Below, piece after piece: positions 1-64,000 of a DNA stretch of 64,000 bases. The first letter of the stretch is position 1, and every line of letters begins with the position of its first letter. The stretch is from NCBI GenBank assembly GCA_963663035.1, contig OY760074.1, positions 1,920,001 to 1,984,000 of the forward strand, given 5' to 3'. The translations under genes and the position numbers were made by a program. Source of the stretch: Acidobacteriota bacterium. GTDB lineage: Bacteria > Acidobacteriota > UBA6911 > RPQK01 > JADFOI01. The notes beneath the pieces are model-generated. The model did not search any database. It was not told the origin of the DNA and was given only the letters and a program-made list of their open reading frames with translations.

Positions 1-1
1 G

Positions 2-1042
2 CAGGACCTGGATTTTCCAGAGCCTTCAGACTACAACGCCCTGTTGCTGGAGATGGCAGGGACCCCCCAACTGTGCAGCCGCCGCTGGGTCTACCAGCAA
101 TATGACCACATGGTCCGCACCAATACGGCCATTCTGCCGGGAAGCGATGGGGCAGTGCTTCGTTTGAAGGGAAGCGCGGGTGGGCTGGCTGTGAGCCTGG
201 ATGGGAACAGCCGTTTCAGCTATCTGGACCCCCGAATGGGCGCCATGCTGGCGGTCGCCGAGAGCTGCCGCAATGTGGTCTGCTGCGGAGCCCGTCCCCT
301 TGGAGCAACCAACTGTTTGAACTTCGGCAGCCCCGAGAATCCAGAGGTGATGTGGCAGTTTATCCAGACCGTGGAGGGAATTGCCCGCGCCTGTGAAGTC
401 TTCTCCACCCCCGTTACCGGCGGCAATGTCAGCTTCTACAACGAAACCAACGGCACCGCGATCCTCCCCACACCGGTACTGGGAATCGTGGGTAAGATTG
501 ATGACCTCCAGAAGAGACGGGAATCGTACTTTAAGAATCCAGGAGATCAAGTCTATCTGCTGGGAGAAACCAGGGAAGAACTGGGCGGCAGCGTCTACCT
601 GGAGCACCTGGGGTTGCCCCTGTGCGGGCCCTGCCCTGCCATCGATCTGGCTCAGGAGAAAGCCCTGCAAGAGGGGCTGCTTGCCTTGATCGATCAGGGA
701 TTGATCGAATCGGCCCATGATGTTTCCGAAGGAGGGCTTGTGTTAGCGCTGGCTGAATGCTGTTTTGCCCGCAAGTGCGGCCTTCAGATTGAAGCTTCCA
801 CAGCGCTGCGTCCCGATCATTACCTTTACAGTGAGACACCCAGCCGCATCGTGGTCTCGGTCAAAAAAGAGGGGGAAGCAAAGTTCCTGGAAGGGGTTTC
901 GGGTCTTTCGGTGAGCAAGCTGGGAGAAGTGGTGGATCAAGGTTTCCAGATCTCAGTCAATGAGCAAACTTTGATCTCGATTCCCATTGAAAGTATATTT
1001 CAGGTCTGGAATAATTCTTTGGAGGAGGTTTTTGAACGTTGA
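2..1042 (+). CDS. purL: Phosphoribosylformylglycinamidine synthase large subunit, C-terminal part (start lies upstream of window)
   Basis: Motifs WVYQQYDHMV, TNCLNFGSPE, GGNVSFYNET, SAHDVSEGG; frame is open from base 2; followed by purF-purM-purN. Confidence 0.96.
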   Translation, partial: QDLDFPEPSDYNALLLEMAGTPQLCSRRWVYQQYDHMVRTNTAILPGSDGAVLRLKGSAGGLAVSLDGNSRFSYLDPRMGAMLAVAESCRNVVCCGARPLGATNCLNFGSPENPEVMWQFIQTVEGIARACEVFSTPVTGGNVSFYNETNGTAILPTPVLGIVGKIDDLQKRRESYFKNPGDQVYLLGETREELGGSVYLEHLGLPLCGPCPAIDLAQEKALQEGLLALIDQGLIESAHDVSEGGLVLALAECCFARKCGLQIEASTALRPDHYLYSETPSRIVVSVKKEGEAKFLEGVSGLSVSKLGEVVDQGFQISVNEQTLISIPIESIFQVWNNSLEEVFER

Positions 1043-2481
1043 CTAGAGAATTCCCGAACGACAAGTTCCACGACGAGTGTGGCGTGTTTGGAATCAACTC
1101 TTACGAGGACGCCGCCCGACACACCTACCTTGGCCTCTATGCACTCCAACATCGGGGACAGGAGTCGGCCGGGATCATCAGTACGGATGGATCAGAGCTC
1201 TACCAGGAGAAGGGTATGGGCTATGTGGCCGATGTCTTTGACGATCAGAAGCTCGGCGCACTGGTGGGGAAATCCGCTATTGGCCACGTGCGCTATTCGA
1301 CGGCCGGGGACACCTCCCTGGCCAATGCTCAGCCGATCGTCTCCGAGTCGTGGCGTGGCCCCATCGCTCTGGCACACAATGGAAACTTCGTCAACGTCCT
1401 TCGTCTTCGCCACAAACTGGAGAATGACGGAGCGAGCTTTCAAACCTCCAGTGACACTGAAGTCGTTCTGCACTTGCTTGCCCGCTCGCCCCAAGAAAAC
1501 CTCGACGAGGCCATTCAGGAAGTGCTCCAGCAACTCCAGGGAGCTTATTCCATGGTGCTGCTCACCACACACCAGCTTTACGCCATTCGGGACCCTTTCG
1601 GAGTTCGGCCGCTCTGTCTGGGCCGCATGGATGGTTCCTACACGGTAGCATCCGAGACTTGCGCCTTTGACCTCATCGGGGCCGAATACATCAGAGATGT
1701 TGCTCCTGGCGAAGTCCTGAAGATTGAGGCCGGGCAACTTCAGTCCTTTTTCCTCCCACCCGCCCCGCGACATGCCCACTGCATCTTTGAGCACGTCTAC
1801 TTCAGCCGTCCAGACAGCCAGGTCTTTAACAGAAGTGTTCACCGAAGCCGTTACGAGATGGGTCGAAGATTAGCACGAGAAGCTCCCGTGGAAGCAGACC
1901 TGGTGGTACCCGTTCCTGACTCGGGTATGACGGCTGCCTTGGGTTACTCGGAAGAGTCGGGAATCCCTTTCAACCTGGGCTTGATTCGCAACCACTATGT
2001 GGGCCGCACCTTCATTGAACCGAAACAGGCCATCCGCCATTTCGGCGTCAAAGTCAAGCTCAACCCCGTCAAGGAACTCCTTGAAAATAAGAGAGTTATA
2101 CTCATCGACGATTCCATTGTCCGGGGGACCACGAGTCGCAAGATTGTTGAGTTGGTTCGATCCGCCGGAGCCACCGAAGTCCATTTAAGAATCAGTTCCC
2201 CTCCCACCATCTCTCCTTGTTATTACGGGATAGACACCCCCACCCATGGGGAGCTGATTGGAGCCAATAAAACCGTGGAAGAGATCCTTGAATTCACCCG
2301 TGCAGACACTCTCCACTACCTCTCTCTTGAAGGTATGAAAGAGGCTGTCTCCGATGAACAAAACTTCTGCAGCGCTTGCTTTGATGCCCAATACCCCATT
2401 TCCATCTCCTTGGAAACTTCTCAAAAGAGCCTCTTCGAGTTGGAGAGGGTGGCGGTGCCTGAACCCACGACGAGCTCATGA
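1039..2481 (+). CDS. purF: Amidophosphoribosyltransferase
   Basis: Propeptide plus ECGVFG N-terminal nucleophile, QHRGQESAG, GHVRYST, DDSIVRGTT PRPP loop. Confidence 0.97.
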   Translation: MTREFPNDKFHDECGVFGINSYEDAARHTYLGLYALQHRGQESAGIISTDGSELYQEKGMGYVADVFDDQKLGALVGKSAIGHVRYSTAGDTSLANAQPIVSESWRGPIALAHNGNFVNVLRLRHKLENDGASFQTSSDTEVVLHLLARSPQENLDEAIQEVLQQLQGAYSMVLLTTHQLYAIRDPFGVRPLCLGRMDGSYTVASETCAFDLIGAEYIRDVAPGEVLKIEAGQLQSFFLPPAPRHAHCIFEHVYFSRPDSQVFNRSVHRSRYEMGRRLAREAPVEADLVVPVPDSGMTAALGYSEESGIPFNLGLIRNHYVGRTFIEPKQAIRHFGVKVKLNPVKELLENKRVILIDDSIVRGTTSRKIVELVRSAGATEVHLRISSPPTISPCYYGIDTPTHGELIGANKTVEEILEFTRADTLHYLSLEGMKEAVSDEQNFCSACFDAQYPISISLETSQKSLFELERVAVPEPTTSS

Positions 2482-3518
2482 GTCAAGACTCAGGTCTGAC
2501 CTACAGTGACAGCGGCGTCGACATCGATCGCGCCAATCAGGCCAAAGAACGCATCAAAGAACTGGCCCGCTCCACCTTCAACTCGGCGGTGATGAGCGAA
2601 ATCGGTGCATTTGCCGGATTGTACCGGCTCGATTTGAGCAATTTCCAAAAGCCGGTTCTGGTCTCCACTACCGACAGCGTGGGAACCAAGCTAAAGCTCG
2701 CCTTTTTGACAGGCATCCACAACACGGTCGGGATTGATATCGTCTCCCACTGCACCAACGACATCCTGGCTCAAAGGGCCTTCCCCATCTTCTTCCTGGA
2801 CTACATTGGAATAGGGACCCTGGAGCCTGAAGTGGTCGAGCAGATCGTTCAAGGCCTGGTTGAGGGCTGTTCACAGTCGGACTGTGCCCTGCTGGGCGGG
2901 GAGACTGCCGAGTTGCCCGATTTCTATCAGGTCGGGGAATACGATCTGGTGGGGTTCATGGTGGGTCTGGCTGATGAGTTTAAAATACGCGACTCCGGTA
3001 AGGTCCAAAAGGGGGATGTCTTGATCGGGCTCCCCTCCTCAGGCCTTCACACCAATGGCTATTCTCTGGTCAGAAAGCTCTTCTTCGAGCAGGAGAAGCT
3101 CAAGATTGACACCCACCTGGAGGAGCTGGGCAAAACGGTGGGCGAGGAGCTGCTGGTCCCCCACCGCAACTACCTGCCGGTGATCAAGGAACTGCTTCAG
3201 AGCGACGACCTGCACGCACTGGCCCACATCACCGGAGGAGGCATTACCGAGAATCTGCCTCGGGTTCTGCCCCCCCATCTAGACGCTCGAATCGAGCGGG
3301 GAACCTGGGAAGTTCTCCCCATCTTCTCTTTCATTCGGGAGCGGGGGAAGGTTGAGACCGAGGAGATGTACCGGACCTTCAACATGGGACTGGGGATGAT
3401 TCTGGTCGCCGACAGAGAGCGGGCCCAGCGGGTACAGGATTTTCTGGCGGCCCGCAATGAGCGGTTCTACCTGATTGGCGAGATCACAGACGGTAGCGGA
3501 AAGGTTCAGTACCAATGA
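2478..3518 (+). CDS. purM: Phosphoribosylformylglycinamidine cyclo-ligase (AIR synthase)
   Basis: YSDSGVDI, DSVGTK, GGETAE, SSGLHTNGYS, HITGGG, RTFNMG. Confidence 0.97.
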   Translation: MSQDSGLTYSDSGVDIDRANQAKERIKELARSTFNSAVMSEIGAFAGLYRLDLSNFQKPVLVSTTDSVGTKLKLAFLTGIHNTVGIDIVSHCTNDILAQRAFPIFFLDYIGIGTLEPEVVEQIVQGLVEGCSQSDCALLGGETAELPDFYQVGEYDLVGFMVGLADEFKIRDSGKVQKGDVLIGLPSSGLHTNGYSLVRKLFFEQEKLKIDTHLEELGKTVGEELLVPHRNYLPVIKELLQSDDLHALAHITGGGITENLPRVLPPHLDARIERGTWEVLPIFSFIRERGKVETEEMYRTFNMGLGMILVADRERAQRVQDFLAARNERFYLIGEITDGSGKVQYQ

Positions 3519-4114
3519 AGCAGGTCGCCATTTTGCTCAGTGGCCGGGGATCCAACTTTCTAGCCCTCTCAGATGCTATTGAGGCCGGTGATATTCCCGC
3601 TCGCATCGCTCTGGTTGTCTCCAACAGACCCGATGCCCCGGGTCTCCAGCACGCCCAGGAGCGTAACTACAAGGCCATTTGCATTCCATCAGCCGGTCTT
3701 GAGCGGGAAGCCTATGACCGTCAGGTGGTCAAGGAGATGCATGCCGCCCAGGTGGACATCGTCTGTTTGGCAGGTTTTATGCGACTTTTGAGTCCCTGGT
3801 TCGTGCAACAGTACCCTCTCGGCATCCTCAACATTCATCCTTCCCTTCTTCCCGCCTTTCCCGGCTTACATGCCCAGAGGGACGCTCTCGAGTGGGGGGC
3901 GAAGGTCAGCGGCTGTACGGTCCATTTTGTGGACGAAGACCTGGACCACGGTCCCATCCTCCTGCAGCATGCGGTCTCTGTCCTGGATGATGATACCGAG
4001 GAAACGCTCTCGGAGCGCATTTTGCAGCACGAGCACCAGATCTACCCGGCAGCTCTCAAGCTGGTGTGTGAGGAGAGGGTCCGTTTGGAGGGACGGCGGG
4101 TGCTCACTCGCTAG
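3515..4114 (+). CDS. purN: Phosphoribosylglycinamide formyltransferase
   Basis: LSGRGSN, LAGFMR, NIHPSLLP, GCTVHFV..DHGP. Confidence 0.97.
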   Translation: MKQVAILLSGRGSNFLALSDAIEAGDIPARIALVVSNRPDAPGLQHAQERNYKAICIPSAGLEREAYDRQVVKEMHAAQVDIVCLAGFMRLLSPWFVQQYPLGILNIHPSLLPAFPGLHAQRDALEWGAKVSGCTVHFVDEDLDHGPILLQHAVSVLDDDTEETLSERILQHEHQIYPAALKLVCEERVRLEGRRVLTR

Positions 4115-4263
4115 CCCGGATCATGCATAAATTCTCTACTGCAGCGACAAAATCATCCGCCCTGCCAGCGTTGCACGACCCGCACAAGCGGGTACCCCTC
4201 GCGCGCCTTGTCAGGCCGGCGCCTTCGCCGCTTCATAACGAGAACCTATGCTTAATCCGGGCT
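4112..4263. mobile_element. MITE-like element, short copy (~152 bp)
   Basis: Imperfect terminal inverted repeats TAGCCCGGATCATGCATA / TATGCTTAATCCGGGCT; homologous to the reverse complement of 51278-51492; overlaps the purN TAG. Confidence 0.8.
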
Positions 4264-4271
4264 TGCCGACT

Positions 4272-4793
4272 TCACTCCACCTCCATGAGGCGCGTTCTTT
4301 CCCCTTCCGCCCACTCACAGATCACCCCGATATCCTCCTCACCGAGGTGAGACTCATCATGCATCCACTGGTAGGGGCGAGTGGGCATGTCTCCCGTTTT
4401 GACCAGCTCACATGTTTCCTCCAGCAGGCGGATGACCTCTTCCCTGTCATAGTTTGTCCAGTCGGAAAAATTCATGTGGCTGCGCCCCAGGTTGACATTG
4501 TCGATGACAAACCAGGAAACGGGAGCCACGCTGCTGTACCAGGGCCACTCGGTCTTGTGAGAATGACAGTTCTGGCAGGCGCGCTCGAAAAGGGCGCTGA
4601 CTTGAGAAGTGACCTTCAGATGCGCTTCAACGGGTCGCAGTGGATCGATGGGAGGGTTTGATTTCTCAGGCCCCAGGAACTGGATCAGCAGAAGAAAAGC
4701 TGGCACTCCAATCACAATCCGCTTCCTTGCCTTTATGTGGTTTCCTCGAAGAGAGTTCAGCTTAGACTCCTCATATTTACAGCCGGGTGCCAA
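4272..4793 (-). CDS. Haem-binding (cytochrome c-like) domain protein; true start probably downstream of 4793
   Basis: TM segment, then CQNCH haem-c motif followed by TEWPWYSSVAPVSW and a distal MP, typical of the Haem_bd family. Confidence 0.82.
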   Translation of the reverse strand: MAPGCKYEESKLNSLRGNHIKARKRIVIGVPAFLLLIQFLGPEKSNPPIDPLRPVEAHLKVTSQVSALFERACQNCHSHKTEWPWYSSVAPVSWFVIDNVNLGRSHMNFSDWTNYDREEVIRLLEETCELVKTGDMPTRPYQWMHDESHLGEEDIGVICEWAEGERTRLMEVE

Positions 4794-4839
4794 GAGTTAT
4801 TTCAGGATCTGACCCCTTCTGTCAACCCGGCCGGCTGCC

Positions 4840-4868
4840 TTGAATTGAGGGAAACCCTTAGCTATACT
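4840..4868 (+). promoter_or_regulatory. sigma70-type promoter of tRNA-Ile
   Basis: TTGAAT-17 nt-TATACT ending 19 nt before the tRNA. Confidence 0.65.
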
Positions 4869-4887
4869 TCACTTCCGCTTACACTGT

Positions 4888-4965
<78 letters not shown>

Positions 4966-4974
4966 AGAGAATCA

Positions 4975-6274
4975 GGGTGCATTCCGGACACATAGGTTAC
5001 AGTTTATTCCGAAGACATAGGTAACACCTTTGCACCAAAAGGGTTATTTATAGGTTCAAACCTTCTACTGTCTTCGTCAAAGTAACCGAGGTCGTATTCC
5101 ATAAACGACACCAGCCAAATTTTCTCTTTGACCTCTTTGATTCCAACATCTTGACCAGCAAACACCGTGCTGAAGTTGATCTTTTGACTTTTCATACAGA
5201 TTCTGCCGCAGCTGGTGACGGTCACGGTGCGATCGTGCATGGGGTACTCGACGCGCCCGATTCCTCGGTAGGGACAAGATGCGGGAGTATAGACCTCGGA
5301 CGGAAACTTCATGCCCAGGGCCTCATGAGGTCTCTCAGTATTGTATTCCGCCTGAAAGGCATTAAACCTCTCTTGCTGCTGAAGAAGGTTGTGGGCAGCG
5401 GGAACGACTGTGGCCTTCTTGAGGGTGAGATGAAGGCGCTCATGCCTTCCGTTCTGCTCGGGATGGCCGGGCTTGATCCTCTCGATTCGGATTCCTAGCC
5501 TAAGCCACCAGACGGCCAGTCGACTGAGTCCAAACAATCCGTTGGGTGATGCAAAAGGGACTCCGTTGTCCGTGCGGATCGCTTCCGGCAAACCTAACTC
5601 TTGAAAGGTTCTCTCGAATACGGGGAAAGCACCTCTTTCCTTAACACTGTCGAGAGCCTCGATGGCGAGCAGATAACGGCTGGCGTGATCGCTCACGGTG
5701 AGAGGATAACAGTACCGTTTGTCTCCCAGCATGAACTCTCCTTTGAAGTCGGCAGACCAAAGGTCATTGGGATTCTGGCTGCTGGACAATCGAGTCCCCT
5801 CTGCCTTGAACCGTCGCCGTTTTCTACAGTTCACCAGGCCGTTGCGATCCAGAACCGCGTGAACTGTGCTCACCGCAGGCGGCCGTACATTCGGAAACCT
5901 ACGAATCAGGAGCGCCCGAATCTTGGGAGCTCCCCAATACGGCTTCTCTCGCTTTAGCCTGACCAGGGTCCGTTCCACCTGTTCGGGCAGTTGGTTTCCG
6001 TAACGATGCGGCTTGCGGCTCCGATCCACCAGGGCGTAAGCGCCGGTGTTTTGATAGCGGTTCCAAATCTTGTAGCCCGTCTTTCTGGATATCCCAAACT
6101 CCTCACACAGACGGCTCATGGACTCCCCATCCAACAGCTTCGCTATAAATCTCATTCTCTCGTCCATCACACAGATCTCCTTCCATGGCATCTCTGGGCA
6201 CCTCCCAGAAGAAGCCTATAAGTGTTACCCATGTGTCCGGTATAATTTGTTACCCATCTCTCGGAATGGGCACA
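4975..6274 (-). mobile_element. IS481-family insertion sequence
   Basis: One end TGTGCCCATTCCGAGAGATGGGTAACA (minus strand, from 6274); related end GTGCATTCCGGACACATAGGTTACA near 4977, which lacks a clear terminal TGT; subterminal repeated GGTAACA boxes; encloses transposase. Confidence 0.88.
5004..6191 (-). CDS. IS481-family DDE transposase
   Basis: MPWKE N-terminus, HTH, WSADFKG, RTDNG, QNGRHER.H DDE core. Confidence 0.95.
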   Translation of the reverse strand: MPWKEICVMDERMRFIAKLLDGESMSRLCEEFGISRKTGYKIWNRYQNTGAYALVDRSRKPHRYGNQLPEQVERTLVRLKREKPYWGAPKIRALLIRRFPNVRPPAVSTVHAVLDRNGLVNCRKRRRFKAEGTRLSSSQNPNDLWSADFKGEFMLGDKRYCYPLTVSDHASRYLLAIEALDSVKERGAFPVFERTFQELGLPEAIRTDNGVPFASPNGLFGLSRLAVWWLRLGIRIERIKPGHPEQNGRHERLHLTLKKATVVPAAHNLLQQQERFNAFQAEYNTERPHEALGMKFPSEVYTPASCPYRGIGRVEYPMHDRTVTVTSCGRICMKSQKINFSTVFAGQDVGIKEVKEKIWLVSFMEYDLGYFDEDSRRFEPINNPFGAKVLPMSSE

Positions 6275-6420
6275 ATTCACTTAGCGTGACTGCTTCTTCC
6301 CTGCATTTTCCCCTGTGTCAGTAAAAGGTACTCAGGACCAAGGCGAATTGTGGAAGCAGGGCCGTAGGGCAGGTTCTTCTTGCGTCTTATGCGGACAATC
6401 GGGATGTTATACTGATCAAT

Positions 6421-6897
6421 ATGAACTCCTTTCGGAGCAATAAGATGCGCGTTTCTCGACTTATTCTTAAGGTATTAACTCTAAGTTGTATATTGTCAGG
6501 TGCATCCGCACCTTTGGCCAAAGCGGTGCAGGACACTGACGATTGCGTGAGCTCGGGGTACACGCTGCCTTGGATGGCAAAGCCAGTTCTTAGAGTTGAG
6601 GCCCAAGGCTGTTTGGACACCCGCAAAGGCCATGTCAGTCTTGAAGAGATGCTCCCCTCTGGGGGATGGAACCCTCTCACCGAACTTGTCGTCGATTTGG
6701 AACCAGGCGAGGTGGTCTGGGGCAGGTTTTGCTCGCGCGATGACGTGCACAACGCCGAACTGGTCGCCGCTGGTCCTAGGAGCGCCAAAGATTGCTTCAT
6801 GATCGAAACTCCTCGCCTTGCCTGGAGGGTCGATCAACAGCTGAAACGATTGGAGCCGATTGATCCTGAAGGCATCGTTTGTGACAGTCCATGTTAA
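6421..6897 (+). CDS. Hypothetical secreted Cys-containing protein (start possibly 6445)
   Basis: Signal-peptide-like N-terminus (..LAKA), several Cys; no recognised family. Confidence 0.55.
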   Translation: MNSFRSNKMRVSRLILKVLTLSCILSGASAPLAKAVQDTDDCVSSGYTLPWMAKPVLRVEAQGCLDTRKGHVSLEEMLPSGGWNPLTELVVDLEPGEVVWGRFCSRDDVHNAELVAAGPRSAKDCFMIETPRLAWRVDQQLKRLEPIDPEGIVCDSPC

Positions 6898-7032
6898 CGG
6901 TGCCTGTGTCCAATATCGCCTAACAACACGTTCCAGCCGACTCACCGGCTGCTCACAGCCCGCCAAGATGGAATAGACTGCTTTTCTTTCCCTGGTATCC
7001 ATCACGAGACGCCAATAGACCGCACCTCATCG

Positions 7033-7725
7033 ATGCGATACCATGACCCAGACATGACATCTCGGCTCCAGAGCGGCCTGCTTTTGATGAAGGCTGTCTT
7101 GATGATCGTGTTGATTTTGATCGCCTTCTCGGTCCAAGCACAGAGGCCAGAACCCATCTCTCAAACATTTGAGGTGGGTCAAACCATTCTTGCTTACATC
7201 TCCCAGGAGGATCCCGCCTATCGGCCGGGAGACCGCGCCCTGGCTGAATGGGCGTTGGAGGCGTGGAGAAAGGCCAGCGGTGGAACCCTTGAGTTTGAGA
7301 TTGTGGAAGAGGAGCGGGCTCTGTTGCGCCTCTATTGGGTTTCCCCCCAGGGAAGTCGTTACGGGGAAATGCGCCCAATTTTGGTGCAGGGCAGCCGGGG
7401 GGCTGCAGTCTTCGTGAGATCGGAAGTTGAGGGCTTGGGAGCTGAGATCGATGCCCTGGCTCGAGAAGACTCGCTCTTTAGGGACACCGTAGTCTATCTC
7501 ACGTGCCTGCACGAGATAGGGCACGCCCTTGGGCTGAAACACAGCGCCAACTTCGAGGACATCATGTTCTTCTTCGGCTATGGCGGGGACATCCTGAATT
7601 ACTTTCTGAGGTACCGCCAGAAGCTTCAAAGGCGTGAAGACATTTCGCGGCACTGGGGCCTTTCGGAAGTGGACATTCGGCACCTCCGCCGCCTCTACCC
7701 TCCATCTGACCTTGACGCATTTTGA
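7033..7725 (+). CDS. Matrixin-like zinc metallopeptidase (metzincin), secreted
   Basis: HEIGHALGLKH zinc motif and Met-turn DIMF; signal-peptide-like segment ending VQA. Confidence 0.85.
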   Translation: MRYHDPDMTSRLQSGLLLMKAVLMIVLILIAFSVQAQRPEPISQTFEVGQTILAYISQEDPAYRPGDRALAEWALEAWRKASGGTLEFEIVEEERALLRLYWVSPQGSRYGEMRPILVQGSRGAAVFVRSEVEGLGAEIDALAREDSLFRDTVVYLTCLHEIGHALGLKHSANFEDIMFFFGYGGDILNYFLRYRQKLQRREDISRHWGLSEVDIRHLRRLYPPSDLDAF

Positions 7726-7751
7726 GAAGCATCGTCTAGTGTGTCATTTAA

Positions 7752-7839
7752 GGCATCTCTGGACACCTCCCAAAAGAAGCCTAAAGGTGTTACCCATGTG
7801 TCCGGCATAATTGATTACCCATCTCTTGGAATGGGCACA
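7752..7839 (-). mobile_element. Isolated IS481 end (IRL plus RBS and start codon) remnant
   Basis: Diverged direct-repeat copy of 6187-6274; reading frame is ATG CCT TAA. Confidence 0.85.
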
Positions 7840-8082
7840 ATCACTTCCAGCAATCTCTGATCCACCAAACGTTGCTGGGTGACAGCAATCACGGTTTTCC
7901 ATCCTGCCAGAGGGTACCCTGATTGCAAGATAGGCCATTTCAGAAAACAAAAACCGACTCGCAAGGGATCCTGCTTCAGAGCGCTGCGCATAAGGGCCAA
8001 ACAGCCCGCGCTTTGAATTGGGTGTCATGGTAACGGACCGCATACCTGTCCAGGCGAGTAAAGAGAACACAGGGAGAAAGTT

Positions 8083-8691
8083 ATGCTTAGACGAGTGACA
8101 CTCTTTGCCGTTGTTGTGCTCATAGCGCTGACGGGCACCTTTGCCCAGACTCCCGCCGAAATGACCCTGAGTGGAGTGTTATTGCTCAACGTTCCTTTTG
8201 ATCGGGACAACGACGATGACGACGATGACGACGATGATGCGGGCCAGACTCCCCAAGGAGGCAACTGCCCCTGCAATTACGACGTCGCCTTCTGGACCGA
8301 GCCGAGCTTGGAAACCCCCATCTTACGGACAGAAGGTCTTACAGCCTGCGACCCGGCGAGTACCTCCATCAACACTTGTTTTACTTGCAAGATTACGATG
8401 TGGTCCTTCGACACAACCACATTCCTGAGCAAAGTCGTGGACCTTTGGGACGGTGACACCCGCGCCAGGCAGGATGCTCTCTTTTTCTTCGCTACTGAGC
8501 CCTCGCCTGAACCTCCTTCAGTTGGAGCATGTTTCGCTGAAGGTTCCGTCGACTCCGACATTTTCTACGCCACCTTCAACCCATCAACACAAGAAGACGG
8601 TGAGTTGCCTGTGATAAACGCCCAATTTCCCATGTGCCTGTCAGATCTGACAGCATTGCAGGAAGCGTTTCTCGCCCTATGCCCGCAGTGA
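8083..8691 (+). CDS. Hypothetical secreted acidic Cys-rich protein with poly-Asp tract
   Basis: GGGAGA RBS, signal peptide ..TFA-Q, (GAY)n tract, CPC and CFTC motifs. Confidence 0.65.
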   Translation: MLRRVTLFAVVVLIALTGTFAQTPAEMTLSGVLLLNVPFDRDNDDDDDDDDDAGQTPQGGNCPCNYDVAFWTEPSLETPILRTEGLTACDPASTSINTCFTCKITMWSFDTTTFLSKVVDLWDGDTRARQDALFFFATEPSPEPPSVGACFAEGSVDSDIFYATFNPSTQEDGELPVINAQFPMCLSDLTALQEAFLALCPQ

Positions 8692-8816
8692 CGGGCCGGA
8701 GCGGTTCTCAGGCATCTCGTATCTGCTTCCATGGTCTCCTGGTGTGATGAGCATCACTGCGATCTTGATCGGATCGGTCCATAGTGTTCCCTGTTGAACC
8801 AGAGGAGGGAAAAGTC

Positions 8817-9281
8817 ATGCCTTATCGCTTCCCGTTTGCTTTCGTGGTCTTCTTTTTATCAGCCAGCCTGCTTTTCGTAGTCCCGTTAAATGCGAGGGTA
8901 CAGAAAGGCAAATCGAAAAGCGCTCATGAGGCTCATGAGAAAGGAGATGGAGTGGCCGTCTCAGTCTCAGTCCGTGTTTTCGGGGACAGCCAGGAAGCCA
9001 TTATCCGTGACTGGTTTTCCAACCGGAAGAATTTGGAAGGCCTGCCACCCGGATTGGCGAAACGCGAAGAACTTCCTGCTGGGCTGAAGCGTCAAATGAA
9101 GAGAAACGGAAGTTTACCTCCTGGATTGGAAAAGCACCTTCACCCGCTGCCGCTGGATCTGGAGGACTTACTGCCCGAGCTATCTGAGGGCGTTGTACGA
9201 GTCATCATCGGAGTCGATATCGTACTTCTTGACAAGACCTCGAACCTCATCCTGGATATTGTTGGCGAAGTCTTTTTCTAA
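8817..9281 (+). CDS. Periplasmic LPPG-repeat protein (RcnB/CigR-like)
   Basis: GAGGAGG RBS, signal peptide, LPPGLAKR..LPAGL..LPPGLEK repeats, C-terminal beta strands. Confidence 0.7.
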   Translation: MPYRFPFAFVVFFLSASLLFVVPLNARVQKGKSKSAHEAHEKGDGVAVSVSVRVFGDSQEAIIRDWFSNRKNLEGLPPGLAKREELPAGLKRQMKRNGSLPPGLEKHLHPLPLDLEDLLPELSEGVVRVIIGVDIVLLDKTSNLILDIVGEVFF

Positions 9282-9295
9282 GTCAGTGAACGCTA

Positions 9296-9712
9296 TTGTT
9301 GATGCACTCTAAGGCCCGAATCTTGACCAGCGCACTTCTGCTGGTTTCCGGTCTTGTAATCGAGTTAACCGTCCTGGATATTATCCCCATCGATGACAAC
9401 CTGGTTCACGCTACAGACTGGGTCATCGCGCTGTTAGGCATCCTCTTTCTGAGTGGCGGTTTGGTCGTTGTTGTCAGCCCCGAAAGTAGCATCGCAACCT
9501 GGTCCGCGGGTACTCTCGTGATTGGAATGACAATGGTCAGCGCATGGGTCGCTGTGTACGGATCAAGCGAGCACCTCTCCGGTGACTTGCCTTTTATCTC
9601 CCGGGGCACCAACGTCATCATCGCCAGGATCATCTTTGGGTGCGTATCATTACTCGGTCTGGCCATCATCATCGCAGCTGCAAAGAAAACCTGGAGCCGG
9701 GGCGATGCCTGA
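9296..9712 (+). CDS. Hypothetical 4-TM membrane protein
   Basis: Four hydrophobic segments. Confidence 0.65.
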   Translation: MLMHSKARILTSALLLVSGLVIELTVLDIIPIDDNLVHATDWVIALLGILFLSGGLVVVVSPESSIATWSAGTLVIGMTMVSAWVAVYGSSEHLSGDLPFISRGTNVIIARIIFGCVSLLGLAIIIAAAKKTWSRGDA

Positions 9713-9911
9713 ACCAGGGAGCCTCTTCTCTCGGAGAAGGACCTCGTTTCGGTTCAAGTCACATCAATTGGATCCAAGGTGTAGGCTGGCAGGATATTTT
9801 CCGAGTAGAGCAGGGCATACACAAAGGTCTGATCTGTCTTCTTCCCAGGATGTAGGACGTTGTTGTCCAACCATTCCCTCCAGTGTTTAAGGCCACGCTC
9901 AAGATCAATAT

Positions 9912-11178
9912 TGACCTTGCCCCCTAAAACGAGTCCAGTTTGAATGTTAGGATTTCCGGTTTAGGAAGGAGGCAAGGATGGCAGGGAAGCGGTTTAGGGC
10001 AGAACAGATCATCATGAAGCTGCGTGAGGCAGAGGTGGGTCTGGCCCAAGGACAGAGGGTGGGACAGGTGTCGAAGCAGATGGGGGTGAGCGAGCAGACC
10101 TACTACCGGTGGCGCAAAGAGTACGGAGGGCTCCGGTTGGACCAGGCCAAGAGGTTGAAGGTGTTGGAGAAGGAGAATACCCGGTTGAAGAAGCTGGTGG
10201 CGGATCTGTCTTTGGACAAGCAGATCCTGAAGGAAGTGTCCTCGGGAAACTTCTAGGCCCGGCGAACAGGAGACGAGCGGTGATGTGGGTACGAGAGCGA
10301 TTAGGAGCAGAGCGAGTCTCCGAACGTCGGGCCTGCCAAGTGCTGGGACAGGTTCGATCGACCCAGCGAAGGGAAAGGCAAATTCCCGATGATGAGGCCC
10401 GATTGGTGGCCCGGATGGTGGAGTTGGCTACGCAATACGGGCGTTATGGCTACCGGCGGGTCACGGCGATACTTCATGGGGAAGGGTGGAAGGTGAATCC
10501 TAAGCGGGTGGAGAGGCTGTGGAGACAAGAAGGGCTGAAAGTCCCGTCCAGACAGCCGAAACGAAGGAGGCTGTGGCTTAATGACGGTTCCTGTGTTCGG
10601 TTACGAGCGGCTCGCAAGAACCACGTCTGGAGCTATGATTTCGTGCATGAACGGACCCATGATGGGCGAGCCTTTCGGCTATTGACGATCCTGGATGAGT
10701 ACACCAGAGAGTGCCTCGCCATTGATGTGAAACGGCAGATGAATCACCAAGACGTGTTGGACCGGCTGGCGGAGTTATTCGTTGATCGGGGAGTGCCTGA
10801 GTTTATCCGGTCCGATAACGGATCGGAGTTTACGGCACAGGCGGTCCGGGACTGGCTGCAGGCTGTTGGGGTAAGGACCTTGTACATCGAGCCGGGCAGC
10901 CCCTGGGAGAATGGGTACATTGAGAGTTTCAACGGGAAACTACGGGATGAGCTGCTGAACATGGAGATCTTCGACACGCTGGGGGAAGCCAAGGTGTTGG
11001 TAGAACGCTGGCGGAGGGATTACAATCAGATCCGGCCTCACAGCGCCTTGGCCTATCGGCCGCCGGCGCCAGAGGCCAAACTACCTAGGTCGCAGGCACT
11101 GGATCCAATCCCTTGGAGTGGACTTCAAATGGTCCCGGGTCTAGCATAGAGGGTGGACTCGTTCGTGGGGGCAGGTCA
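9912..11178 (+). mobile_element. IS3-family insertion sequence, complete copy
   Basis: TG..CA ends; IRL TGACCTTGCCCCCTAAAACGAGTCCA and IRR TGGACTCGTTCGTGGGGGCAGGTCA; orfA/orfB; no target duplication visible. Confidence 0.95.
9978..11149 (+). CDS. IS3 transposase OrfAB (orfA 9978-10256; orfB in -1 frame)
   Basis: HTH orfA; DDE orfB ([21 protein letters not shown]); slippery G GGA AAC at 10244-10250. Confidence 0.93.
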
Positions 11179-11438
11179 TCCTGGCATCGTCTTATCCCGA
11201 ACAAAAGCTCTTCGCATTACTGATGCACCGTCTGTGTCCCACCTGACGGTCCCCTGACTCCCTGCGCCAACACAGATATACAGCCCCCTGCGGGCCGAGC
11301 TGTTTCCGGAAGGGGCTCTCGCTTCATCTCTATTCGGCTCAACAAGCTTGGACGCCTTGTAATCGCACCTGAACACACTCTCAGCCCTGAACTTCCGCAG
11401 AAAATCGACACTCACCCCAAACTTATGAATAATTGCGG

Positions 11439-12030
11439 TTAGGATTCACCTTCCACCCTTCCCCATGAAGTATCGCCGTGACCCGCCGGTAGCCATAACG
11501 CCCGTATTGCGTAGCCAACTCCACCATCCGGGCCACCAATCGGGCCTCATCATCGGGAATTTGCCTTTCCCTTCGCTGGGTCGATCGAACCTGTCCCAGC
11601 ACTTGGCAGGCCCGACGTTCGGAGACTCGCTCTGCTCCTAATCGCTCTCGTACCCACATCACCGCTCGTCTCCTGTTCGCCGGGCCTAGAAGTTTCCCGA
11701 GGACACTTCCTTCAGGATCTGCTTGTCCAAAGACAGATCCGCCACCAGCTTCTTCAACCGGGTATTCTCCTTCTCCAACACCTTCAACCTCTTGGCCTGG
11801 TCCAACCGGAGCCCTCCGTACTCTTTGCGCCACCGGTAGTAGGTCTGCTCGCTCACCCCCATCTGCTTCGACACCTGTCCCACCCTCTGTCCTTGGGCCA
11901 GACCCACCTCTGCCTCACGCAGCTTCATGATGATCTGTTCTGCCCTAAACCGCTTCCCTGCCATCCTTGCCTCCTTCCTAAACCGGAAATCCTAACATTC
12001 AAACTGGACTCGTTTTAGGGGGCAAGGTCA
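11439..12030 (-). mobile_element. Truncated inverted IS3 copy (IRL, intact orfA 11686-11964, partial orfB)
   Basis: 592 bp matching the reverse complement of 9912-10503; breaks off after GGKVNP-equivalent codons (..GWKVNP). Confidence 0.93.
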
Positions 12031-13357
12031 CAGCTACATGGCCCGCCTGAAGGCTGCTGAGCTCAAGCGGCTGCTGGAGTCGGGAGCTATTGACTACATC
12101 ACGTTGGACGTTCCTATCCGGGCCGTTGAGCCGGTCATGTTTGACCCTCCAAACGGTGCCACCCAGGCAAGTCGTGGGGCCGAGATCGACAACGGGAATC
12201 GAAATCCTTTTCTGGCAGCCATCGGAGCCGATCAGGTGCAGAGCGCGGGTTACACGGGGAAAGGCGTCACAGTGGCTGTTTTTGACTCTGGCATCAGCGG
12301 CCATCCGGATCTCGACCCTTCGAGAATCCTGGCCTCCATCGACTTGACCTCGGGCACACCAGTTTTCTTAGAAGGCCATCGGGATCAATATGGCCACGGT
12401 ACCGCGGTCGCCGGAATAGTAGGGGGAACGGGTCAAGAATCAGGAGGAGCCTATACCGGCACAGCACCAGGGACAACGTTTGTGGACCTTAAAGTGGTGG
12501 GAGCAGACGGTAGCGGACTCACCAGCGACCTGATCAAAGCGATTCAGTGGGTCATTGAGAACAAGGACGTCTACAATATTCAAGTGGCCAATCTCTCGGT
12601 CGGCCATCCTCCCGTAGAATCCTACACGACAGATCCACTGGCCCAGGCAGTTGAGCAGATGGTGGCATCCGGAATTGTCACCGTGGCTTCAGGAGGTAAT
12701 CTGGGGAAGACCTCTGAATACCCTGAGATCTGGGGAGCCATCAACAGCCCCGCCAATGATCCCGCGGTGATTACGGTCTATCCTATGAATACCGGTGGGA
12801 CAGCCACTCTTACCGATGACATCCCTACAAGTTACGGATCGCGTGGGCCCACCTACTTGGATCAGCTTTTCAAGCCCGACCTGGCAGCACCTGGCAACAA
12901 GATCCCCACACTCTTGTCCACGGGAAGCAATATCAACCTGGCCCAGCCCGAACTCCAGATTGATGAGAACTACATCACTTTGAGTGGAGCAAGCATGGCT
13001 ACTCCGTTTGTGACGGGGACAGTTGCCCTGATGCTGGAAGCCAATCCCGATCTGAATCCCAACATCACGAAGCTCATTCTTCTGGCCAGTGCTATCAAGC
13101 CGGAGGCTCACCCGTTGGAACAGGGCAACGGATTCGTGAATGCCCTGACGGCTGTCCAACTGGCCGAGTCCATCGACATGAACAGCCACCAGCTCACGGC
13201 TGCGGTGTCTTCCCAATGGTCCCTCGACGGCGAAGAAATGCGGGCTGGTGGGGCCTTTGTCTACGGTGATGAGATTATCTTTAGCCCCTGGCAAACAGGT
13301 AGCGATACTGACAGTGACTCCATCCTTTGGGGGGACTCCATCCTTTGGGGAGACTGA
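12031..13357 (+). pseudogene. S8 subtilisin-like (AprX-type) serine peptidase, N-terminally truncated by IS3, with C-terminal WGD repeats
   Basis: Triad VAVFDSG / GHGTAVAG / SGASMATP; begins mid-propeptide right at the IS end, no signal peptide; ends DSILWGDSILWGD. Confidence 0.85.
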
Positions 13358-13435
13358 GAACACTCTTAAGGTGGATCGTTAAATATGTTAGCTGAAACCA
13401 TATCTGCAACTGGAACTTTTGAAAGGAGAAGAAAG

Positions 13436-13465
13436 ATGAAATTCGTAGTTTATTGGGGAGACTAA
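13436..13465 (+). CDS. Putative micropeptide MKFVVYWGD
   Basis: AAGGAG at 13423-13428, 7 nt spacer, ATG AAA TTC GTA GTT TAT TGG GGA GAC TAA; same WGD-stop ending as the upstream peptidase. Confidence 0.65.
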   Translation: MKFVVYWGD

Positions 13466-13956
13466 GCACTCGCCCACTCAGAAGAATCATTCCGTGAATG
13501 GTCATCAGAGGTTAACGGATCAGATGAGCACCTCTCCGCTTTGTGAGGGTGCTCCTGAGTGTTTATTGTCAACCATTCCCGCATTTACACTATAGGGGCG
13601 ATTGCAGGGCAACACGACAAGGAAAAGTGCGCCCTCTAACCCCTAAGAGTTCTAGCGGCCTTGAGAGTCCAACCTGCCAGCCGACGTCAAGTTGGCTTCC
13701 AGTACTCCACAGTAGTCCCGGTGGAAGTTCGAATCCTTCCCCGATAAGTGATCCCCTATCCGAATCTGAACTAGAAAGTACTTGGCGATTGGCAAGCTAA
13801 AGTAGTACAATAGAGGAGTTTATGAGCACGCATCTGAGCGTGGGGAGAGCGAGACTGGGAAGACAACACACGGATTGAATCGCCCCTCTTTACAGACTCT
13901 TTCCAGAGGGTTGAATCCTTTGGGTAGAGAACTGTAGGACGAGTCGTAAAGCCGGT

Positions 13957-16437
13957 ATGACTTATTTCGACAAGAACATGCCCTTTCGGGCAAAACTATA
14001 TATTCTGTCCGTTATTGGATTCGGATCGGTCATACTTGGCTATTCCCTATTCTATTCGGTCACTAATTCAGATCTTCGGTGGCTGTACCTCGCCTGCCTG
14101 ACTGTCTTCGGAAGTTCTTTCCCAGTACGGATTCCATCCTTTAAGCGAAAATCTCAACCGGTCGTAGTTACAACCAGTGACGTTTTCATTTTCACGGCTA
14201 TTCTGCTCTTTAGCCCGGAAGTTGCTGTCGCGATCGCAGCAGTCGACAGTGGCCGGGCTACGGCTGTCTCATTGACATCAAAGCGACCGTACAAAATCGC
14301 TTTCAATCTAGCACAGCTTTCGATCGTGACATTCGTCGTGGGGCACATCTTCTATCAGTTGCACGGAAGCTCTCCTCCTCTTAATTCTTCTGCGGTTGAC
14401 CTCACAAGCTTCTTTCTCCCATTGGGGTTGTGCTCTATTCTGTATTTCGTTCTCAACAGTGGAGCCGTGGCCACCGCAATTGCTTTAACCCTCAAACAAC
14501 CCATTTTTACCGCCTGGAAAAGAGACTTCTTGTGGGTTGCATTGACCACTTTTGCCGGAGCTTCGGCGGCGGCCCTGATTTTTCTCTATTTTAAGGCGAC
14601 GCCCTTCTTTGCAGTCGCCGTGGCCGCCCCGATCGTCTTAATCATCTACTACGCTTACAAGATAAACCTGGAACGTTTCACCCAGGCTCAGACCCACGTA
14701 GCTCAGCTCAATGAGCTCTATCACTCGACCGTCGAATCGTTGGCCATGGCCATCGATGCCAAGGACGCGAAAACCCATGGCCATATTCAGCGGGTCCAGA
14801 CCCTGACTCTTCGCCTGGCCGAATACTGCGGGATGACTGACGAAAATGAGATTGAAGGGCTTCGGGCAGCCTCTCTTATGCACGACATCGGCAAACTGGC
14901 CATTTCCGAGTACATCCTCAACAAACCTTCCGCCCTGAACAAGTGGGAGATGCAGAAGATGCGTAAGCACCCCACCATTGGCGCTGATATCATCAGCCGG
15001 GTTCCCTTTCCTTATCCCGTCGAAATGTTCGTGCGCCATCATCATGAGAAATGGGACGGAACCGGATACCCGGAAGGGCTCAAGGGAGAGGAAATTTCAC
15101 TGGGTGCCAGAATCCTTTCTGTTGCTGACTGCTACGACGCCCTGCGTTCCGATCGGCCCTATCGACCCAAGATGACGTCTCAGGTTGCCATTGAAACCAT
15201 CAAGTCGGAATGCGGCAAGTCTTACGATCCGGCCGTCGTCAAGGAACTGCTTGAACACGTCGGCGAGTTGGAAGAAGCCATGAGAGAAGCGCAGGTACAA
15301 GTCTCCTCCGAAGTTGAATCCGGTCTGGAAGAAAAGACTGCAAGCGCTTCCCAGAGGAAGAAGCGCGCAGAACTCGATACCACCGTCTTCCATGAGATCG
15401 CTTCTACCCACATAGAAATTCAAGCTCTTTACGAGATCTCCCGGGTACTGGGAAAATCTCTGAAGGTCTCGGACACTCTTTCGCTTCTGGCTGAGAAGAT
15501 CCAAAAACTGGTTCCCTACGCCTCCTGCGTCATTTTTCTTATGGACTCTCAGACCGATAAGGTCATTCCGTATCATACTGCAGGGTTGCACGCCGAGCTT
15601 CTTGAAGGCATGGAACTCAGGGTAGGTGACGGCATCACAGGGTGGGTGGCCGCTCACAAGCAGTACCTGATGAACGTCTCACCAGCTCCTGATTTCATGG
15701 ACTTCGAGGAGTTACGCTCCGCCTACCGGACCTGTCTGGTCATGCCTCTGTCTCTGAACAACAGCATCGTAGGGGTCATCTCGCTCTACGCAGATCAGTC
15801 TGAGGACTATCATCAAGATCATCTCCGCTTTATGGAGACCATCGCCGATCACGCGGCCACAGCGATCAGAAATGCCATCATTTACGAAGAGACAGAGGAG
15901 AACGCTTATACCGACGTGCTAACAGGACTTCCCAACCTGCGCTACTTCCACGTTGTCATCGAGCGGGAAATCAAGCGCTTTTCCCACCTGGGACAGTCGG
16001 TCACCCTTCTCATGATGGACTTGGAATCTTTCAAGCAAGTCAACGACACGTACGGCCACAGGGTCGGCGACCGGATTCTGACCGATATCGCTCACCTTTT
16101 GCGCGAGCACCTGCGCGACTCAGACACCTGCGTTCGCTATGCCGGGGACGAGTTCATCGCCATCCTGCCTGGTGTGGGCAAGGAGAATGCCAAATACGCC
16201 ATTGAACGCATTCAAAAAGCCTTCGATGCCCATCAAATCATAATCGACGAACACAACACCGCTCAGGTCGGCGTCAGTATCGGAGCGGCGACCTTTCCGG
16301 AAGATGGAAGAGAACCTGATATGCTTCTTGTGGTAGCGGACCAGGCCATGTACAAAAACAAGTCGGAGCGTACACAGCGAAAGCAATACCCATCGGAAGT
16401 GATCAGCTTCGAAAAGGGTGCGGACAAGTCCTCGTAA
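13957..16437 (+). CDS. Multi-TM sensor + HD-GYP + GAF + GGDEF c-di-GMP turnover protein
   Basis: About 7-8 TM N-terminus; HDIGK, HHEKWDGTGYP, ADCYDAL; GAF; RDSD I-site and RYAGDEF. Confidence 0.93.
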   Translation: MTYFDKNMPFRAKLYILSVIGFGSVILGYSLFYSVTNSDLRWLYLACLTVFGSSFPVRIPSFKRKSQPVVVTTSDVFIFTAILLFSPEVAVAIAAVDSGRATAVSLTSKRPYKIAFNLAQLSIVTFVVGHIFYQLHGSSPPLNSSAVDLTSFFLPLGLCSILYFVLNSGAVATAIALTLKQPIFTAWKRDFLWVALTTFAGASAAALIFLYFKATPFFAVAVAAPIVLIIYYAYKINLERFTQAQTHVAQLNELYHSTVESLAMAIDAKDAKTHGHIQRVQTLTLRLAEYCGMTDENEIEGLRAASLMHDIGKLAISEYILNKPSALNKWEMQKMRKHPTIGADIISRVPFPYPVEMFVRHHHEKWDGTGYPEGLKGEEISLGARILSVADCYDALRSDRPYRPKMTSQVAIETIKSECGKSYDPAVVKELLEHVGELEEAMREAQVQVSSEVESGLEEKTASASQRKKRAELDTTVFHEIASTHIEIQALYEISRVLGKSLKVSDTLSLLAEKIQKLVPYASCVIFLMDSQTDKVIPYHTAGLHAELLEGMELRVGDGITGWVAAHKQYLMNVSPAPDFMDFEELRSAYRTCLVMPLSLNNSIVGVISLYADQSEDYHQDHLRFMETIADHAATAIRNAIIYEETEENAYTDVLTGLPNLRYFHVVIEREIKRFSHLGQSVTLLMMDLESFKQVNDTYGHRVGDRILTDIAHLLREHLRDSDTCVRYAGDEFIAILPGVGKENAKYAIERIQKAFDAHQIIIDEHNTAQVGVSIGAATFPEDGREPDMLLVVADQAMYKNKSERTQRKQYPSEVISFEKGADKSS

Positions 16438-16443
16438 CTCTCG

Positions 16444-17289
16444 TTGATCAGCATCATCCTTCCAACCTTCAACCGACGCCAGTTTCTGAGCCGCGCCATC
16501 CAGTCGGTGCTCGAGCAAACCTTCCAGGACTGGGAACTCATCGTTGTCGATGACGGCTCCCAGGATGAGAGTCGGCAAGTTGTTCAAGATCTCCACGATG
16601 ACCGCATTCACTACTTCTACCAGGCAAACAGCGGGGTCAGTGCAGCCCGCAACGCCGGCATTCGCCTGGCACGTCATCCCTGGATTTGCTTTCTGGACAG
16701 CGATGATCACTGGAAACCTGCCAAGCTGCAGCGGCAGCTCCAAGAGCTAGAGCGACGACCTCAATACCTGGTCATCTACACCGATGAGACCTGGATTCGC
16801 CGCGGGCGAAGAGTTAATCCCAGAAAGATCCACCGCAAATACAGCGGATGGATCTACCACCGGTGTCTCCCTCTGTGCATTATCAGCCCCAGTTCGGTGT
16901 TGCTTCACCGGGGTGTCCTGGAACGGGAGGGCCTCTTCGACGAAACTTTTCCGGTGTGTGAGGACTACGAGATGTGGCTGAGGATTTCTTCCAGGCAACC
17001 CATCTTTTTCCTGGATGAGCCGCTCATTGTAAAGGTGGGAGGGCATCCCGACCAGCTGTCACACAGCTTGTGGGGACTGGACCGCTATCGCGTACAGGCA
17101 CTGATCAAGATTTACTCCTCGAACCGTCTCACGCCGCAACAGCAATTCTGGACGGCCGGCCAGATTGTCGAAAAACTGACGATACTGGCCACCGGATTTG
17201 CCAATCGGGGCAAATCGAGGGAAGCAGCGAGATATCGGAAAATGATCCGAGAGTGGTCCTGCCAGCTGGAGAATGAAGGCCGTGGTTAA
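16444..17289 (+). CDS. Glycosyltransferase family 2
   Basis: SIILPTFNR, VVDDGS, SAARNAG, FLDSDD, EDYEMWLR. Confidence 0.93.
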   Translation: MISIILPTFNRRQFLSRAIQSVLEQTFQDWELIVVDDGSQDESRQVVQDLHDDRIHYFYQANSGVSAARNAGIRLARHPWICFLDSDDHWKPAKLQRQLQELERRPQYLVIYTDETWIRRGRRVNPRKIHRKYSGWIYHRCLPLCIISPSSVLLHRGVLEREGLFDETFPVCEDYEMWLRISSRQPIFFLDEPLIVKVGGHPDQLSHSLWGLDRYRVQALIKIYSSNRLTPQQQFWTAGQIVEKLTILATGFANRGKSREAARYRKMIREWSCQLENEGRG

Positions 17290-18245
17290 CCGCCAGCCTC
17301 CGACTGGTTGGCGCTGCTCAGCAGCTCCGGGGCAAAATACCCCTTCCGATGTCGGAGTCTCACGCCATCCCGGTTCACCTTCACTTCGATCTCGCGAAAG
17401 GTCCCATCTCTAACTTTATTGGTTGGAACGTAAGTCAGATTGTACTGACTGCGCAACTCCTGGTCCACGTCCTGGAAGGCGGAGGCGAGCCGGTCGGTCG
17501 AATAGGGGAAAAAGGCGGTGCCACCGGTAACTTCTGTTAACTGCCTCAGAGCATTGTCTCCTTCATGGTCGATGTCTGCGCCGAAGCGGGTGGTGCTAAT
17601 AGCATAGACGGTGATCTCGGCCTGGTAGGCCATGCGGAGCATCTCCTCAAAAGAGTGCTTGCTGGTGAGGTCGGCTCCGTCAGAGAGGATGATGACCGTC
17701 TTACGCCCCGGCTCATTCAACATCTTCTGTTCCGCCACCAGGTACACGGCATCATAGAGAGAAGTCCCGCCTCCTGCTTTCAACAACTTGATCTCCCGGA
17801 CCAAATCGTTGGGGTTGGAAGTAAAATCGTGAACGAGGGTCACCCCAGTATCGAATTCCACAAGCAGTGCCCTGTCGATGGGGCGCATGACAGAGTAGAG
17901 GAAATCGATAGCCGCGTCCTTTTCAAAGCCCAACTTGAGTCTGACGCTGGAACTGGTGTCCACGCAAAGAGCGATGGTCAAGGAGAGACCCGTCTGCTGG
18001 GTGAAGTTTGTGATCGTTTGCAGAACTCCATCCTCATAGATCTGAAAATCCTCCTTTGTCAGATCCGTGACAAACTTGTGCGACTCTTCGTCGTGGACCG
18101 CTGCCAGGACGTTGACCGCATCCACTTCGACTCGAAAAGGAGCCTGCCCCTCCCCTTCGGCCGCGCCCTGCTGTGCCTCCACCCCGCTAAGAGAAAGACA
18201 GAACAGCAAGAAAATGGCCATCGGTATCCATGTCAAGACCTTCAT
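17286..18245 (-). CDS. VWA-domain protein (Acidobacteria-type)
   Basis: Signal peptide, DLTKEDF.IYEDG, MIDAS DTSSS, GTSLYDA, LSDG, ELRSQY. Confidence 0.9.
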   Translation of the reverse strand: MKVLTWIPMAIFLLFCLSLSGVEAQQGAAEGEGQAPFRVEVDAVNVLAAVHDEESHKFVTDLTKEDFQIYEDGVLQTITNFTQQTGLSLTIALCVDTSSSVRLKLGFEKDAAIDFLYSVMRPIDRALLVEFDTGVTLVHDFTSNPNDLVREIKLLKAGGGTSLYDAVYLVAEQKMLNEPGRKTVIILSDGADLTSKHSFEEMLRMAYQAEITVYAISTTRFGADIDHEGDNALRQLTEVTGGTAFFPYSTDRLASAFQDVDQELRSQYNLTYVPTNKVRDGTFREIEVKVNRDGVRLRHRKGYFAPELLSSANQSEAGG

Positions 18246-18255
18246 TTCGTCTCTA

Positions 18256-19245
18256 TTATCCCAGAGCCGACAGGAACTCGGCAAGCTCCTTGGGCAGGGG
18301 GACCTCAAATGAGACTCTCTTCTTGCTTTCAGGATGAAGAAAGGCCAGATAGGCGGCATGAAGAAAGTGCCTCCCCAATTGGCGTATGGCCTCGGCCTGG
18401 CCCGGATCTTTCAGACGTTGAACCGCCTTTTTGCCGTAGGTCTCATCTCCCACAACGGGATGTCCGAGATGCTGAAAATGGACTCGTATTTGATGGGTCC
18501 GCCCTGTGTGAGGAAACACTTGAACATAGCTAAAATCCGGGTATGTGCGGAGCACTGCATACTTGGTGAGGGCACTCCGGCTCCGCCGGCCGCGCGTGGA
18601 CATTTTGGTACGTGCTCGAGGATCACGTCCAAGAGAAACATCCACAGTCCCTTCCTTCTCTTTCAGCCGTCCATGAACCAGAGCCAGATAACGCTTCTCG
18701 ACCTGACGTGCCTTGAACTGGCTGGCCACAAATTCGTGGGCCTGATCATTCTTGGCCACCACGATCAAGCCAGAAGTCGCCTTGTCCAAACGATGAACGA
18801 TCCCGGGGCGAATGGTTCCGGAGTGGCTGATCTCCTGAAAATGATGCAGCAGTGCGTTAGCCAGAGTGCCTTGCCGATTCCCCGCTCCGGGATGAACCAC
18901 CATTCCTGAGGGTTTATCAACGACCACCAGCACATCGTCCTCGTAGACGATGTGCACGGGGATCGGTTCGGGAACGAGCTCCACAGGCGCCGGCGCAGGA
19001 GGCACAACCAGAATCTGCTCACCCTCTTTGACCTGATAATTCGCCTTACGCCTTTCCCCCTGCACTGTCACATGACCCAACTCGATCCACCGCTGCAGAG
19101 CGCTGCGACTGAATTGTGCAAGTTTGTGCGACAAGAAGAGATCGAGCCTCTGGGTGGCTTCCTCCACGCTGACTCGTAAGAGGATGCTCTCAAACACGGC
19201 GGGTGGTTGGAATGGATTGGCTGCGGAAAAAGAGATAAGTCCCAA
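18256..19245 (-). CDS. rluD: RluA/RluD family pseudouridine synthase with S4 domain (true start probably ~50 nt downstream)
   Basis: RLD..L S4 domain, DKPSGMVVHP, HRLDKATSG, TGRTHQIR, FLHA. Confidence 0.92.
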   Translation of the reverse strand: MGLISFSAANPFQPPAVFESILLRVSVEEATQRLDLFLSHKLAQFSRSALQRWIELGHVTVQGERRKANYQVKEGEQILVVPPAPAPVELVPEPIPVHIVYEDDVLVVVDKPSGMVVHPGAGNRQGTLANALLHHFQEISHSGTIRPGIVHRLDKATSGLIVVAKNDQAHEFVASQFKARQVEKRYLALVHGRLKEKEGTVDVSLGRDPRARTKMSTRGRRSRSALTKYAVLRTYPDFSYVQVFPHTGRTHQIRVHFQHLGHPVVGDETYGKKAVQRLKDPGQAEAIRQLGRHFLHAAYLAFLHPESKKRVSFEVPLPKELAEFLSALG

Positions 19246-19993
19246 CTCCGGCAGGCACGATCAACAGGCTGATGAACTGGGATGTGGAAAGAGCACCACC
19301 GAACACGAATCCCCGGCCCATGTCTCCCCGGAAAAACTCCAGTAGAAAGCGAGCCACTCCGTAAAACACTAGATAGGAGGAAAACACCTGGCCAGTGAAG
19401 TGCCTCTTTTTGTAGATCCAAAGCAGGAGCCCAAAGATCAAGAGTGTCGTCCCAGCCTCGTACAGCTGGGTTGGATGCAGGGAAATGTTGATGGGCACTC
19501 CGATGTATTGGTGAGCGTACTCGCTGGTAAAGGTGACGGCCCACGGCAGCTCGACCGGTTTTCCGTAATCGCAGCCTGCTGCGAAACAACCCAGCCGTCC
19601 AATCGACTGTCCCAAGGCAATGGCTGGAGCAGCAGCGTCGGCGACGCGCCAAAAATTCAGCTGAGGCGTCCTCCAGATGAATATTGCGCAGCCTATGGTG
19701 GCCCCAATCAACCCGCCGTAAAAGACACCGCCCGCCTGCCAGAACTCCAGGGAAACCAGACGTGAAGGTCTATCAAGGTAGCCTCCAAGGTCTGTCAAGA
19801 CGAGAAGAACTTTGGCCCCGATCAAGGCAGAGAGAATGCTGACTAACCCCAGATCCCAGACCCGATGGACCGGGATACTATCCTTTTCAGCCAAACGTGC
19901 AGCTACCGTGATGGACACCAGGTAGGCCGTGGCCAGGAGCAAGCCATAGGTATGAAGCGTAACAGGCCCAATCTCAAAGAGTCGTGGAAACAT
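19190..19993 (-). CDS. lgt: Prolipoprotein diacylglyceryl transferase
   Basis: YG, FYGGLIG, GRLGCF, HPTQLYE, RFLLEFFR. Confidence 0.94.
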   Translation of the reverse strand: MFPRLFEIGPVTLHTYGLLLATAYLVSITVAARLAEKDSIPVHRVWDLGLVSILSALIGAKVLLVLTDLGGYLDRPSRLVSLEFWQAGGVFYGGLIGATIGCAIFIWRTPQLNFWRVADAAAPAIALGQSIGRLGCFAAGCDYGKPVELPWAVTFTSEYAHQYIGVPINISLHPTQLYEAGTTLLIFGLLLWIYKKRHFTGQVFSSYLVFYGVARFLLEFFRGDMGRGFVFGGALSTSQFISLLIVPAGVGTYLFFRSQSIPTTRRV

Positions 19994-20011
19994 GGGCTAG
20001 AAATATCTCCC

Positions 20012-20093
20012 GTGGGAGGCACCTCAGGTGCCGAACGGGCTCGCCCGAACGGGGTACATCCAAAGCGGATTCGGCACCTGAGGTGCCTCCCAC
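20012..20093. repeat. REPIN-like doublet (24-bp perfect inverted repeat, each arm itself a hairpin)
   Basis: GTGGGAGGCACCTCAGGTGCCGAA (20012-20035) and its reverse complement (20070-20093). Confidence 0.85.
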
Positions 20094-20106
20094 AAGCTCA
20101 GGCGCC

Positions 20107-22191
20107 TTATTCCTCCTTTTCGCGCCGAGCGTCCTCAATAACGCGCTCAACCAGCTGAGCTGGAACAACGTCGTAGTGGGACTGTTCCATGTGGAAGCTT
20201 CCTCGTCCTCCAGTCAGAGAGGTGAGGGTCGGTGCATAGTGCAGCATCTCAGCCATGGGAACCTTGGCCCCAATCACCTGTGTGCGTCCCTTGACATCCA
20301 TTCCCAGGATACGGCCGCGCCGACTGTTGAGATCGCCCATGACATCGCCAGCAGATTCCTCCGGGGCATAGATCTCAACGTTCATGATTGGCTCCAACAG
20401 CACAGGCCTGGCCTGTTCCATGGCTTTCCTGAAGGCCAGCGAGCCGGCAATCTTGAAAGCCATGTCGGAGGAGTCGACAGCGTGGTAGCTGCCGTCATAA
20501 AGAGTCACCTTGAAATCGACCACCGGATAGCCAGCTAAAAAGCCCTTCTCAGCTGCTTCCACAATTCCCTTTTCAACTGCCGGTATGTAATTCCGAGGAA
20601 TGGCACCGCCAAAAATCTCGTTCGAAAACTCGAATCCCTCATCCCTCTTTTGAGGCTCCAGTCTGATTTTGCAGTCTCCGAACTGACCGTGGCCGCCCGT
20701 CTGTTTTTTGTGCTTTCCCTGCACGTCCGCTTTGCCGGTAACGGTTTCTCGATAGGGAACCTTTGGCGTTTTCAGCACCACCTCGACGCCGAATTTTTTC
20801 TTCAGCTTGCCTACCGCAACCTCTACATGGAGCGGCCCGCTCCCGGACAGCAAGAACTCCTTGGTCCCAGAAGCTCGCCCGAAGCGAAGGGAAGGATCCT
20901 CTTCAAGCATCCGCCCGATGGCATGACTCATTTTGTCCTCGTCGCCACGTGACTTCGGCTCGATAGCATAGCTGATGGCGGGCTCTGGAAACTCAACCTT
21001 CTTGAAAGAGCCTTGAAAAGAGGGGTCGGCCAGTGTATCCCCGGTGGTGGTGCCCTTGAGTTTTAACACAGCACAGATGTCTCCGGCATGGACAACCGGA
21101 ACCCCCTCGTGAGACTTTCCCTGCATCACCTGGAGAGTGCCGAGACGCTCTCCCGTTTCACTGGAAAGATTTTTCAAGGTTGATTCAGATTTCAGGCTTC
21201 CAGAGAGAACCTTGATCAAATTGATCCGACCGGTGAAAGGGTCGGCCAGCGTCTTTAAAACGAAGGCCGCTGCCAGCCCATCTTTTCCGATCTGAAATGG
21301 CGCTTCCTCTTTGCTCCCGGCATCGATGATCGGGAGGGATCCGCACTCCAGTGGATTGGGAAACAATTCCACGATCCAATCCAGCAGCTGCTTGACTCCG
21401 ACGTTATTCGTGGAGGAAACACAAAACAGGGGAAAGACACCCTGAGACTGGACCCCCTTTCGCAGTCCCGACAGCAGCTCCGCCTCCGACAACGTCCCAC
21501 TTTCAAAGAACTTCTCCATGAGCTCGTCATCCTGTTCTGCAATCATTTCGATGAGCTCTCCACGACGCTGCTCAGCCTCGGACTGTAACTCCTCTGGAAC
21601 CGCCTCCTCTTTGAACTTTCCGCTTGTGCCTGACTCATACAGGTACGCCCGGTTCCGAATCAGATCAACGATCCCTGTGAAGCTACTCTCTTCCCCTATC
21701 GGCAGCTGCACGGGGACCAGGGAGCGCCCGAAGGCAGCATGGAGGGCCTCCAGGCTTCGCTGAAAGCTGGCCCGATCTCGGTCCAACTTATTCAAGACAA
21801 TGGCCCGCGGCAGTTCGAATTCCTCGGCAAAGGACCAGACGAGCTCGGTTTGCACCTCTACCCCAGAGGCAGCATCCACCACCAACACCGCGGTTTCGGC
21901 GCCTACCATCGAAGCCTTGGTATCCAGAATAAAAGTCCGATAGCCAGGGGTATCCAGAATATTGACCTTGGACCCTTTCCATTCGAGGTGGGCCAAGGCG
22001 GTGCTGATGGTAATCTTTCGTTCAATCTCATCCTGGTCGCAGTCGGTAATGGTGTTTCCTTCCTCGACACGACCCAGACGACTGACCGCCCCGGCCGAAT
22101 ACAGAAGGGCACTGGCCAGCGAAGTCTTTCCTGAATCTCCATGACCGACAAGGACGATGTTGCGGATGTTTTCGCTGTCGAAGACCTTCAT
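20107..22191 (-). CDS. fusA2: Elongation factor G paralog (EF-G2), outside the str operon
   Basis: GHGDSGKT, RKITI, DTPGY, NKLD, KKQTGGHGQF, HAVDSS; AGGAGA RBS before ATG 22191. Confidence 0.9.
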   Translation of the reverse strand: MKVFDSENIRNIVLVGHGDSGKTSLASALLYSAGAVSRLGRVEEGNTITDCDQDEIERKITISTALAHLEWKGSKVNILDTPGYRTFILDTKASMVGAETAVLVVDAASGVEVQTELVWSFAEEFELPRAIVLNKLDRDRASFQRSLEALHAAFGRSLVPVQLPIGEESSFTGIVDLIRNRAYLYESGTSGKFKEEAVPEELQSEAEQRRGELIEMIAEQDDELMEKFFESGTLSEAELLSGLRKGVQSQGVFPLFCVSSTNNVGVKQLLDWIVELFPNPLECGSLPIIDAGSKEEAPFQIGKDGLAAAFVLKTLADPFTGRINLIKVLSGSLKSESTLKNLSSETGERLGTLQVMQGKSHEGVPVVHAGDICAVLKLKGTTTGDTLADPSFQGSFKKVEFPEPAISYAIEPKSRGDEDKMSHAIGRMLEEDPSLRFGRASGTKEFLLSGSGPLHVEVAVGKLKKKFGVEVVLKTPKVPYRETVTGKADVQGKHKKQTGGHGQFGDCKIRLEPQKRDEGFEFSNEIFGGAIPRNYIPAVEKGIVEAAEKGFLAGYPVVDFKVTLYDGSYHAVDSSDMAFKIAGSLAFRKAMEQARPVLLEPIMNVEIYAPEESAGDVMGDLNSRRGRILGMDVKGRTQVIGAKVPMAEMLHYAPTLTSLTGGRGSFHMEQSHYDVVPAQLVERVIEDARREKEE

Positions 22192-22243
22192 AAAATCTCC
22201 TTCCTGGGATATAGTCTGAGTGGCAGAAATGTAGCACAGCGAT

Positions 22244-23167
22244 ATGGACTTTTCAATTCTTGAGAGAGTAGTACTGGTACTCTTCGCCGCGCTCCTGGTT
22301 CTCTTCTGCTTTTCCTGCCTGGGCACCTCTGCACAAGTCGGTCTTGTAGACCCCGACAGGGCGATGCGCCATGTTGAAAAAATGGTCAGCTTTGGACCCC
22401 ACCCTTCCGGTAGCGAAGCACAAAAACAAGTCGGCTTATACATCGTGGAGCAGCTCCAGTCCTATGGCCTGGAGGTCCACACCCAGACTTTTGAGCCAGT
22501 AACCCCTCTGGGACGACCTGAGATGACAAACATTTGGGGAGTCCTTCCAGGAAATCGGGAGTCAGTGATCATTCTGGCCAGCCACTACGACAGCAAATAC
22601 TTTGAGGACTTCTCCTTTGTTGGTGCTAATGACAGTGGATCCAGCAGCGCACTGCTGCTGGAGTTAGCCCGGACTCTGAAACAGGAGAATTCTACTGACT
22701 ACTCGCTCTGGTTCACCTTTTTCGATGGAGAAGAGGCCGTTGTCGACTGGACCAGCGCCGACAGCCTATACGGCAGCCGTGACTTCGTCCAGATGCTCAA
22801 GGGCCGTGGTCTCCTTCACAGGGTCTCCGCTCTGATCCTGCTCGATATGATCGGTGGAAAGGACCTGGTTCTTCGAAAGGAAATGAATTCAACCAATTGG
22901 TTAAACCAGATCATCTGGGACAAGGGAAACCAGCTGGGATTCGGAGACATTTTCCAGATGCGGGGGAGCACCGCTGCCTCAGATGACCATATTCCCTTTG
23001 CTGAAGAGGGGATACCGGTCGTCGATATTATCGACCTGAATTATGCCCACTGGCATCACAAAGAGGATACAACAGACAAGGTGTCGGCTGAAAATATGAG
23101 CATTGTGGGCGGTGTAGTGCTGGCCAGCCTGCCCGAAATCGCGCAGCGCTTAAACATCGAAGATTGA
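22244..23167 (+). CDS. M28 family metallopeptidase / glutaminyl cyclase-like
   Basis: SHYDS, GANDSGS, FDGEE, LDMIG, DDHIPF, WH..EDT. Confidence 0.9.
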   Translation: MDFSILERVVLVLFAALLVLFCFSCLGTSAQVGLVDPDRAMRHVEKMVSFGPHPSGSEAQKQVGLYIVEQLQSYGLEVHTQTFEPVTPLGRPEMTNIWGVLPGNRESVIILASHYDSKYFEDFSFVGANDSGSSSALLLELARTLKQENSTDYSLWFTFFDGEEAVVDWTSADSLYGSRDFVQMLKGRGLLHRVSALILLDMIGGKDLVLRKEMNSTNWLNQIIWDKGNQLGFGDIFQMRGSTAASDDHIPFAEEGIPVVDIIDLNYAHWHHKEDTTDKVSAENMSIVGGVVLASLPEIAQRLNIED

Positions 23168-24105
23168 GAAAAAGAGGGGCAGTACTACTCATTCTGGCGC
23201 TGGCGATTACCGTTCACGCTTCTGCCTTTCTTTTGATGCTTCAGGGTGTAGAACCCGTCTCGACCTACTTTTACACCTTCGCCTGGTGGACCTACATAGC
23301 GGCCTTGTCCTGCGTCAACCATCTCCGCGGGCAAAATTCTCTTCTTCTGGACACTCCAAAAGAGTTCTTGTGGGTATTCCTCTTTTCGATTCCGCTGTGG
23401 CTGTTTTTCGAGATCTCCAACTTTCGGCTCAACAACTGGCACTACATTGGTATTCCCATCGAAACCTATGTGCGCTGGCCGGGATATGCCCTGGCCTTTG
23501 GAACGGTTCTGCCTGGAATCTTTGAAACTGAGACCTGTTTGAAAAATTTTGGTGTCTTCACTCGGCTTCGAGGACGGCCTGTCCAGGTGACTCAAGCCTT
23601 GCTGGCTCGCTTTGTGATGATCGGCTCTCTGATGATGCTTCTGGTTCACTTCCAACCCAACCTGTTCTTTCCACTGGTATGGCTGGGATGGATTTTCCTG
23701 CTCGACCCTCTGATCTACCGGAGAGATCGGAAAAGAGCTTCCTTACTGGGCCAGGCTCAACAAGGAGATTATGCTCTGGTGGTCAGGTTTTTGATCACCG
23801 GAATGATCTGCGGGCTGTTGTGGGAGTTTTGGAACTACTGGGCCTCGGCAAAATGGGTCTATACCATTCCCTACTTTGGATCTCTCAAGATCTTCGAGAT
23901 GCCTACGCTCGGGTTTTTTGGTTTTCCTCCTTTTGCCCTGGAGTGCTATCTCTTGTACCGGGTATTTCTCATGTTCCGCCGGGTCCTCTACGGTCAGAGG
24001 CTGATCGGGGCAGCAACGGCGCTCCTGGTGCTTCTCTACTGCCTCCTGGCCTTCACGGGAATCGACCGCTGGACGGTCGAGGGCTATAAAGTGACGTTTT
24101 CCTGA
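23164..24105 (+). CDS. Conserved-looking multi-pass membrane protein, function unknown
   Basis: Many TM helices; WEFWNYW and FEMP.LG..GFPPFA motifs; 4-nt overlap with upstream gene. Confidence 0.75.
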   Translation: MRKRGAVLLILALAITVHASAFLLMLQGVEPVSTYFYTFAWWTYIAALSCVNHLRGQNSLLLDTPKEFLWVFLFSIPLWLFFEISNFRLNNWHYIGIPIETYVRWPGYALAFGTVLPGIFETETCLKNFGVFTRLRGRPVQVTQALLARFVMIGSLMMLLVHFQPNLFFPLVWLGWIFLLDPLIYRRDRKRASLLGQAQQGDYALVVRFLITGMICGLLWEFWNYWASAKWVYTIPYFGSLKIFEMPTLGFFGFPPFALECYLLYRVFLMFRRVLYGQRLIGAATALLVLLYCLLAFTGIDRWTVEGYKVTFS

Positions 24106-24200
24106 CCATTCACAAGTGTCAGTAGTGCTTTGAATCCATTGATTACTGGGACGATAAGAGGTTATACTGTCGCGTTCCCAAGCACCGTGAGGTTTAACGT

Positions 24201-25066
24201 ATGGGCAACGATTTTCGCTTCCGCATGACGTTCTGGGGGGTGCGGGGCTCCACGCCCACACCCCCCAGATTGAGAACCTCAATTATGGGGGAAACACCTG
24301 CTGCATCGAGGTACGTCTTCCCAATGAGGAAGTTTTTATCTTCGATTCAGGCACCGGCGTTCGGAATCTCGGTGACTCCCTCTTAGAGGAGTTTCCCGAC
24401 CAGAAACTGACCCTGAAGGTGTTCTTGACCCATTTTCATTGGGACCATATCCAGGGCATTCCCTTTTTCCACCCGCTTTACCACGCTGAAAATAAGGTCA
24501 TTTTTCATTCTGTGGCCTTTCCCGACGGTCGATACCGTCGCTCTGGTTCAAACAACGGGTTGGAGGAAACACTGAAGACCCAGATGGCACACCCCTTTTT
24601 CCCAATCGCTTTTGATTCTCTGCCGGCCAAGAAGGAGTATATTGAGATCGACCCAGAACCGCTCAAATTCGGCAAGCTCACCATTACTCCCTTCCCCTTG
24701 AACCATCCCGGACAGACGTTCGGCTACCGTATCGAGTCGGAAGGCGCGGTGGTTGTTTATGCCACCGATCTAGAACATGGAGATGAGAAACTTGACAGGG
24801 TCTTGAGAGAGGTCTCAGAAAATGCTGACCTCCTGATCTACGACTCACAATACACGCCCGAAGACTACGTAAAGCACAGAAAATACGGGCACAGCACCTG
24901 GCTGGAAGCATGTCGCGCCGCCACTGACGCCAAGGTCAAACAGCTCGCCCTCTTCCACCACAACCCCTCCTATGACGACCGGATGTTTTACAAAATTATA
25001 CAGGAAGCCCGCGGCGAATTCGAAAACACCATCGGTAGTCAGGAAGGCTGGTCGCTCATCCTGTAG
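24201..25066 (+). pseudogene. MBL-fold metallo-hydrolase (RNase Z/PhnP-like) with frameshift in a C6 run
   Basis: FWGVRGSTPTP in one frame; YGGNTCC, DSGTG, THFHWDHIQG, HPG, TDLEH, FHH in another; junction at 24261-24266. Confidence 0.88.
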
Positions 25067-27464
25067 AAGCCTCAGCCACCTCCACAATTTCCTTAAAGTC
25101 GCATTCGGGCTGATTGCAGTTGTGGGTCAAACCCTCTTTCTTGGTGGTGCGCTCCAGAAGATAGGATGCACCACAGGAAGGACATTTGCGATCGACAGGT
25201 TTTTGCCAGAGGGCAAATTGGCACTCAGGAAAGGTGCTGCACCCATAGAAGACTTTCCCGCGACGCGTTTTGCGCCGTACCATCTTCCCTCCTCCGCACT
25301 CGGGACAAGTCACATCAGTCATTTCCTGCTTAATGTACTTGCACTCAGGATAGTTGCTGCAGGCCACAAATGCGCCAAACCGTCCATGCTTTTGTACCAG
25401 CTGTGAGCCGCACTGAGGGCATTCCTCTGGCTTTCCTTCTGGACTCTTCACTTCCCGGTTGGTTCCTCCGACCTGTTGGGTGTTCTTACAGTCAGGATAT
25501 CCGGAGCAAGCGAGAAACTCCCCAAAACGTCCTTTCTTGAGAACCATCGGCTGGCCGCATTTCTCGCACGATTTTTCTTCCTGCACGCTTTGCTCCTTCT
25601 CGTCCGAGGAGCCATCTTCCTTGGGGAGCTCTCTGGTGTTCTTACATTCCGGGTAACTGCTGCAAGCTATAAATCTGCCAAAGCGGCCCCAGCGGATCAC
25701 CATATCGGCCCCGCACTTCTCACACTGCACGCCTGCCGGAATCTCCTCTTTCTTCAGATTCTTCATTTCCTTTTGAGCTTGCTTCAGCTCTTTGGAAAAA
25801 CCCGCGTAGAATTCCTGCAGCTTCTGGACCCAATCCTCCTTGCCGTTTTCAATTTCATCCAGATCCTGCTCCAGCTTGGCCGTATAGTCGTAGGCGAAGA
25901 TCGCTCCGAAGTGAAGGACAAGCAGTTCGAGCACCACTTCCCCTATCTCGGTGGGCACAAAGCGACTCTCCTCCTTTTCAACGTAGTCACGAAGAATGAC
26001 CGAGAGAATCTGTGCATAGGTAGAGGGGCGACCAATGCTCTTTTCCTCGAGCGCCTTGATCAAGGTTGCCTCGCTATAGCGTGAAGGAGGTTGAGTAAAC
26101 TTCTGCTCAGGTGTGATCTCCTCCACCTGCAGTTTCTCCCCCTCACTCACCTCGGGTAGTGCCTTATCCTGCCCCTCGGGCTCTGCATCATCGCGCCCTT
26201 CCCGGTAAAGCCTCAAAAACCCGTCAAACTTCATCACCTTTCCAACAGCCTTGAATTGAGTTTTGCCCGCTTCAATCTCAATTTCCGTCTGGTCAAATAG
26301 TGCCGAAGTCATCTGCGAGGCCACAAAGCGCTTCCAGATCAGCTCATACAGTCGGTACTCGTCATGGCTCACGAAAGCCTTGACCTGTTCCGGTTCGCGA
26401 AGGACTGAGGTGGGCCGGATCGCCTCATGGGCATCTTGAGCCCCTTTTTTGCTCTTGTAGATTTTCGGTTTGGAAGGTAAGTAGTTCTCTCCGTAGGCTT
26501 TTTGCACATACTCCCGTAGTTCGGCCAAAGCAGAATCGGCCACACGTGTGGAATCAGTCCGCATATAAGTGATCAAGCCAGTGCTTTCCTCAGTCCCGAT
26601 TTCCATACCTTCGTACAGGCGCTGGGCGACCATCATGCATTTCTTCACTGAGAATCTCAGCTTTCGAGAGGCTTCCTGTTGAAGCTTACTGGTGATAAAC
26701 GGAGGAACCGGATTGCGTTTTGCTTTCTTTTTCTTGACCCCGGAAACCACGAAATCCACCGACCCCAGCTCCTTCATAAGCTGATCCGCTTCCTTCTGAT
26801 TGGAGATCTTGAACTTCTTGCCCTTGTGCTTGACCGCGCCAGCTTCAAAAGGAGGTGGATTCTGCCCCTTGAGAAGGGCGGTGAACTTCCAGTATTCCAC
26901 CGATACGAAGGCTCGAATTTCCTTTTCGCGCTCTACGATCATTCGCAGAGCCACTGTCTGGACCCGGCCTGCAGACAAACCTCGGCGCACCTTTTGCCAC
27001 AACAGGGGACTGACCTTGTACCCTACCAGCCGATCGAGAATCCGGCGAGCCTGCTGGGCATTCACCTTATTCCGATCAATTACAGAAGGGTTCTCGAAGG
27101 CCTTCAAGATTGCGCTTTTGGTGATTTCGTTGAAGAGGACGCGGTAGATCTTGCGGTCCTTTTTGCCGTTTAATTCCTCAGCCAGGTGCTGGCAAATAGC
27201 TTCTCCCTCACGATCGGGATCAGTGGCCAGGTAAATTTCCGTTACCTTTTCGGCTGCCTTTTTCAGGTTTTGAACGGTCTTCGATTTTCCGGAAATAACC
27301 TGGTAGGTGGGACGAAAATCGTCCTTGATGTCCACACCCAGGGTCTTTTTCGGGAGATCCTTGATGTGGCCCAACGAGGCCAGCACCGAATAGCCCTTTC
27401 CCAGGTAACGCTCAATCGTTTTCGCTTTGGCTGGCGATTCTACGATCACCATCGCTTTGGGCAT
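25056..27464 (-). CDS. topA: DNA topoisomerase I
   Basis: VESPAKAK, ATDPDREGE, SAGRVQ, LITYMRTDS, C-terminal C4 zinc ribbons. Confidence 0.97.
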   Translation of the reverse strand: MPKAMVIVESPAKAKTIERYLGKGYSVLASLGHIKDLPKKTLGVDIKDDFRPTYQVISGKSKTVQNLKKAAEKVTEIYLATDPDREGEAICQHLAEELNGKKDRKIYRVLFNEITKSAILKAFENPSVIDRNKVNAQQARRILDRLVGYKVSPLLWQKVRRGLSAGRVQTVALRMIVEREKEIRAFVSVEYWKFTALLKGQNPPPFEAGAVKHKGKKFKISNQKEADQLMKELGSVDFVVSGVKKKKAKRNPVPPFITSKLQQEASRKLRFSVKKCMMVAQRLYEGMEIGTEESTGLITYMRTDSTRVADSALAELREYVQKAYGENYLPSKPKIYKSKKGAQDAHEAIRPTSVLREPEQVKAFVSHDEYRLYELIWKRFVASQMTSALFDQTEIEIEAGKTQFKAVGKVMKFDGFLRLYREGRDDAEPEGQDKALPEVSEGEKLQVEEITPEQKFTQPPSRYSEATLIKALEEKSIGRPSTYAQILSVILRDYVEKEESRFVPTEIGEVVLELLVLHFGAIFAYDYTAKLEQDLDEIENGKEDWVQKLQEFYAGFSKELKQAQKEMKNLKKEEIPAGVQCEKCGADMVIRWGRFGRFIACSSYPECKNTRELPKEDGSSDEKEQSVQEEKSCEKCGQPMVLKKGRFGEFLACSGYPDCKNTQQVGGTNREVKSPEGKPEECPQCGSQLVQKHGRFGAFVACSNYPECKYIKQEMTDVTCPECGGGKMVRRKTRRGKVFYGCSTFPECQFALWQKPVDRKCPSCGASYLLERTTKKEGLTHNCNQPECDFKEIVEVAEASTG

Positions 27465-27607
27465 TGTTCTTTTCTCTCACCTCACCTTTCCGTCACTCGA
27501 TCTAAATAATATACCCTATTGTTCAGGGCGGCTGAGGGAAACCGCTGATCGCTGACTGCTGACAATAGAGCACCTAACTTCACCATTCACAAGTCGCAAA
27601 TAACAAT

Positions 27608-28679
27608 CTAGCAGATTTTCCTGCTGAACTGGCGTCCCGGCAATTGACGGATGAGTCCTTTTATCTCCAGTTGCAACAACACCTCGTTCAACTGAGAGAG
27701 CCTGAGCGTGGAGGTCTTCAGAAGCTGATCAAAGTGCATGGATGTATCCGGCGCTAAGAGCTTCACAATTTTCTCTTCAGCTCGGGTCAGCGACTCCACC
27801 CGAGGTGGGAGCGACGGAGTTGGCTGCTGAGTCAGTAGATCTAAAACATAGGGCGGCAATTCCTCCAGGACATCCTGGATGTCCAGAACGATCTTGGCAC
27901 CCTGTTTGATCAGATAGTTGGGCCCATAGCTCACGATTCTGTTCCAACGCCAGCCGGGCCGTGATCAATGAACCAGAAAACTCCGATGCCTCAGTAATCA
28001 GCGTACCGTAGCATAACCCACTGATAACTCGGTTGCGAATGGGAAAGTTTTGAGGTGCCGGAAAAGTGCCGCAGAGAAACTCGCTGATAACGCATCCTCC
28101 CTCGCAGAGCCGTCGGTACAAACGGCGGTTCTCTCGAGGATAGATGACGTCTACTCCATTTCCCAGGACAGCTACGGTTGGTCCACCACTCTCGAGGGCT
28201 CCTATGTGGGCTTGTGAATCAATTCCCCGGGCCAGACCACTGACAATGCAAAGTCCCACTGATGAAAGCTCTCGGCTAATCTTTTCAGTCATTTCTTTGC
28301 CATAAAGTGAGCAGCGACGTGAGCCCACCACGGCAATGGAGGGACGGCAAAGAAGCGTAAGATTCCCAAGACAGTAGAGAACCAGAGGCGGATCGAAAAT
28401 TTGCTTCAGTCGGTGCGGGTATCGGTCATCGAAAATCGACAAAATACTGATTCCCTTCTCCCGAGCCTGCCGAAGAGCCTTTTCCGCAGCTCGAAGGGCA
28501 CAACCGCTGGAGATAAAGGCCTTGGTTTCCTCAGCGAGTTGGAAGCGAGCCAGTTGGGCAGGCGAGAGCCTGAGCAATTCTGACGGTGATCCGCATGCCT
28601 GGATGAGCGAGTTGAGCCGCCTGCTACCCAAACCTGGGATCAGGCTCAGCGCAAGACAGTGATACGTTTCCTCTTTCAT
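27608..28679 (-). pseudogene. dprA: DNA-processing protein DprA, frameshifted by a small internal deletion
   Basis: AVVGSR, VSGLARGID, FPIRNRVISG, SGSLITA; continues in another frame SYGPNYLIKQGA plus winged helix; the usual VPG motif is missing at ~27921-27932. Confidence 0.9.
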
Positions 28680-28759
28680 GTCATTATCTAATACGTTTCA
28701 GCTAGAAAATCTGCGAAACTTTTCGCAGATCACAGGACTGAGAACTGATTCCTTTCTAC

Positions 28760-28797
28760 TGTCAGCTGTCAGTTGTCAGCCGTCAGTTGTCAGTTGT
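28760..28797. repeat. Heptamer tandem repeat (TGTCAGY)n
   Basis: tgtcagc tgtcagt tgtcagc cgtcagt tgtcagt. Confidence 0.85.
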
Positions 28798-28831
28798 TTG
28801 TTATCTGATATCATCCCACTGCTATTTCCAC

Positions 28832-29662
28832 ATGAAGCTCAAAGTCTCCTTCATCGACTATCTCAATGCAGTACCCCTGGGATGGGGCTTTCTGAATGGT
28901 CCCTACCAGGACACCTTTGACCTCCTCTTTGACGTTCCTTCGCAGTGCGCCAAGCGCCTCTCCAGCGGGGAAGCCGATGTCGGATTGATTCCGGTGATCG
29001 AGTATCAAAGGATCCCCGGGTTGACGGTCATTCCTGACATCGCCATCGCCTCCAAAAGGGAGTCCAGGAGTGTCTTGTTTGTCAGCAAGACACCGCTTGA
29101 GAAAGTCTCCAGCGTTGCGGTCGACACCTCAAGCCGCACCTCGGTGGCTCTTCTCAAGATTCTTCTCCATAAGTTCTACGGCCGGCGTTCCGTCACTTAC
29201 CATCAAGAGTCTCCGGACCCGGAAAAAATGCTTGAACTCCACGACGCCGCCTTGATCATTGGCAACCCGGCACTGAAAGTCAGCCGAGATTCTTTACATG
29301 TTTACGATCTGGCATACGAATGGAATCGCTTTACCGGCCTACCCTTCGTGTTCGCGTTCTGGGCTGTCCGATCAGGAGCCGATTTGGGCGAGCAAGCGCA
29401 AGTTTTCTATTCCTCCAGAGAACAAGGACTGAAAGAAGTCGATTCGATCGCTACTGTTTATTCGCAGAAGCTCGGGGTCGAGGCCGCAGAAATTCGCACA
29501 TACATCCTGGAGAATCTGAATTACTCATTGGATCAGTCCAATCTGCGTGGTTTACAGACTTTCTTCGATTCAGCTGCAGAATTGGGACTGACCTCCAGTT
29601 CCAGACCCCTGGAGTTCTACCCGACAGATGGTCAGGAGAAGCTTCTCAGCGATGGCAGTTAA
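28832..29662 (+). CDS. mqnA: Chorismate dehydratase (futalosine menaquinone pathway)
   Basis: YLNAVPL, SRTSVAL, ALIIG, DLA.EW..FTGLPFVFAFW. Confidence 0.9.
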   Translation: MKLKVSFIDYLNAVPLGWGFLNGPYQDTFDLLFDVPSQCAKRLSSGEADVGLIPVIEYQRIPGLTVIPDIAIASKRESRSVLFVSKTPLEKVSSVAVDTSSRTSVALLKILLHKFYGRRSVTYHQESPDPEKMLELHDAALIIGNPALKVSRDSLHVYDLAYEWNRFTGLPFVFAFWAVRSGADLGEQAQVFYSSREQGLKEVDSIATVYSQKLGVEAAEIRTYILENLNYSLDQSNLRGLQTFFDSAAELGLTSSSRPLEFYPTDGQEKLLSDGS

Positions 29663-30821
29663 ACCCGGCCTGGAAGTTTTCCTTCAACAACGACTCGATT
29701 TGATCCAAGGCAAACGGATTGGCATCATCGTCAACCCAAGTTCAATCAATTCCCAATTGGACCACACACTGGATCTCTTTTTCAGTCACGCCGACCTGGA
29801 GCTGACCACGGTTATGGGACCTCAACACGGCATCCGGGGAGAAACCCAGGACAATATGATTGAATGGGAAGGTTACCGCGACCCGGCGACCCATCTTCCT
29901 GTCTACAGTCTTTATGGCAAGACCAGGAGTCCCACCTCGAAGATGTTGGCGGATGTCGATGTGGTGATCTTCGACATTCAGGATACCGGCGCCCGCTACT
30001 ACACCTTTATTTACACCATGGCCCTGGCCATGAAGGCCTGTCAGCAACAAGGCAAGTCCTTTATTGTTCTGGATCGCCCCAATCCGATTAACGGGAGTGC
30101 GGTGGAAGGAACCGTCCTGGATCCAAACTTCAGCTCATTTGTGGGACTGTATCCCCTGGCCATCCGGCACGGGATGACCGTGGGAGAATTGGCGCTCTAT
30201 TTCAACAACGAGTTCCGAATCCATTGTGATCTGGAAGTTGTCAAAATGGGAGACTGGAAAAGAGAGATGTTTTTCGAAGATACAGGACTCCCCTGGGTGC
30301 TTCCTTCACCCAATATTCCCACGGTGGATGCGGCAGTCGTCTATCCCGGTATGTGCCTGCTGGAAGGCACCAATATTTCCGAGGGGAGAGGAACAACTCG
30401 ACCCTTTGAATTCAGCGGAGCACCCTGGATCCAACCTTTTGAGATGATCGCGCAATTAGAGACAATGGACCTCCCGGGAGCTGTCTTTCGCCCCATTTAC
30501 TTCACGCCAACTTTCCACAAATGGTCTACTCAGATGATTGGAGGAATCCAGATTCACGTTCTGGATCGAAGAGCATTCCGGCCCTTTCGCACTGGTCTGG
30601 CCCTGTTAAAGGTCTATCGAGAACTAGGCGAAAAGCAATTCAAATGGAAGAACCCACCTTTCGAGTACGAAGAAAAGAAGCTTCCTTTTGATATCCTTTG
30701 CGGCACCGACAAGATCCGCAAGCAGCTGGAAGCAGACACCAGCCTGCAGGAAATCGAGCATTCCTGGAGGGATGAGCTTCAAAAGTTTCGGGAAGTCCGT
30801 CAAAAATATTTGCTATATTGA
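29652..30821 (+). CDS. namZ: Exo-beta-N-acetylmuramidase (DUF1343 family)
   Basis: PQHG, SLYG, FDIQD.GARYYTF, DRPNP, RHGMTVGE, PSPN, SEGRGT. Confidence 0.9.
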   Translation: MAVKPGLEVFLQQRLDLIQGKRIGIIVNPSSINSQLDHTLDLFFSHADLELTTVMGPQHGIRGETQDNMIEWEGYRDPATHLPVYSLYGKTRSPTSKMLADVDVVIFDIQDTGARYYTFIYTMALAMKACQQQGKSFIVLDRPNPINGSAVEGTVLDPNFSSFVGLYPLAIRHGMTVGELALYFNNEFRIHCDLEVVKMGDWKREMFFEDTGLPWVLPSPNIPTVDAAVVYPGMCLLEGTNISEGRGTTRPFEFSGAPWIQPFEMIAQLETMDLPGAVFRPIYFTPTFHKWSTQMIGGIQIHVLDRRAFRPFRTGLALLKVYRELGEKQFKWKNPPFEYEEKKLPFDILCGTDKIRKQLEADTSLQEIEHSWRDELQKFREVRQKYLLY

Positions 30822-30830
30822 CACCGGAGA

Positions 30831-30865
30831 ACAGCTGACAACTGACAGCTACTGATAACTGACAA
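30831..30865. repeat. Heptamer tandem repeat (CTGACAR)n
   Basis: acagctgacaactgacagctactgataactgacaa just after the namZ stop. Confidence 0.8.
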
Positions 30866-30878
30866 TAGAAGGTGATCG

Positions 30879-31412
30879 ATGGCAACGGAGACTGAGGTCA
30901 AGATTCACATCTCAGAGGAGGAACTTGACCCTATTCGTACTCGCCTCACTGAATTGGGGGCTCGCTGCCTCTCACCCCGGAAAAAAGAGGAAAACCGTCT
31001 CTTTGATTTTCCGGATGGGGACCTGGTAACGTGCGGCTGCGCTGTGCGTCTTCGAATCTACGGAGACGCAATCACTCTAACCTTCAAAGGAGAGCTCAAG
31101 GATGATCCTCGTTTCAAAAAACGGGAAGAGCTGGAGAGTGACATCCAGGACGCTGAGGCGATGACGAAGGTTCTGGAAGGCCTGGGTATGAACATCTGCT
31201 TTGAATACTCGAAGTTCCGCGAGATTTTCAGGCTGTCTTTAGATCAGGGTCAAGTCCATATCTGCCTGGACGAAACTCCGGTTGGAATCTTCGCGGAACT
31301 TGAAGGATCTCCAGCAGACATTGAGTCTCTGGCTGCCAAGCTCGGATGGACTCCTGATTCGTTCATCAAGAGGGACTATGTAGAAATGTATCTGGAAGGT
31401 CAGAAAACCTGA
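30879..31412 (+). CDS. CYTH-domain protein (class IV adenylate cyclase / triphosphate tunnel metalloenzyme)
   Basis: ETEVK, RLR, LTFKG, REELE, KFRE, LDETP.G.FAELEG. Confidence 0.9.
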   Translation: MATETEVKIHISEEELDPIRTRLTELGARCLSPRKKEENRLFDFPDGDLVTCGCAVRLRIYGDAITLTFKGELKDDPRFKKREELESDIQDAEAMTKVLEGLGMNICFEYSKFREIFRLSLDQGQVHICLDETPVGIFAELEGSPADIESLAAKLGWTPDSFIKRDYVEMYLEGQKT

Positions 31413-31416
31413 AACC

Positions 31417-32415
31417 ATGCGCGGCATGATCCTGGCAGCCGGCTTAGGAAAGCGGCTCCACCCCTTGAACGTGTTTCGTGCAAAAGCGGCCGTTCCCTTC
31501 CTCAACCGCCCCCTGATCCAATATTCAACAGAACTTTTAATGGGCGCCCACCTCAAGGAAATCGTGATCAATTCACACCATCTACCCAACTCCATTCAAG
31601 ATGCCATGAAGCCCATGATGAGCGAAGGTCAGGAGACACCTCAAATCCTTTTCTCCCACGAGGAAAAAATGCTGGGAACGGCGGGCGCTATCGGCAAGGT
31701 TCGTGACTTTCTGGCTGGTGACACCTTCGTGGTCTGCAGCGGGAAAATCTATTTTGAACAGGATCTGGAGCGCGCCATCCGCTTCCACCAAGAAATGGAG
31801 TCCATCGTGACCCTGCTCCTGGTCCCACTGTCAGAGAGAGATCCCTATAATCCGGTGTTCCTGGATAAAGAGAACAACATCACCGGCTTCGGACCCACAG
31901 CGAGGGGGACAAACTCCCAGCAGGCCTGCGCCTTCGCTGGAGTTCACATCCTCTCCCCTGAGATTTTAGATTTGATTCCCGAAGGTCCCTCCGAGACCGT
32001 CAACAATCTCTATCCCCGCCTGATCCGGGACGGCTATGGGGTGAGGGGTTTTGTCAGCGAAGCCTACTGGTGTGAATGCAGCACTCCCGAGAACTATCTA
32101 CTGAGATCACTGGAAGTCCTTCAAAAAAGAGGATTGGAAAACCTGATTGAGGGTGAGATCAGCTCTCCATGTGAAGGCGTGGTGGCCACTCACTCCGTCC
32201 AGGTAGATAGTGGGAGCTTTCTGAAAAACTCAATCCTGTGGGACCAGGTGAGAGTGGGCCGAAATTCGTCTCTCAGCGATGTTATAGTCACGGAAGGAGT
32301 TACGCTGGGGCCGGACACTCATCTGGAAAATGTTATAGTCACTCCCTTGCTCGATAACGTTCAACCCCAGCAGACCGCACAACGGGTTGATGACTATCTG
32401 ATCTGGCCGTTATGA
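31417..32415 (+). CDS. NDP-sugar nucleotidyltransferase, MurU-like by context
   Basis: MILAAGLGKRLHPL, LGTAG, C-terminal hexapeptide region; adjacent to AmgK-like kinase. Confidence 0.85.
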   Translation: MRGMILAAGLGKRLHPLNVFRAKAAVPFLNRPLIQYSTELLMGAHLKEIVINSHHLPNSIQDAMKPMMSEGQETPQILFSHEEKMLGTAGAIGKVRDFLAGDTFVVCSGKIYFEQDLERAIRFHQEMESIVTLLLVPLSERDPYNPVFLDKENNITGFGPTARGTNSQQACAFAGVHILSPEILDLIPEGPSETVNNLYPRLIRDGYGVRGFVSEAYWCECSTPENYLLRSLEVLQKRGLENLIEGEISSPCEGVVATHSVQVDSGSFLKNSILWDQVRVGRNSSLSDVIVTEGVTLGPDTHLENVIVTPLLDNVQPQQTAQRVDDYLIWPL

Positions 32416-33431
32416 ACCGAGGCACTAAACTCCCCTCAAGTCAGCAGCGCCTGATGGAGTTCATCGAGCGAGAGTTTCCGACCGGACCCAACCACCACCA
32501 TGTCAGCAAACTCTCCGGCGACGCCTCAGCGCGCCAATATTACCGATACATGAGCAAGACTGGACAATCTTTTGTCCTAGCCGCCTATCCAGAGACCTTT
32601 GACCCGGACCGTTTCAACTATCGGCAGGTGTGCCATCTCCTGACTGAGATCGGGCTTCCGGTCCCGAAAATCATCACGATGGATCCAGAACTGGGCATCG
32701 TCCTTCAGGAAGACCTGGGAAACGAATCGCTCCAGGTCCGGCTTCTGACCGCTGCCAAGGACGAACGCCGGCTTCTCCTACGCCAGGCCATCGACTACAT
32801 TGTCACCATCCAGCAGGACGGCACCAGGGCATTGCAGCCGGAAGATGAGGCCTCCCGGCTGGCCTTCGACGAGGAGAAGCTGAACTGGGAACTCCTCTTT
32901 TTCGAGTGTCATTACCTGAGAGGCTATAAAGGGCTGGAACCGGCGGAGACGAAGAATCTGAAGGACGAGTTCACCAGGCTGGCGACGGAACTGGCTGGTT
33001 TCTCTCGCTGTCTCTGCCACCGCGACTATCACGTCCGTAACCTGATGTTAAAAGACGGTACGATCTACATTACCGACTTCCAGGATGCACGCCAGGGCCC
33101 CGCCTCCTACGATTTGGTATCGCTCCTGAAAGACTCCATCGACTTGGAGACTCAGGAAATTAACGAGTACCGGGACTACTATCTGGATCGAGCCTCCCTC
33201 TCCCAAACAGGGGAGGCTTTCATGCGCCAGTTTCACCTGATGTGCATTCAACGCCTGCTCAAGGCTTTAGGCACCTATGGCTTCCAAATCGTCACACAAG
33301 GCAATTTTCTCTACCAGCAGTACGTGCCAGGTTCGCTGCAACGATCGCTCATCTCCTTGCAAGCTGTTCCTGAGTTTCCTTATATTCAAAGCATCGTTGA
33401 GGGAGATCTGGGCTCCCGGAAAAAACCATGA
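32412..33431 (+). CDS. amgK: AmgK-like anomeric MurNAc/GlcNAc kinase (APH fold)
   Basis: [48 protein letters not shown]. Confidence 0.85.
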
Positions 33432-34720
33432 CTCACGTTTATATCGAAGATATCGCTGACCACGTGGAGAAGGAAGTCACCCTGAAGGGTTGGCTCTACA
33501 ACAAGACCGACAAAGGGAAACTCCGCTTTCTGATGATCCGAGACGGCACGGGAATGATCCAGGCAGTAGTGTTTCAGAAAAACGTCTCGCCCGAGGTGTT
33601 CCAAGCCACAGACTCGCTCACTCAGGAATCCTCTCTCATTGTGACAGGAAAGATCAGACAGGATGAGCGCGCTGCGGGGGGCTTCGAGATGGATGTCAAC
33701 CATCTGGAGGCTATCCAAGTGGCGGAGTCCTATCCCATTACGCCAAAAGAGCATGGGACTTCCTTTTTGATGGACAACCGCCACCTGTGGCTGCGCTCGG
33801 CTCGCCAGCATATGATCATGCGAGTCCGCAGCGAAATCATCAAAGCCTGCCGGGATTTCCTGGATGACCGTGGCTTTATCCTGGTCGACACACCCATCAT
33901 CACTCCAGCGGCCTGTGAAGGCACAACCACCCTGTTTGGAATAGACTACTTTGACGAGACCGCTTACCTGACACAGAGCGGTCAGCTTTACAACGAAGCG
34001 GCCTGCATGTCCGTGGGGAAGACCTACTGCTTCGGTCCCACCTTCCGGGCGGAAAAGTCGAAGACTCGCCGTCACTTGATGGAGTTCTGGATGATCGAAC
34101 CGGAGGTGGCCTATGCCGAGCTGGACGACATCATGACCCTGGCCGAAGAATTCCTTTGCGCCATCGTTCAGCGAGTGCTCTCTGAAAGAAGAGAAGAGTT
34201 GGAGGCCCTGGAACGCGACATCACCTTGCTGGAGGCAGTGCAGGCTCCCTTTCCGCGTATCAGCTACAACGAAGCTTTCGACATTCTCGAAACAGAGGGA
34301 ACACAGACGCCACGGGGCTCCGATTTCGGCGGAACCGATGAGACCATCGTCTCTGCTCACTTTGACCGACCGGTCATCGTCCACCGCTACCCCAAAGCAA
34401 TCAAAGCCTTTTACATGCAGCCCGATTCGGATGATCCAGAGCTGGCACTGTGCATGGACATTCTGGCACCGGAAGGCTACGGAGAAATTATCGGCGGCAG
34501 CCAGCGCATCCACGACCATGACCTTTTGGTTGAGCGCATCAAGGAACACAATCTTCCCATTGAATCCTTCCAGTGGTATCTCGACCTGCGCAAGTATGGA
34601 AGCGTGCCTCATTCCGGATTCGGAATGGGAGTGGAGCGCGTAGTTGCCTGGATTTGCGGTATCGACCACGTTCGTGAAACGATCGCCTTCCCCCGCATGC
34701 TCTCTCGGATGTACCCCTGA
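33428..34720 (+). CDS. asnS: Asparagine--tRNA ligase
   Basis: OB fold, [40 protein letters not shown]. Confidence 0.96.
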
Positions 34721-34723
34721 AAA

Positions 34724-34759
34724 CTCCTGCCTCCTGACTCCTACCTCCTGACTCCTGTC
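34724..34759. repeat. Heptamer tandem repeat (CTCCTGA)n
   Basis: ctcctgc ctcctga ctcctac ctcctga ctcctgt after the asnS stop. Confidence 0.85.
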
Positions 34760-34801
34760 TATTGTCGGGGGGCAGTTGTGCCTGCTAACATCAGCCCTCC
34801 T

Positions 34802-35725
34802 ATGAAGACTAAAATCCTGGATGGGAAAAAAGTTGCTGAGGAAATTAAGTCCGAGGCTGCCGAAGAGACTCGAAAGCTTTCTCAGGAGAACCTGGTCCCT
34901 GGCTTAGCGACCGTCCTGGTAGGTGACAATCCGGGCTCTCAGATGTACGTGCGCATGAAGGCCCGCACCTCTAAAGAGCTGGGAATGCATTCTGAAATCG
35001 TCGAGCTTCCCACCGAAACCACAACCGAGGAGCTGCTCCAGGTCATCGAGCGACTCAATGGGACCGAAGAGATCGATGCGATTCTCGTCCAACTTCCCTT
35101 GCCCGATCAGATCGACGAGTCCCGAATCCTCAAGGCGGTCCGCCCCGACAAAGATGTGGACGGATTTCATCCCGAGAATGTTGGCCGTCTCGTCTCCGGA
35201 AACGTGGGCCTTGCACCCTGCACCCCGATGGGAATCATGTATTTGCTGGAAAGAGAGGGCGTTACACTGAAGGGAGCGGAAGCAGTCGTGGTGGGACGCA
35301 GCAACATCGTCGGCAAACCCTTGGCGTTTCTGCTGCTCCACCAACACGCCACCGTCACGCTCTGCCACTCCCGCACCCGCGACTTGCCCGCTGTGTGTCG
35401 CCGAGCAGATATCCTGGTGGCAGCTGTTGGACAGCCCGCCTTAGTGACCCGAGACTACCTGAAAGAGGGAGTCGTCATCATCGACGTGGGAACAAACCGT
35501 TTAGAAAGCGTAGAGGAAGGCATACGCCTCTTTGGGAAAGACTCGAAGAGAGTTGCCCGAATTCAAGAGAAGGGTTCTACCCTGGTGGGCGATGTTCATC
35601 CTCGCGACCCCATCGGTGTGGCCAAGGCCCTGACTCCGGTCCCGGGCGGCGTCGGTCCGCTGACCATCGCTCAGCTCATGAGAAGTACCGTTACAGCGTG
35701 CAAAATGCGACGAGGAGGCAAATAA
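34802..35725 (+). CDS. folD: Methylenetetrahydrofolate dehydrogenase/cyclohydrolase
   Basis: ILDGK, LVQLPLP, KDVDGFHP, PCTP, GRSNIVGKP, TPVPGGVGPLT. Confidence 0.96.
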   Translation: MKTKILDGKKVAEEIKSEAAEETRKLSQENLVPGLATVLVGDNPGSQMYVRMKARTSKELGMHSEIVELPTETTTEELLQVIERLNGTEEIDAILVQLPLPDQIDESRILKAVRPDKDVDGFHPENVGRLVSGNVGLAPCTPMGIMYLLEREGVTLKGAEAVVVGRSNIVGKPLAFLLLHQHATVTLCHSRTRDLPAVCRRADILVAAVGQPALVTRDYLKEGVVIIDVGTNRLESVEEGIRLFGKDSKRVARIQEKGSTLVGDVHPRDPIGVAKALTPVPGGVGPLTIAQLMRSTVTACKMRRGGK

Positions 35726-35779
35726 GCTTCAGATTGCTCCCAAGCCGGTCAGCGGTCAGGGGGTTTGCGGTCAGCTTCC

Positions 35780-36736
35780 CTACTCGATCTCGTAGACGAA
35801 GACTCGGTTGTCCTCTTCGGCGGTGATGTAGGCGAAACGATCATCGGCTGAAAGTTCAATATCGATTGGATGCTTGCCGACCTTGACGCTGGTGATCTCT
35901 TCAAAGTCGGCTGAAAAAACAGACAGCATATTGTCTCCCGTTTCCACCACAAAGACCAACCCATCTTCGCTCACGGCGATTGAAAATGGCTTGGAGCCGA
36001 CGCTGACACGCCGGACTTCCTTGAAATCGAGCAAGTCCACCACGGAAATATCGTCTGACCCACTGTTGGAGACGTAAAGAGTGTTTCCGTCAGGTGAAAG
36101 GGCCAGAGCATCAGGACCCAGCCCAACCGGTATTTGCTTGATCACTCTGCGGCTGGCCGTTTCGATGATGTAGAGCTCATTAGAACCGCCGCATGCCACA
36201 AAAAGAAGGTCACCCAGCGCCGAGACCGCAGCTGCCAGAGGTCTCACACCGACTATGACCTCTCCCATGACGCGGTGAGAGGATATGTCGATAACGTCGA
36301 TTCTCCCGATCGCCCCCCTACCGAAGTTGGTGACGAAAGCCTCAGAGCCACTGGGGGAGACTGCTATGTTGCTGGGCATGTCCCCCACCTTTATATCGTC
36401 CAGGATCTCATAGGTGCTGGTATCGATCACCTTGACCAGCCCGCTTCCCAGATTGGTGACGAAGAGCTTATCCCCAGCCGGAGCGACTGCGATACCCACG
36501 GGTTCGAGACCAGCGTAGAAGTCCTCTTTCTTGCGGTTGTCCGCTGTGTCGATCACCGAGATCTCATTGGAGGCGAAGTTGGTGACAAAAAGCCAGCGGC
36601 CATCCGGGCTGAGGGCCGCATAGGTGGGAGCTTTACCTACTTTTGGCTTGTCTATCTCAGAGAGGCGAACCGCTGACAGGCTCGTCAGTGAGATCAAAAG
36701 AAGTGTGGCTGTTCTTGTGAGTTTAGTCCTTCTCAT
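35780..36736 (-). CDS. YVTN/YncE beta-propeller protein, secreted
   Basis: Seven ~42-aa repeats VG..P..IA.SPDG..L(F/Y)V(T/S)N. Confidence 0.9.
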   Translation of the reverse strand: MRRTKLTRTATLLLISLTSLSAVRLSEIDKPKVGKAPTYAALSPDGRWLFVTNFASNEISVIDTADNRKKEDFYAGLEPVGIAVAPAGDKLFVTNLGSGLVKVIDTSTYEILDDIKVGDMPSNIAVSPSGSEAFVTNFGRGAIGRIDVIDISSHRVMGEVIVGVRPLAAAVSALGDLLFVACGGSNELYIIETASRRVIKQIPVGLGPDALALSPDGNTLYVSNSGSDDISVVDLLDFKEVRRVSVGSKPFSIAVSEDGLVFVVETGDNMLSVFSADFEEITSVKVGKHPIDIELSADDRFAYITAEEDNRVFVYEIE

Positions 36737-36765
36737 GGTTGATCAGTAGTAGCAAGTTACCAGTT

Positions 36766-37761
36766 TCACCCTACATCTTCAACAGACAGCTCGACCTCCG
36801 CTACGATCTCGTCCAGATGTTCCTCCCTCTTATAGAGGGAGTACAAGATGGATCCGGGAAGCGCAGTCAGCAAATAGGCGGAAAAAGTCACCAGAGACAA
36901 GCTTACAGCCATTTCTACGGGAAACCCAATCTGCGAAAAAAGCAGATAGAAAAGACTTTCGCGCAGACCGATGCCATTGATGGTCAAAGGGACCATGATG
37001 CTCAGGTTAATGAGGGGAACAAAGATCAGAAAGATCCCAAAGGGAGCGTGAATATCAATGGCCAGTGCTGCAATCCAAACGATTACCACGGCCAGAAGCT
37101 GGATGATCAGGGACAGGAGAAGGGCCACGATCATGGATGACCTGTTAGCCAGAAGCCTGCGCAATCCCCCATAAACCAACTCCATTCTAGCCTCGATCTG
37201 CTGCAGGTGTCGGTTCCTCAAAAAGGAGCTGATTCTCCGGTGTATCCAGGAATTAAAAAGCATCAGATTCCCCAGGAGATACAAAGTGACCAAGACCAAG
37301 AAGACATAAAGCAATGGTATCCCTTCCACTTTGATGTTCTCGATGGAGGCAAAAAGGGTTCCGATGACGAGTAAAGCGCAAAGGCCCGCACTTCGCTCTA
37401 AAACGGTGGTCGTGAGTGTGGTCGACATTCCTCGGTCTTTTCGCTTGGACAGATAGTAGGCACGGAAGAAGTCACCCCCGATGCCCGAGGGCAGAAAGAG
37501 ATTAAAAAAGAATCCGATAAAGGTAATCTTGGCCAGAGGTGAAAAATCGATGTGGATGTCGAAGTTGACGAGAACCGTCCTCCATCGAAAAACGGAGAGG
37601 AAGACACTGAGAACATGTACCAGGGTCGCCAACAGGATGAGGATGGGATTAGCCGAGAGAAGAATAGCCACAAGCTCTCCCAGATCCATCTGATATCCGA
37701 GAAACAACAACAAGGCAAGGGTGATGATGGTTTTGGTGAGAATCTTTCCCCGGTCAGACAT
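36766..37761 (-). CDS. Lysylphosphatidylglycerol synthase TM / flippase-like protein (UPF0104)
   Basis: RW, GFFFNLFLPSGIGGD, ER, PLTINGIGLRE. Confidence 0.9.
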   Translation of the reverse strand: MSDRGKILTKTIITLALLLFLGYQMDLGELVAILLSANPILILLATLVHVLSVFLSVFRWRTVLVNFDIHIDFSPLAKITFIGFFFNLFLPSGIGGDFFRAYYLSKRKDRGMSTTLTTTVLERSAGLCALLVIGTLFASIENIKVEGIPLLYVFLVLVTLYLLGNLMLFNSWIHRRISSFLRNRHLQQIEARMELVYGGLRRLLANRSSMIVALLLSLIIQLLAVVIVWIAALAIDIHAPFGIFLIFVPLINLSIMVPLTINGIGLRESLFYLLFSQIGFPVEMAVSLSLVTFSAYLLTALPGSILYSLYKREEHLDEIVAEVELSVEDVG

Positions 37762-37821
37762 GAACACTCAAATTGTGGCAGAATTGCAAGACGCACGTCA
37801 ACGTCCTATAATCCAGTCTAT

Positions 37822-38202
37822 ATGCCAGTTTACGAGTACTCATGCCAGAAATGCGGGAGGCACTTTTCCCGTTTTTTCTGGAGGATCTCCGACGCCGATG
37901 GAACTCGGTGCCGCTGTGGTAGTGCTAAGCTCGAGCAACTCGTCTCAAGGGTCTCTATGCCGCGCTCCGAGGAGAGCCGTATGGAGAGCCTGGCCGATCC
38001 ATCGGGATGGGGCGACGTCGATGAAAGCGACCCAAAATCAATGGCTCGCATGATGAAAAAGATGGGGAATGAGATGGGCGAAGAACTGGGACCGGAATTC
38101 AACGAGGTTGTAGACAGGCTTGAATCAGGAGAGGATCCTGAGTCCATTGAGAGTTCCCTGGGCGCAGCGGGTGGTGCCGGCGACACAGACAACCTGTTCT
38201 GA
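37822..38202 (+). CDS. FmdB-family zinc-ribbon protein
   Basis: MPVYEYSCQKC..CRCGS..LVS; DPKSMARMMKKM..EMGE tail; TTGCAA-17-TATAAT promoter at 37784-37812. Confidence 0.88.
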   Translation: MPVYEYSCQKCGRHFSRFFWRISDADGTRCRCGSAKLEQLVSRVSMPRSEESRMESLADPSGWGDVDESDPKSMARMMKKMGNEMGEELGPEFNEVVDRLESGEDPESIESSLGAAGGAGDTDNLF

Positions 38203-38236
38203 CGGAGTTTGACACAGCCTGACGGAAGGATTTGTG

Positions 38237-38743
38237 ATGGGTGCATCTGAAGTGAACTGGTATGCGGTGACGACCAGGTCCAGGCATGAGAAGGTGGTGG
38301 CAGAACAGTTGTGGCAGAAGGAAATCGAGTGCTTTTTGCCGCTGCATGAAGTGGTCTCCAAATGGAAGGACCGCTTCAAGAAAGTTCAGTTCCCCTTGTT
38401 CCCGGGTTACCTGTTCATCCATGTCCCGATTCAAAAGCGGCGCCTGGATATTCTGAAGGTTCCCTCGGTAGTACGCATAATCGGGTTCAACGGTGAGCCG
38501 GAATCTATCCCTGAAGCGGAAGTCCAGGCCGTAAAGCAGCTGGTCTTCAGCACTTTACCCCACGATCCCTATCCATACATTGTGAAAGGAAATCGAGTGG
38601 AAATCGTTCGAGGTCCACTGCGAGGACTTCAGGGCAGTCTGGTCGAGAAAAAAGGCGCATTGAGGTTCATTCTATCGATCGATCTGATCCAGCAGGCGGT
38701 CGCCTGTGAAGTGGATGCCTGCGACGTGGTCAAAATCCCCTAA
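38237..38743 (+). CDS. NusG paralog (UpxY/LoaP/RfaH-like antiterminator)
   Basis: WYAV.TRSRHEK, FLP, PLFPGYLF NGN domain; GPL.GLQG KOW domain. Confidence 0.9.
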   Translation: MGASEVNWYAVTTRSRHEKVVAEQLWQKEIECFLPLHEVVSKWKDRFKKVQFPLFPGYLFIHVPIQKRRLDILKVPSVVRIIGFNGEPESIPEAEVQAVKQLVFSTLPHDPYPYIVKGNRVEIVRGPLRGLQGSLVEKKGALRFILSIDLIQQAVACEVDACDVVKIP

Positions 38744-38855
38744 CAGCTGACAACTGACAGGTATCTTATAGCATTTACTGAAGATCTCTTATGTCAGTGG
38801 TCAGGTGTCAGTTGTCAGGGGATTATCAGCTGTCAGGTGTCAGTTGTCAGCTGTT
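38742..38855. repeat. Two oppositely oriented CTGACA heptamer arrays between convergent genes
   Basis: acagctgacaactgacag (38743-38760) and tgtcagtggtcaggtgtcagttgtcag..tgtcagctgt (38792-38855). Confidence 0.8.
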
Positions 38856-41539
38856 CAACGGCCGCAGCACTTCTTATATTTCTTGCCCGAGCCACAGGGA
38901 CAGGGCTCATTGCGGCCTACCTTGGGGGTGTTCCGAATAACTGGACTCACGGCTGCCGCAGTTTGCCCCCCCCTTGACTGGCGGGGCTGAAAGGCAGGCT
39001 CGGCTGTGTCCTCGGAGCGAGAATAGCTCATGGGCTGTTGCTGGCGGGCTTTCAAGAGATCCTGTTCGTCTTCCTTGGTGATCGGCCGCAGCAAAAAGAG
39101 CATCCGCACGATTTCCTCAGTGGCCCGGTTCCAAAGCTCTTCGAACAACGAAAAGGACTCTCGTTTGTACTCCACCAGCGGATCACGCTGTCCGTAACCC
39201 CGCAAGCCGATTCCTTCCTTGAGATGATCCAGAACAAGGAGATGATCCTTCCACTGCTGATCCATGATCTGCAACATCACCACGCTCTCGTACCATCGCA
39301 TCATCTCCGAACCGATCTGCTCTTCCTTTTCCTGGTACTTCGATTGGATTTGCTTGAGCAGTCGGTCTTCCAGTTCGGGCCGCGACAACTGATCCACATC
39401 TTGAGGGAGATCGATCCCGTAGACCCGCCGCAGGTTCACCTGCATTTTTTCCAGATCCCATTCCTCCGGATCGGTCTCTTTATCGGCATAGATATCCAGA
39501 AACTCGATCAGGATGTCCTCAGCCAGCCCTAAGATGTATTCTTTCCGGTCCTCTCCTTCCAGTATCTCGCGGCGGAATCGGTAGATTTCCGCACGCTGCT
39601 TGTTCATCACATCGTCATACTCCAGGAGATGTTTTCTGATCTCGAAGTTCCTGCCTTCCACCTGCTTTTGGGCTCGTTCGATCTGCCGGGTGATCAGCTT
39701 GGATTCGATGGGGACACCCTCCTCCATTCCCAGCTTGTGCATCAGACCGGAGATATTATCGGAGCCAAAGATGCGCATCAGATCATCCTCAAGGGACAAA
39801 TAAAAGCGACTGGATCCGGGGTCTCCCTGGCGACCGGATCGACCCCGGAGCTGATTGTCTATACGCCGAGACTCATGTCTTTCCGTGCCGATGATATGAC
39901 AGCCACCCAGTTCGACCACCTTATCGTGCTCCTTTTGCCAGGCCGGAAGCAGCTTCTCCAGCTCTTTGCGATACTCCTCTTGAGTCTCCTCGGCCGGACT
40001 CTTTCGAGCCCGCAAATTGAGTCTGGCTTGAAACTCATGGTTTCCACCCAGAATGATGTCGGTACCACGTCCGGCCATATTGGTGGCAATCGTCACCGCA
40101 CCGATCTTACCCGCCTGGGCGACAATTTCGGCTTCCCGCTCATGATATTTGGCATTGAGAACCACATGCTTGATACCGCGGCGCTTGAGCAAGCCCGATA
40201 GTCGCTCAGACTTTTCAATGGAGGTGGTCCCCATCAACACCGGGCGTCCCAGCTCATTCAGTTCCTTGACCTCATCGGCAACAGCTTTGAACTTCTCCCG
40301 CTCTGAGCGGTACACCAAATCAGGAGCTTCGTGCCGGATCAGTTCCTGGTTGGTGGGAATGACAATCACGTCAAGCTTATAGATCTTCTCGAACTCGGTG
40401 GCCTCTGTTTCGGCCGTGCCTGTCATGCCCGCCAGTTTGTCGTACATGCGGAAGTAATTCTGAAAGGTAATGGTGGCCAGGGTCTGGTTCTCGCGTTCAA
40501 TTTTTACACCCTCTTTCGCCTCCAGTGCCTGGTGCAGGCCGTCTGAGTAGCGGCGTCCCGGCATGAGGCGCCCGGTGAATTCGTCAACGATGATCACCTG
40601 ACCGTCCTTGATCATGTAATCCGCGTCTCTCTTGAACAGGGTGTGAGCCTTCAGAGCCTGCTGGATATGATGAACCAGGTCCATATTGCTGGGATCGTAG
40701 AGGTTCTCCAAACCCAGAAACTTCTCCCCTTTTTCAACACCTGATTCTTGAAGCACGACGCTGCGGGCTTTCTCGTCGATCTTGTAGTCCTGTTCACGAA
40801 CCAGCCGCGGGATCAGTTTGTTGATCTTGTAATACTTGTCGGTAGACTCTTCGGAAGGACCGCTGATGATAAGGGGAGTACGGGCTTCATCGACAAGGAT
40901 GGAGTCCACCTCGTCGACTATTGCGTAGTAGTGATTCGGCTGGACGCAATCCTTGAGCGCGTATTTCATGTTATCGCGCAGGTAATCGAAGCCGAACTCG
41001 TTGTTGGTTCCATAGGTGACATCAGACCGGTAAGCTGCCCGGCGTTCCTCTTCAGGCATGTCGTGCTGGATCACTCCTACGCTCAGGCCCAGAAAATCGT
41101 AGAGGGGTTCCATCCAGTCCGCATCGCGCCGCGCCAGATAGTCATTGACCGTGACAACGTGAACACCTTTTCCAGCCAGGGCGTTGACATAGACCGCAAG
41201 AGTGGCCGCCAGAGTCTTCCCTTCTCCGGTCTTCATCTCAGCAATTTTGCCCTGATGAAGCACCTCTCCTCCGATGAGCTGGACATCGAAATGACGCATC
41301 TCAAGGGTACGCCGGCCGGTTTCGCGGACCGCAGCGAAGGCTTCAGGGAGAATTTCCTCAAGCGATTCCCCCTTTTCCAGACGAGATTTAAATTCGGGGG
41401 TCTTCGATTTCAGAGCAGCATCGGAGAGCGGAGAGATTTCCTTCTCCAGCTCGTTGATACTTTCGACGAGCGGCTGAATCCTCTTGAGCTCTCGTTCATT
41501 GTGGCTCCCCACAATCTTTGTCAAAATCGAATTGAACAT
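38855..41539 (-). CDS. secA: Protein translocase subunit SecA
   Basis: [52 protein letters not shown]. Confidence 0.98.
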
Positions 41540-41638
41540 GACTGGTCGATTCTACCATGATCCCACGGCGTACAGGGACGGACACCTAACCCGTGAAATT
41601 CGTGGAAGTTTGTGTCGTTCGTGGGATAGAATCCATAG

Positions 41639-43099
41639 ATGGAGATCTCTGAAGCCCTCACATTTGACGATATCCTGCTGATGCCAGCCAAGAGTAATGT
41701 CTTGCCGGGGGAAGTAGACCTCCAAACCCGCTTCTCTCGCAATATCCCTCTCAATATCCCTCTTGCTTCCGCGGCCATGGACACCGTGACGGAAGCCAGG
41801 TTGGCCATCGCTTTGGCCGGGCAGGGAGGGATCGGGATCGTCCACCGCAATCTGTCCATCGAAGCCCAGGTTGCCGAAGTGGAGAAAGTGAAGCGCTCTG
41901 AATCTGGAATGATCGTGGATCCTGTGACCATGCAACCCAAGGACCGGATCCGGGACGTTTTGGAGGTCATGGATCACCACAAAATCTCCGGTGTTCCCAT
42001 CACCGACACCAAAGGAAAGCTGTTTGGGATTCTCACCAACCGCGATTTGCGCTTCGAGACAGATCTGGATCTTCCGGTTTCGCAACTGATGACAAAAGAC
42101 AATCTGGTCACTGTGCGCCAAGGGATATCCATGGAAAAGGCCAAGAAGAAGCTTCACGAACACCGCATCGAAAAGCTGCTGGTGGTGGACAAGGAAAACC
42201 GACTAAAGGGCCTCATTACCGTCAAAGACATCATGAAGGTGATCACCTACCCCAATGCAGCCAAGGATTCCTATGGCCGCCTGCGGGTGGGAGCGGCCGT
42301 GGGTGCTACCGGAGATTTTTTGGAGCGGGCCATTGAACTGGAGAACGCCAAGGTTGATGTCATCGTGATGGACACGGCTCATGGGCATTCCATGCGCGTC
42401 CTGAAGGCGATCCGACAACTGAAAAAGAAGTTAAAGCGGGTTGATCTTGTGGTCGGTAATATCGCAACCGGGGAGGCGGTCCGCGAACTGGGTGATCTGG
42501 GCGTGGACGGCGTCAAAGTCGGCATGGGACCGGGCAGTATTTGCACCACTCGCGTGGTCACGGGGGCTGGAGTCCCTCAAGTTACGGCTATTATAAATGC
42601 GGCTCGAGTCGCCCGCAAGATGAAGCTTCCCCTCATTGCCGACGGCGGAATCAAGTACTCGGGAGACATCAGCAAGGCCCTGGCCTCGGGTGCCGACTGC
42701 GTGATGGCGGGGAACCTGTTTGCAGGCACCGACGAGTCTCCGGGCGAACTGGTCTTCTATCAGAACCGCAGCTACAAGACTTACCGAGGGATGGGCTCTC
42801 TGGGAGCCATGGGCGAGGGAAGCGCCGATCGATACGGCCAGGAGGATGTGGAGGTGCAGCGCAAATTGGTCCCGGAAGGCATTGAAGGGAGAGTTCCGTA
42901 CAAGGGCAGCACGGAGGATCTGATTCCGGTCCTAATGGGCGGGGTCCGAGCCGGAATGGGGTACTGTGGGGTTAAAAACATTCACGAGTTACGGACCAAA
43001 GTTCGCCTCATTCGCGTTAGCCACCTGGGACTGCGCGAGTCCCACGTTCACGACGTCATCGTGACCAAGGAAGCACCGAATTACCGCCTGGGGGACTAG
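41639..43099 (+). CDS. guaB: IMP dehydrogenase
   Basis: [16 protein letters not shown] pair, [20 protein letters not shown]. Confidence 0.97.
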
Positions 43100-43142
43100 C
43101 CCACATTTCTCACACCAGGTGTTCGTCGCGAAGCGGCGGAAG

Positions 43143-43222
43143 GGCCGGCCTGAGGCCGCTCCCACAGTCCACCGACCGCTAGGACCAGGCCCAGAAGGTG
43201 GGTGCCGCCTCAGTGCGGCGAA
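43143..43222. repeat. Two diverged REP-like palindromes between convergent genes
   Basis: Minus-strand GTGGGAGCGGCCTCAGGCCG (from 43165) and plus-strand GTGGGTGCCGCCTCAGTGCGGCGAA (43198-43222), similar to 20012-20035. Confidence 0.65.
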
Positions 43223-43240
43223 TGGGCGCGAAGCGCCGCC

Positions 43241-44299
43241 TTATCTGGAAGTTGAAACCTGGAGCCTGGAATCCGAAACCCTTGAATCCGCTATCGTTCT
43301 TCCCACTGCTCCGGTAATCACTCGCAGTTCTTCCATCAGCATGTCAAAGTGCTCCAGGTCCAGGGTTTGAGCCCCATCACAGATGGCGTTTTCGGGGTCG
43401 TGGTGGACTTCCAGCAACAGACCATCAGCACCCGCCGCCGCCGCCGCTCGTGCCAGGGGCGGAACCTTGTCCCGAAATCCTATGGCATGGCTGGGGTCTA
43501 CGACAATGGGCAGATGGCTCAATTCATGTATGACCGGGATTGCCGAGATGTCCAGAGTGTTTCTGGTGTGCGTCTCAAAGGTGCGAATCCCTCTCTCACA
43601 AAGGATCACCCGCTGATTCCCTTCGGCCATAATGTATTCAGCCGCCAGGAGCAAATCGGAAATCGTAGCGCTCATCCCGCGCTTGAGGAGGGCCGGTATA
43701 CCACTCTGGCCAATGTCGCGCAGCAGACCGTAATTCTGCATGTTGCGAGCTCCGATCTGAATGATGTCGATGTAATCTCGAGCCAAAGGAAGTTGAGACG
43801 ATTCCATAACTTCCGAAATCACCAGCAGCCCATGTTTGTCGGCGGCCTTGCGAAGGTCCTTCAACCCCTTTTCGCCATGGCCCTGAAAGGAGTAAGGAGA
43901 TGTGCGAGGCTTGAAGGCCCCACCCCGGATCACCTTGGCTCCTGCGGCCTTGATTCTGCCAGCAATGATATCGGACTGCTCGAAATCCTCGATCGTGCAG
44001 GGGCCCGCCATCACCACAACCTCGTTGCCGCCGATTTTCACATCTCCCACCTCGATGATCGACCCCTCCGGGCAAAAAGCTCGTGAAGCCAGCTTATAGG
44101 GCTGGGTGATGGGGTGCACCTCTGCCACGCCATCCACCAGCTCAAAATCACGGATATCAACTACCTGAGAACCTACTGCACCCAGAATAGTATGCTCCAC
44201 ACCCGTGGAACGGTGCACGTCAAATCCCTGGGATACCAGTTTCTCGATCACACCTTCGATCTGGCCTTCCGTGGCACGTTGTTTCATCACAATAACCAT
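43241..44299 (-). CDS. aroF: DAHP synthase type I-beta with N-terminal regulatory domain
   Basis: MVIVMK.. regulatory N-terminus, AGPC, GGAFKPRTSPY, QIGARNMQN, CERGIR, DPSH. Confidence 0.95.
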   Translation of the reverse strand: MVIVMKQRATEGQIEGVIEKLVSQGFDVHRSTGVEHTILGAVGSQVVDIRDFELVDGVAEVHPITQPYKLASRAFCPEGSIIEVGDVKIGGNEVVVMAGPCTIEDFEQSDIIAGRIKAAGAKVIRGGAFKPRTSPYSFQGHGEKGLKDLRKAADKHGLLVISEVMESSQLPLARDYIDIIQIGARNMQNYGLLRDIGQSGIPALLKRGMSATISDLLLAAEYIMAEGNQRVILCERGIRTFETHTRNTLDISAIPVIHELSHLPIVVDPSHAIGFRDKVPPLARAAAAAGADGLLLEVHHDPENAICDGAQTLDLEHFDMLMEELRVITGAVGRTIADSRVSDSRLQVSTSR

Positions 44300-44305
44300 G
44301 GTTTG

Positions 44306-44635
44306 TTACTCCTTTTCTAGCTTCCTTGCACCTTTGTGCTCTTGTGTCTCGTGCGCATTCTTGAGAGCTCCTGACTCCCGCTCCGCCCGTCTGGACTCAT
44401 CGATAATTCTCTCAAATAGACGCTTGACAGCCTCCTTTGTGAGCGGTCCATGGGCCTCCTTCCGGACATTGCCAATGACGTCTTCTTCGCGTCTCGGGTC
44501 ATAAATCTCTATTTTCAGCTTGTCTTTCAGCTTTCCGATCTCAATGGCGCATTCACCGCGTTGATTGAGGAGCTTCACCAGCTTCAAATCGATTTCATCA
44601 ATCTTCCTGCGCCACTTCTCAATATCGTCCATCAC
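44306..44635 (-). CDS. Chorismate mutase (AroQ type)
   Basis: WR..IDEID..LV.LLNQR, IG.LK, YDPRREE. Confidence 0.92.
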   Translation of the reverse strand: MMDDIEKWRRKIDEIDLKLVKLLNQRGECAIEIGKLKDKLKIEIYDPRREEDVIGNVRKEAHGPLTKEAVKRLFERIIDESRRAERESGALKNAHETQEHKGARKLEKE

Positions 44636-44662
44636 TGAAATCCGTGTGATCCATACGTTCCC

Positions 44663-44701
44663 AAAAAAAAGGGCCGTGAGTAGCGTCCCTACCCACGGCC
44701 C
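44663..44701 (-). terminator. Intrinsic terminator of the internal attenuator
   Basis: Minus strand GGGCCGTGGGTAG-GGACG-CTACTCACGGCCC followed by T8. Confidence 0.9.
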
Positions 44702-44727
44702 TAGTCAGTCTCCCTTGTGACTTTTAC

Positions 44728-44796
44728 TTATACCGGTGGGCAGAAATTCTCCATGTGCCACCAATAAAAAAAATAAAAGTTACAAGCTAAAGTCAT
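44728..44796 (-). CDS. Attenuator leader peptide MTLACNFYFFYWWHMENFCPPV
   Basis: Seven consecutive aromatic codons; AAAGG RBS; terminator 26 nt downstream; precedes chorismate mutase and DAHP synthase. Confidence 0.88.
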   Translation of the reverse strand: MTLACNFYFFYWWHMENFCPPV

Positions 44797-44817
44797 ACGC
44801 GCCTTTAAGTTAGCCGA

Positions 44818-45591
44818 TTATGAGCCTGAAAGCAAGCTTTTTCTGACATATTCTCCCACTTTTTTCACCAGCTCCGCATCCGCTCGGTGCTCTTCAATAA
44901 AGCCCACAATGGCCGAACCCACCACTGCTGCATCTGCGTACTGCCAGACCTTCCTGACATCTTCCTTCGAGGTAATACCAAAGCCCACTGCTATGGGGAG
45001 CCGTGTGTAGCGGCGTAGAAGCTCCACTGTCTTGGGAACCGCAGCTTCTACATCGGTTTGCTTCCCAGTGACGCCCGTACGTGCCACCAGGTAGAGAAAA
45101 CCCTGGCTGACGTCACAAATCTTCTGGAGCCGCTCATCCGAGGAGGTCGGAGCCGCCAGAAAGATCGTATCCAGTTCCTTCAGAGGCTCCATACGAGAGT
45201 ATTCCTCGGGCGTGAGGTCGGTGATCAGCACTCCATCCAGACCAGCCCGGAAACCTTCACGATCCAGGTTCTCCAGTCCATAACTCAAAACCGGATTCAT
45301 GTAGCTCATGAACACCAGTCCGACCTCGGTTCTGGTTCGAATCTCAGCAACCAGATCGATGTAATCAGAAAAAGAGTATCCGTGCTGGAGCGCCTGAAAG
45401 GACGCCTTTTGGATAATGGGGCCGTCGGCAATGGGATCAGAGAAAGGAATGCCGATCTCAACGACATGGGCTCCACTTTCCGCTAGATGCAAGACAATCT
45501 CCCGGGTCGTGTCCAGATCAGGATGACCCGCCGTCACATAGGGAATGAAACACTTCCTATTTTTGGCGAAGATCTTTGATAATCTCGACAT
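44818..45591 (-). CDS. trpA: Tryptophan synthase alpha
   Basis: [32 protein letters not shown]. Confidence 0.96.
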
Positions 45592-46780
45592 CTTTGTCTC
45601 CACGACCGGAAAGGTTGATGATAATCCTCAGATCACGCGGATCTGACTTCGTGAGCTGCGCCAACTCTTCTCTTTTCAGACAGTAGGCCACCGCATGTGC
45701 GGATTCCAGTGCCGGAATGATACCCTCCAGCTCACTGAGAACCCGAAAAGCCTCCAGCGCCTCCTGGTCGTCAACCGAAGTGTACTCAACGCGCCCGATG
45801 TCACGTAGATAGGCATGTTCAGGCCCGATGGAAGGGTAGTCCAGTCCCGCCGAGATGCTGTGAGTGGTCGAAACCTGACCAAGCTCGTCCTGCAGAAGGT
45901 AACTGAGGGTCCCGTGCAAGACCCCCGGCCTGCCACCTTGAAAACGAGCTGCATGCTGGCCCAGCTCTGGCCCTTTTCCACCCGCTTCCACCCCGATCAT
46001 CCTCACCGAGTCATCCTTGAGGAACTCGTAAAAGAGACCGATGGAATTGCTGCCCCCGCCCACGCAGGCGACGAGGAGATCAGGAAGCACGCCCTCCATC
46101 TCCAGAATCTGTTGGCGAGCTTCTCGGCCAATCACGGATTGAAAATCCCGCACTATCGTGGGATAGGGATGACCGCCCAAAACTGAACCCATCAGGTAAT
46201 GAGTATTTTCGACATTGGTCACCCAGTCTCTCATGGCCTCGTTAATGGCGTCCTTGAGAGTACAGGCTCCGGCATCCACCGGAGTCACCTGCGCTCCCAG
46301 GAGCTCCATACGAAAGACATTGAGCGCTTGCCTTCGCATGTCCTCGATGCCCATGTAAACCTCACACTCCAGATCCAGCAGCGCACAGACACTGGCCGTG
46401 GCCACACCATGCTGGCCGGCACCGGTCTCCGCGATAATTCGGCTCTTTCCCATCCGCCGCGCCAGAAGGGCCTGACCCAGAGCGTTGTTGATCTTGTGTG
46501 CACCCGTATGACAGAGGTCTTCTCGCTTCAAATAAACCCTATGGCCCACCCGCTCGGAAAAACGCCGGGCCGGGGTAAGCGGTGTGGGACGCCCTGCAAA
46601 AAGATGCAGAAGTTCCTCAAGCTCTCTCTGGAACTCCTCATCCGCTCCCGCCTCCAGGTAGGCCTGTTCCAACTCTTCCAAAGGAGACATGAGCGTCTCT
46701 GGGACGAAGACTCCCCCGTAACTGCCAAAGTGGCCTCCTGACTTGAACTCTTCCCTTTCAGGCTTCGATTTCTTACCCAT
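45557..46780 (-). CDS. trpB: Tryptophan synthase beta
   Basis: [38 protein letters not shown]. Confidence 0.97.
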
Positions 46781-47420
46781 TGCTTACACTCGCTCCCCTC
46801 ACATTCTCCATAAAACGCCTTAGTTTTCTTACGTCTTTCGTCCCCGGCGCCCCTTCGACTCCTGAACACACGTCCACGCCGGCTGGTTGAAGAAGATCAA
46901 TGGCTTCGGCCACATTCCCCGGCCTCAGGCCCCCCGACAGGATAAAAGGACGATCAATATTACGCAGCTCTTCCCAGTCAGCTGTCTTTCCCCGACCCCA
47001 GGAGGTATCGATGAGAATTTCGTGGTTGGGAAAGCGATGTGCTTCTGAAGGAGAGGTCGCAATATAAAGGGGTTGGTGGGCGGGAGGAAGTTCTGATTCA
47101 GAGTGCAGACCGTGCAGCTGAAAGGAGCCGATCGAAGGCACACGGCTGCTCGCTTTGGCTGTAGCGCTGAGAACGTCCTCACCGCTGACGACCATCACAG
47201 CCACCGTCAGGACATTCTCTGGAATTGCTTGAATGATCTCTTCAACCTCTTCCGGATCAATATAACGCGGGCTTTGGAGGTAAAAATTGAATCCCAGCGC
47301 GTTGGCTCCCAACTCGATAGAACTCAGAGCATCTTTGAGATTCGTGATTCCGCAAACCTTCACCATGAAACAGGGCGAATTCTTGACTCCGAATTGACCC
47401 GACTGCTCCTCAGCTGACAT
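46773..47420 (-). CDS. trpF: Phosphoribosylanthranilate isomerase
   Basis: VKVCGIT, SPRY, QLHG, LSGGL, DVCSGVE. Confidence 0.93.
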
Positions 47421-47423
47421 GGA

Positions 47424-48209
47424 TTATTCCTCGCCTCTCAGTTGCCGCAGGGTCGCTCCTGGGTCGGAAGAGTCCATGAGAACCGAGCCGATCAGAAAAG
47501 CACTGAAGCCGGCATCCTGCAGCTCAACGATCTGTGAGTGTTCCTGGATTCCCGACTCTGAAATCAGGATGTAGCCTTCCTCTCCCTCCATCCGCCTGGC
47601 CATCTCAAAGGAGGTGCCAAGATCGACTTGAAATGTACGCAGGTCGCGATTGTTGATCCCAATGATGCGAGCACCACTGTTGATAGCCTTCTCCAATTCA
47701 AAGGGATCATGAATCTCAACTAAAGCATCGAGGTGAAACTCCTCTCCCAAGCGGATCAGACTCTCAAGTTGCCCCTCGGACAGACAGGAAGCAATCAGTA
47801 GAAAGGCCGAGGCGCCGGCATTCCTGGATTCAACCACTTGATACCGATCCACTATGAAATCCTTTCGCAACAGGGGTGTCTCGGGCATTTCCTGGGCAAT
47901 TTCCTTCAAGAAAGCCAAGTCTCCGGCGAAGTAGTTCTTCTCAGTCAGCACTGACAGGGCCACGGCTCCATTCTCGCGGTAGACTCTGGCCAGATCCCCA
48001 GCGGGCAGCTGGCAGGCAAAGGCGCCGCGGCTGGGACTCTTATATTTGATTTCCGCGATGATGTTGACACCAGCTTCTGTCAGTGCGGACTGAAAGGAGA
48101 CAGATAACTGCTCAGGAATCTGGCCCAGCAGATCCTCCAGGGGAAGCTCTTTTCTGGTCTCGATGAGTTCCCGCTTCTTGGATGCGACGATTTCCTCAAG
48201 TACAGTCAC
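47424..48209 (-). CDS. trpC: Indole-3-glycerol phosphate synthase
   Basis: IAEIK.KSPSRG, SVLTE, LRKDF, GINNRDL, SESGI; GTG start after GGAGA. Confidence 0.95.
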   Translation of the reverse strand: MTVLEEIVASKKRELIETRKELPLEDLLGQIPEQLSVSFQSALTEAGVNIIAEIKYKSPSRGAFACQLPAGDLARVYRENGAVALSVLTEKNYFAGDLAFLKEIAQEMPETPLLRKDFIVDRYQVVESRNAGASAFLLIASCLSEGQLESLIRLGEEFHLDALVEIHDPFELEKAINSGARIIGINNRDLRTFQVDLGTSFEMARRMEGEEGYILISESGIQEHSQIVELQDAGFSAFLIGSVLMDSSDPGATLRQLRGEE

Positions 48210-48219
48210 GTGTTCTCCA

Positions 48220-48254
48220 CTGACAACTAACAACTGACAACTGACAGTTGACAG
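48220..48254. repeat. Heptamer tandem repeat (CTGACAA)n in the trpD-trpC spacer
   Basis: ctgacaa ctaacaa ctgacaa ctgacag ttgacag. Confidence 0.85.
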
Positions 48255-49265
48255 TTAAGTTGTTGAATAGACCTTGATCAGTTGCGATAACTTCTCCAAT
48301 GCGGCACCCGAATCCAGAGACTCCCTGGCCTGCTCGATAGCCTCGTTGAAATCCCCTGCTCCCGCCACATGCAGAGCTGCCGCAGCATTGAGGACCACGA
48401 CGTCGCGGGCCGGACCCTGAATCTCACCTTCCAGGATTCCGCGAATCATGCGGGCATTCTCTTCCGCTGAGCCACCCGAGAGTTGCTCAATGGGACTGAC
48501 CTCAAAGCCAAGATCCTTTGGATCCAGATCGAAACTTTCCACTTTCCCGTCTCTGGCATCGGATATGCGCGCCGGGGCTCCCGTGGAGAGCTCATCCAGA
48601 CCATCGTGACTGTGGACCACCCAGGCTCTTTGGCAGCCCAAACCCAACAGGGCACGAGCCAACTTCTCGGTCAGGTCAGGAGAATAGACACCCACAATTT
48701 GATAGGGAGCCGAAGCCGGATTGGTCAAGGGACCCAACAGATTGAAAATGGTTCGCCGGCCGAGTTCACGCCGAATTTTGGCCACCCTCTTCATGGCGGG
48801 ATGAAAATGTGGAGCAAACATGAAAGCCAGACCAATTTCATTCAAAGAGGGCTCCGCGGCTTCCAAAGACCTTTCAATCCGAACTCCCAAGGCGTCCAGG
48901 ACATCAGCACTGCCGCAGCGGGAGGTGAGGGCCCGATTGCCGTGTTTGGCCACCGGAAGGCCCCCACCGGCGATCACAAAGACCGCAGCAGTCGAGATGT
49001 TAAAAGTATCCGCTCCCCCTCCCGTCCCTGCCGTATCGATCAACCTGGCATGCCTGGCACGCACAGGAATGGCCTGCCGGCGCATCACGCGGGCAAAACC
49101 GACGATCTCTGCAGGGCCCTCTCCTTTGATGGCCAGTGCTGTCAACAGAGCGCCGATGTCCTCATCGGGCGTCTCCTTCGCAAGAATCAGCTCCAGTGAC
49201 TGTTCCGCTTGAGCTTCAGTCAGGTCCTCGCCCTCACTGACGACTCTTGTGAATTCCTTCAGCAT
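48255..49265 (-). CDS. trpD: Anthranilate phosphoribosyltransferase
   Basis: DTAGTGG, FNIST, KHGNR, GSADVL, FNLLGPLTNP, GLDE. Confidence 0.96.
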   Translation of the reverse strand: MLKEFTRVVSEGEDLTEAQAEQSLELILAKETPDEDIGALLTALAIKGEGPAEIVGFARVMRRQAIPVRARHARLIDTAGTGGGADTFNISTAAVFVIAGGGLPVAKHGNRALTSRCGSADVLDALGVRIERSLEAAEPSLNEIGLAFMFAPHFHPAMKRVAKIRRELGRRTIFNLLGPLTNPASAPYQIVGVYSPDLTEKLARALLGLGCQRAWVVHSHDGLDELSTGAPARISDARDGKVESFDLDPKDLGFEVSPIEQLSGGSAEENARMIRGILEGEIQGPARDVVVLNAAAALHVAGAGDFNEAIEQARESLDSGAALEKLSQLIKVYSTT

Positions 49266-49266
49266 G

Positions 49267-49833
49267 TCATTGTTGTAAAAAATTTTCTAAAATCTTCTGT
49301 CCTTCCAGGGTCATGACGGATTCGGGGTGAAATTGGACTCCAAAGACATCATACTCTCGATGACGCAAACCCATGATCAACTCATCCTCGGTCCAGGCGT
49401 TCACAAGCAGACATTCAGGCCAATCTTCTCGCCCTAACATAAGAGAATGGTATCGGGTGGCCTCGAAGGGATTGGGAATATTCGACAGCACCGAATCACT
49501 GTCATGATAGATGAAAGAAGTCTTGCCATGCATCAGCTGTGGGGCCCGGACCACCTTGGCTCCGAAAGCTTCCCCGATGGTTTGGTGACCCAGGCAGACT
49601 CCTAATATGGGGATTCGGGCGGCGAACTCTCGAACCAAAGAGACACAGATTCCCGCATTGCAGGGCAGTCCTGGTCCAGGGGATATCACGATACGGTCTG
49701 GATTCACCTTGCTGATGTCGGCAAGAGTCACTGCGTCGTTCCGGTAAACCTGGATATCACAGCCCAGCATGCCCAGATACTGCACCAGGTTATAGGTAAA
49801 ACTATCGTAGTTATCGATGACTAGAATTTTCAT
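49267..49833 (-). CDS. trpG: Anthranilate synthase component II
   Basis: IDNYDSFTYNL, SPGPG, GVCLGHQ, RYHSL, QFHPES. Confidence 0.95.
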   Translation of the reverse strand: MKILVIDNYDSFTYNLVQYLGMLGCDIQVYRNDAVTLADISKVNPDRIVISPGPGLPCNAGICVSLVREFAARIPILGVCLGHQTIGEAFGAKVVRAPQLMHGKTSFIYHDSDSVLSNIPNPFEATRYHSLMLGREDWPECLLVNAWTEDELIMGLRHREYDVFGVQFHPESVMTLEGQKILENFLQQ

Positions 49834-49852
49834 TCCAAGTTAAGAGCCTTTT

Positions 49853-49884
49853 CTCCTGACTCCTGACTCCTGTCTCCTGACTCC
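49853..49884. repeat. Heptamer tandem repeat (CTCCTGA)n in the trpE-trpG spacer
   Basis: ctcctga ctcctga ctcctgt ctcctga ctcc. Confidence 0.85.
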
Positions 49885-49889
49885 TTTTC

Positions 49890-51266
49890 TCATGCCAGCT
49901 GCTCCCCCAATTCCACGGCTCGAATGAGCGCCTCGGCTTTGTGGAAACACTCCTTGTTTTCCAATTTGGGGACTGAATCGGCAACGATCCCGGCGCCGGC
50001 CTGTATATAAGCCTTTCCCTCCTTTAGAACAACCGTGCGAATGGTAATACAGGTGTCAAGATTCCCTGAGTAATCCAGATACCCGATAGCACCTGCATAA
50101 ATGCCTCTCCGGATGGGCTCAAGCTCCTGGATGATCTCCATGGCTCTCACCTTGGGAGCTCCGCTGACCGTCCCGGCCGGAAAGCACGCCGCCAACGCAT
50201 CGAAGCGATTCAACTCGGGGCGCAAGGAACCTCGCAAGGCACTCACCAGGTGCATCACATGAGAGTACTTTTCCAGGAACATGAGACCCTCTACCTGCAC
50301 GGATCCGTATTCACTGACGCGCCCCAGATCGTTGCGACCGAGATCAACAAGCATGAGATGCTCGGCCCGCTCCTTTTCATCAGAGAGCAACTCCTCTTCA
50401 AGCTCTTTCTCTTCCGTTGCATTGCGTCCGCGCCGGCGGGTACCCGCGATAGGCCGATATTGAAGGTCCCGCCCCTGAACGCGGATCAGCATCTCCGGCG
50501 AAGAGCCGGCAATGCTCTGATTCCCCAACTTGAGAAAGAACATATAGGGGGACGGATTGAGGACACGCAGAGCTCGATAGACGTTGAAGGGATCCCCTTC
50601 AAAATCGGTTTCAAACCGCTGGGAAAGAACCGCCTGAAAGATGTCTCCTGCACGGATGTATTCCTTCACCTTTTCTACGGCGGCATAAAAACCTTCCTGG
50701 GAGAAGCTGGATGTGACTTTCTTGTGTGAAGTTTGGGGATAGTCACCGAGTTCGCGAGACACTAACTGGGTGTCTGTCCCCAATTTCACCTGCCCCCCAA
50801 ACAGCCTTTCTTCCAGCTCTTCCACCTTCCTTTCCCCCTGGTGGGACAGGATGATGATTTGGTGTTTCAGGTGGTCAAAGGCCAGGATTTCGGAGTAAAA
50901 ATCCATCAGCACTGGTCCGGAGCCACTCTCCAATTCAGTGCTGTCGGCCCCCTTCAGTTCCGGTAATCGTTCAAACTCCCGGACCATTTCGTAGCAAAAG
51001 GCACCCACGGCTCCTCCGGTAAAAGGCGGAAGATCCGGGTGGGAGGGGCGTTTTTCCGAAAAATTGCGGCGGAAGTCTGCGAAATTACCTTCGAAGCTTT
51101 GATCAGGATCGACTCCGATGAAGGAATAACGCCCGATCTTCTCTCCGCCTTCGACCGATTCCAGCAGAAAGGCCCGCTCGGAGTCCCTGGCAATTCTCAG
51201 AAAGGCCGAGACCGGGGTGAGCAAGTCTGCCAAAACTGACTTATGATAAATCATCCAACGTTTCAC
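49890..51266 (-). CDS. trpE: Anthranilate synthase component I
   Basis: FLLES, NPSPYM, PIAGTR, KERAEHLMLVDLGRND, PAGTVSGAPK, AGAGIV. Confidence 0.96.
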   Translation of the reverse strand: MKRWMIYHKSVLADLLTPVSAFLRIARDSERAFLLESVEGGEKIGRYSFIGVDPDQSFEGNFADFRRNFSEKRPSHPDLPPFTGGAVGAFCYEMVREFERLPELKGADSTELESGSGPVLMDFYSEILAFDHLKHQIIILSHQGERKVEELEERLFGGQVKLGTDTQLVSRELGDYPQTSHKKVTSSFSQEGFYAAVEKVKEYIRAGDIFQAVLSQRFETDFEGDPFNVYRALRVLNPSPYMFFLKLGNQSIAGSSPEMLIRVQGRDLQYRPIAGTRRRGRNATEEKELEEELLSDEKERAEHLMLVDLGRNDLGRVSEYGSVQVEGLMFLEKYSHVMHLVSALRGSLRPELNRFDALAACFPAGTVSGAPKVRAMEIIQELEPIRRGIYAGAIGYLDYSGNLDTCITIRTVVLKEGKAYIQAGAGIVADSVPKLENKECFHKAEALIRAVELGEQLA

Positions 51267-51277
51267 TCAATTCCGTG

Positions 51278-51492
51278 TAGCCGGGATTATGCATAGGTTT
51301 TCGTGACGAAGTGCCACAGGCGCCGCGATGACAAGGCGGGCGAAGGGGTACCCGCTTGCGGGTCGGGCCCCGCAGGCGTACTCATGCAGTACGCCGAGGA
51401 GCCCAAGGGGTACCCGCTCTGCGGGTCGCACAACGCAGTCAGCGTGGATGATTGCGGCACTGCAGTAGAAAATTTATGCATAATCCCGGCTA
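51278..51492. mobile_element. MITE-like element, long copy (215 bp including flanking TA)
   Basis: Perfect 18-bp inverted termini TAGCCGGGATTATGCATA / TATGCATAATCCCGGCTA; internal direct repeat AAGGGGTACCCGCT and hairpin; homolog at 4112-4263. Confidence 0.88.
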
Positions 51493-51529
51493 AAATAAAA
51501 AGGCCGTGGAGAAATTCTCCACGGCCTTT
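51493..51529 (-). terminator. Attenuator terminator upstream of trpE
   Basis: Minus strand AAAGGCCGTGGAGAATTTCTCCACGGCCTTTTTATTT. Confidence 0.9.
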
Positions 51530-51585
51530 GAGCTTTGATCTCTACTGGGCCCTATGAAGGTTACAGTTCTCCGGCGTCTGGAGTC

Positions 51586-51627
51586 TTAGTTGTACTCGAT
51601 CCGCCAGAAGCAACCGTAAACAATCAT
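51586..51627 (-). CDS. Putative trp leader peptide MIVYGCFWRIEYN
   Basis: GAGGAAGG RBS; lies between a promoter and the terminator hairpin; one Trp codon; alternative pairings visible. Confidence 0.7.
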   Translation of the reverse strand: MIVYGCFWRIEYN

Positions 51628-51646
51628 ATGGCCTTCCTCATCCGCT

Positions 51647-51676
51647 AGCATAGGAGGACCCGGACCTCTAAGTCAA
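51647..51676 (-). promoter_or_regulatory. trp operon promoter
   Basis: Minus strand TTGACT-18 nt-TATGCT. Confidence 0.65.
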
Positions 51677-51717
51677 GAACTTTTTTGCCCTCAGTGGTTC
51701 CAGCGCGCTTCGCGCAC

Positions 51718-51861
51718 GTTCCAGGTTCCAAGTTCCGACTTTGGGATTTGGAATTCTGAATTTGGAATTTGTTTGGAATTTTGAATTTGGGATTTCAGCC
51801 GGTCTGTCGGCTGTTGTCAGCTGTCAGTTGTCAGCTGTCAGTTGTCAGCTGTCAGTTGTCA
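51718..51861. repeat. Compound heptamer arrays: GTTCCAR, GGAATTT/GGATTTG, TGTCAGY
   Basis: gttccag gttccaa; gggattt ggaattc tgaattt ggaattt; (tgtcagc tgtcagt)x3 including the rho stop codon. Confidence 0.85.
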
Positions 51862-53169
51862 GTGGCCCTGTTTTCCGCCGGCTGACATGGAATTGAGGAA
51901 CTCGGCATTGCTCTTGACCTTACTCAGCTTTTCAAGCAGCAATTCCATGGCCTCGGTAGCAGAGAGCGGGTTGAGAACTTTCCGCAGCACCCAGACCCGG
52001 TTTAGCGTCTCTTTATCCAGCAGCAATTCTTCCTTGCGGGTACCGGAACGATTGATATCGATAGCCGGGAAAATCCTCTTGTCCACCAGCTTGCGATCCA
52101 GATGCAACTCCAAGTTACCTGTTCCCTTGAACTCTTCGAAAATAACATCATCCATTCGGCTGCCGGTGTCAATCAGGGCGGTAGCAACAATGGTCAGACT
52201 CCCCCCTTCCTCTATGTTGCGTGCAGCACCGAAGAAGCGCTTGGGACGTTGCAAGGCATTGGAATCCACACCACCCGAGAGCACCTTGCCAGAAGGAGGA
52301 ACGATGGTGTTGTAAGCGCGGGCCAGCCGGGTGATGGAATCGAGCAGAATGACCACGTCTTTCTTGTGCTCGACCAGCCGCTTGGCCTTTTCAAGCACCA
52401 TCTCAGCCACCTGGACGTGCCGGGTAGCCGGCTCGTCAAACGTCGAGCTGATGACCTCACCCCCTACCGATCGCTCCATATCGGTCACCTCTTCGGGGCG
52501 CTCGTCGATGAGCAACACGATGAGCACGCTATCGGGATGGTTGGTGGTGATCGAGTTGGCCAGGCTCTGCAGAATCATGGTTTTTCCTGCCCGGGGCGGC
52601 GAAACGATCAATCCCCGCTGTCCTTTCCCAATCGGGGTCAGGAGATCCATGACTCGCCCTGCCAGGTTGTCCTGAGTGGTCTCCTGAATAAGTTGCTCCT
52701 CGGGATAGAGCGGTGTCAGGTTTTCGAAGAAGGTCCTCTCCCGAGCGACGTCCGCATGCTCGAAGTTAATCGCCTCCACCTTAATCAGGGCAAAGTAGCG
52801 CTCGCCCTCCTTGGGAGGCCTAACCTGTCCCGAAACCGTGTCGCCGGTTCGCAGGTCAAATTTGCGGATTTGAGACGGTGAGACGTAGATGTCATCCGGA
52901 CCAGGGAGGTAATTGTATTCGGGGGCCCTCAGGAAACCGAACCCATCGGGCAGAGTTTCCAGCACGCCTTCTGAAAAAATCAGTCCACTGCGCTCGGTTT
53001 GTGCCTTCAGGATCTGAAAGATCAGTTCCTGCTTACGCATCCCCGTTAACCCAGTAATACTCAAGTCCTTGGCAACTTGAGTCAACGCCTGGATGTTCAA
53101 TTCCTTGAGCTCTTGAATGTTCAAAGAATCCACTTTCTGTTTGACTGAGGGGGAACTTGCTTCACCCAT
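51859..53169 (-). CDS. rho: Transcription termination factor Rho
   Basis: [41 protein letters not shown]. Confidence 0.98.
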
Positions 53170-53172
53170 GAC

Positions 53173-53730
53173 TTAAATCCTCTCCAGTATTCGCCACAAT
53201 TCCTTCTTCCCCATTCCTGTGGCGGCGGAATAAGGGATTACACCACAATGGAAAACGTTTTTCATCCTATTTAGAGACTTTTGAAGCTGATGGGACGACA
53301 GCTTGTCAACCTTGGTTGCAACAACCTGGAATGGAATGCTGAACTGTTCGAGCCACTGTTTCATGACCCGGTCCAGTTCAGTCGGCTCATGGCGAGCATC
53401 CACGATCATAACCGTCAGCTTCAGGTTCTCGTCCTCTCTCAGAAATTCCTCAATCATCACTCCCCAACGGGCCCGAATGTTGGCTGGAACCTTGGCAAAT
53501 CCATAACCCGGCAAGTCTGTAAAAATCCATCTGTCATTGACATTGAAAAAGTTGATGACCTGGGTGCGCCCTGGTGTGGCACTGGTCCTGGCCAAACCCT
53601 TTTTACCCACCAGATTATTAATTAAGCTGGATTTTCCAACATTTGATCTTCCCGAAAACGCGATCTTGGGAAGCTGCAGCTGAGGATATTCCCCTTTGTG
53701 AGTCGCGCTTTTGAGAAAGTGAACAACCAC
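53173..53730 (-). CDS. engB: GTP-binding protein EngB/YsxC
   Basis: GRSNVGKSS, PGRT, DLPGYG, TKVDK. Confidence 0.95.
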   Translation of the reverse strand: MVVHFLKSATHKGEYPQLQLPKIAFSGRSNVGKSSLINNLVGKKGLARTSATPGRTQVINFFNVNDRWIFTDLPGYGFAKVPANIRARWGVMIEEFLREDENLKLTVMIVDARHEPTELDRVMKQWLEQFSIPFQVVATKVDKLSSHQLQKSLNRMKNVFHCGVIPYSAATGMGKKELWRILERI

Positions 53731-53868
53731 TGACGGCTAACAGTTTACCACTAACAAAGCAGAATCACGATTCGTGGAATGCCAAATCTTGAATTGACAG
53801 CTCTGTGTCACACGTTGTTTGGATTTATGTCGTCAATTGCCAGTTGTCAACTGTCTGCGGCTAGCTGT

Positions 53869-56289
53869 TCAGTGGACGCCGGGACGATCTCCCTCCTTGA
53901 TCTGAGGAGGTCGCTGTTCTTTCACCACTTCTTCTCGGTCCTTTTTGCGGATGGGTCCTTCAAATGCGATGTCCAAAACCTCATCCATGGTATCGACGAG
54001 CACAATCTTAACATCTTCCAGGACCGAGGTGGGAATTTCTTTCAAATCTTTCTCATTGTCTCTTGGTAAAATAACCGTCTTTATACCGCCCCGGTGAGCG
54101 GCCAGCACTTTCTCTTTGACTCCACCAATGGGCAAGACCTTACCTCGCAGTGTGATTTCACCGGTCATGGCTACGTCACGGCGCACGGGAACGCCAGCCA
54201 GTGCCGATATAATCGTAGTGGCCAGGGCAATCCCCGCAGAAGGCCCATCTTTCGGAATAGCACCTTCGGGAACATGGATATGAAGATCCAGTAACTTGTG
54301 GAAATCCCTTCCCAAACCAAACTCGCTACTCCGGGAGCGGACAAAGGACAATGCCGCTTTGGCCGATTCCTGCATCACCTCACCGAGCTTGCCGGTGAGC
54401 GTCAGGTTACCCTTTCCTTTCATGGTGGTCGCTTCGGTCAGAAGGACTTCACCGCCCACCTCGGTCCAGGCCAAACCGGTGGCCAAACCGACTTCACTGG
54501 CCTCTGCGACCAAGGGCTGACGGTATCTTTGAACACCCAGAAGCTCCCCCACTACCTTTGGGGCGATGACGGACTTTTTGTGTTCCTTTTTCTTTCCTTT
54601 GGCCACTACAACCTGGCGGGCCACTTTACGGCAAACGTTGGCGATCTCTCGCTCAAGACTGCGAACGCCCGACTCACGCGTAAAGCTACGGATAATTTCC
54701 AGAATGCCTTCCTCGCTGAACTCAATATTGGAGGGCTTCAGACCCTGCTTTTTTAACTGCTTCTTGACCAGGTACTGTGTGGCAATGTTCAATTTTTCCA
54801 ACTCAGTGTAACCGGAGATGTGGACAACTTCCATCCGGTCTTGAAGCGGCCGCGGAATGGTATGAAGCACGTTAGCGGTGCAAATAAACATGACGTTGGA
54901 AAGATCGAATTCGGTATCCAGATAGTGGTCGACAAAGGTACGGTTGTGTTCCGGATCCAGCACTTCCATTAACGCCGCTGAGGGATCGCCGCGAAAATCC
55001 ATGCTCATCTTGTCCACTTCGTCCATCAGGAACACCGGATTCTTGGTGCCTGCCTTCTTCATCATCTGGATGATCTGGCCTGGCAGGGCGCCGATATAGG
55101 TCCTGCGGTGTCCGCGAATCTCCGCCTCATCCCGGACTCCACCCAGCGAGAGCCTGACAAACTTGCGCCCGGTAGCGTGAGCGATGGAACTTCCCAAGGA
55201 ACTCTTTCCCACTCCCGGAGCACCCACGAAGCAGAGGACTGATCCCTGCTGTGTCTTGGCAGAAAGTTGCCGAACCGCCAGAAACTCCAGGATACGCTCT
55301 TTCACTTTCTCGAGCCCATAATGATCTTCATTTAAAGCGCGCTCGGCCCGCAGCAGATCCTTGATCTCACGACTTCTCTTACTCCACGGCATGCTGACCA
55401 GCCAATCGATATAAGTGCGACTGACAGTCGTCTCAGCACTCATAGGAGGCATCTGCTCCAGACGCTGAATCTCGTTGGTCGCTTTTTCATGAGCGTCTTT
55501 CGGCATCTTCGCCTCTTCGACCTTTTTCTTCAGCTGTTCGATCTCATCTTTCTCGTTTCTTCCCAGCTCCTTCTGGATGGCCTTCATTTTTTCGCTCAGA
55601 TAGTACTCGCGCTGGGCCTTTTCCATCTGGCGACGCACACGGCCTTGAAGAGACTTGTCCATCTTGACCTTGTCGATCTCGATGTCAATGAACTCGCATA
55701 TCTTCTCGATCCGCTGGGCAGGATCGGCGATCTCCAGCAAGGCCTGCTTGTCTTCCACCGAAATGGGCAGATTGGCTGCAATGGTATCGGCGAGACGGTC
55801 GGCCTCGCTGCTGTGTGCCGCCTGAATTATCGTCTCATCGTTAATGTTCGGATTGAGCTTGGCAAATTCCTCAAAGAGAGAATTCAACCGCTTGGTCAAC
55901 AGGCTCAGCTTGGAAGGGGAGACTTTGGACACCGGATCGAACTTCACTTCCGCCTGAAAAAACCCGTCCACTTCCTCCACCCGAACAGCTCGCGCTCGCC
56001 GCAGACCTTCAACCAGAACCTTAATATTGCCATCGGGAAGTTTGAGGCTCTGAACGATATTGGCTGCTGTCCCGACCGGATAGATGTCAGCAGAGGTAGG
56101 ATTATCCATGGAGGCGTCGATCTGGGTGGCCAGATAGATCTTCTTGTCGGACTCCAGAGCCCTCTCCAAAGCCAACACCGAGGAGTGGCGCCCGATGACG
56201 AAGGGGACCATCATGTAAGGAAAGACCACCACGTCCCGGATCGGAACCATGGGATAGATTTCAGTCACTTTCTCGTCTAAGTTTGTCAT
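53869..56289 (-). CDS. lon: Lon protease
   Basis: LON N-domain, [32 protein letters not shown]. Confidence 0.97.
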
Positions 56290-56471
56290 GCCTTAAAAGG
56301 AACGAACCTTCGATTCTCTCTTCTCTAGATACACTCCCAACACAAACGTTTCAACCGTAAACAGACCATGTATCACTCCGTACTGACCATTTCAGGGTGC
56401 ACAAACCATTCCCAAAATCTCTTCACAGGGAATTCCGAGAATCTCACCGATCAGCAGGATGTGCTCAGCGA

Positions 56472-57722
56472 CTATCCAGCCTTTTCAAGCAGCTTGAACA
56501 CGACCTCTTTGTTTTCGACCATCTCGCGGGTGACCACAAACTCTTTCACCTTCTTGGTCGACGGAAGTTCGAACATCACATCTAACATAAGATCTTCTGT
56601 GATCAACCGCAAGCCCCGAGCACCGATTTTTCTCTCCAGCGCCTTTTCTGCGATGGTATCCAGTGCGTCGGCGGTAAACTTGAGAGAAACACCCTCGAAT
56701 TCAAACATTTTCAAATACTGCTTGACCAGGGCGTCGGTTGGCTCGGTGAGAATTTGGACTAGCGCTTCTTTGTCGAGCTCGTGCAAGTTGCAAATAATGG
56801 GAAGCCTTCCCACAAACTCTGGAATTAATCCATACTTTATGAGGTCCTCGGGTAAGATTTCCTCCAGGATCTCCGATTCCTCTGCATTTCTCCAGCGAGA
56901 AGAGCTCAACTCTGCGTTGAACCCGACGCAACTTCGCCCCAACCGATTCTGAATGACCTTGTCCAACCCCACGAAGGCTCCGCCGCAAACAAAAAGGATG
57001 TTGGTGGTGTCGATCTGCACAAATTCCTGATGCGGATGCTTGCGACCTCCTTGTGGGGGAACATTGGCCGTCGTTCCTTCCAGGATTTTCAGAAGGGCTT
57101 GCTGCACCCCTTCACCGGAAACGTCGCGTGTGATGGAAGGGTTCTCATCTTTTCTCGAAATTTTATCGATTTCGTCGATGTAGATAATTCCTTGCATGCA
57201 GCGGTCGCGGTCACCTCCAGCAGCCTGCAGGAGTTTGAGAATAATGTTCTCTACGTCCTCGCCCACATATCCGGCTTCGGTCAGGGTCGTTGCATCGACA
57301 ATAGCAAAAGGAACGGAGAGCATGCGGGCCAGAGTCTGGGCAAGCAAGGTCTTTCCAGTCCCCGTGGGACCGATCAACAGCACATTGCTTTTGGCCAGCT
57401 CTACATCGTGGTGGCGACGCCGGCTGATTTTGATTCTCTTGTAATGGTTGTAGACTGCAACAGCCAGCTTCCTCTTGCAGACCTCCTGGCCGATCACATA
57501 TTGATCAAGGAAATCCTTAATCTCGATTGGCTTAGGAATAGCTTCTTTGACGGAGGAACCTTCCGCCGTCACGTCGTCGCAGATTATTTCGTTGCAGACA
57601 TCGACGCACTCGTCGCAGATAAAAACGGTCGGACCGGCGATCAGTTTCTTAACGTCATTCTGACTTTTGTTGCAGAACGAGCAGTGCAGGACCTCATCTG
57701 CGTCTTTCTTCATGGTTGTCAC
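56472..57722 (-). CDS. clpX: ClpX ATPase
   Basis: CSFC..CDEC zinc finger, [27 protein letters not shown]. Confidence 0.98.
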
Positions 57723-57725
57723 GGA

Positions 57726-58346
57726 CTAGCTTTTAGTTCCTTGCTCCACGACTTCAGGAATGACATGTTTTTCGATGATCTCATCAATTATACCATATAC
57801 CTTAGCCTGCTCCGCACTCATGATAAAGTCACGTTCCACATCTTCCGCAATTCGCTCCGTTTTCTGTCCGGTGTGCTTTGCAAGAATCTCATTGGTCATC
57901 TCTCGCATTCGAAGGATCTCTTTAGCATGAATATCGATGTCGGTTGCCTGTCCGGAGAGTCCTGTTATGGAAGGCTGGTGGATCAAGATCCTACTGTTTG
58001 GCAACGAGAACCGCTTCCCTTGAGTCCCAGCCGTAAGAATCAGGGCTCCCATCGAAGCCGCTTGTCCGATGCAGATTGTGGTCACATCGTTTTTCACAAA
58101 CTGCATGGTATCGTAGATCGCCAGTCCAGCAGTGATCGATCCTCCAGGCGAATTGATGTACAGGGAGATATCCCGATTGGGGTCTTCCGCCATCAGAAAC
58201 AATAGCTGGGCGATAACCAGGTTGGCCACTTGGTCCTCTACGGGTGTCCCCACAAAAATAATATTGTCTTTGAGCAGCCGCGAGTAAATGTCGTAAGCAC
58301 GTTCACCTCGGTTCGTTTGCTCAACCACCATCGGAATGAGAACCAT
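57726..58346 (-). CDS. clpP: ClpP protease
   Basis: [27 protein letters not shown]. Confidence 0.98.
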
Positions 58347-58407
58347 TGCGCTACTCCTCCCCTGCTATTATCGATAAGACCGCGGACAACAGCCGGCAGA
58401 CCGGCTG

Positions 58408-58546
58408 AAATCCAAGATCTCAAATCCCAAATCACCGCCGGCCGAAGGCCGCCGGAAATTCAAAATCCCAAATCCTAAACTTGAACCCTGACCACTGGCA
58501 ACAGACCTCCTGACTCCTGTCTCCTGACTCCTGTCTCCTGTCTCCT
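58408..58546. repeat. Compound heptamer arrays (AAATCCM)n and (CTCCTGW)n between tig and clpP
   Basis: aaatcca agatctc aaatccc; aaattca aaatccc aaatcct; ctcctga ctcctgt repeats. Confidence 0.8.
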
Positions 58547-58555
58547 TCTCTTGTG

Positions 58556-59854
58556 TCACCCTTTCACCTTTGCACTTTCCAAGAGCATCTCCAGTACCTT
58601 GCCACGAATCAAGCGGGCTTTTTCTTCCTCCATCCGATTCTCCTGCTGAAAGTATTGTCGCACTTTTTCCTTTGGCTGGTTCATGGAATCAGCCATCTTT
58701 TCCAGTTCCTGCTCCAGTTCTTGAGTGGAAATCTCAATTTTCTCGCGACGACCAATTTCACTCAGGATCATGCTTCCCCTCACCTGCTGCTCCGCCTGGG
58801 GCCGGAAATCCTTTCGAACCTTCACCCAGTCCACCTTGGCCCGACTGGGGTCAAGCCCCTGGGAGGCCATTCGGTAAGCCAGATCTGTGAGCATTCCGTC
58901 AGTCCGCTCCTTGACGAGAATCTCTGGAAGTTCAAAACTCGAGTTCTTACCCAACTCTTCCAAGAGCTTATTTCCCAAATCCCTTTCCCGATTTCTTTCC
59001 CGCTCGACACTCAAACGTTCCCTGATCTTCTCCTGCAACTCCTTCAGCGTCTCGTAGTCACCCAGGTCCTTGGCAAACGCGTCATTCAGTTCCGGGAGTT
59101 CCTTCTTCTTAATGTCACTCACTTGCACTGTGAAAGCCACCTTGTGCCCAGCCAGTTTCTTTTCCGGGTAATCGGAATCGTACTCGACTTCAAATTCCTT
59201 CTCCTCACCCCTATCTGTCCCCGCCAGAGCTTTCGTGAAAGCCTCATGGGTGTGTTCATCGCCTATCTGAACCATCACGTTTTCTTCCTGGAATGACTCG
59301 CGGGTATCACCACCCTCTTCCACATCGAGGTACGCGCCCACAAGGTCAATAATCACAAAATCTCCCTCCTCTGCGGGCCCCTTCTCGACCGAGACCAGGG
59401 AGGAGTGCTCATCACGCAACTTCTCCACTTCCTGCTCAACCTTTTCTTGAGTCACAGGCTTCGATTCGGCAGTGACCTCAAGGCCCTTGTAGGCGGGAAG
59501 CTCGATTTCCGGATGAATCTCAAAGTTGGCCTCGTAGACCAGCGGGTTTCCCTCCTCAAAGGTCAGGTTTTCCAGACTGGGCTGACCGAGCGGTTGAACC
59601 CCCTTTTCCCGGATCGCCTGGTCGTAGGAGTCAGCAACCAACTTCTGCACAACATCGCTGCGAATATCCTTTCGATAGTGCCGCTTGACGAGCTCAACTG
59701 GCGCCTTTCCCTGACGAAATCCAGGAAGCCGCGCCCGCCGCTTATAGGCTCCAGCGACCTCATCAAATTCCTTCAGAGCAAGACCCGCGGGAACCTCTAC
59801 CTTAAGGCGTTTCTTCACCGTACTCACATCTTCAAGCTCCACACTGATCTCCAT
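58556..59854 (-). CDS. tig: Trigger factor
   Basis: LPGFRQGKAP, PEIELPAYKGL, FKBP-like domain, LPELNDAFAK; precedes clpP. Confidence 0.95.
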   Translation of the reverse strand: MEISVELEDVSTVKKRLKVEVPAGLALKEFDEVAGAYKRRARLPGFRQGKAPVELVKRHYRKDIRSDVVQKLVADSYDQAIREKGVQPLGQPSLENLTFEEGNPLVYEANFEIHPEIELPAYKGLEVTAESKPVTQEKVEQEVEKLRDEHSSLVSVEKGPAEEGDFVIIDLVGAYLDVEEGGDTRESFQEENVMVQIGDEHTHEAFTKALAGTDRGEEKEFEVEYDSDYPEKKLAGHKVAFTVQVSDIKKKELPELNDAFAKDLGDYETLKELQEKIRERLSVERERNRERDLGNKLLEELGKNSSFELPEILVKERTDGMLTDLAYRMASQGLDPSRAKVDWVKVRKDFRPQAEQQVRGSMILSEIGRREKIEISTQELEQELEKMADSMNQPKEKVRQYFQQENRMEEEKARLIRGKVLEMLLESAKVKG

Positions 59855-59949
59855 GGGAATGTTATTGTACCACCCGACTTCGCCACGCGCTCAGAACGAG
59901 CGTTTCAGCTTTCAAGTTTCAGGTTTTGTCAGTTGTCAGTTGTCGCCTG

Positions 59950-61941
59950 TCAGTGGTTCGTCATCTCCAGCAGCTTGCCCAGGGTTTCCATGACCTGAGG
60001 GTCAAACTTCCCCTTCTTGGCATCTCGCTGCATCTCCGCGAAGGCCGCCCGATGGTCCCATCGATCCCGGTAAGGCCGCCAGGAGGTGAGAGCATCGTAG
60101 GTGTCTGCCACGGCCAGAATACGAGCACCCATCGGGACTTGATCTCCAGCCAAACCTAACGGGTAGCCCGATCCGTGTAAACTCTCATGGCTGGCCTCGA
60201 TGATTTCAAAAAGGACCTTATTTTGATAACCCATCTGTCTCAACACGCGAACCGATTCCCGGCTGTGTTTGGTCACTTCTTCAAACTCTTCCTTGCTCAA
60301 ACTTCCGGCCCGATTGAGAAGATGGTGGGGAACAATCACCTTTCCCAGATCGGCCAGGTAGCCCGCTTGTAGAATGTCTAGTTTCTCCTGAGCACTCAGG
60401 TCAAGGCTGTCAGCCACTGCATAGGACAGGAAGCCGACCACACGCGAATGACCGATGGAGCCATCGAGGGCTTCAACCGGAAGAAGGATGTCCTCCGGGT
60501 AGACAAACAGTTTATCCACTTCCTCCTGATACCGGTCATGGAGCTTCTGGGGAATCTTTTCCCGATCCTCCAGAGGCTTTTTTAGCCCCAGGACCTCGTA
60601 TAGATACAGTCTGTCTTTCTTACCCCGGATGGAGACCGCATCCATTTGATTCATCTTTAAAGTGGTCTCGGCGTAGGCCAGCTTGACCTTGTCATCCTTG
60701 GGATCCTCTTGCAGCGCTTTGCCCAGATGCTCATGAGCCTGCAAGAGGTAATCGCCCTTGAGAAAGAGAAATCCGAGCTTCTTCATCAAGTCCACATCGT
60801 CTGGCCTTTTTTCCAGCTGCTGAGAGTAATCAGCGACTTCCTTCACAAAGTCTGGATCCTCGGATTCGCTGTGTGCGAAAACGGTCTTCCTTCGCACCTC
60901 CACAAAGCGGTTAACTTCCTCGTAGGTGGAAGAATCGATGGTGATCATTCCTGGATCACATAACTCCTGGATCCTTGAGGCCAGGTTGACCACGTCCCCG
61001 ATGGCGGTGTAGGTCTGTCGCCTATGGCCAATCAGCCCAATGATCGGTTCTCCAGTAGAAATTCCGATACGCATCTGCCAGGGGAAATCCCCATTGGCGA
61101 TCCGCTCCTGCATCTTCAGCCCGGCGATGGTCGCCATCAAAGCGTGTCTTTGATAGTCAATGGGGGCCCCAAACTCCACCATAATGCCATCACCCATATA
61201 TTTGTCGATGTGGGCACGGTAATCCAAAAGAACCTCTTCCATTTCCTCAAGCAGTCTGTTGAGATCGGTAATAACCAGTTCGGGTCTTCTCTCCTCCGAA
61301 AATTTGGTGAAGTCTTTCAGATCGGAAAACAGAATGCTCACTTTTCTTTTCTCGGTGCGAAGCCTTTTCTCGATGATCAGCTTGACGACCGAGGCATCCA
61401 TAGTCGAGTAGAGGGCATCCTCCACCTTCTTCTTCAGCTCTTCGACAGCTCCCTTCGATTTCTCCAGGCTTTCAGTCCTCTCTAGCACCTTTTCTTCCAG
61501 GTTCTCTGCATGATCTCGAAGCTCCCGGTCAGCCACCTCAATTCTTGCCTGGCTATCCTCCAGATTCCGATTCAGGGCTCTCACCTGCTCCACTTCCGTC
61601 TTCAAGCGGGTGGTCAGTTGCCCCACCACAGCTCCCGTCAGGATCAGAAAGCTGGACCAGGCCACGATATTCATCCACAGGTCAAGATGACTAAAAGCAG
61701 GCATGAAGGAGGCGGGAAACAGATAGGCATACAGAGCGACGATCAGGGTACAAAGGACACCGCCTAGAAGTGCCCTTCGCACCCCCAGGTAATAGGCTCC
61801 AAGCAGGATGGGAATAAAATAGAAGTTCAGAAAAGCCAGCTTATAGGGAATCAGGTAGTTGATGCCGGCTACGCTGACCAAGATGAGGAGAACAAAAGCC
61901 TGTTCAAAATTCCTGATCAGGTAATTCCTGATAGCGTCCAA
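59950..61941 (-). CDS. Membrane-bound class III adenylate cyclase with TPR-like insert and degenerate HD-GYP domain
   Basis: About 4 TM, coiled coil, LFSDLKDFT, DKYMGDG, YTAIGDVVNLASR; C-terminal ADLGK, HESLHGSGYP, ADTYDAL. Confidence 0.88.
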   Translation of the reverse strand: MDAIRNYLIRNFEQAFVLLILVSVAGINYLIPYKLAFLNFYFIPILLGAYYLGVRRALLGGVLCTLIVALYAYLFPASFMPAFSHLDLWMNIVAWSSFLILTGAVVGQLTTRLKTEVEQVRALNRNLEDSQARIEVADRELRDHAENLEEKVLERTESLEKSKGAVEELKKKVEDALYSTMDASVVKLIIEKRLRTEKRKVSILFSDLKDFTKFSEERRPELVITDLNRLLEEMEEVLLDYRAHIDKYMGDGIMVEFGAPIDYQRHALMATIAGLKMQERIANGDFPWQMRIGISTGEPIIGLIGHRRQTYTAIGDVVNLASRIQELCDPGMITIDSSTYEEVNRFVEVRRKTVFAHSESEDPDFVKEVADYSQQLEKRPDDVDLMKKLGFLFLKGDYLLQAHEHLGKALQEDPKDDKVKLAYAETTLKMNQMDAVSIRGKKDRLYLYEVLGLKKPLEDREKIPQKLHDRYQEEVDKLFVYPEDILLPVEALDGSIGHSRVVGFLSYAVADSLDLSAQEKLDILQAGYLADLGKVIVPHHLLNRAGSLSKEEFEEVTKHSRESVRVLRQMGYQNKVLFEIIEASHESLHGSGYPLGLAGDQVPMGARILAVADTYDALTSWRPYRDRWDHRAAFAEMQRDAKKGKFDPQVMETLGKLLEMTNH

Positions 61942-62071
61942 TAATCAATCCTCTTCGCCCTCCCCCCTTCATTACACACCTTGCAAGGTTTGAAATCAAG
62001 AATTTTCCAAGACTAAGTGCTCCCTTCCATAAATGGGGTAATGTTTGCAGAAGGGGCTTGGCATACTGTGA

Positions 62072-62101
62072 TTGACAGGAAAGAGACAGAATCAATAGAA
62101 T
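62072..62101 (+). promoter_or_regulatory. Promoter of tRNA-Lys
   Basis: TTGACA-18 nt-TAGAAT. Confidence 0.7.
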
Positions 62102-62130
62102 CAATTTCTTTCTTTTGGAAGCAGACAAGT

Positions 62131-62206
<76 letters not shown>

Positions 62207-62236
62207 TCCCGTGGATCATCCCGCGATGAGAGTGCC

Positions 62237-62941
62237 ATGATCTCATCCCACCGCGATTCTGGTAAGCGGTCCATCATACTGGAAACGCAGGACTTGAGCT
62301 ATGCAACCAAGGAGCGTCGCATAGTCCAGGACATCTCTCTTCAAATTCCAAGAGGAGAAGTGTTGGCCATAGTGGGTCCCAGCGGCTCGGGTAAAACCTC
62401 CTTTCTGCGACTTCTCAACCGGCTTGACGAGCCAACCGGTGGAAAAGTCTTGCTGGCCGGGAAAGATTACCGGAAGATTGCGCCTCGCATACTGCGCAGC
62501 CGAATCGGAATGGTCATGCAGATCCCCGTTCTCTTTCCCGAGACCGTTGCAGACAACCTGCAATACGGTCCACGAGCAAGAGGAGCAGAGCTTGAGGCTA
62601 CTCGCCTGGAGTCCCTTTTGAGTCACGTCGGCTTGGACGGGTACGCGAGTTGGAGTGTCCATCATCTGTCCACAGGTGAAGCTCAGCGTGTCTCGCTGGC
62701 TCGGGCTCTTGCCAACTCCCCGGAGGTCCTCCTGCTGGATGAACCGACTGCACCACTGGACGGAAAAACCAAACGCGAAGTCGAGCAGCTCATCTCTCAA
62801 ATTGTTGGTGACGAGAACTTAAGCTGCCTGATTGTCACCCATGATCTGGAGCAGGCAGCCCGTATGGCAAGCCGGGTCATGGTTTTGGAGAATGGCAAAC
62901 TCGCCAAGATAGGCGCCATCGACGAGGTATTTCATGCTTAA
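62237..62941 (+). CDS. ABC transporter ATPase (FetA/YbbL-like)
   Basis: GPSGSGKT, LSTGEAQR, LLLDEPT, VTHD. Confidence 0.92.
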   Translation: MISSHRDSGKRSIILETQDLSYATKERRIVQDISLQIPRGEVLAIVGPSGSGKTSFLRLLNRLDEPTGGKVLLAGKDYRKIAPRILRSRIGMVMQIPVLFPETVADNLQYGPRARGAELEATRLESLLSHVGLDGYASWSVHHLSTGEAQRVSLARALANSPEVLLLDEPTAPLDGKTKREVEQLISQIVGDENLSCLIVTHDLEQAARMASRVMVLENGKLAKIGAIDEVFHA

Positions 62942-63719
62942 CCAATTTTTCTCGGACTCTTTAGCTCTGGCAGCGGCACAAGCTGTCCTGGTCATTCTGC
63001 TATCCGTGGGAGTGGTCTTGGCTGCACGTCGACATTCGATCCACCTGGGAACCGAAGTTGCGATTTCCTTGACCAGAGGCCTTGTCCAAATCGTCACCGT
63101 GGGCTCAGTGCTGGTTCTGCTCCTTCAAGGTCCAGACTGGACAAGTGTTTTAGTCCTCGTGGCCATGGTGTTCAGCGCAGCTGCTATTTCGGCCCGGCGG
63201 TCCCAAGGCTTGGCTGATGCATTTCGCGTCTCCCTGTGGAGTATCGGGTTTGGTGCGGGGATGGTTATTCTACTGATGACCTGGGCCGGAGTCATCCAGA
63301 CATCCATTACCACCCTGGTTCCAATCGGAAGCATGATCATAGCCAACGCCATGAACAGTAATGCCCTCGCTTTGGACCGATTCCGCGCCGAGGTGCAATC
63401 GCACACCGGACAAGTTGAAGCGGGACTTGCTCTGGGAGCTGATCCCGGAAAAGTCGTGCTGCCCTATGCCCAGGCCGCCGTCCGGGCAAGCCTGATTCCC
63501 CGCATAGATGCGCTGCGCTCCCTTGGTATTGTGTGGATCCCGGGTGTTATGGCAGGAATGCTCCTGCAAGGCGCCGATCCCGTCTACGCCGCTGTCTATC
63601 AGTTCGTGGTGATCGCGATGATCTTTTCTTCCTCCGGGCTGACGACTCTCGCCAGTACCCTGCTCATCCGAGGTCGCGTCTTCTCCCCAGCACAACAGTT
63701 GATCTTACGATCCGACTGA
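62934..63719 (+). CDS. ABC permease UPF0014 (FetB/YbbM-like)
   Basis: RGLVQ, PIGSMIIANAM, LALGA, GIVWIPGVMAG, AVYQ. Confidence 0.9.
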   Translation: MLNQFFSDSLALAAAQAVLVILLSVGVVLAARRHSIHLGTEVAISLTRGLVQIVTVGSVLVLLLQGPDWTSVLVLVAMVFSAAAISARRSQGLADAFRVSLWSIGFGAGMVILLMTWAGVIQTSITTLVPIGSMIIANAMNSNALALDRFRAEVQSHTGQVEAGLALGADPGKVVLPYAQAAVRASLIPRIDALRSLGIVWIPGVMAGMLLQGADPVYAAVYQFVVIAMIFSSSGLTTLASTLLIRGRVFSPAQQLILRSD

Positions 63720-64000
63720 GGCTGAGGCTGAGGCTGAGGCTGCGGAAATCAACCTCTCATTGGCCAGTATCAGCCCCGGAGTCTCCACCAGCCAACCCTC
63801 CATATGCTCCTTCTCAAATTCTTGCTCCAGCTTTCTGAGAACCCGTCCCAAGTTGGGAGGCCTCCAGCGGAGCCGATGGCCGTCCGAGGCAATAGCATCC
63901 ACCAGGCCTTCTGTGAGCAGTCTCCGCACACATCTCTTTGCGCGCGATCCCGAGCCCCCCATGAAACTGTCTGCATTCACCTGGACCACACATCCCATCT
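63705..64000 (-). CDS. CpsB/CapC-type PHP tyrosine phosphatase, C-terminal part (start beyond window)
   Basis: GC.VQVNADS..G, IASDGH...RPP. Confidence 0.82.
   Translation of the reverse strand, partial: MGCVVQVNADSFMGGSGSRAKRCVRRLLTEGLVDAIASDGHRLRWRPPNLGRVLRKLEQEFEKEHMEGWLVETPGLILANERLISAASASASASVGS

Follow-up and report, generated by a model that had tools for sequence, protein, structure and literature searches.

Here we describe a short RNA element in the genome of an uncultured Acidobacteriota bacterium, located between trpA and the genes for chorismate mutase and DAHP synthase (aroQ-aroF), which, judged by its sequence features and a folding model, very probably represents a classical ribosome-mediated leader-peptide transcription attenuator gating the passage of RNA polymerase into aroQ-aroF. 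The element was picked out by a sequence-only reading of a window of 64,000 nucleotides (assembly GCA_963663035.1, contig OY760074.1, positions 1,920,001 to 1,984,000), to which the coordinates below refer; that reading proposed an internal attenuator able to sense all three aromatic amino acids. Although bacteria of this phylum abound, few have been cultured and next to nothing is known of how they regulate their genes; the element provides a testable case of RNA-level control of aromatic amino acid synthesis in one acidobacterial order.

According to family scans, the genes of this region all lie on the minus strand, as do all features of the window described here. The upstream cluster is trpEGDCFBA, with trpE starting near 51266 and trpA (44818..45603; TIGR00262, E = 1.5e-71) as its last gene, ending in a TAA stop codon at 44820..44818 and carrying a promoter-like motif in its 3' end. 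A spacer of 183 nt, occupied by the leader ORF and hairpins, separates trpA from the chorismate mutase start. The chorismate mutase gene (aroQ, 44306..44635) is of the AroQ type by family scan and contains the sole CM_2 domain found in the genome (3,594,683 bases, 3.59 Mb, searched). The next gene, aroF (43241..44299), encodes a DAHP synthase of type Ibeta, extended at its N-terminus by about 70 residues; two Ibeta paralogues exist in the genome. The second (G000:C1:338107-338829) lies 12 nt after an OmpA-like gene and has no leader; no type II DAHP synthase was found in this genome. The family scans thus name both enzymes that the sequence-only reading had placed downstream of the element. 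That reading had, in addition, assigned them jointly to the common pathway, which needs correcting, since chorismate mutase is an enzyme of the Phe/Tyr branch; DAHP synthase serves Trp as well.

An open reading frame of 22 codons plus stop (44728..44796; ATG at 44796, stop codon 44730..44728) begins 21 nt past the trpA stop, where it had been reported. The intervening 21 nt contain a Shine-Dalgarno-like AAAGG (44802..44806) 5 nt upstream of the ATG, and relatives have a purine-rich block in the same columns. Codons 7-13 (44758..44778) are all aromatic, seven in a row, comprising 3 Phe, 2 Tyr and 2 Trp codons. This run exceeds chance: about 0.05 runs of at least seven aromatic codons are expected from base composition in all six frames of the genome, and one is observed, namely that of the leader, next to 22 runs of five and two of six. 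Five of these 24 other runs were inspected and none was attenuator-like, the run being either an out-of-frame reading of a gene or part of a signal peptide, with no terminator.

The RNA downstream of the ATG can be divided into the four segments of a classical attenuator. Segment 1 (44758..44792), delimited by folding and pair counts, overlaps leader codons 2-13 and forms the 5' strand of a long 1:2 hairpin. Segment 2 (44710..44746) takes in the last leader codons and the stop codon; its part 44739..44710 pairs with segment 1, and 44746..44732 pairs with segment 3 in the antiterminator. Segment 3 (44686..44702), the alternative partner of segment 2, consists of the 5' arm of the terminator (44702..44689) and loop bases, and segment 4 (44663..44683) of the 3' arm (44683..44670) and a tract of eight T (44670..44663). 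The GC-rich terminator with its T8, seen already in the first reading, is a stem of 14 pairs, nine of them G-C, at 44702..44670, with a 5-nt loop. In the minimum free energy fold of 44820..44650 the long 1:2 hairpin and the terminator form together (z = -4.2, with none of 200 shuffled sequences as stable), and the 2:3 pairing comprises 10 pairs with one bulge, or 14 pairs in the fold of a truncated transcript. A small conserved hairpin (44706..44723), detected by RNAalifold, sits between segments 2 and 3 in the antiterminator loop, and itself covaries (pair 100/113 is AU in 7, GU in 4 and GC in 2 sequences). No leader (Trp_leader, Phe_leader), T-box or riboswitch family of Rfam 15 matched 40000-53000 up to E = 1, where three chance-level matches were returned.

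The 1:2 pairing and the choice between 2:3 and 3:4, both put forward in the sequence-only reading, are present in these folds and are also conserved in an alignment of relatives. In a 15-row alignment of such spacers (A1), 95% of terminator cells are paired, with one compensatory UA/CG pair split six against six; the 1:2 helix is paired in 74-80% of cells against 40-53% in slid controls, and the antiterminator in 90% against 29-54%. The 15 rows contain no double-sided change in the antiterminator. With genus g25 and one further row added (22 rows), pairing holds in 169 of 176 cells for the 8-bp core of the antiterminator and in 298 of 308 for the terminator. One 2:3 pair covaries in this larger set, and was seen to do so only once g25 was included (GC 8, GU 9, AU 4, AC 1); covariation support for 2:3 is therefore thin, being limited to a single pair with one A-C exception. 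Nine consecutive columns of the terminator 5' arm are invariant in A1, and such near-invariance fits a strand that has two obligatory pairing partners.

The position of a ribosome on the leader was modelled by folding a transcript ended at segment 3 with 29 nt around the A site masked. At equilibrium the terminator of the full-length transcript wins under all ribosome masks and so cannot discriminate between positions; truncated transcripts were used for this reason, and the argument must be kinetic and co-transcriptional, as it is for classical attenuators. The probability of the 2:3 pairing is 0.00 in the ribosome-free RNA, 0.91 with the A site at any of codons 3-14, 0.05-0.4 at codon 15, and 0.00 from codon 16 through the stop codon. 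Codons 7-13 thus fall entirely within the permissive window of the model, which shuts one to two codons later, and a stall at any of the seven aromatic codons is predicted to yield the antiterminator. For relatives, pairing of the terminator 5' arm was scored against the segment-2 window, since counting its pairing with anything upstream proved too lax. Thirteen of 18 sequences with script-found ORFs switch alike, just past the aromatic run. In the three g6-type sequences the switch is less pronounced (P 0.3-0.4) and comes sooner, inside the run, and two sequences are off-model, L008 with an early stop and P flat at 0.7, and L015 with P flat at 0.1. The ribosome-free truncated RNA already favours 2:3 (P 0.72-0.97) in six of the 18.

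The sequence-only reading had made its case depend on conservation of the aromatic run in orthologous spacers, and the run is conserved. A TrpA search of 41 related genomes gave 30 loci, in 22 of which chorismate mutase follows trpA; 18 of these 22 have an aromatic-rich short ORF in the same place, in most cases with its start exactly 22 nt past the trpA stop. The four without it are G021 (L011), which has the terminator and no ORF, G012 (L013), in which start codon and terminator have decayed, and loci L014 and L021. In total, 26 distinct related loci, which come from five families of a single acidobacterial order, have the leader ORF; its position and reading frame, the terminator and both alternative pairings (1:2 and 2:3) are common to them. 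The ATG column is kept in 14 of 15 rows of A1, with GTG in the remaining one, the stop column is likewise conserved, indels within the ORF are confined to two gaps of 3 nt, and the Phe and Tyr codons vary synonymously. One of the rows (L012), used in both the alignment and the covariance model built from it, belongs to the unpublished genome G017, publication of which needs the permission of its depositors; locus L048 and the trpE leader L068 are from this genome too.

In a search of 137 genomes of the class with the covariance model (R1), 22 genomes gave strong matches, every one of them in the trpA-chorismate mutase spacer; some match at E <= 0.01 was obtained in 40 of the 137, and the weaker loci that were fetched lie mostly upstream of trpE. 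Among 151 genomes sampled phylum-wide, three were matched (G000, G017 and a trpE leader in G030), and the modelled element was not found outside the order. Public species genomes scanned with a chorismate mutase alignment yielded 80 loci, mostly from metagenome-assembled genomes labelled Acidobacteria or Acidobacteriota. In 78 of these 80 trpA precedes chorismate mutase, and only 11 have an aromatic leader, one of them labelled Candidatus Aminicenantes. In records from Terriglobia/Acidoferrum-type bacteria, Blastocatellia, Vicinamibacterales, Ignavibacteriota and Bacteroidota the two genes either adjoin or have repeats between them, and an aromatic leader is missing. Short ORFs initially flagged in six loci (L083, L097, L099, L120, L131 and L144) were left out of the count, as they disappeared in a search of the spacer only and the loci are without the terminator motif. 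The total sample amounts to 333 genomes and 80 chorismate mutase loci, with counts that overstate independence because the sequences are related. By this distribution, the trpA-chorismate mutase gene order is old and widespread; the attenuator module was found in five families of one order only.

The end of trpA appears to hold a promoter. A putative -35 hexamer (P2) lies within the coding end at 44830..44835, reading TTGCTT in the window and TTGATT or TTGATC in relatives, and a putative -10 hexamer, TAACTT (44807..44812), follows 17 nt past it and 10 nt before the leader ATG. TrpA has a conserved C-terminal Leu-Ile, the Leu of which is encoded by TTG wherever chorismate mutase lies downstream (22 of 22 loci), and by CTG or CTC in six of six loci where neither chorismate mutase nor DAHP synthase follows trpA; in this genome TTG accounts for 15.6% of Leu codons. 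The G+C contents of the groups overlap (0.62-0.64 in g6 against 0.59-0.68), so that the choice of TTG is not explained by G+C content. The motif TTG[AC][TC][TC]-N17/18-TAnnnT occurs in 29 of 105 distinct loci, that is, in all 26 leader-bearing loci, in L011 and L013, and in the truncated L053, and in none of the remaining 76. It resembles the site before the trpE leader, TTGACT-N17/18-TATnnT. Its hexamers are weak and were not listed by a promoter scan, which uses the E. coli consensus. The -10 hexamer stands 10 nt from the ATG in the window's family, leaving a 5' UTR of about 3 nt with AAAGG outside the transcript, so that transcripts from P2 would be almost leaderless there and their translation is doubtful; the corresponding distance is 25 nt in g6 and 21 nt in g25. 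In one genome, G017, the trpA stop is displaced and yet the distance from motif to ATG is kept. The conserved bases past the trpA stop were also considered as a sigma-54 promoter, a reading that was dropped when inspection by eye showed the GG/GC spacing not to be conserved. Given a promoter-like motif in 26 of 26 leader loci, the element probably serves, in addition, as 5' leader to an aroQ-aroF unit of its own, transcribed from the putative P2. The earlier description of an internal attenuator thus keeps its second word, an attenuator being very probable, and loses part of its first, as the element is probably not only internal.

A related arrangement is found at the start of the same operon. 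Before trpE lie a promoter-like site (P1, 51676..51647), a leader ORF of 13 codons with one Trp codon (51627..51586) and a strong terminator (51529..51499; z = -8.1 for the fold of the region). R1 gives a match of 26 bits here, and across the order the leader is kept, its Trp codons numbering from one to three. By these sequence features it is a second, Trp-type attenuator of the operon.

These data can be combined into the following scheme. Transcripts would reach the post-trpA element by read-through from trpEGDCFBA and, probably, from the promoter in the last 30 nt of trpA. With charged aromatic tRNAs plentiful, the ribosome would proceed to the leader stop and cover segment 2, allowing 3:4 to form and transcription to end at T8. 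If charged tRNA for Phe, for Tyr or, in this genome, for Trp were scarce, the ribosome would stall in the aromatic run and hold segment 1, leaving segment 2 free to form the 2:3 antiterminator, so that the polymerase would read on into aroQ-aroF. In the absence of a ribosome, the 1:2 hairpin should form and the terminator fire. The sequence features, conservation, pairing potential and model geometry are computed; what we infer from them is the promoter, the read-through and how the element responds to each amino acid. If P2 were absent, a shortage of Phe or Tyr while Trp suffices could increase chorismate mutase only to the extent that some transcription still passes the first attenuator; with P2, the controls at trpE and past trpA would be independent. 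Trp shortage in this genome should open both gates.

Simpler or different explanations of the hairpin were weighed against this scheme. It might be a mere intrinsic terminator of the trp operon, with aroQ-aroF transcribed independently and the ORF untranslated and conserved for RNA structure. The terminator is indeed the best-conserved part of the element and persists without the leader ORF in G021 (L011), and aromatic codons, which are U-rich, pair with an A-rich strand. This explanation is nevertheless very improbable. No promoter-like site is present in the 33 nt that lead from the T tract to the chorismate mutase start: the sole conserved promoter-like motif lies upstream of the leader, and a constitutive terminator would therefore silence the only chorismate mutase found. 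The conserved ATG, frame and stop column, the restriction of indels to 3 nt, the uniqueness of the aromatic run in the genome and the coincidence of the modelled stall window with that run also speak against it. Slimmer still is the chance of an arrest peptide, in which Trp-Trp followed by Pro-Pro-X-stop would respond, as TnaC does, to a free amino acid in the ribosome tunnel, and the ribosome, held on segment 2, would enforce termination. A Pro-Pro-X-stop end does recur in families f1 and f4 and in genus g25, and in the model a ribosome that waits at the stop codon would mask segment 2; yet the CCACC strand of segment 2 is made up of these Pro-Pro codons, whose conservation RNA pairing therefore already explains, g6-type leaders are without Pro-Pro, and no peptide-level conservation separable from that of the RNA was found. 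Control of the terminator by a T-box, a riboswitch or a TRAP-type RNA-binding protein is the least probable of all: no evidence in its favour was found, the Rfam search given above stands against a T-box or riboswitch, and the spacer of only 183 nt is already filled by the ORF and hairpins.

The preferred reading, a ribosome-mediated attenuator, leaves room for different sets of inputs. Phe and Tyr codons cluster in all 26 leaders. Leaders with two Trp codons are those of the window's genus, genus g3, G017, G024 and one g25 genome; most of g25 and one g4 genome have one, and g6, the other g4 genomes and g2 have none. The position of the Trp codons nevertheless stays G-rich, because the strand pairs with CCACC of segment 2, and in the window both TGG codons form the core of segment 1. 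The proposed sensing of all three aromatic amino acids is accordingly borne out family-wide in its codons for Phe and Tyr, and not in those for Trp, which are missing or single in g4, g6 and part of g25. The Phe and Tyr codons are the conserved core of the leader, and the Trp input is a putative, lineage-specific feature that may be partly structural.

Pushed further, the same observations would make Phe and Tyr the only real inputs, with TGGTGG present for the pairing of segment 1 with CCACC and Trp limitation physiologically unsensed, a possibility that we regard as unlikely and still worth keeping in mind. Against it, the two adjacent Trp codons lie at the 3' edge of the modelled stall window, with P(2:3) = 0.91, two Trp codons suffice in E. 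coli trpL, and DAHP synthase is needed for Trp also. In its favour are the scarcity of Trp codons in g6, g4, g2 and g25, the fact that G-richness is what is kept at their position, the service of chorismate mutase to Phe and Tyr rather than Trp, and the separate Trp-type leader ahead of trpE. To these may be added the aroR leader of Corynebacterium glutamicum, in which codon content was no predictor of the response, Phe limitation causing derepression and Tyr availability having no effect, as outlined in PMC11802643.

A bolder reading, which we offer tentatively and at somewhat less than an even chance, is that one RNA scaffold occurs twice in the cluster, as a Trp-type copy before trpE and as a Phe/Tyr copy past trpA which gained two Trp codons in this lineage and became a three-input OR gate with a triple role. 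If true, this second copy would end the trp operon, gate read-through into aroQ-aroF and serve as the 5' leader for the promoter inside trpA; the entry and branch enzymes would be uncoupled from Trp-only control, and, by codon swaps within a fixed structure, each lineage would adjust which amino acids it senses.

The element opens no long-standing question, and its interest lies elsewhere. For genome annotation it offers a small ORF so far overlooked, what may be a new RNA family, with no match in Rfam, and a candidate promoter within a coding region. Leaders with Phe and Tyr codons only, with one Trp codon and with two, set in a near-invariant scaffold, make up a natural series in which the evolution of an attenuator's input set may be followed. 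A possible use is as a compact biosensor part answering to any of three aromatic amino acids.

The mechanism is a textbook one, and the local peculiarities are the position past trpA, the candidate promoter in the coding end of trpA and the variable Trp input. Leaders sensing several amino acids are textbook matter as well, those of ilv and thr being multivalent, and a Phe-Tyr-Phe leader ahead of DAHP synthase is known from C. glutamicum. No description of such an element in Acidobacteria was found in the literature, where the subscription papers Neshat 2014, Vitreschak 2004 and Panina 2001 and 2003 may hold relevant predictions. Attenuators ahead of aromatic supraoperons have been widely predicted, to judge from PMC1173090.

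With the enterobacterial leader-peptide attenuators, for which PMC11802643 lists trpL, pheL-pheA and pheM-pheST, the element shares the 1:2 / 2:3 / 3:4 logic, regulatory codons in segment 1, an intrinsic terminator with a U tract, and a stop codon placed so that the terminating ribosome covers segment 2. It differs from trpL and pheL in having no match to Rfam Trp_leader or Phe_leader and three aromatic amino acids rather than one as candidate inputs, and from the enterobacterial leaders generally in lying between genes of one cluster, with its candidate promoter inside a coding region. In position it resembles the trp attenuator of Bacillus subtilis, which receives read-through transcripts as well as transcripts from a promoter of its own. 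Both attenuators stand within a joint aromatic and tryptophan cluster and would be reached by both kinds of transcript. The B. subtilis aro-trp supraoperon, as its organisation is presented in PMC1173090, carries a TRAP-controlled trp attenuator in mid-cluster; there, aro genes precede trp and the sensor is an RNA-binding protein, whereas here trp precedes aroQ-aroF and the sensor would be the ribosome.

The closest described case is aroR-aroF of C. glutamicum, in which a leader with Phe-Tyr-Phe precedes the aroF operon for DAHP synthase (Neshat et al. 2014, as cited in PMC11802643 and PMC7356990). In so far as these accounts describe it, the likeness consists in mixed aromatic codons ahead of a DAHP synthase operon, in ribosome stalling that raises expression, and in a separate Trp-type trpL for the trp operon. 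C. glutamicum belongs to another phylum, and the likeness is one of functional analogy; the element described here has a longer run, of seven aromatic codons, that includes two for Trp, lies directly past trpA, where it would also end the trp operon, and would place chorismate mutase, together with DAHP synthase, under its control.

A second attenuator lies on the minus strand before trpE (window 51499-51676) and comprises a promoter-like site (TTGACT-N18-TATGCT), a leader ORF, a hairpin and a terminator. The leader ORF (51627..51586, minus strand) has 13 codons, one of them for Trp, and its start codon is contained in the long hairpin; the terminator is a 14-bp structure, and the fold has a z-score of -8.1. 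The element is kept across the order, where its Trp codons number from one to three and adjoin an invariant TGGCG, and it is weakly matched (26 bits) by R1, the covariance model built on the post-trpA element. An antiterminator was sought in the trpE leader and no convincing one could be drawn. Between its terminator and trpE lies a 215-bp MITE (window 51278-51492) with 25-nt terminal inverted repeats, of which the genome contains approximately 40 full-length copies at 82-96% identity. Elements that share its ends are also present between the post-trpA terminator and the chorismate mutase gene at locus L009, and in part at L010.

Elsewhere in the genome, outside the window, a second DAHP synthase type Ibeta paralogue of 346 aa (G000:C1:338107-338829) has an OmpA-like lipoprotein gene 12 nt upstream and no leader. 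The third DAHP_synth_1 match in the genome is a KDO8P synthase, adjoining pyrG and kdsD.

Two loci carry decayed versions of the post-trpA module. The first, L011 (G021), retains the promoter-like motif and the terminator without a leader ORF, and its DAHP synthase is matched as several shifted pieces. The second, L013 (G012), retains the promoter-like motif, loses its start codon after three codons and no longer has a terminator. In the Terriglobia and Acidoferrum-type records (L081-L146), the leader ORF is absent from the trpA-chorismate mutase spacers, which are short and contain repeated GC-rich elements; TrpA carries a long C-terminal extension in these records.

Weak R1 matches were also obtained in other orders of the class, at L057 (G050) and L059 (G049), where aromatic-rich short ORFs with mixed Phe, Tyr and Trp codons are accompanied by a promoter-like site and a similar terminator. 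One of the pair precedes a PHP-domain gene, after which comes a TrpE-like gene, and the other precedes hisF-hisIE, which is an unexpected target for aromatic codons.
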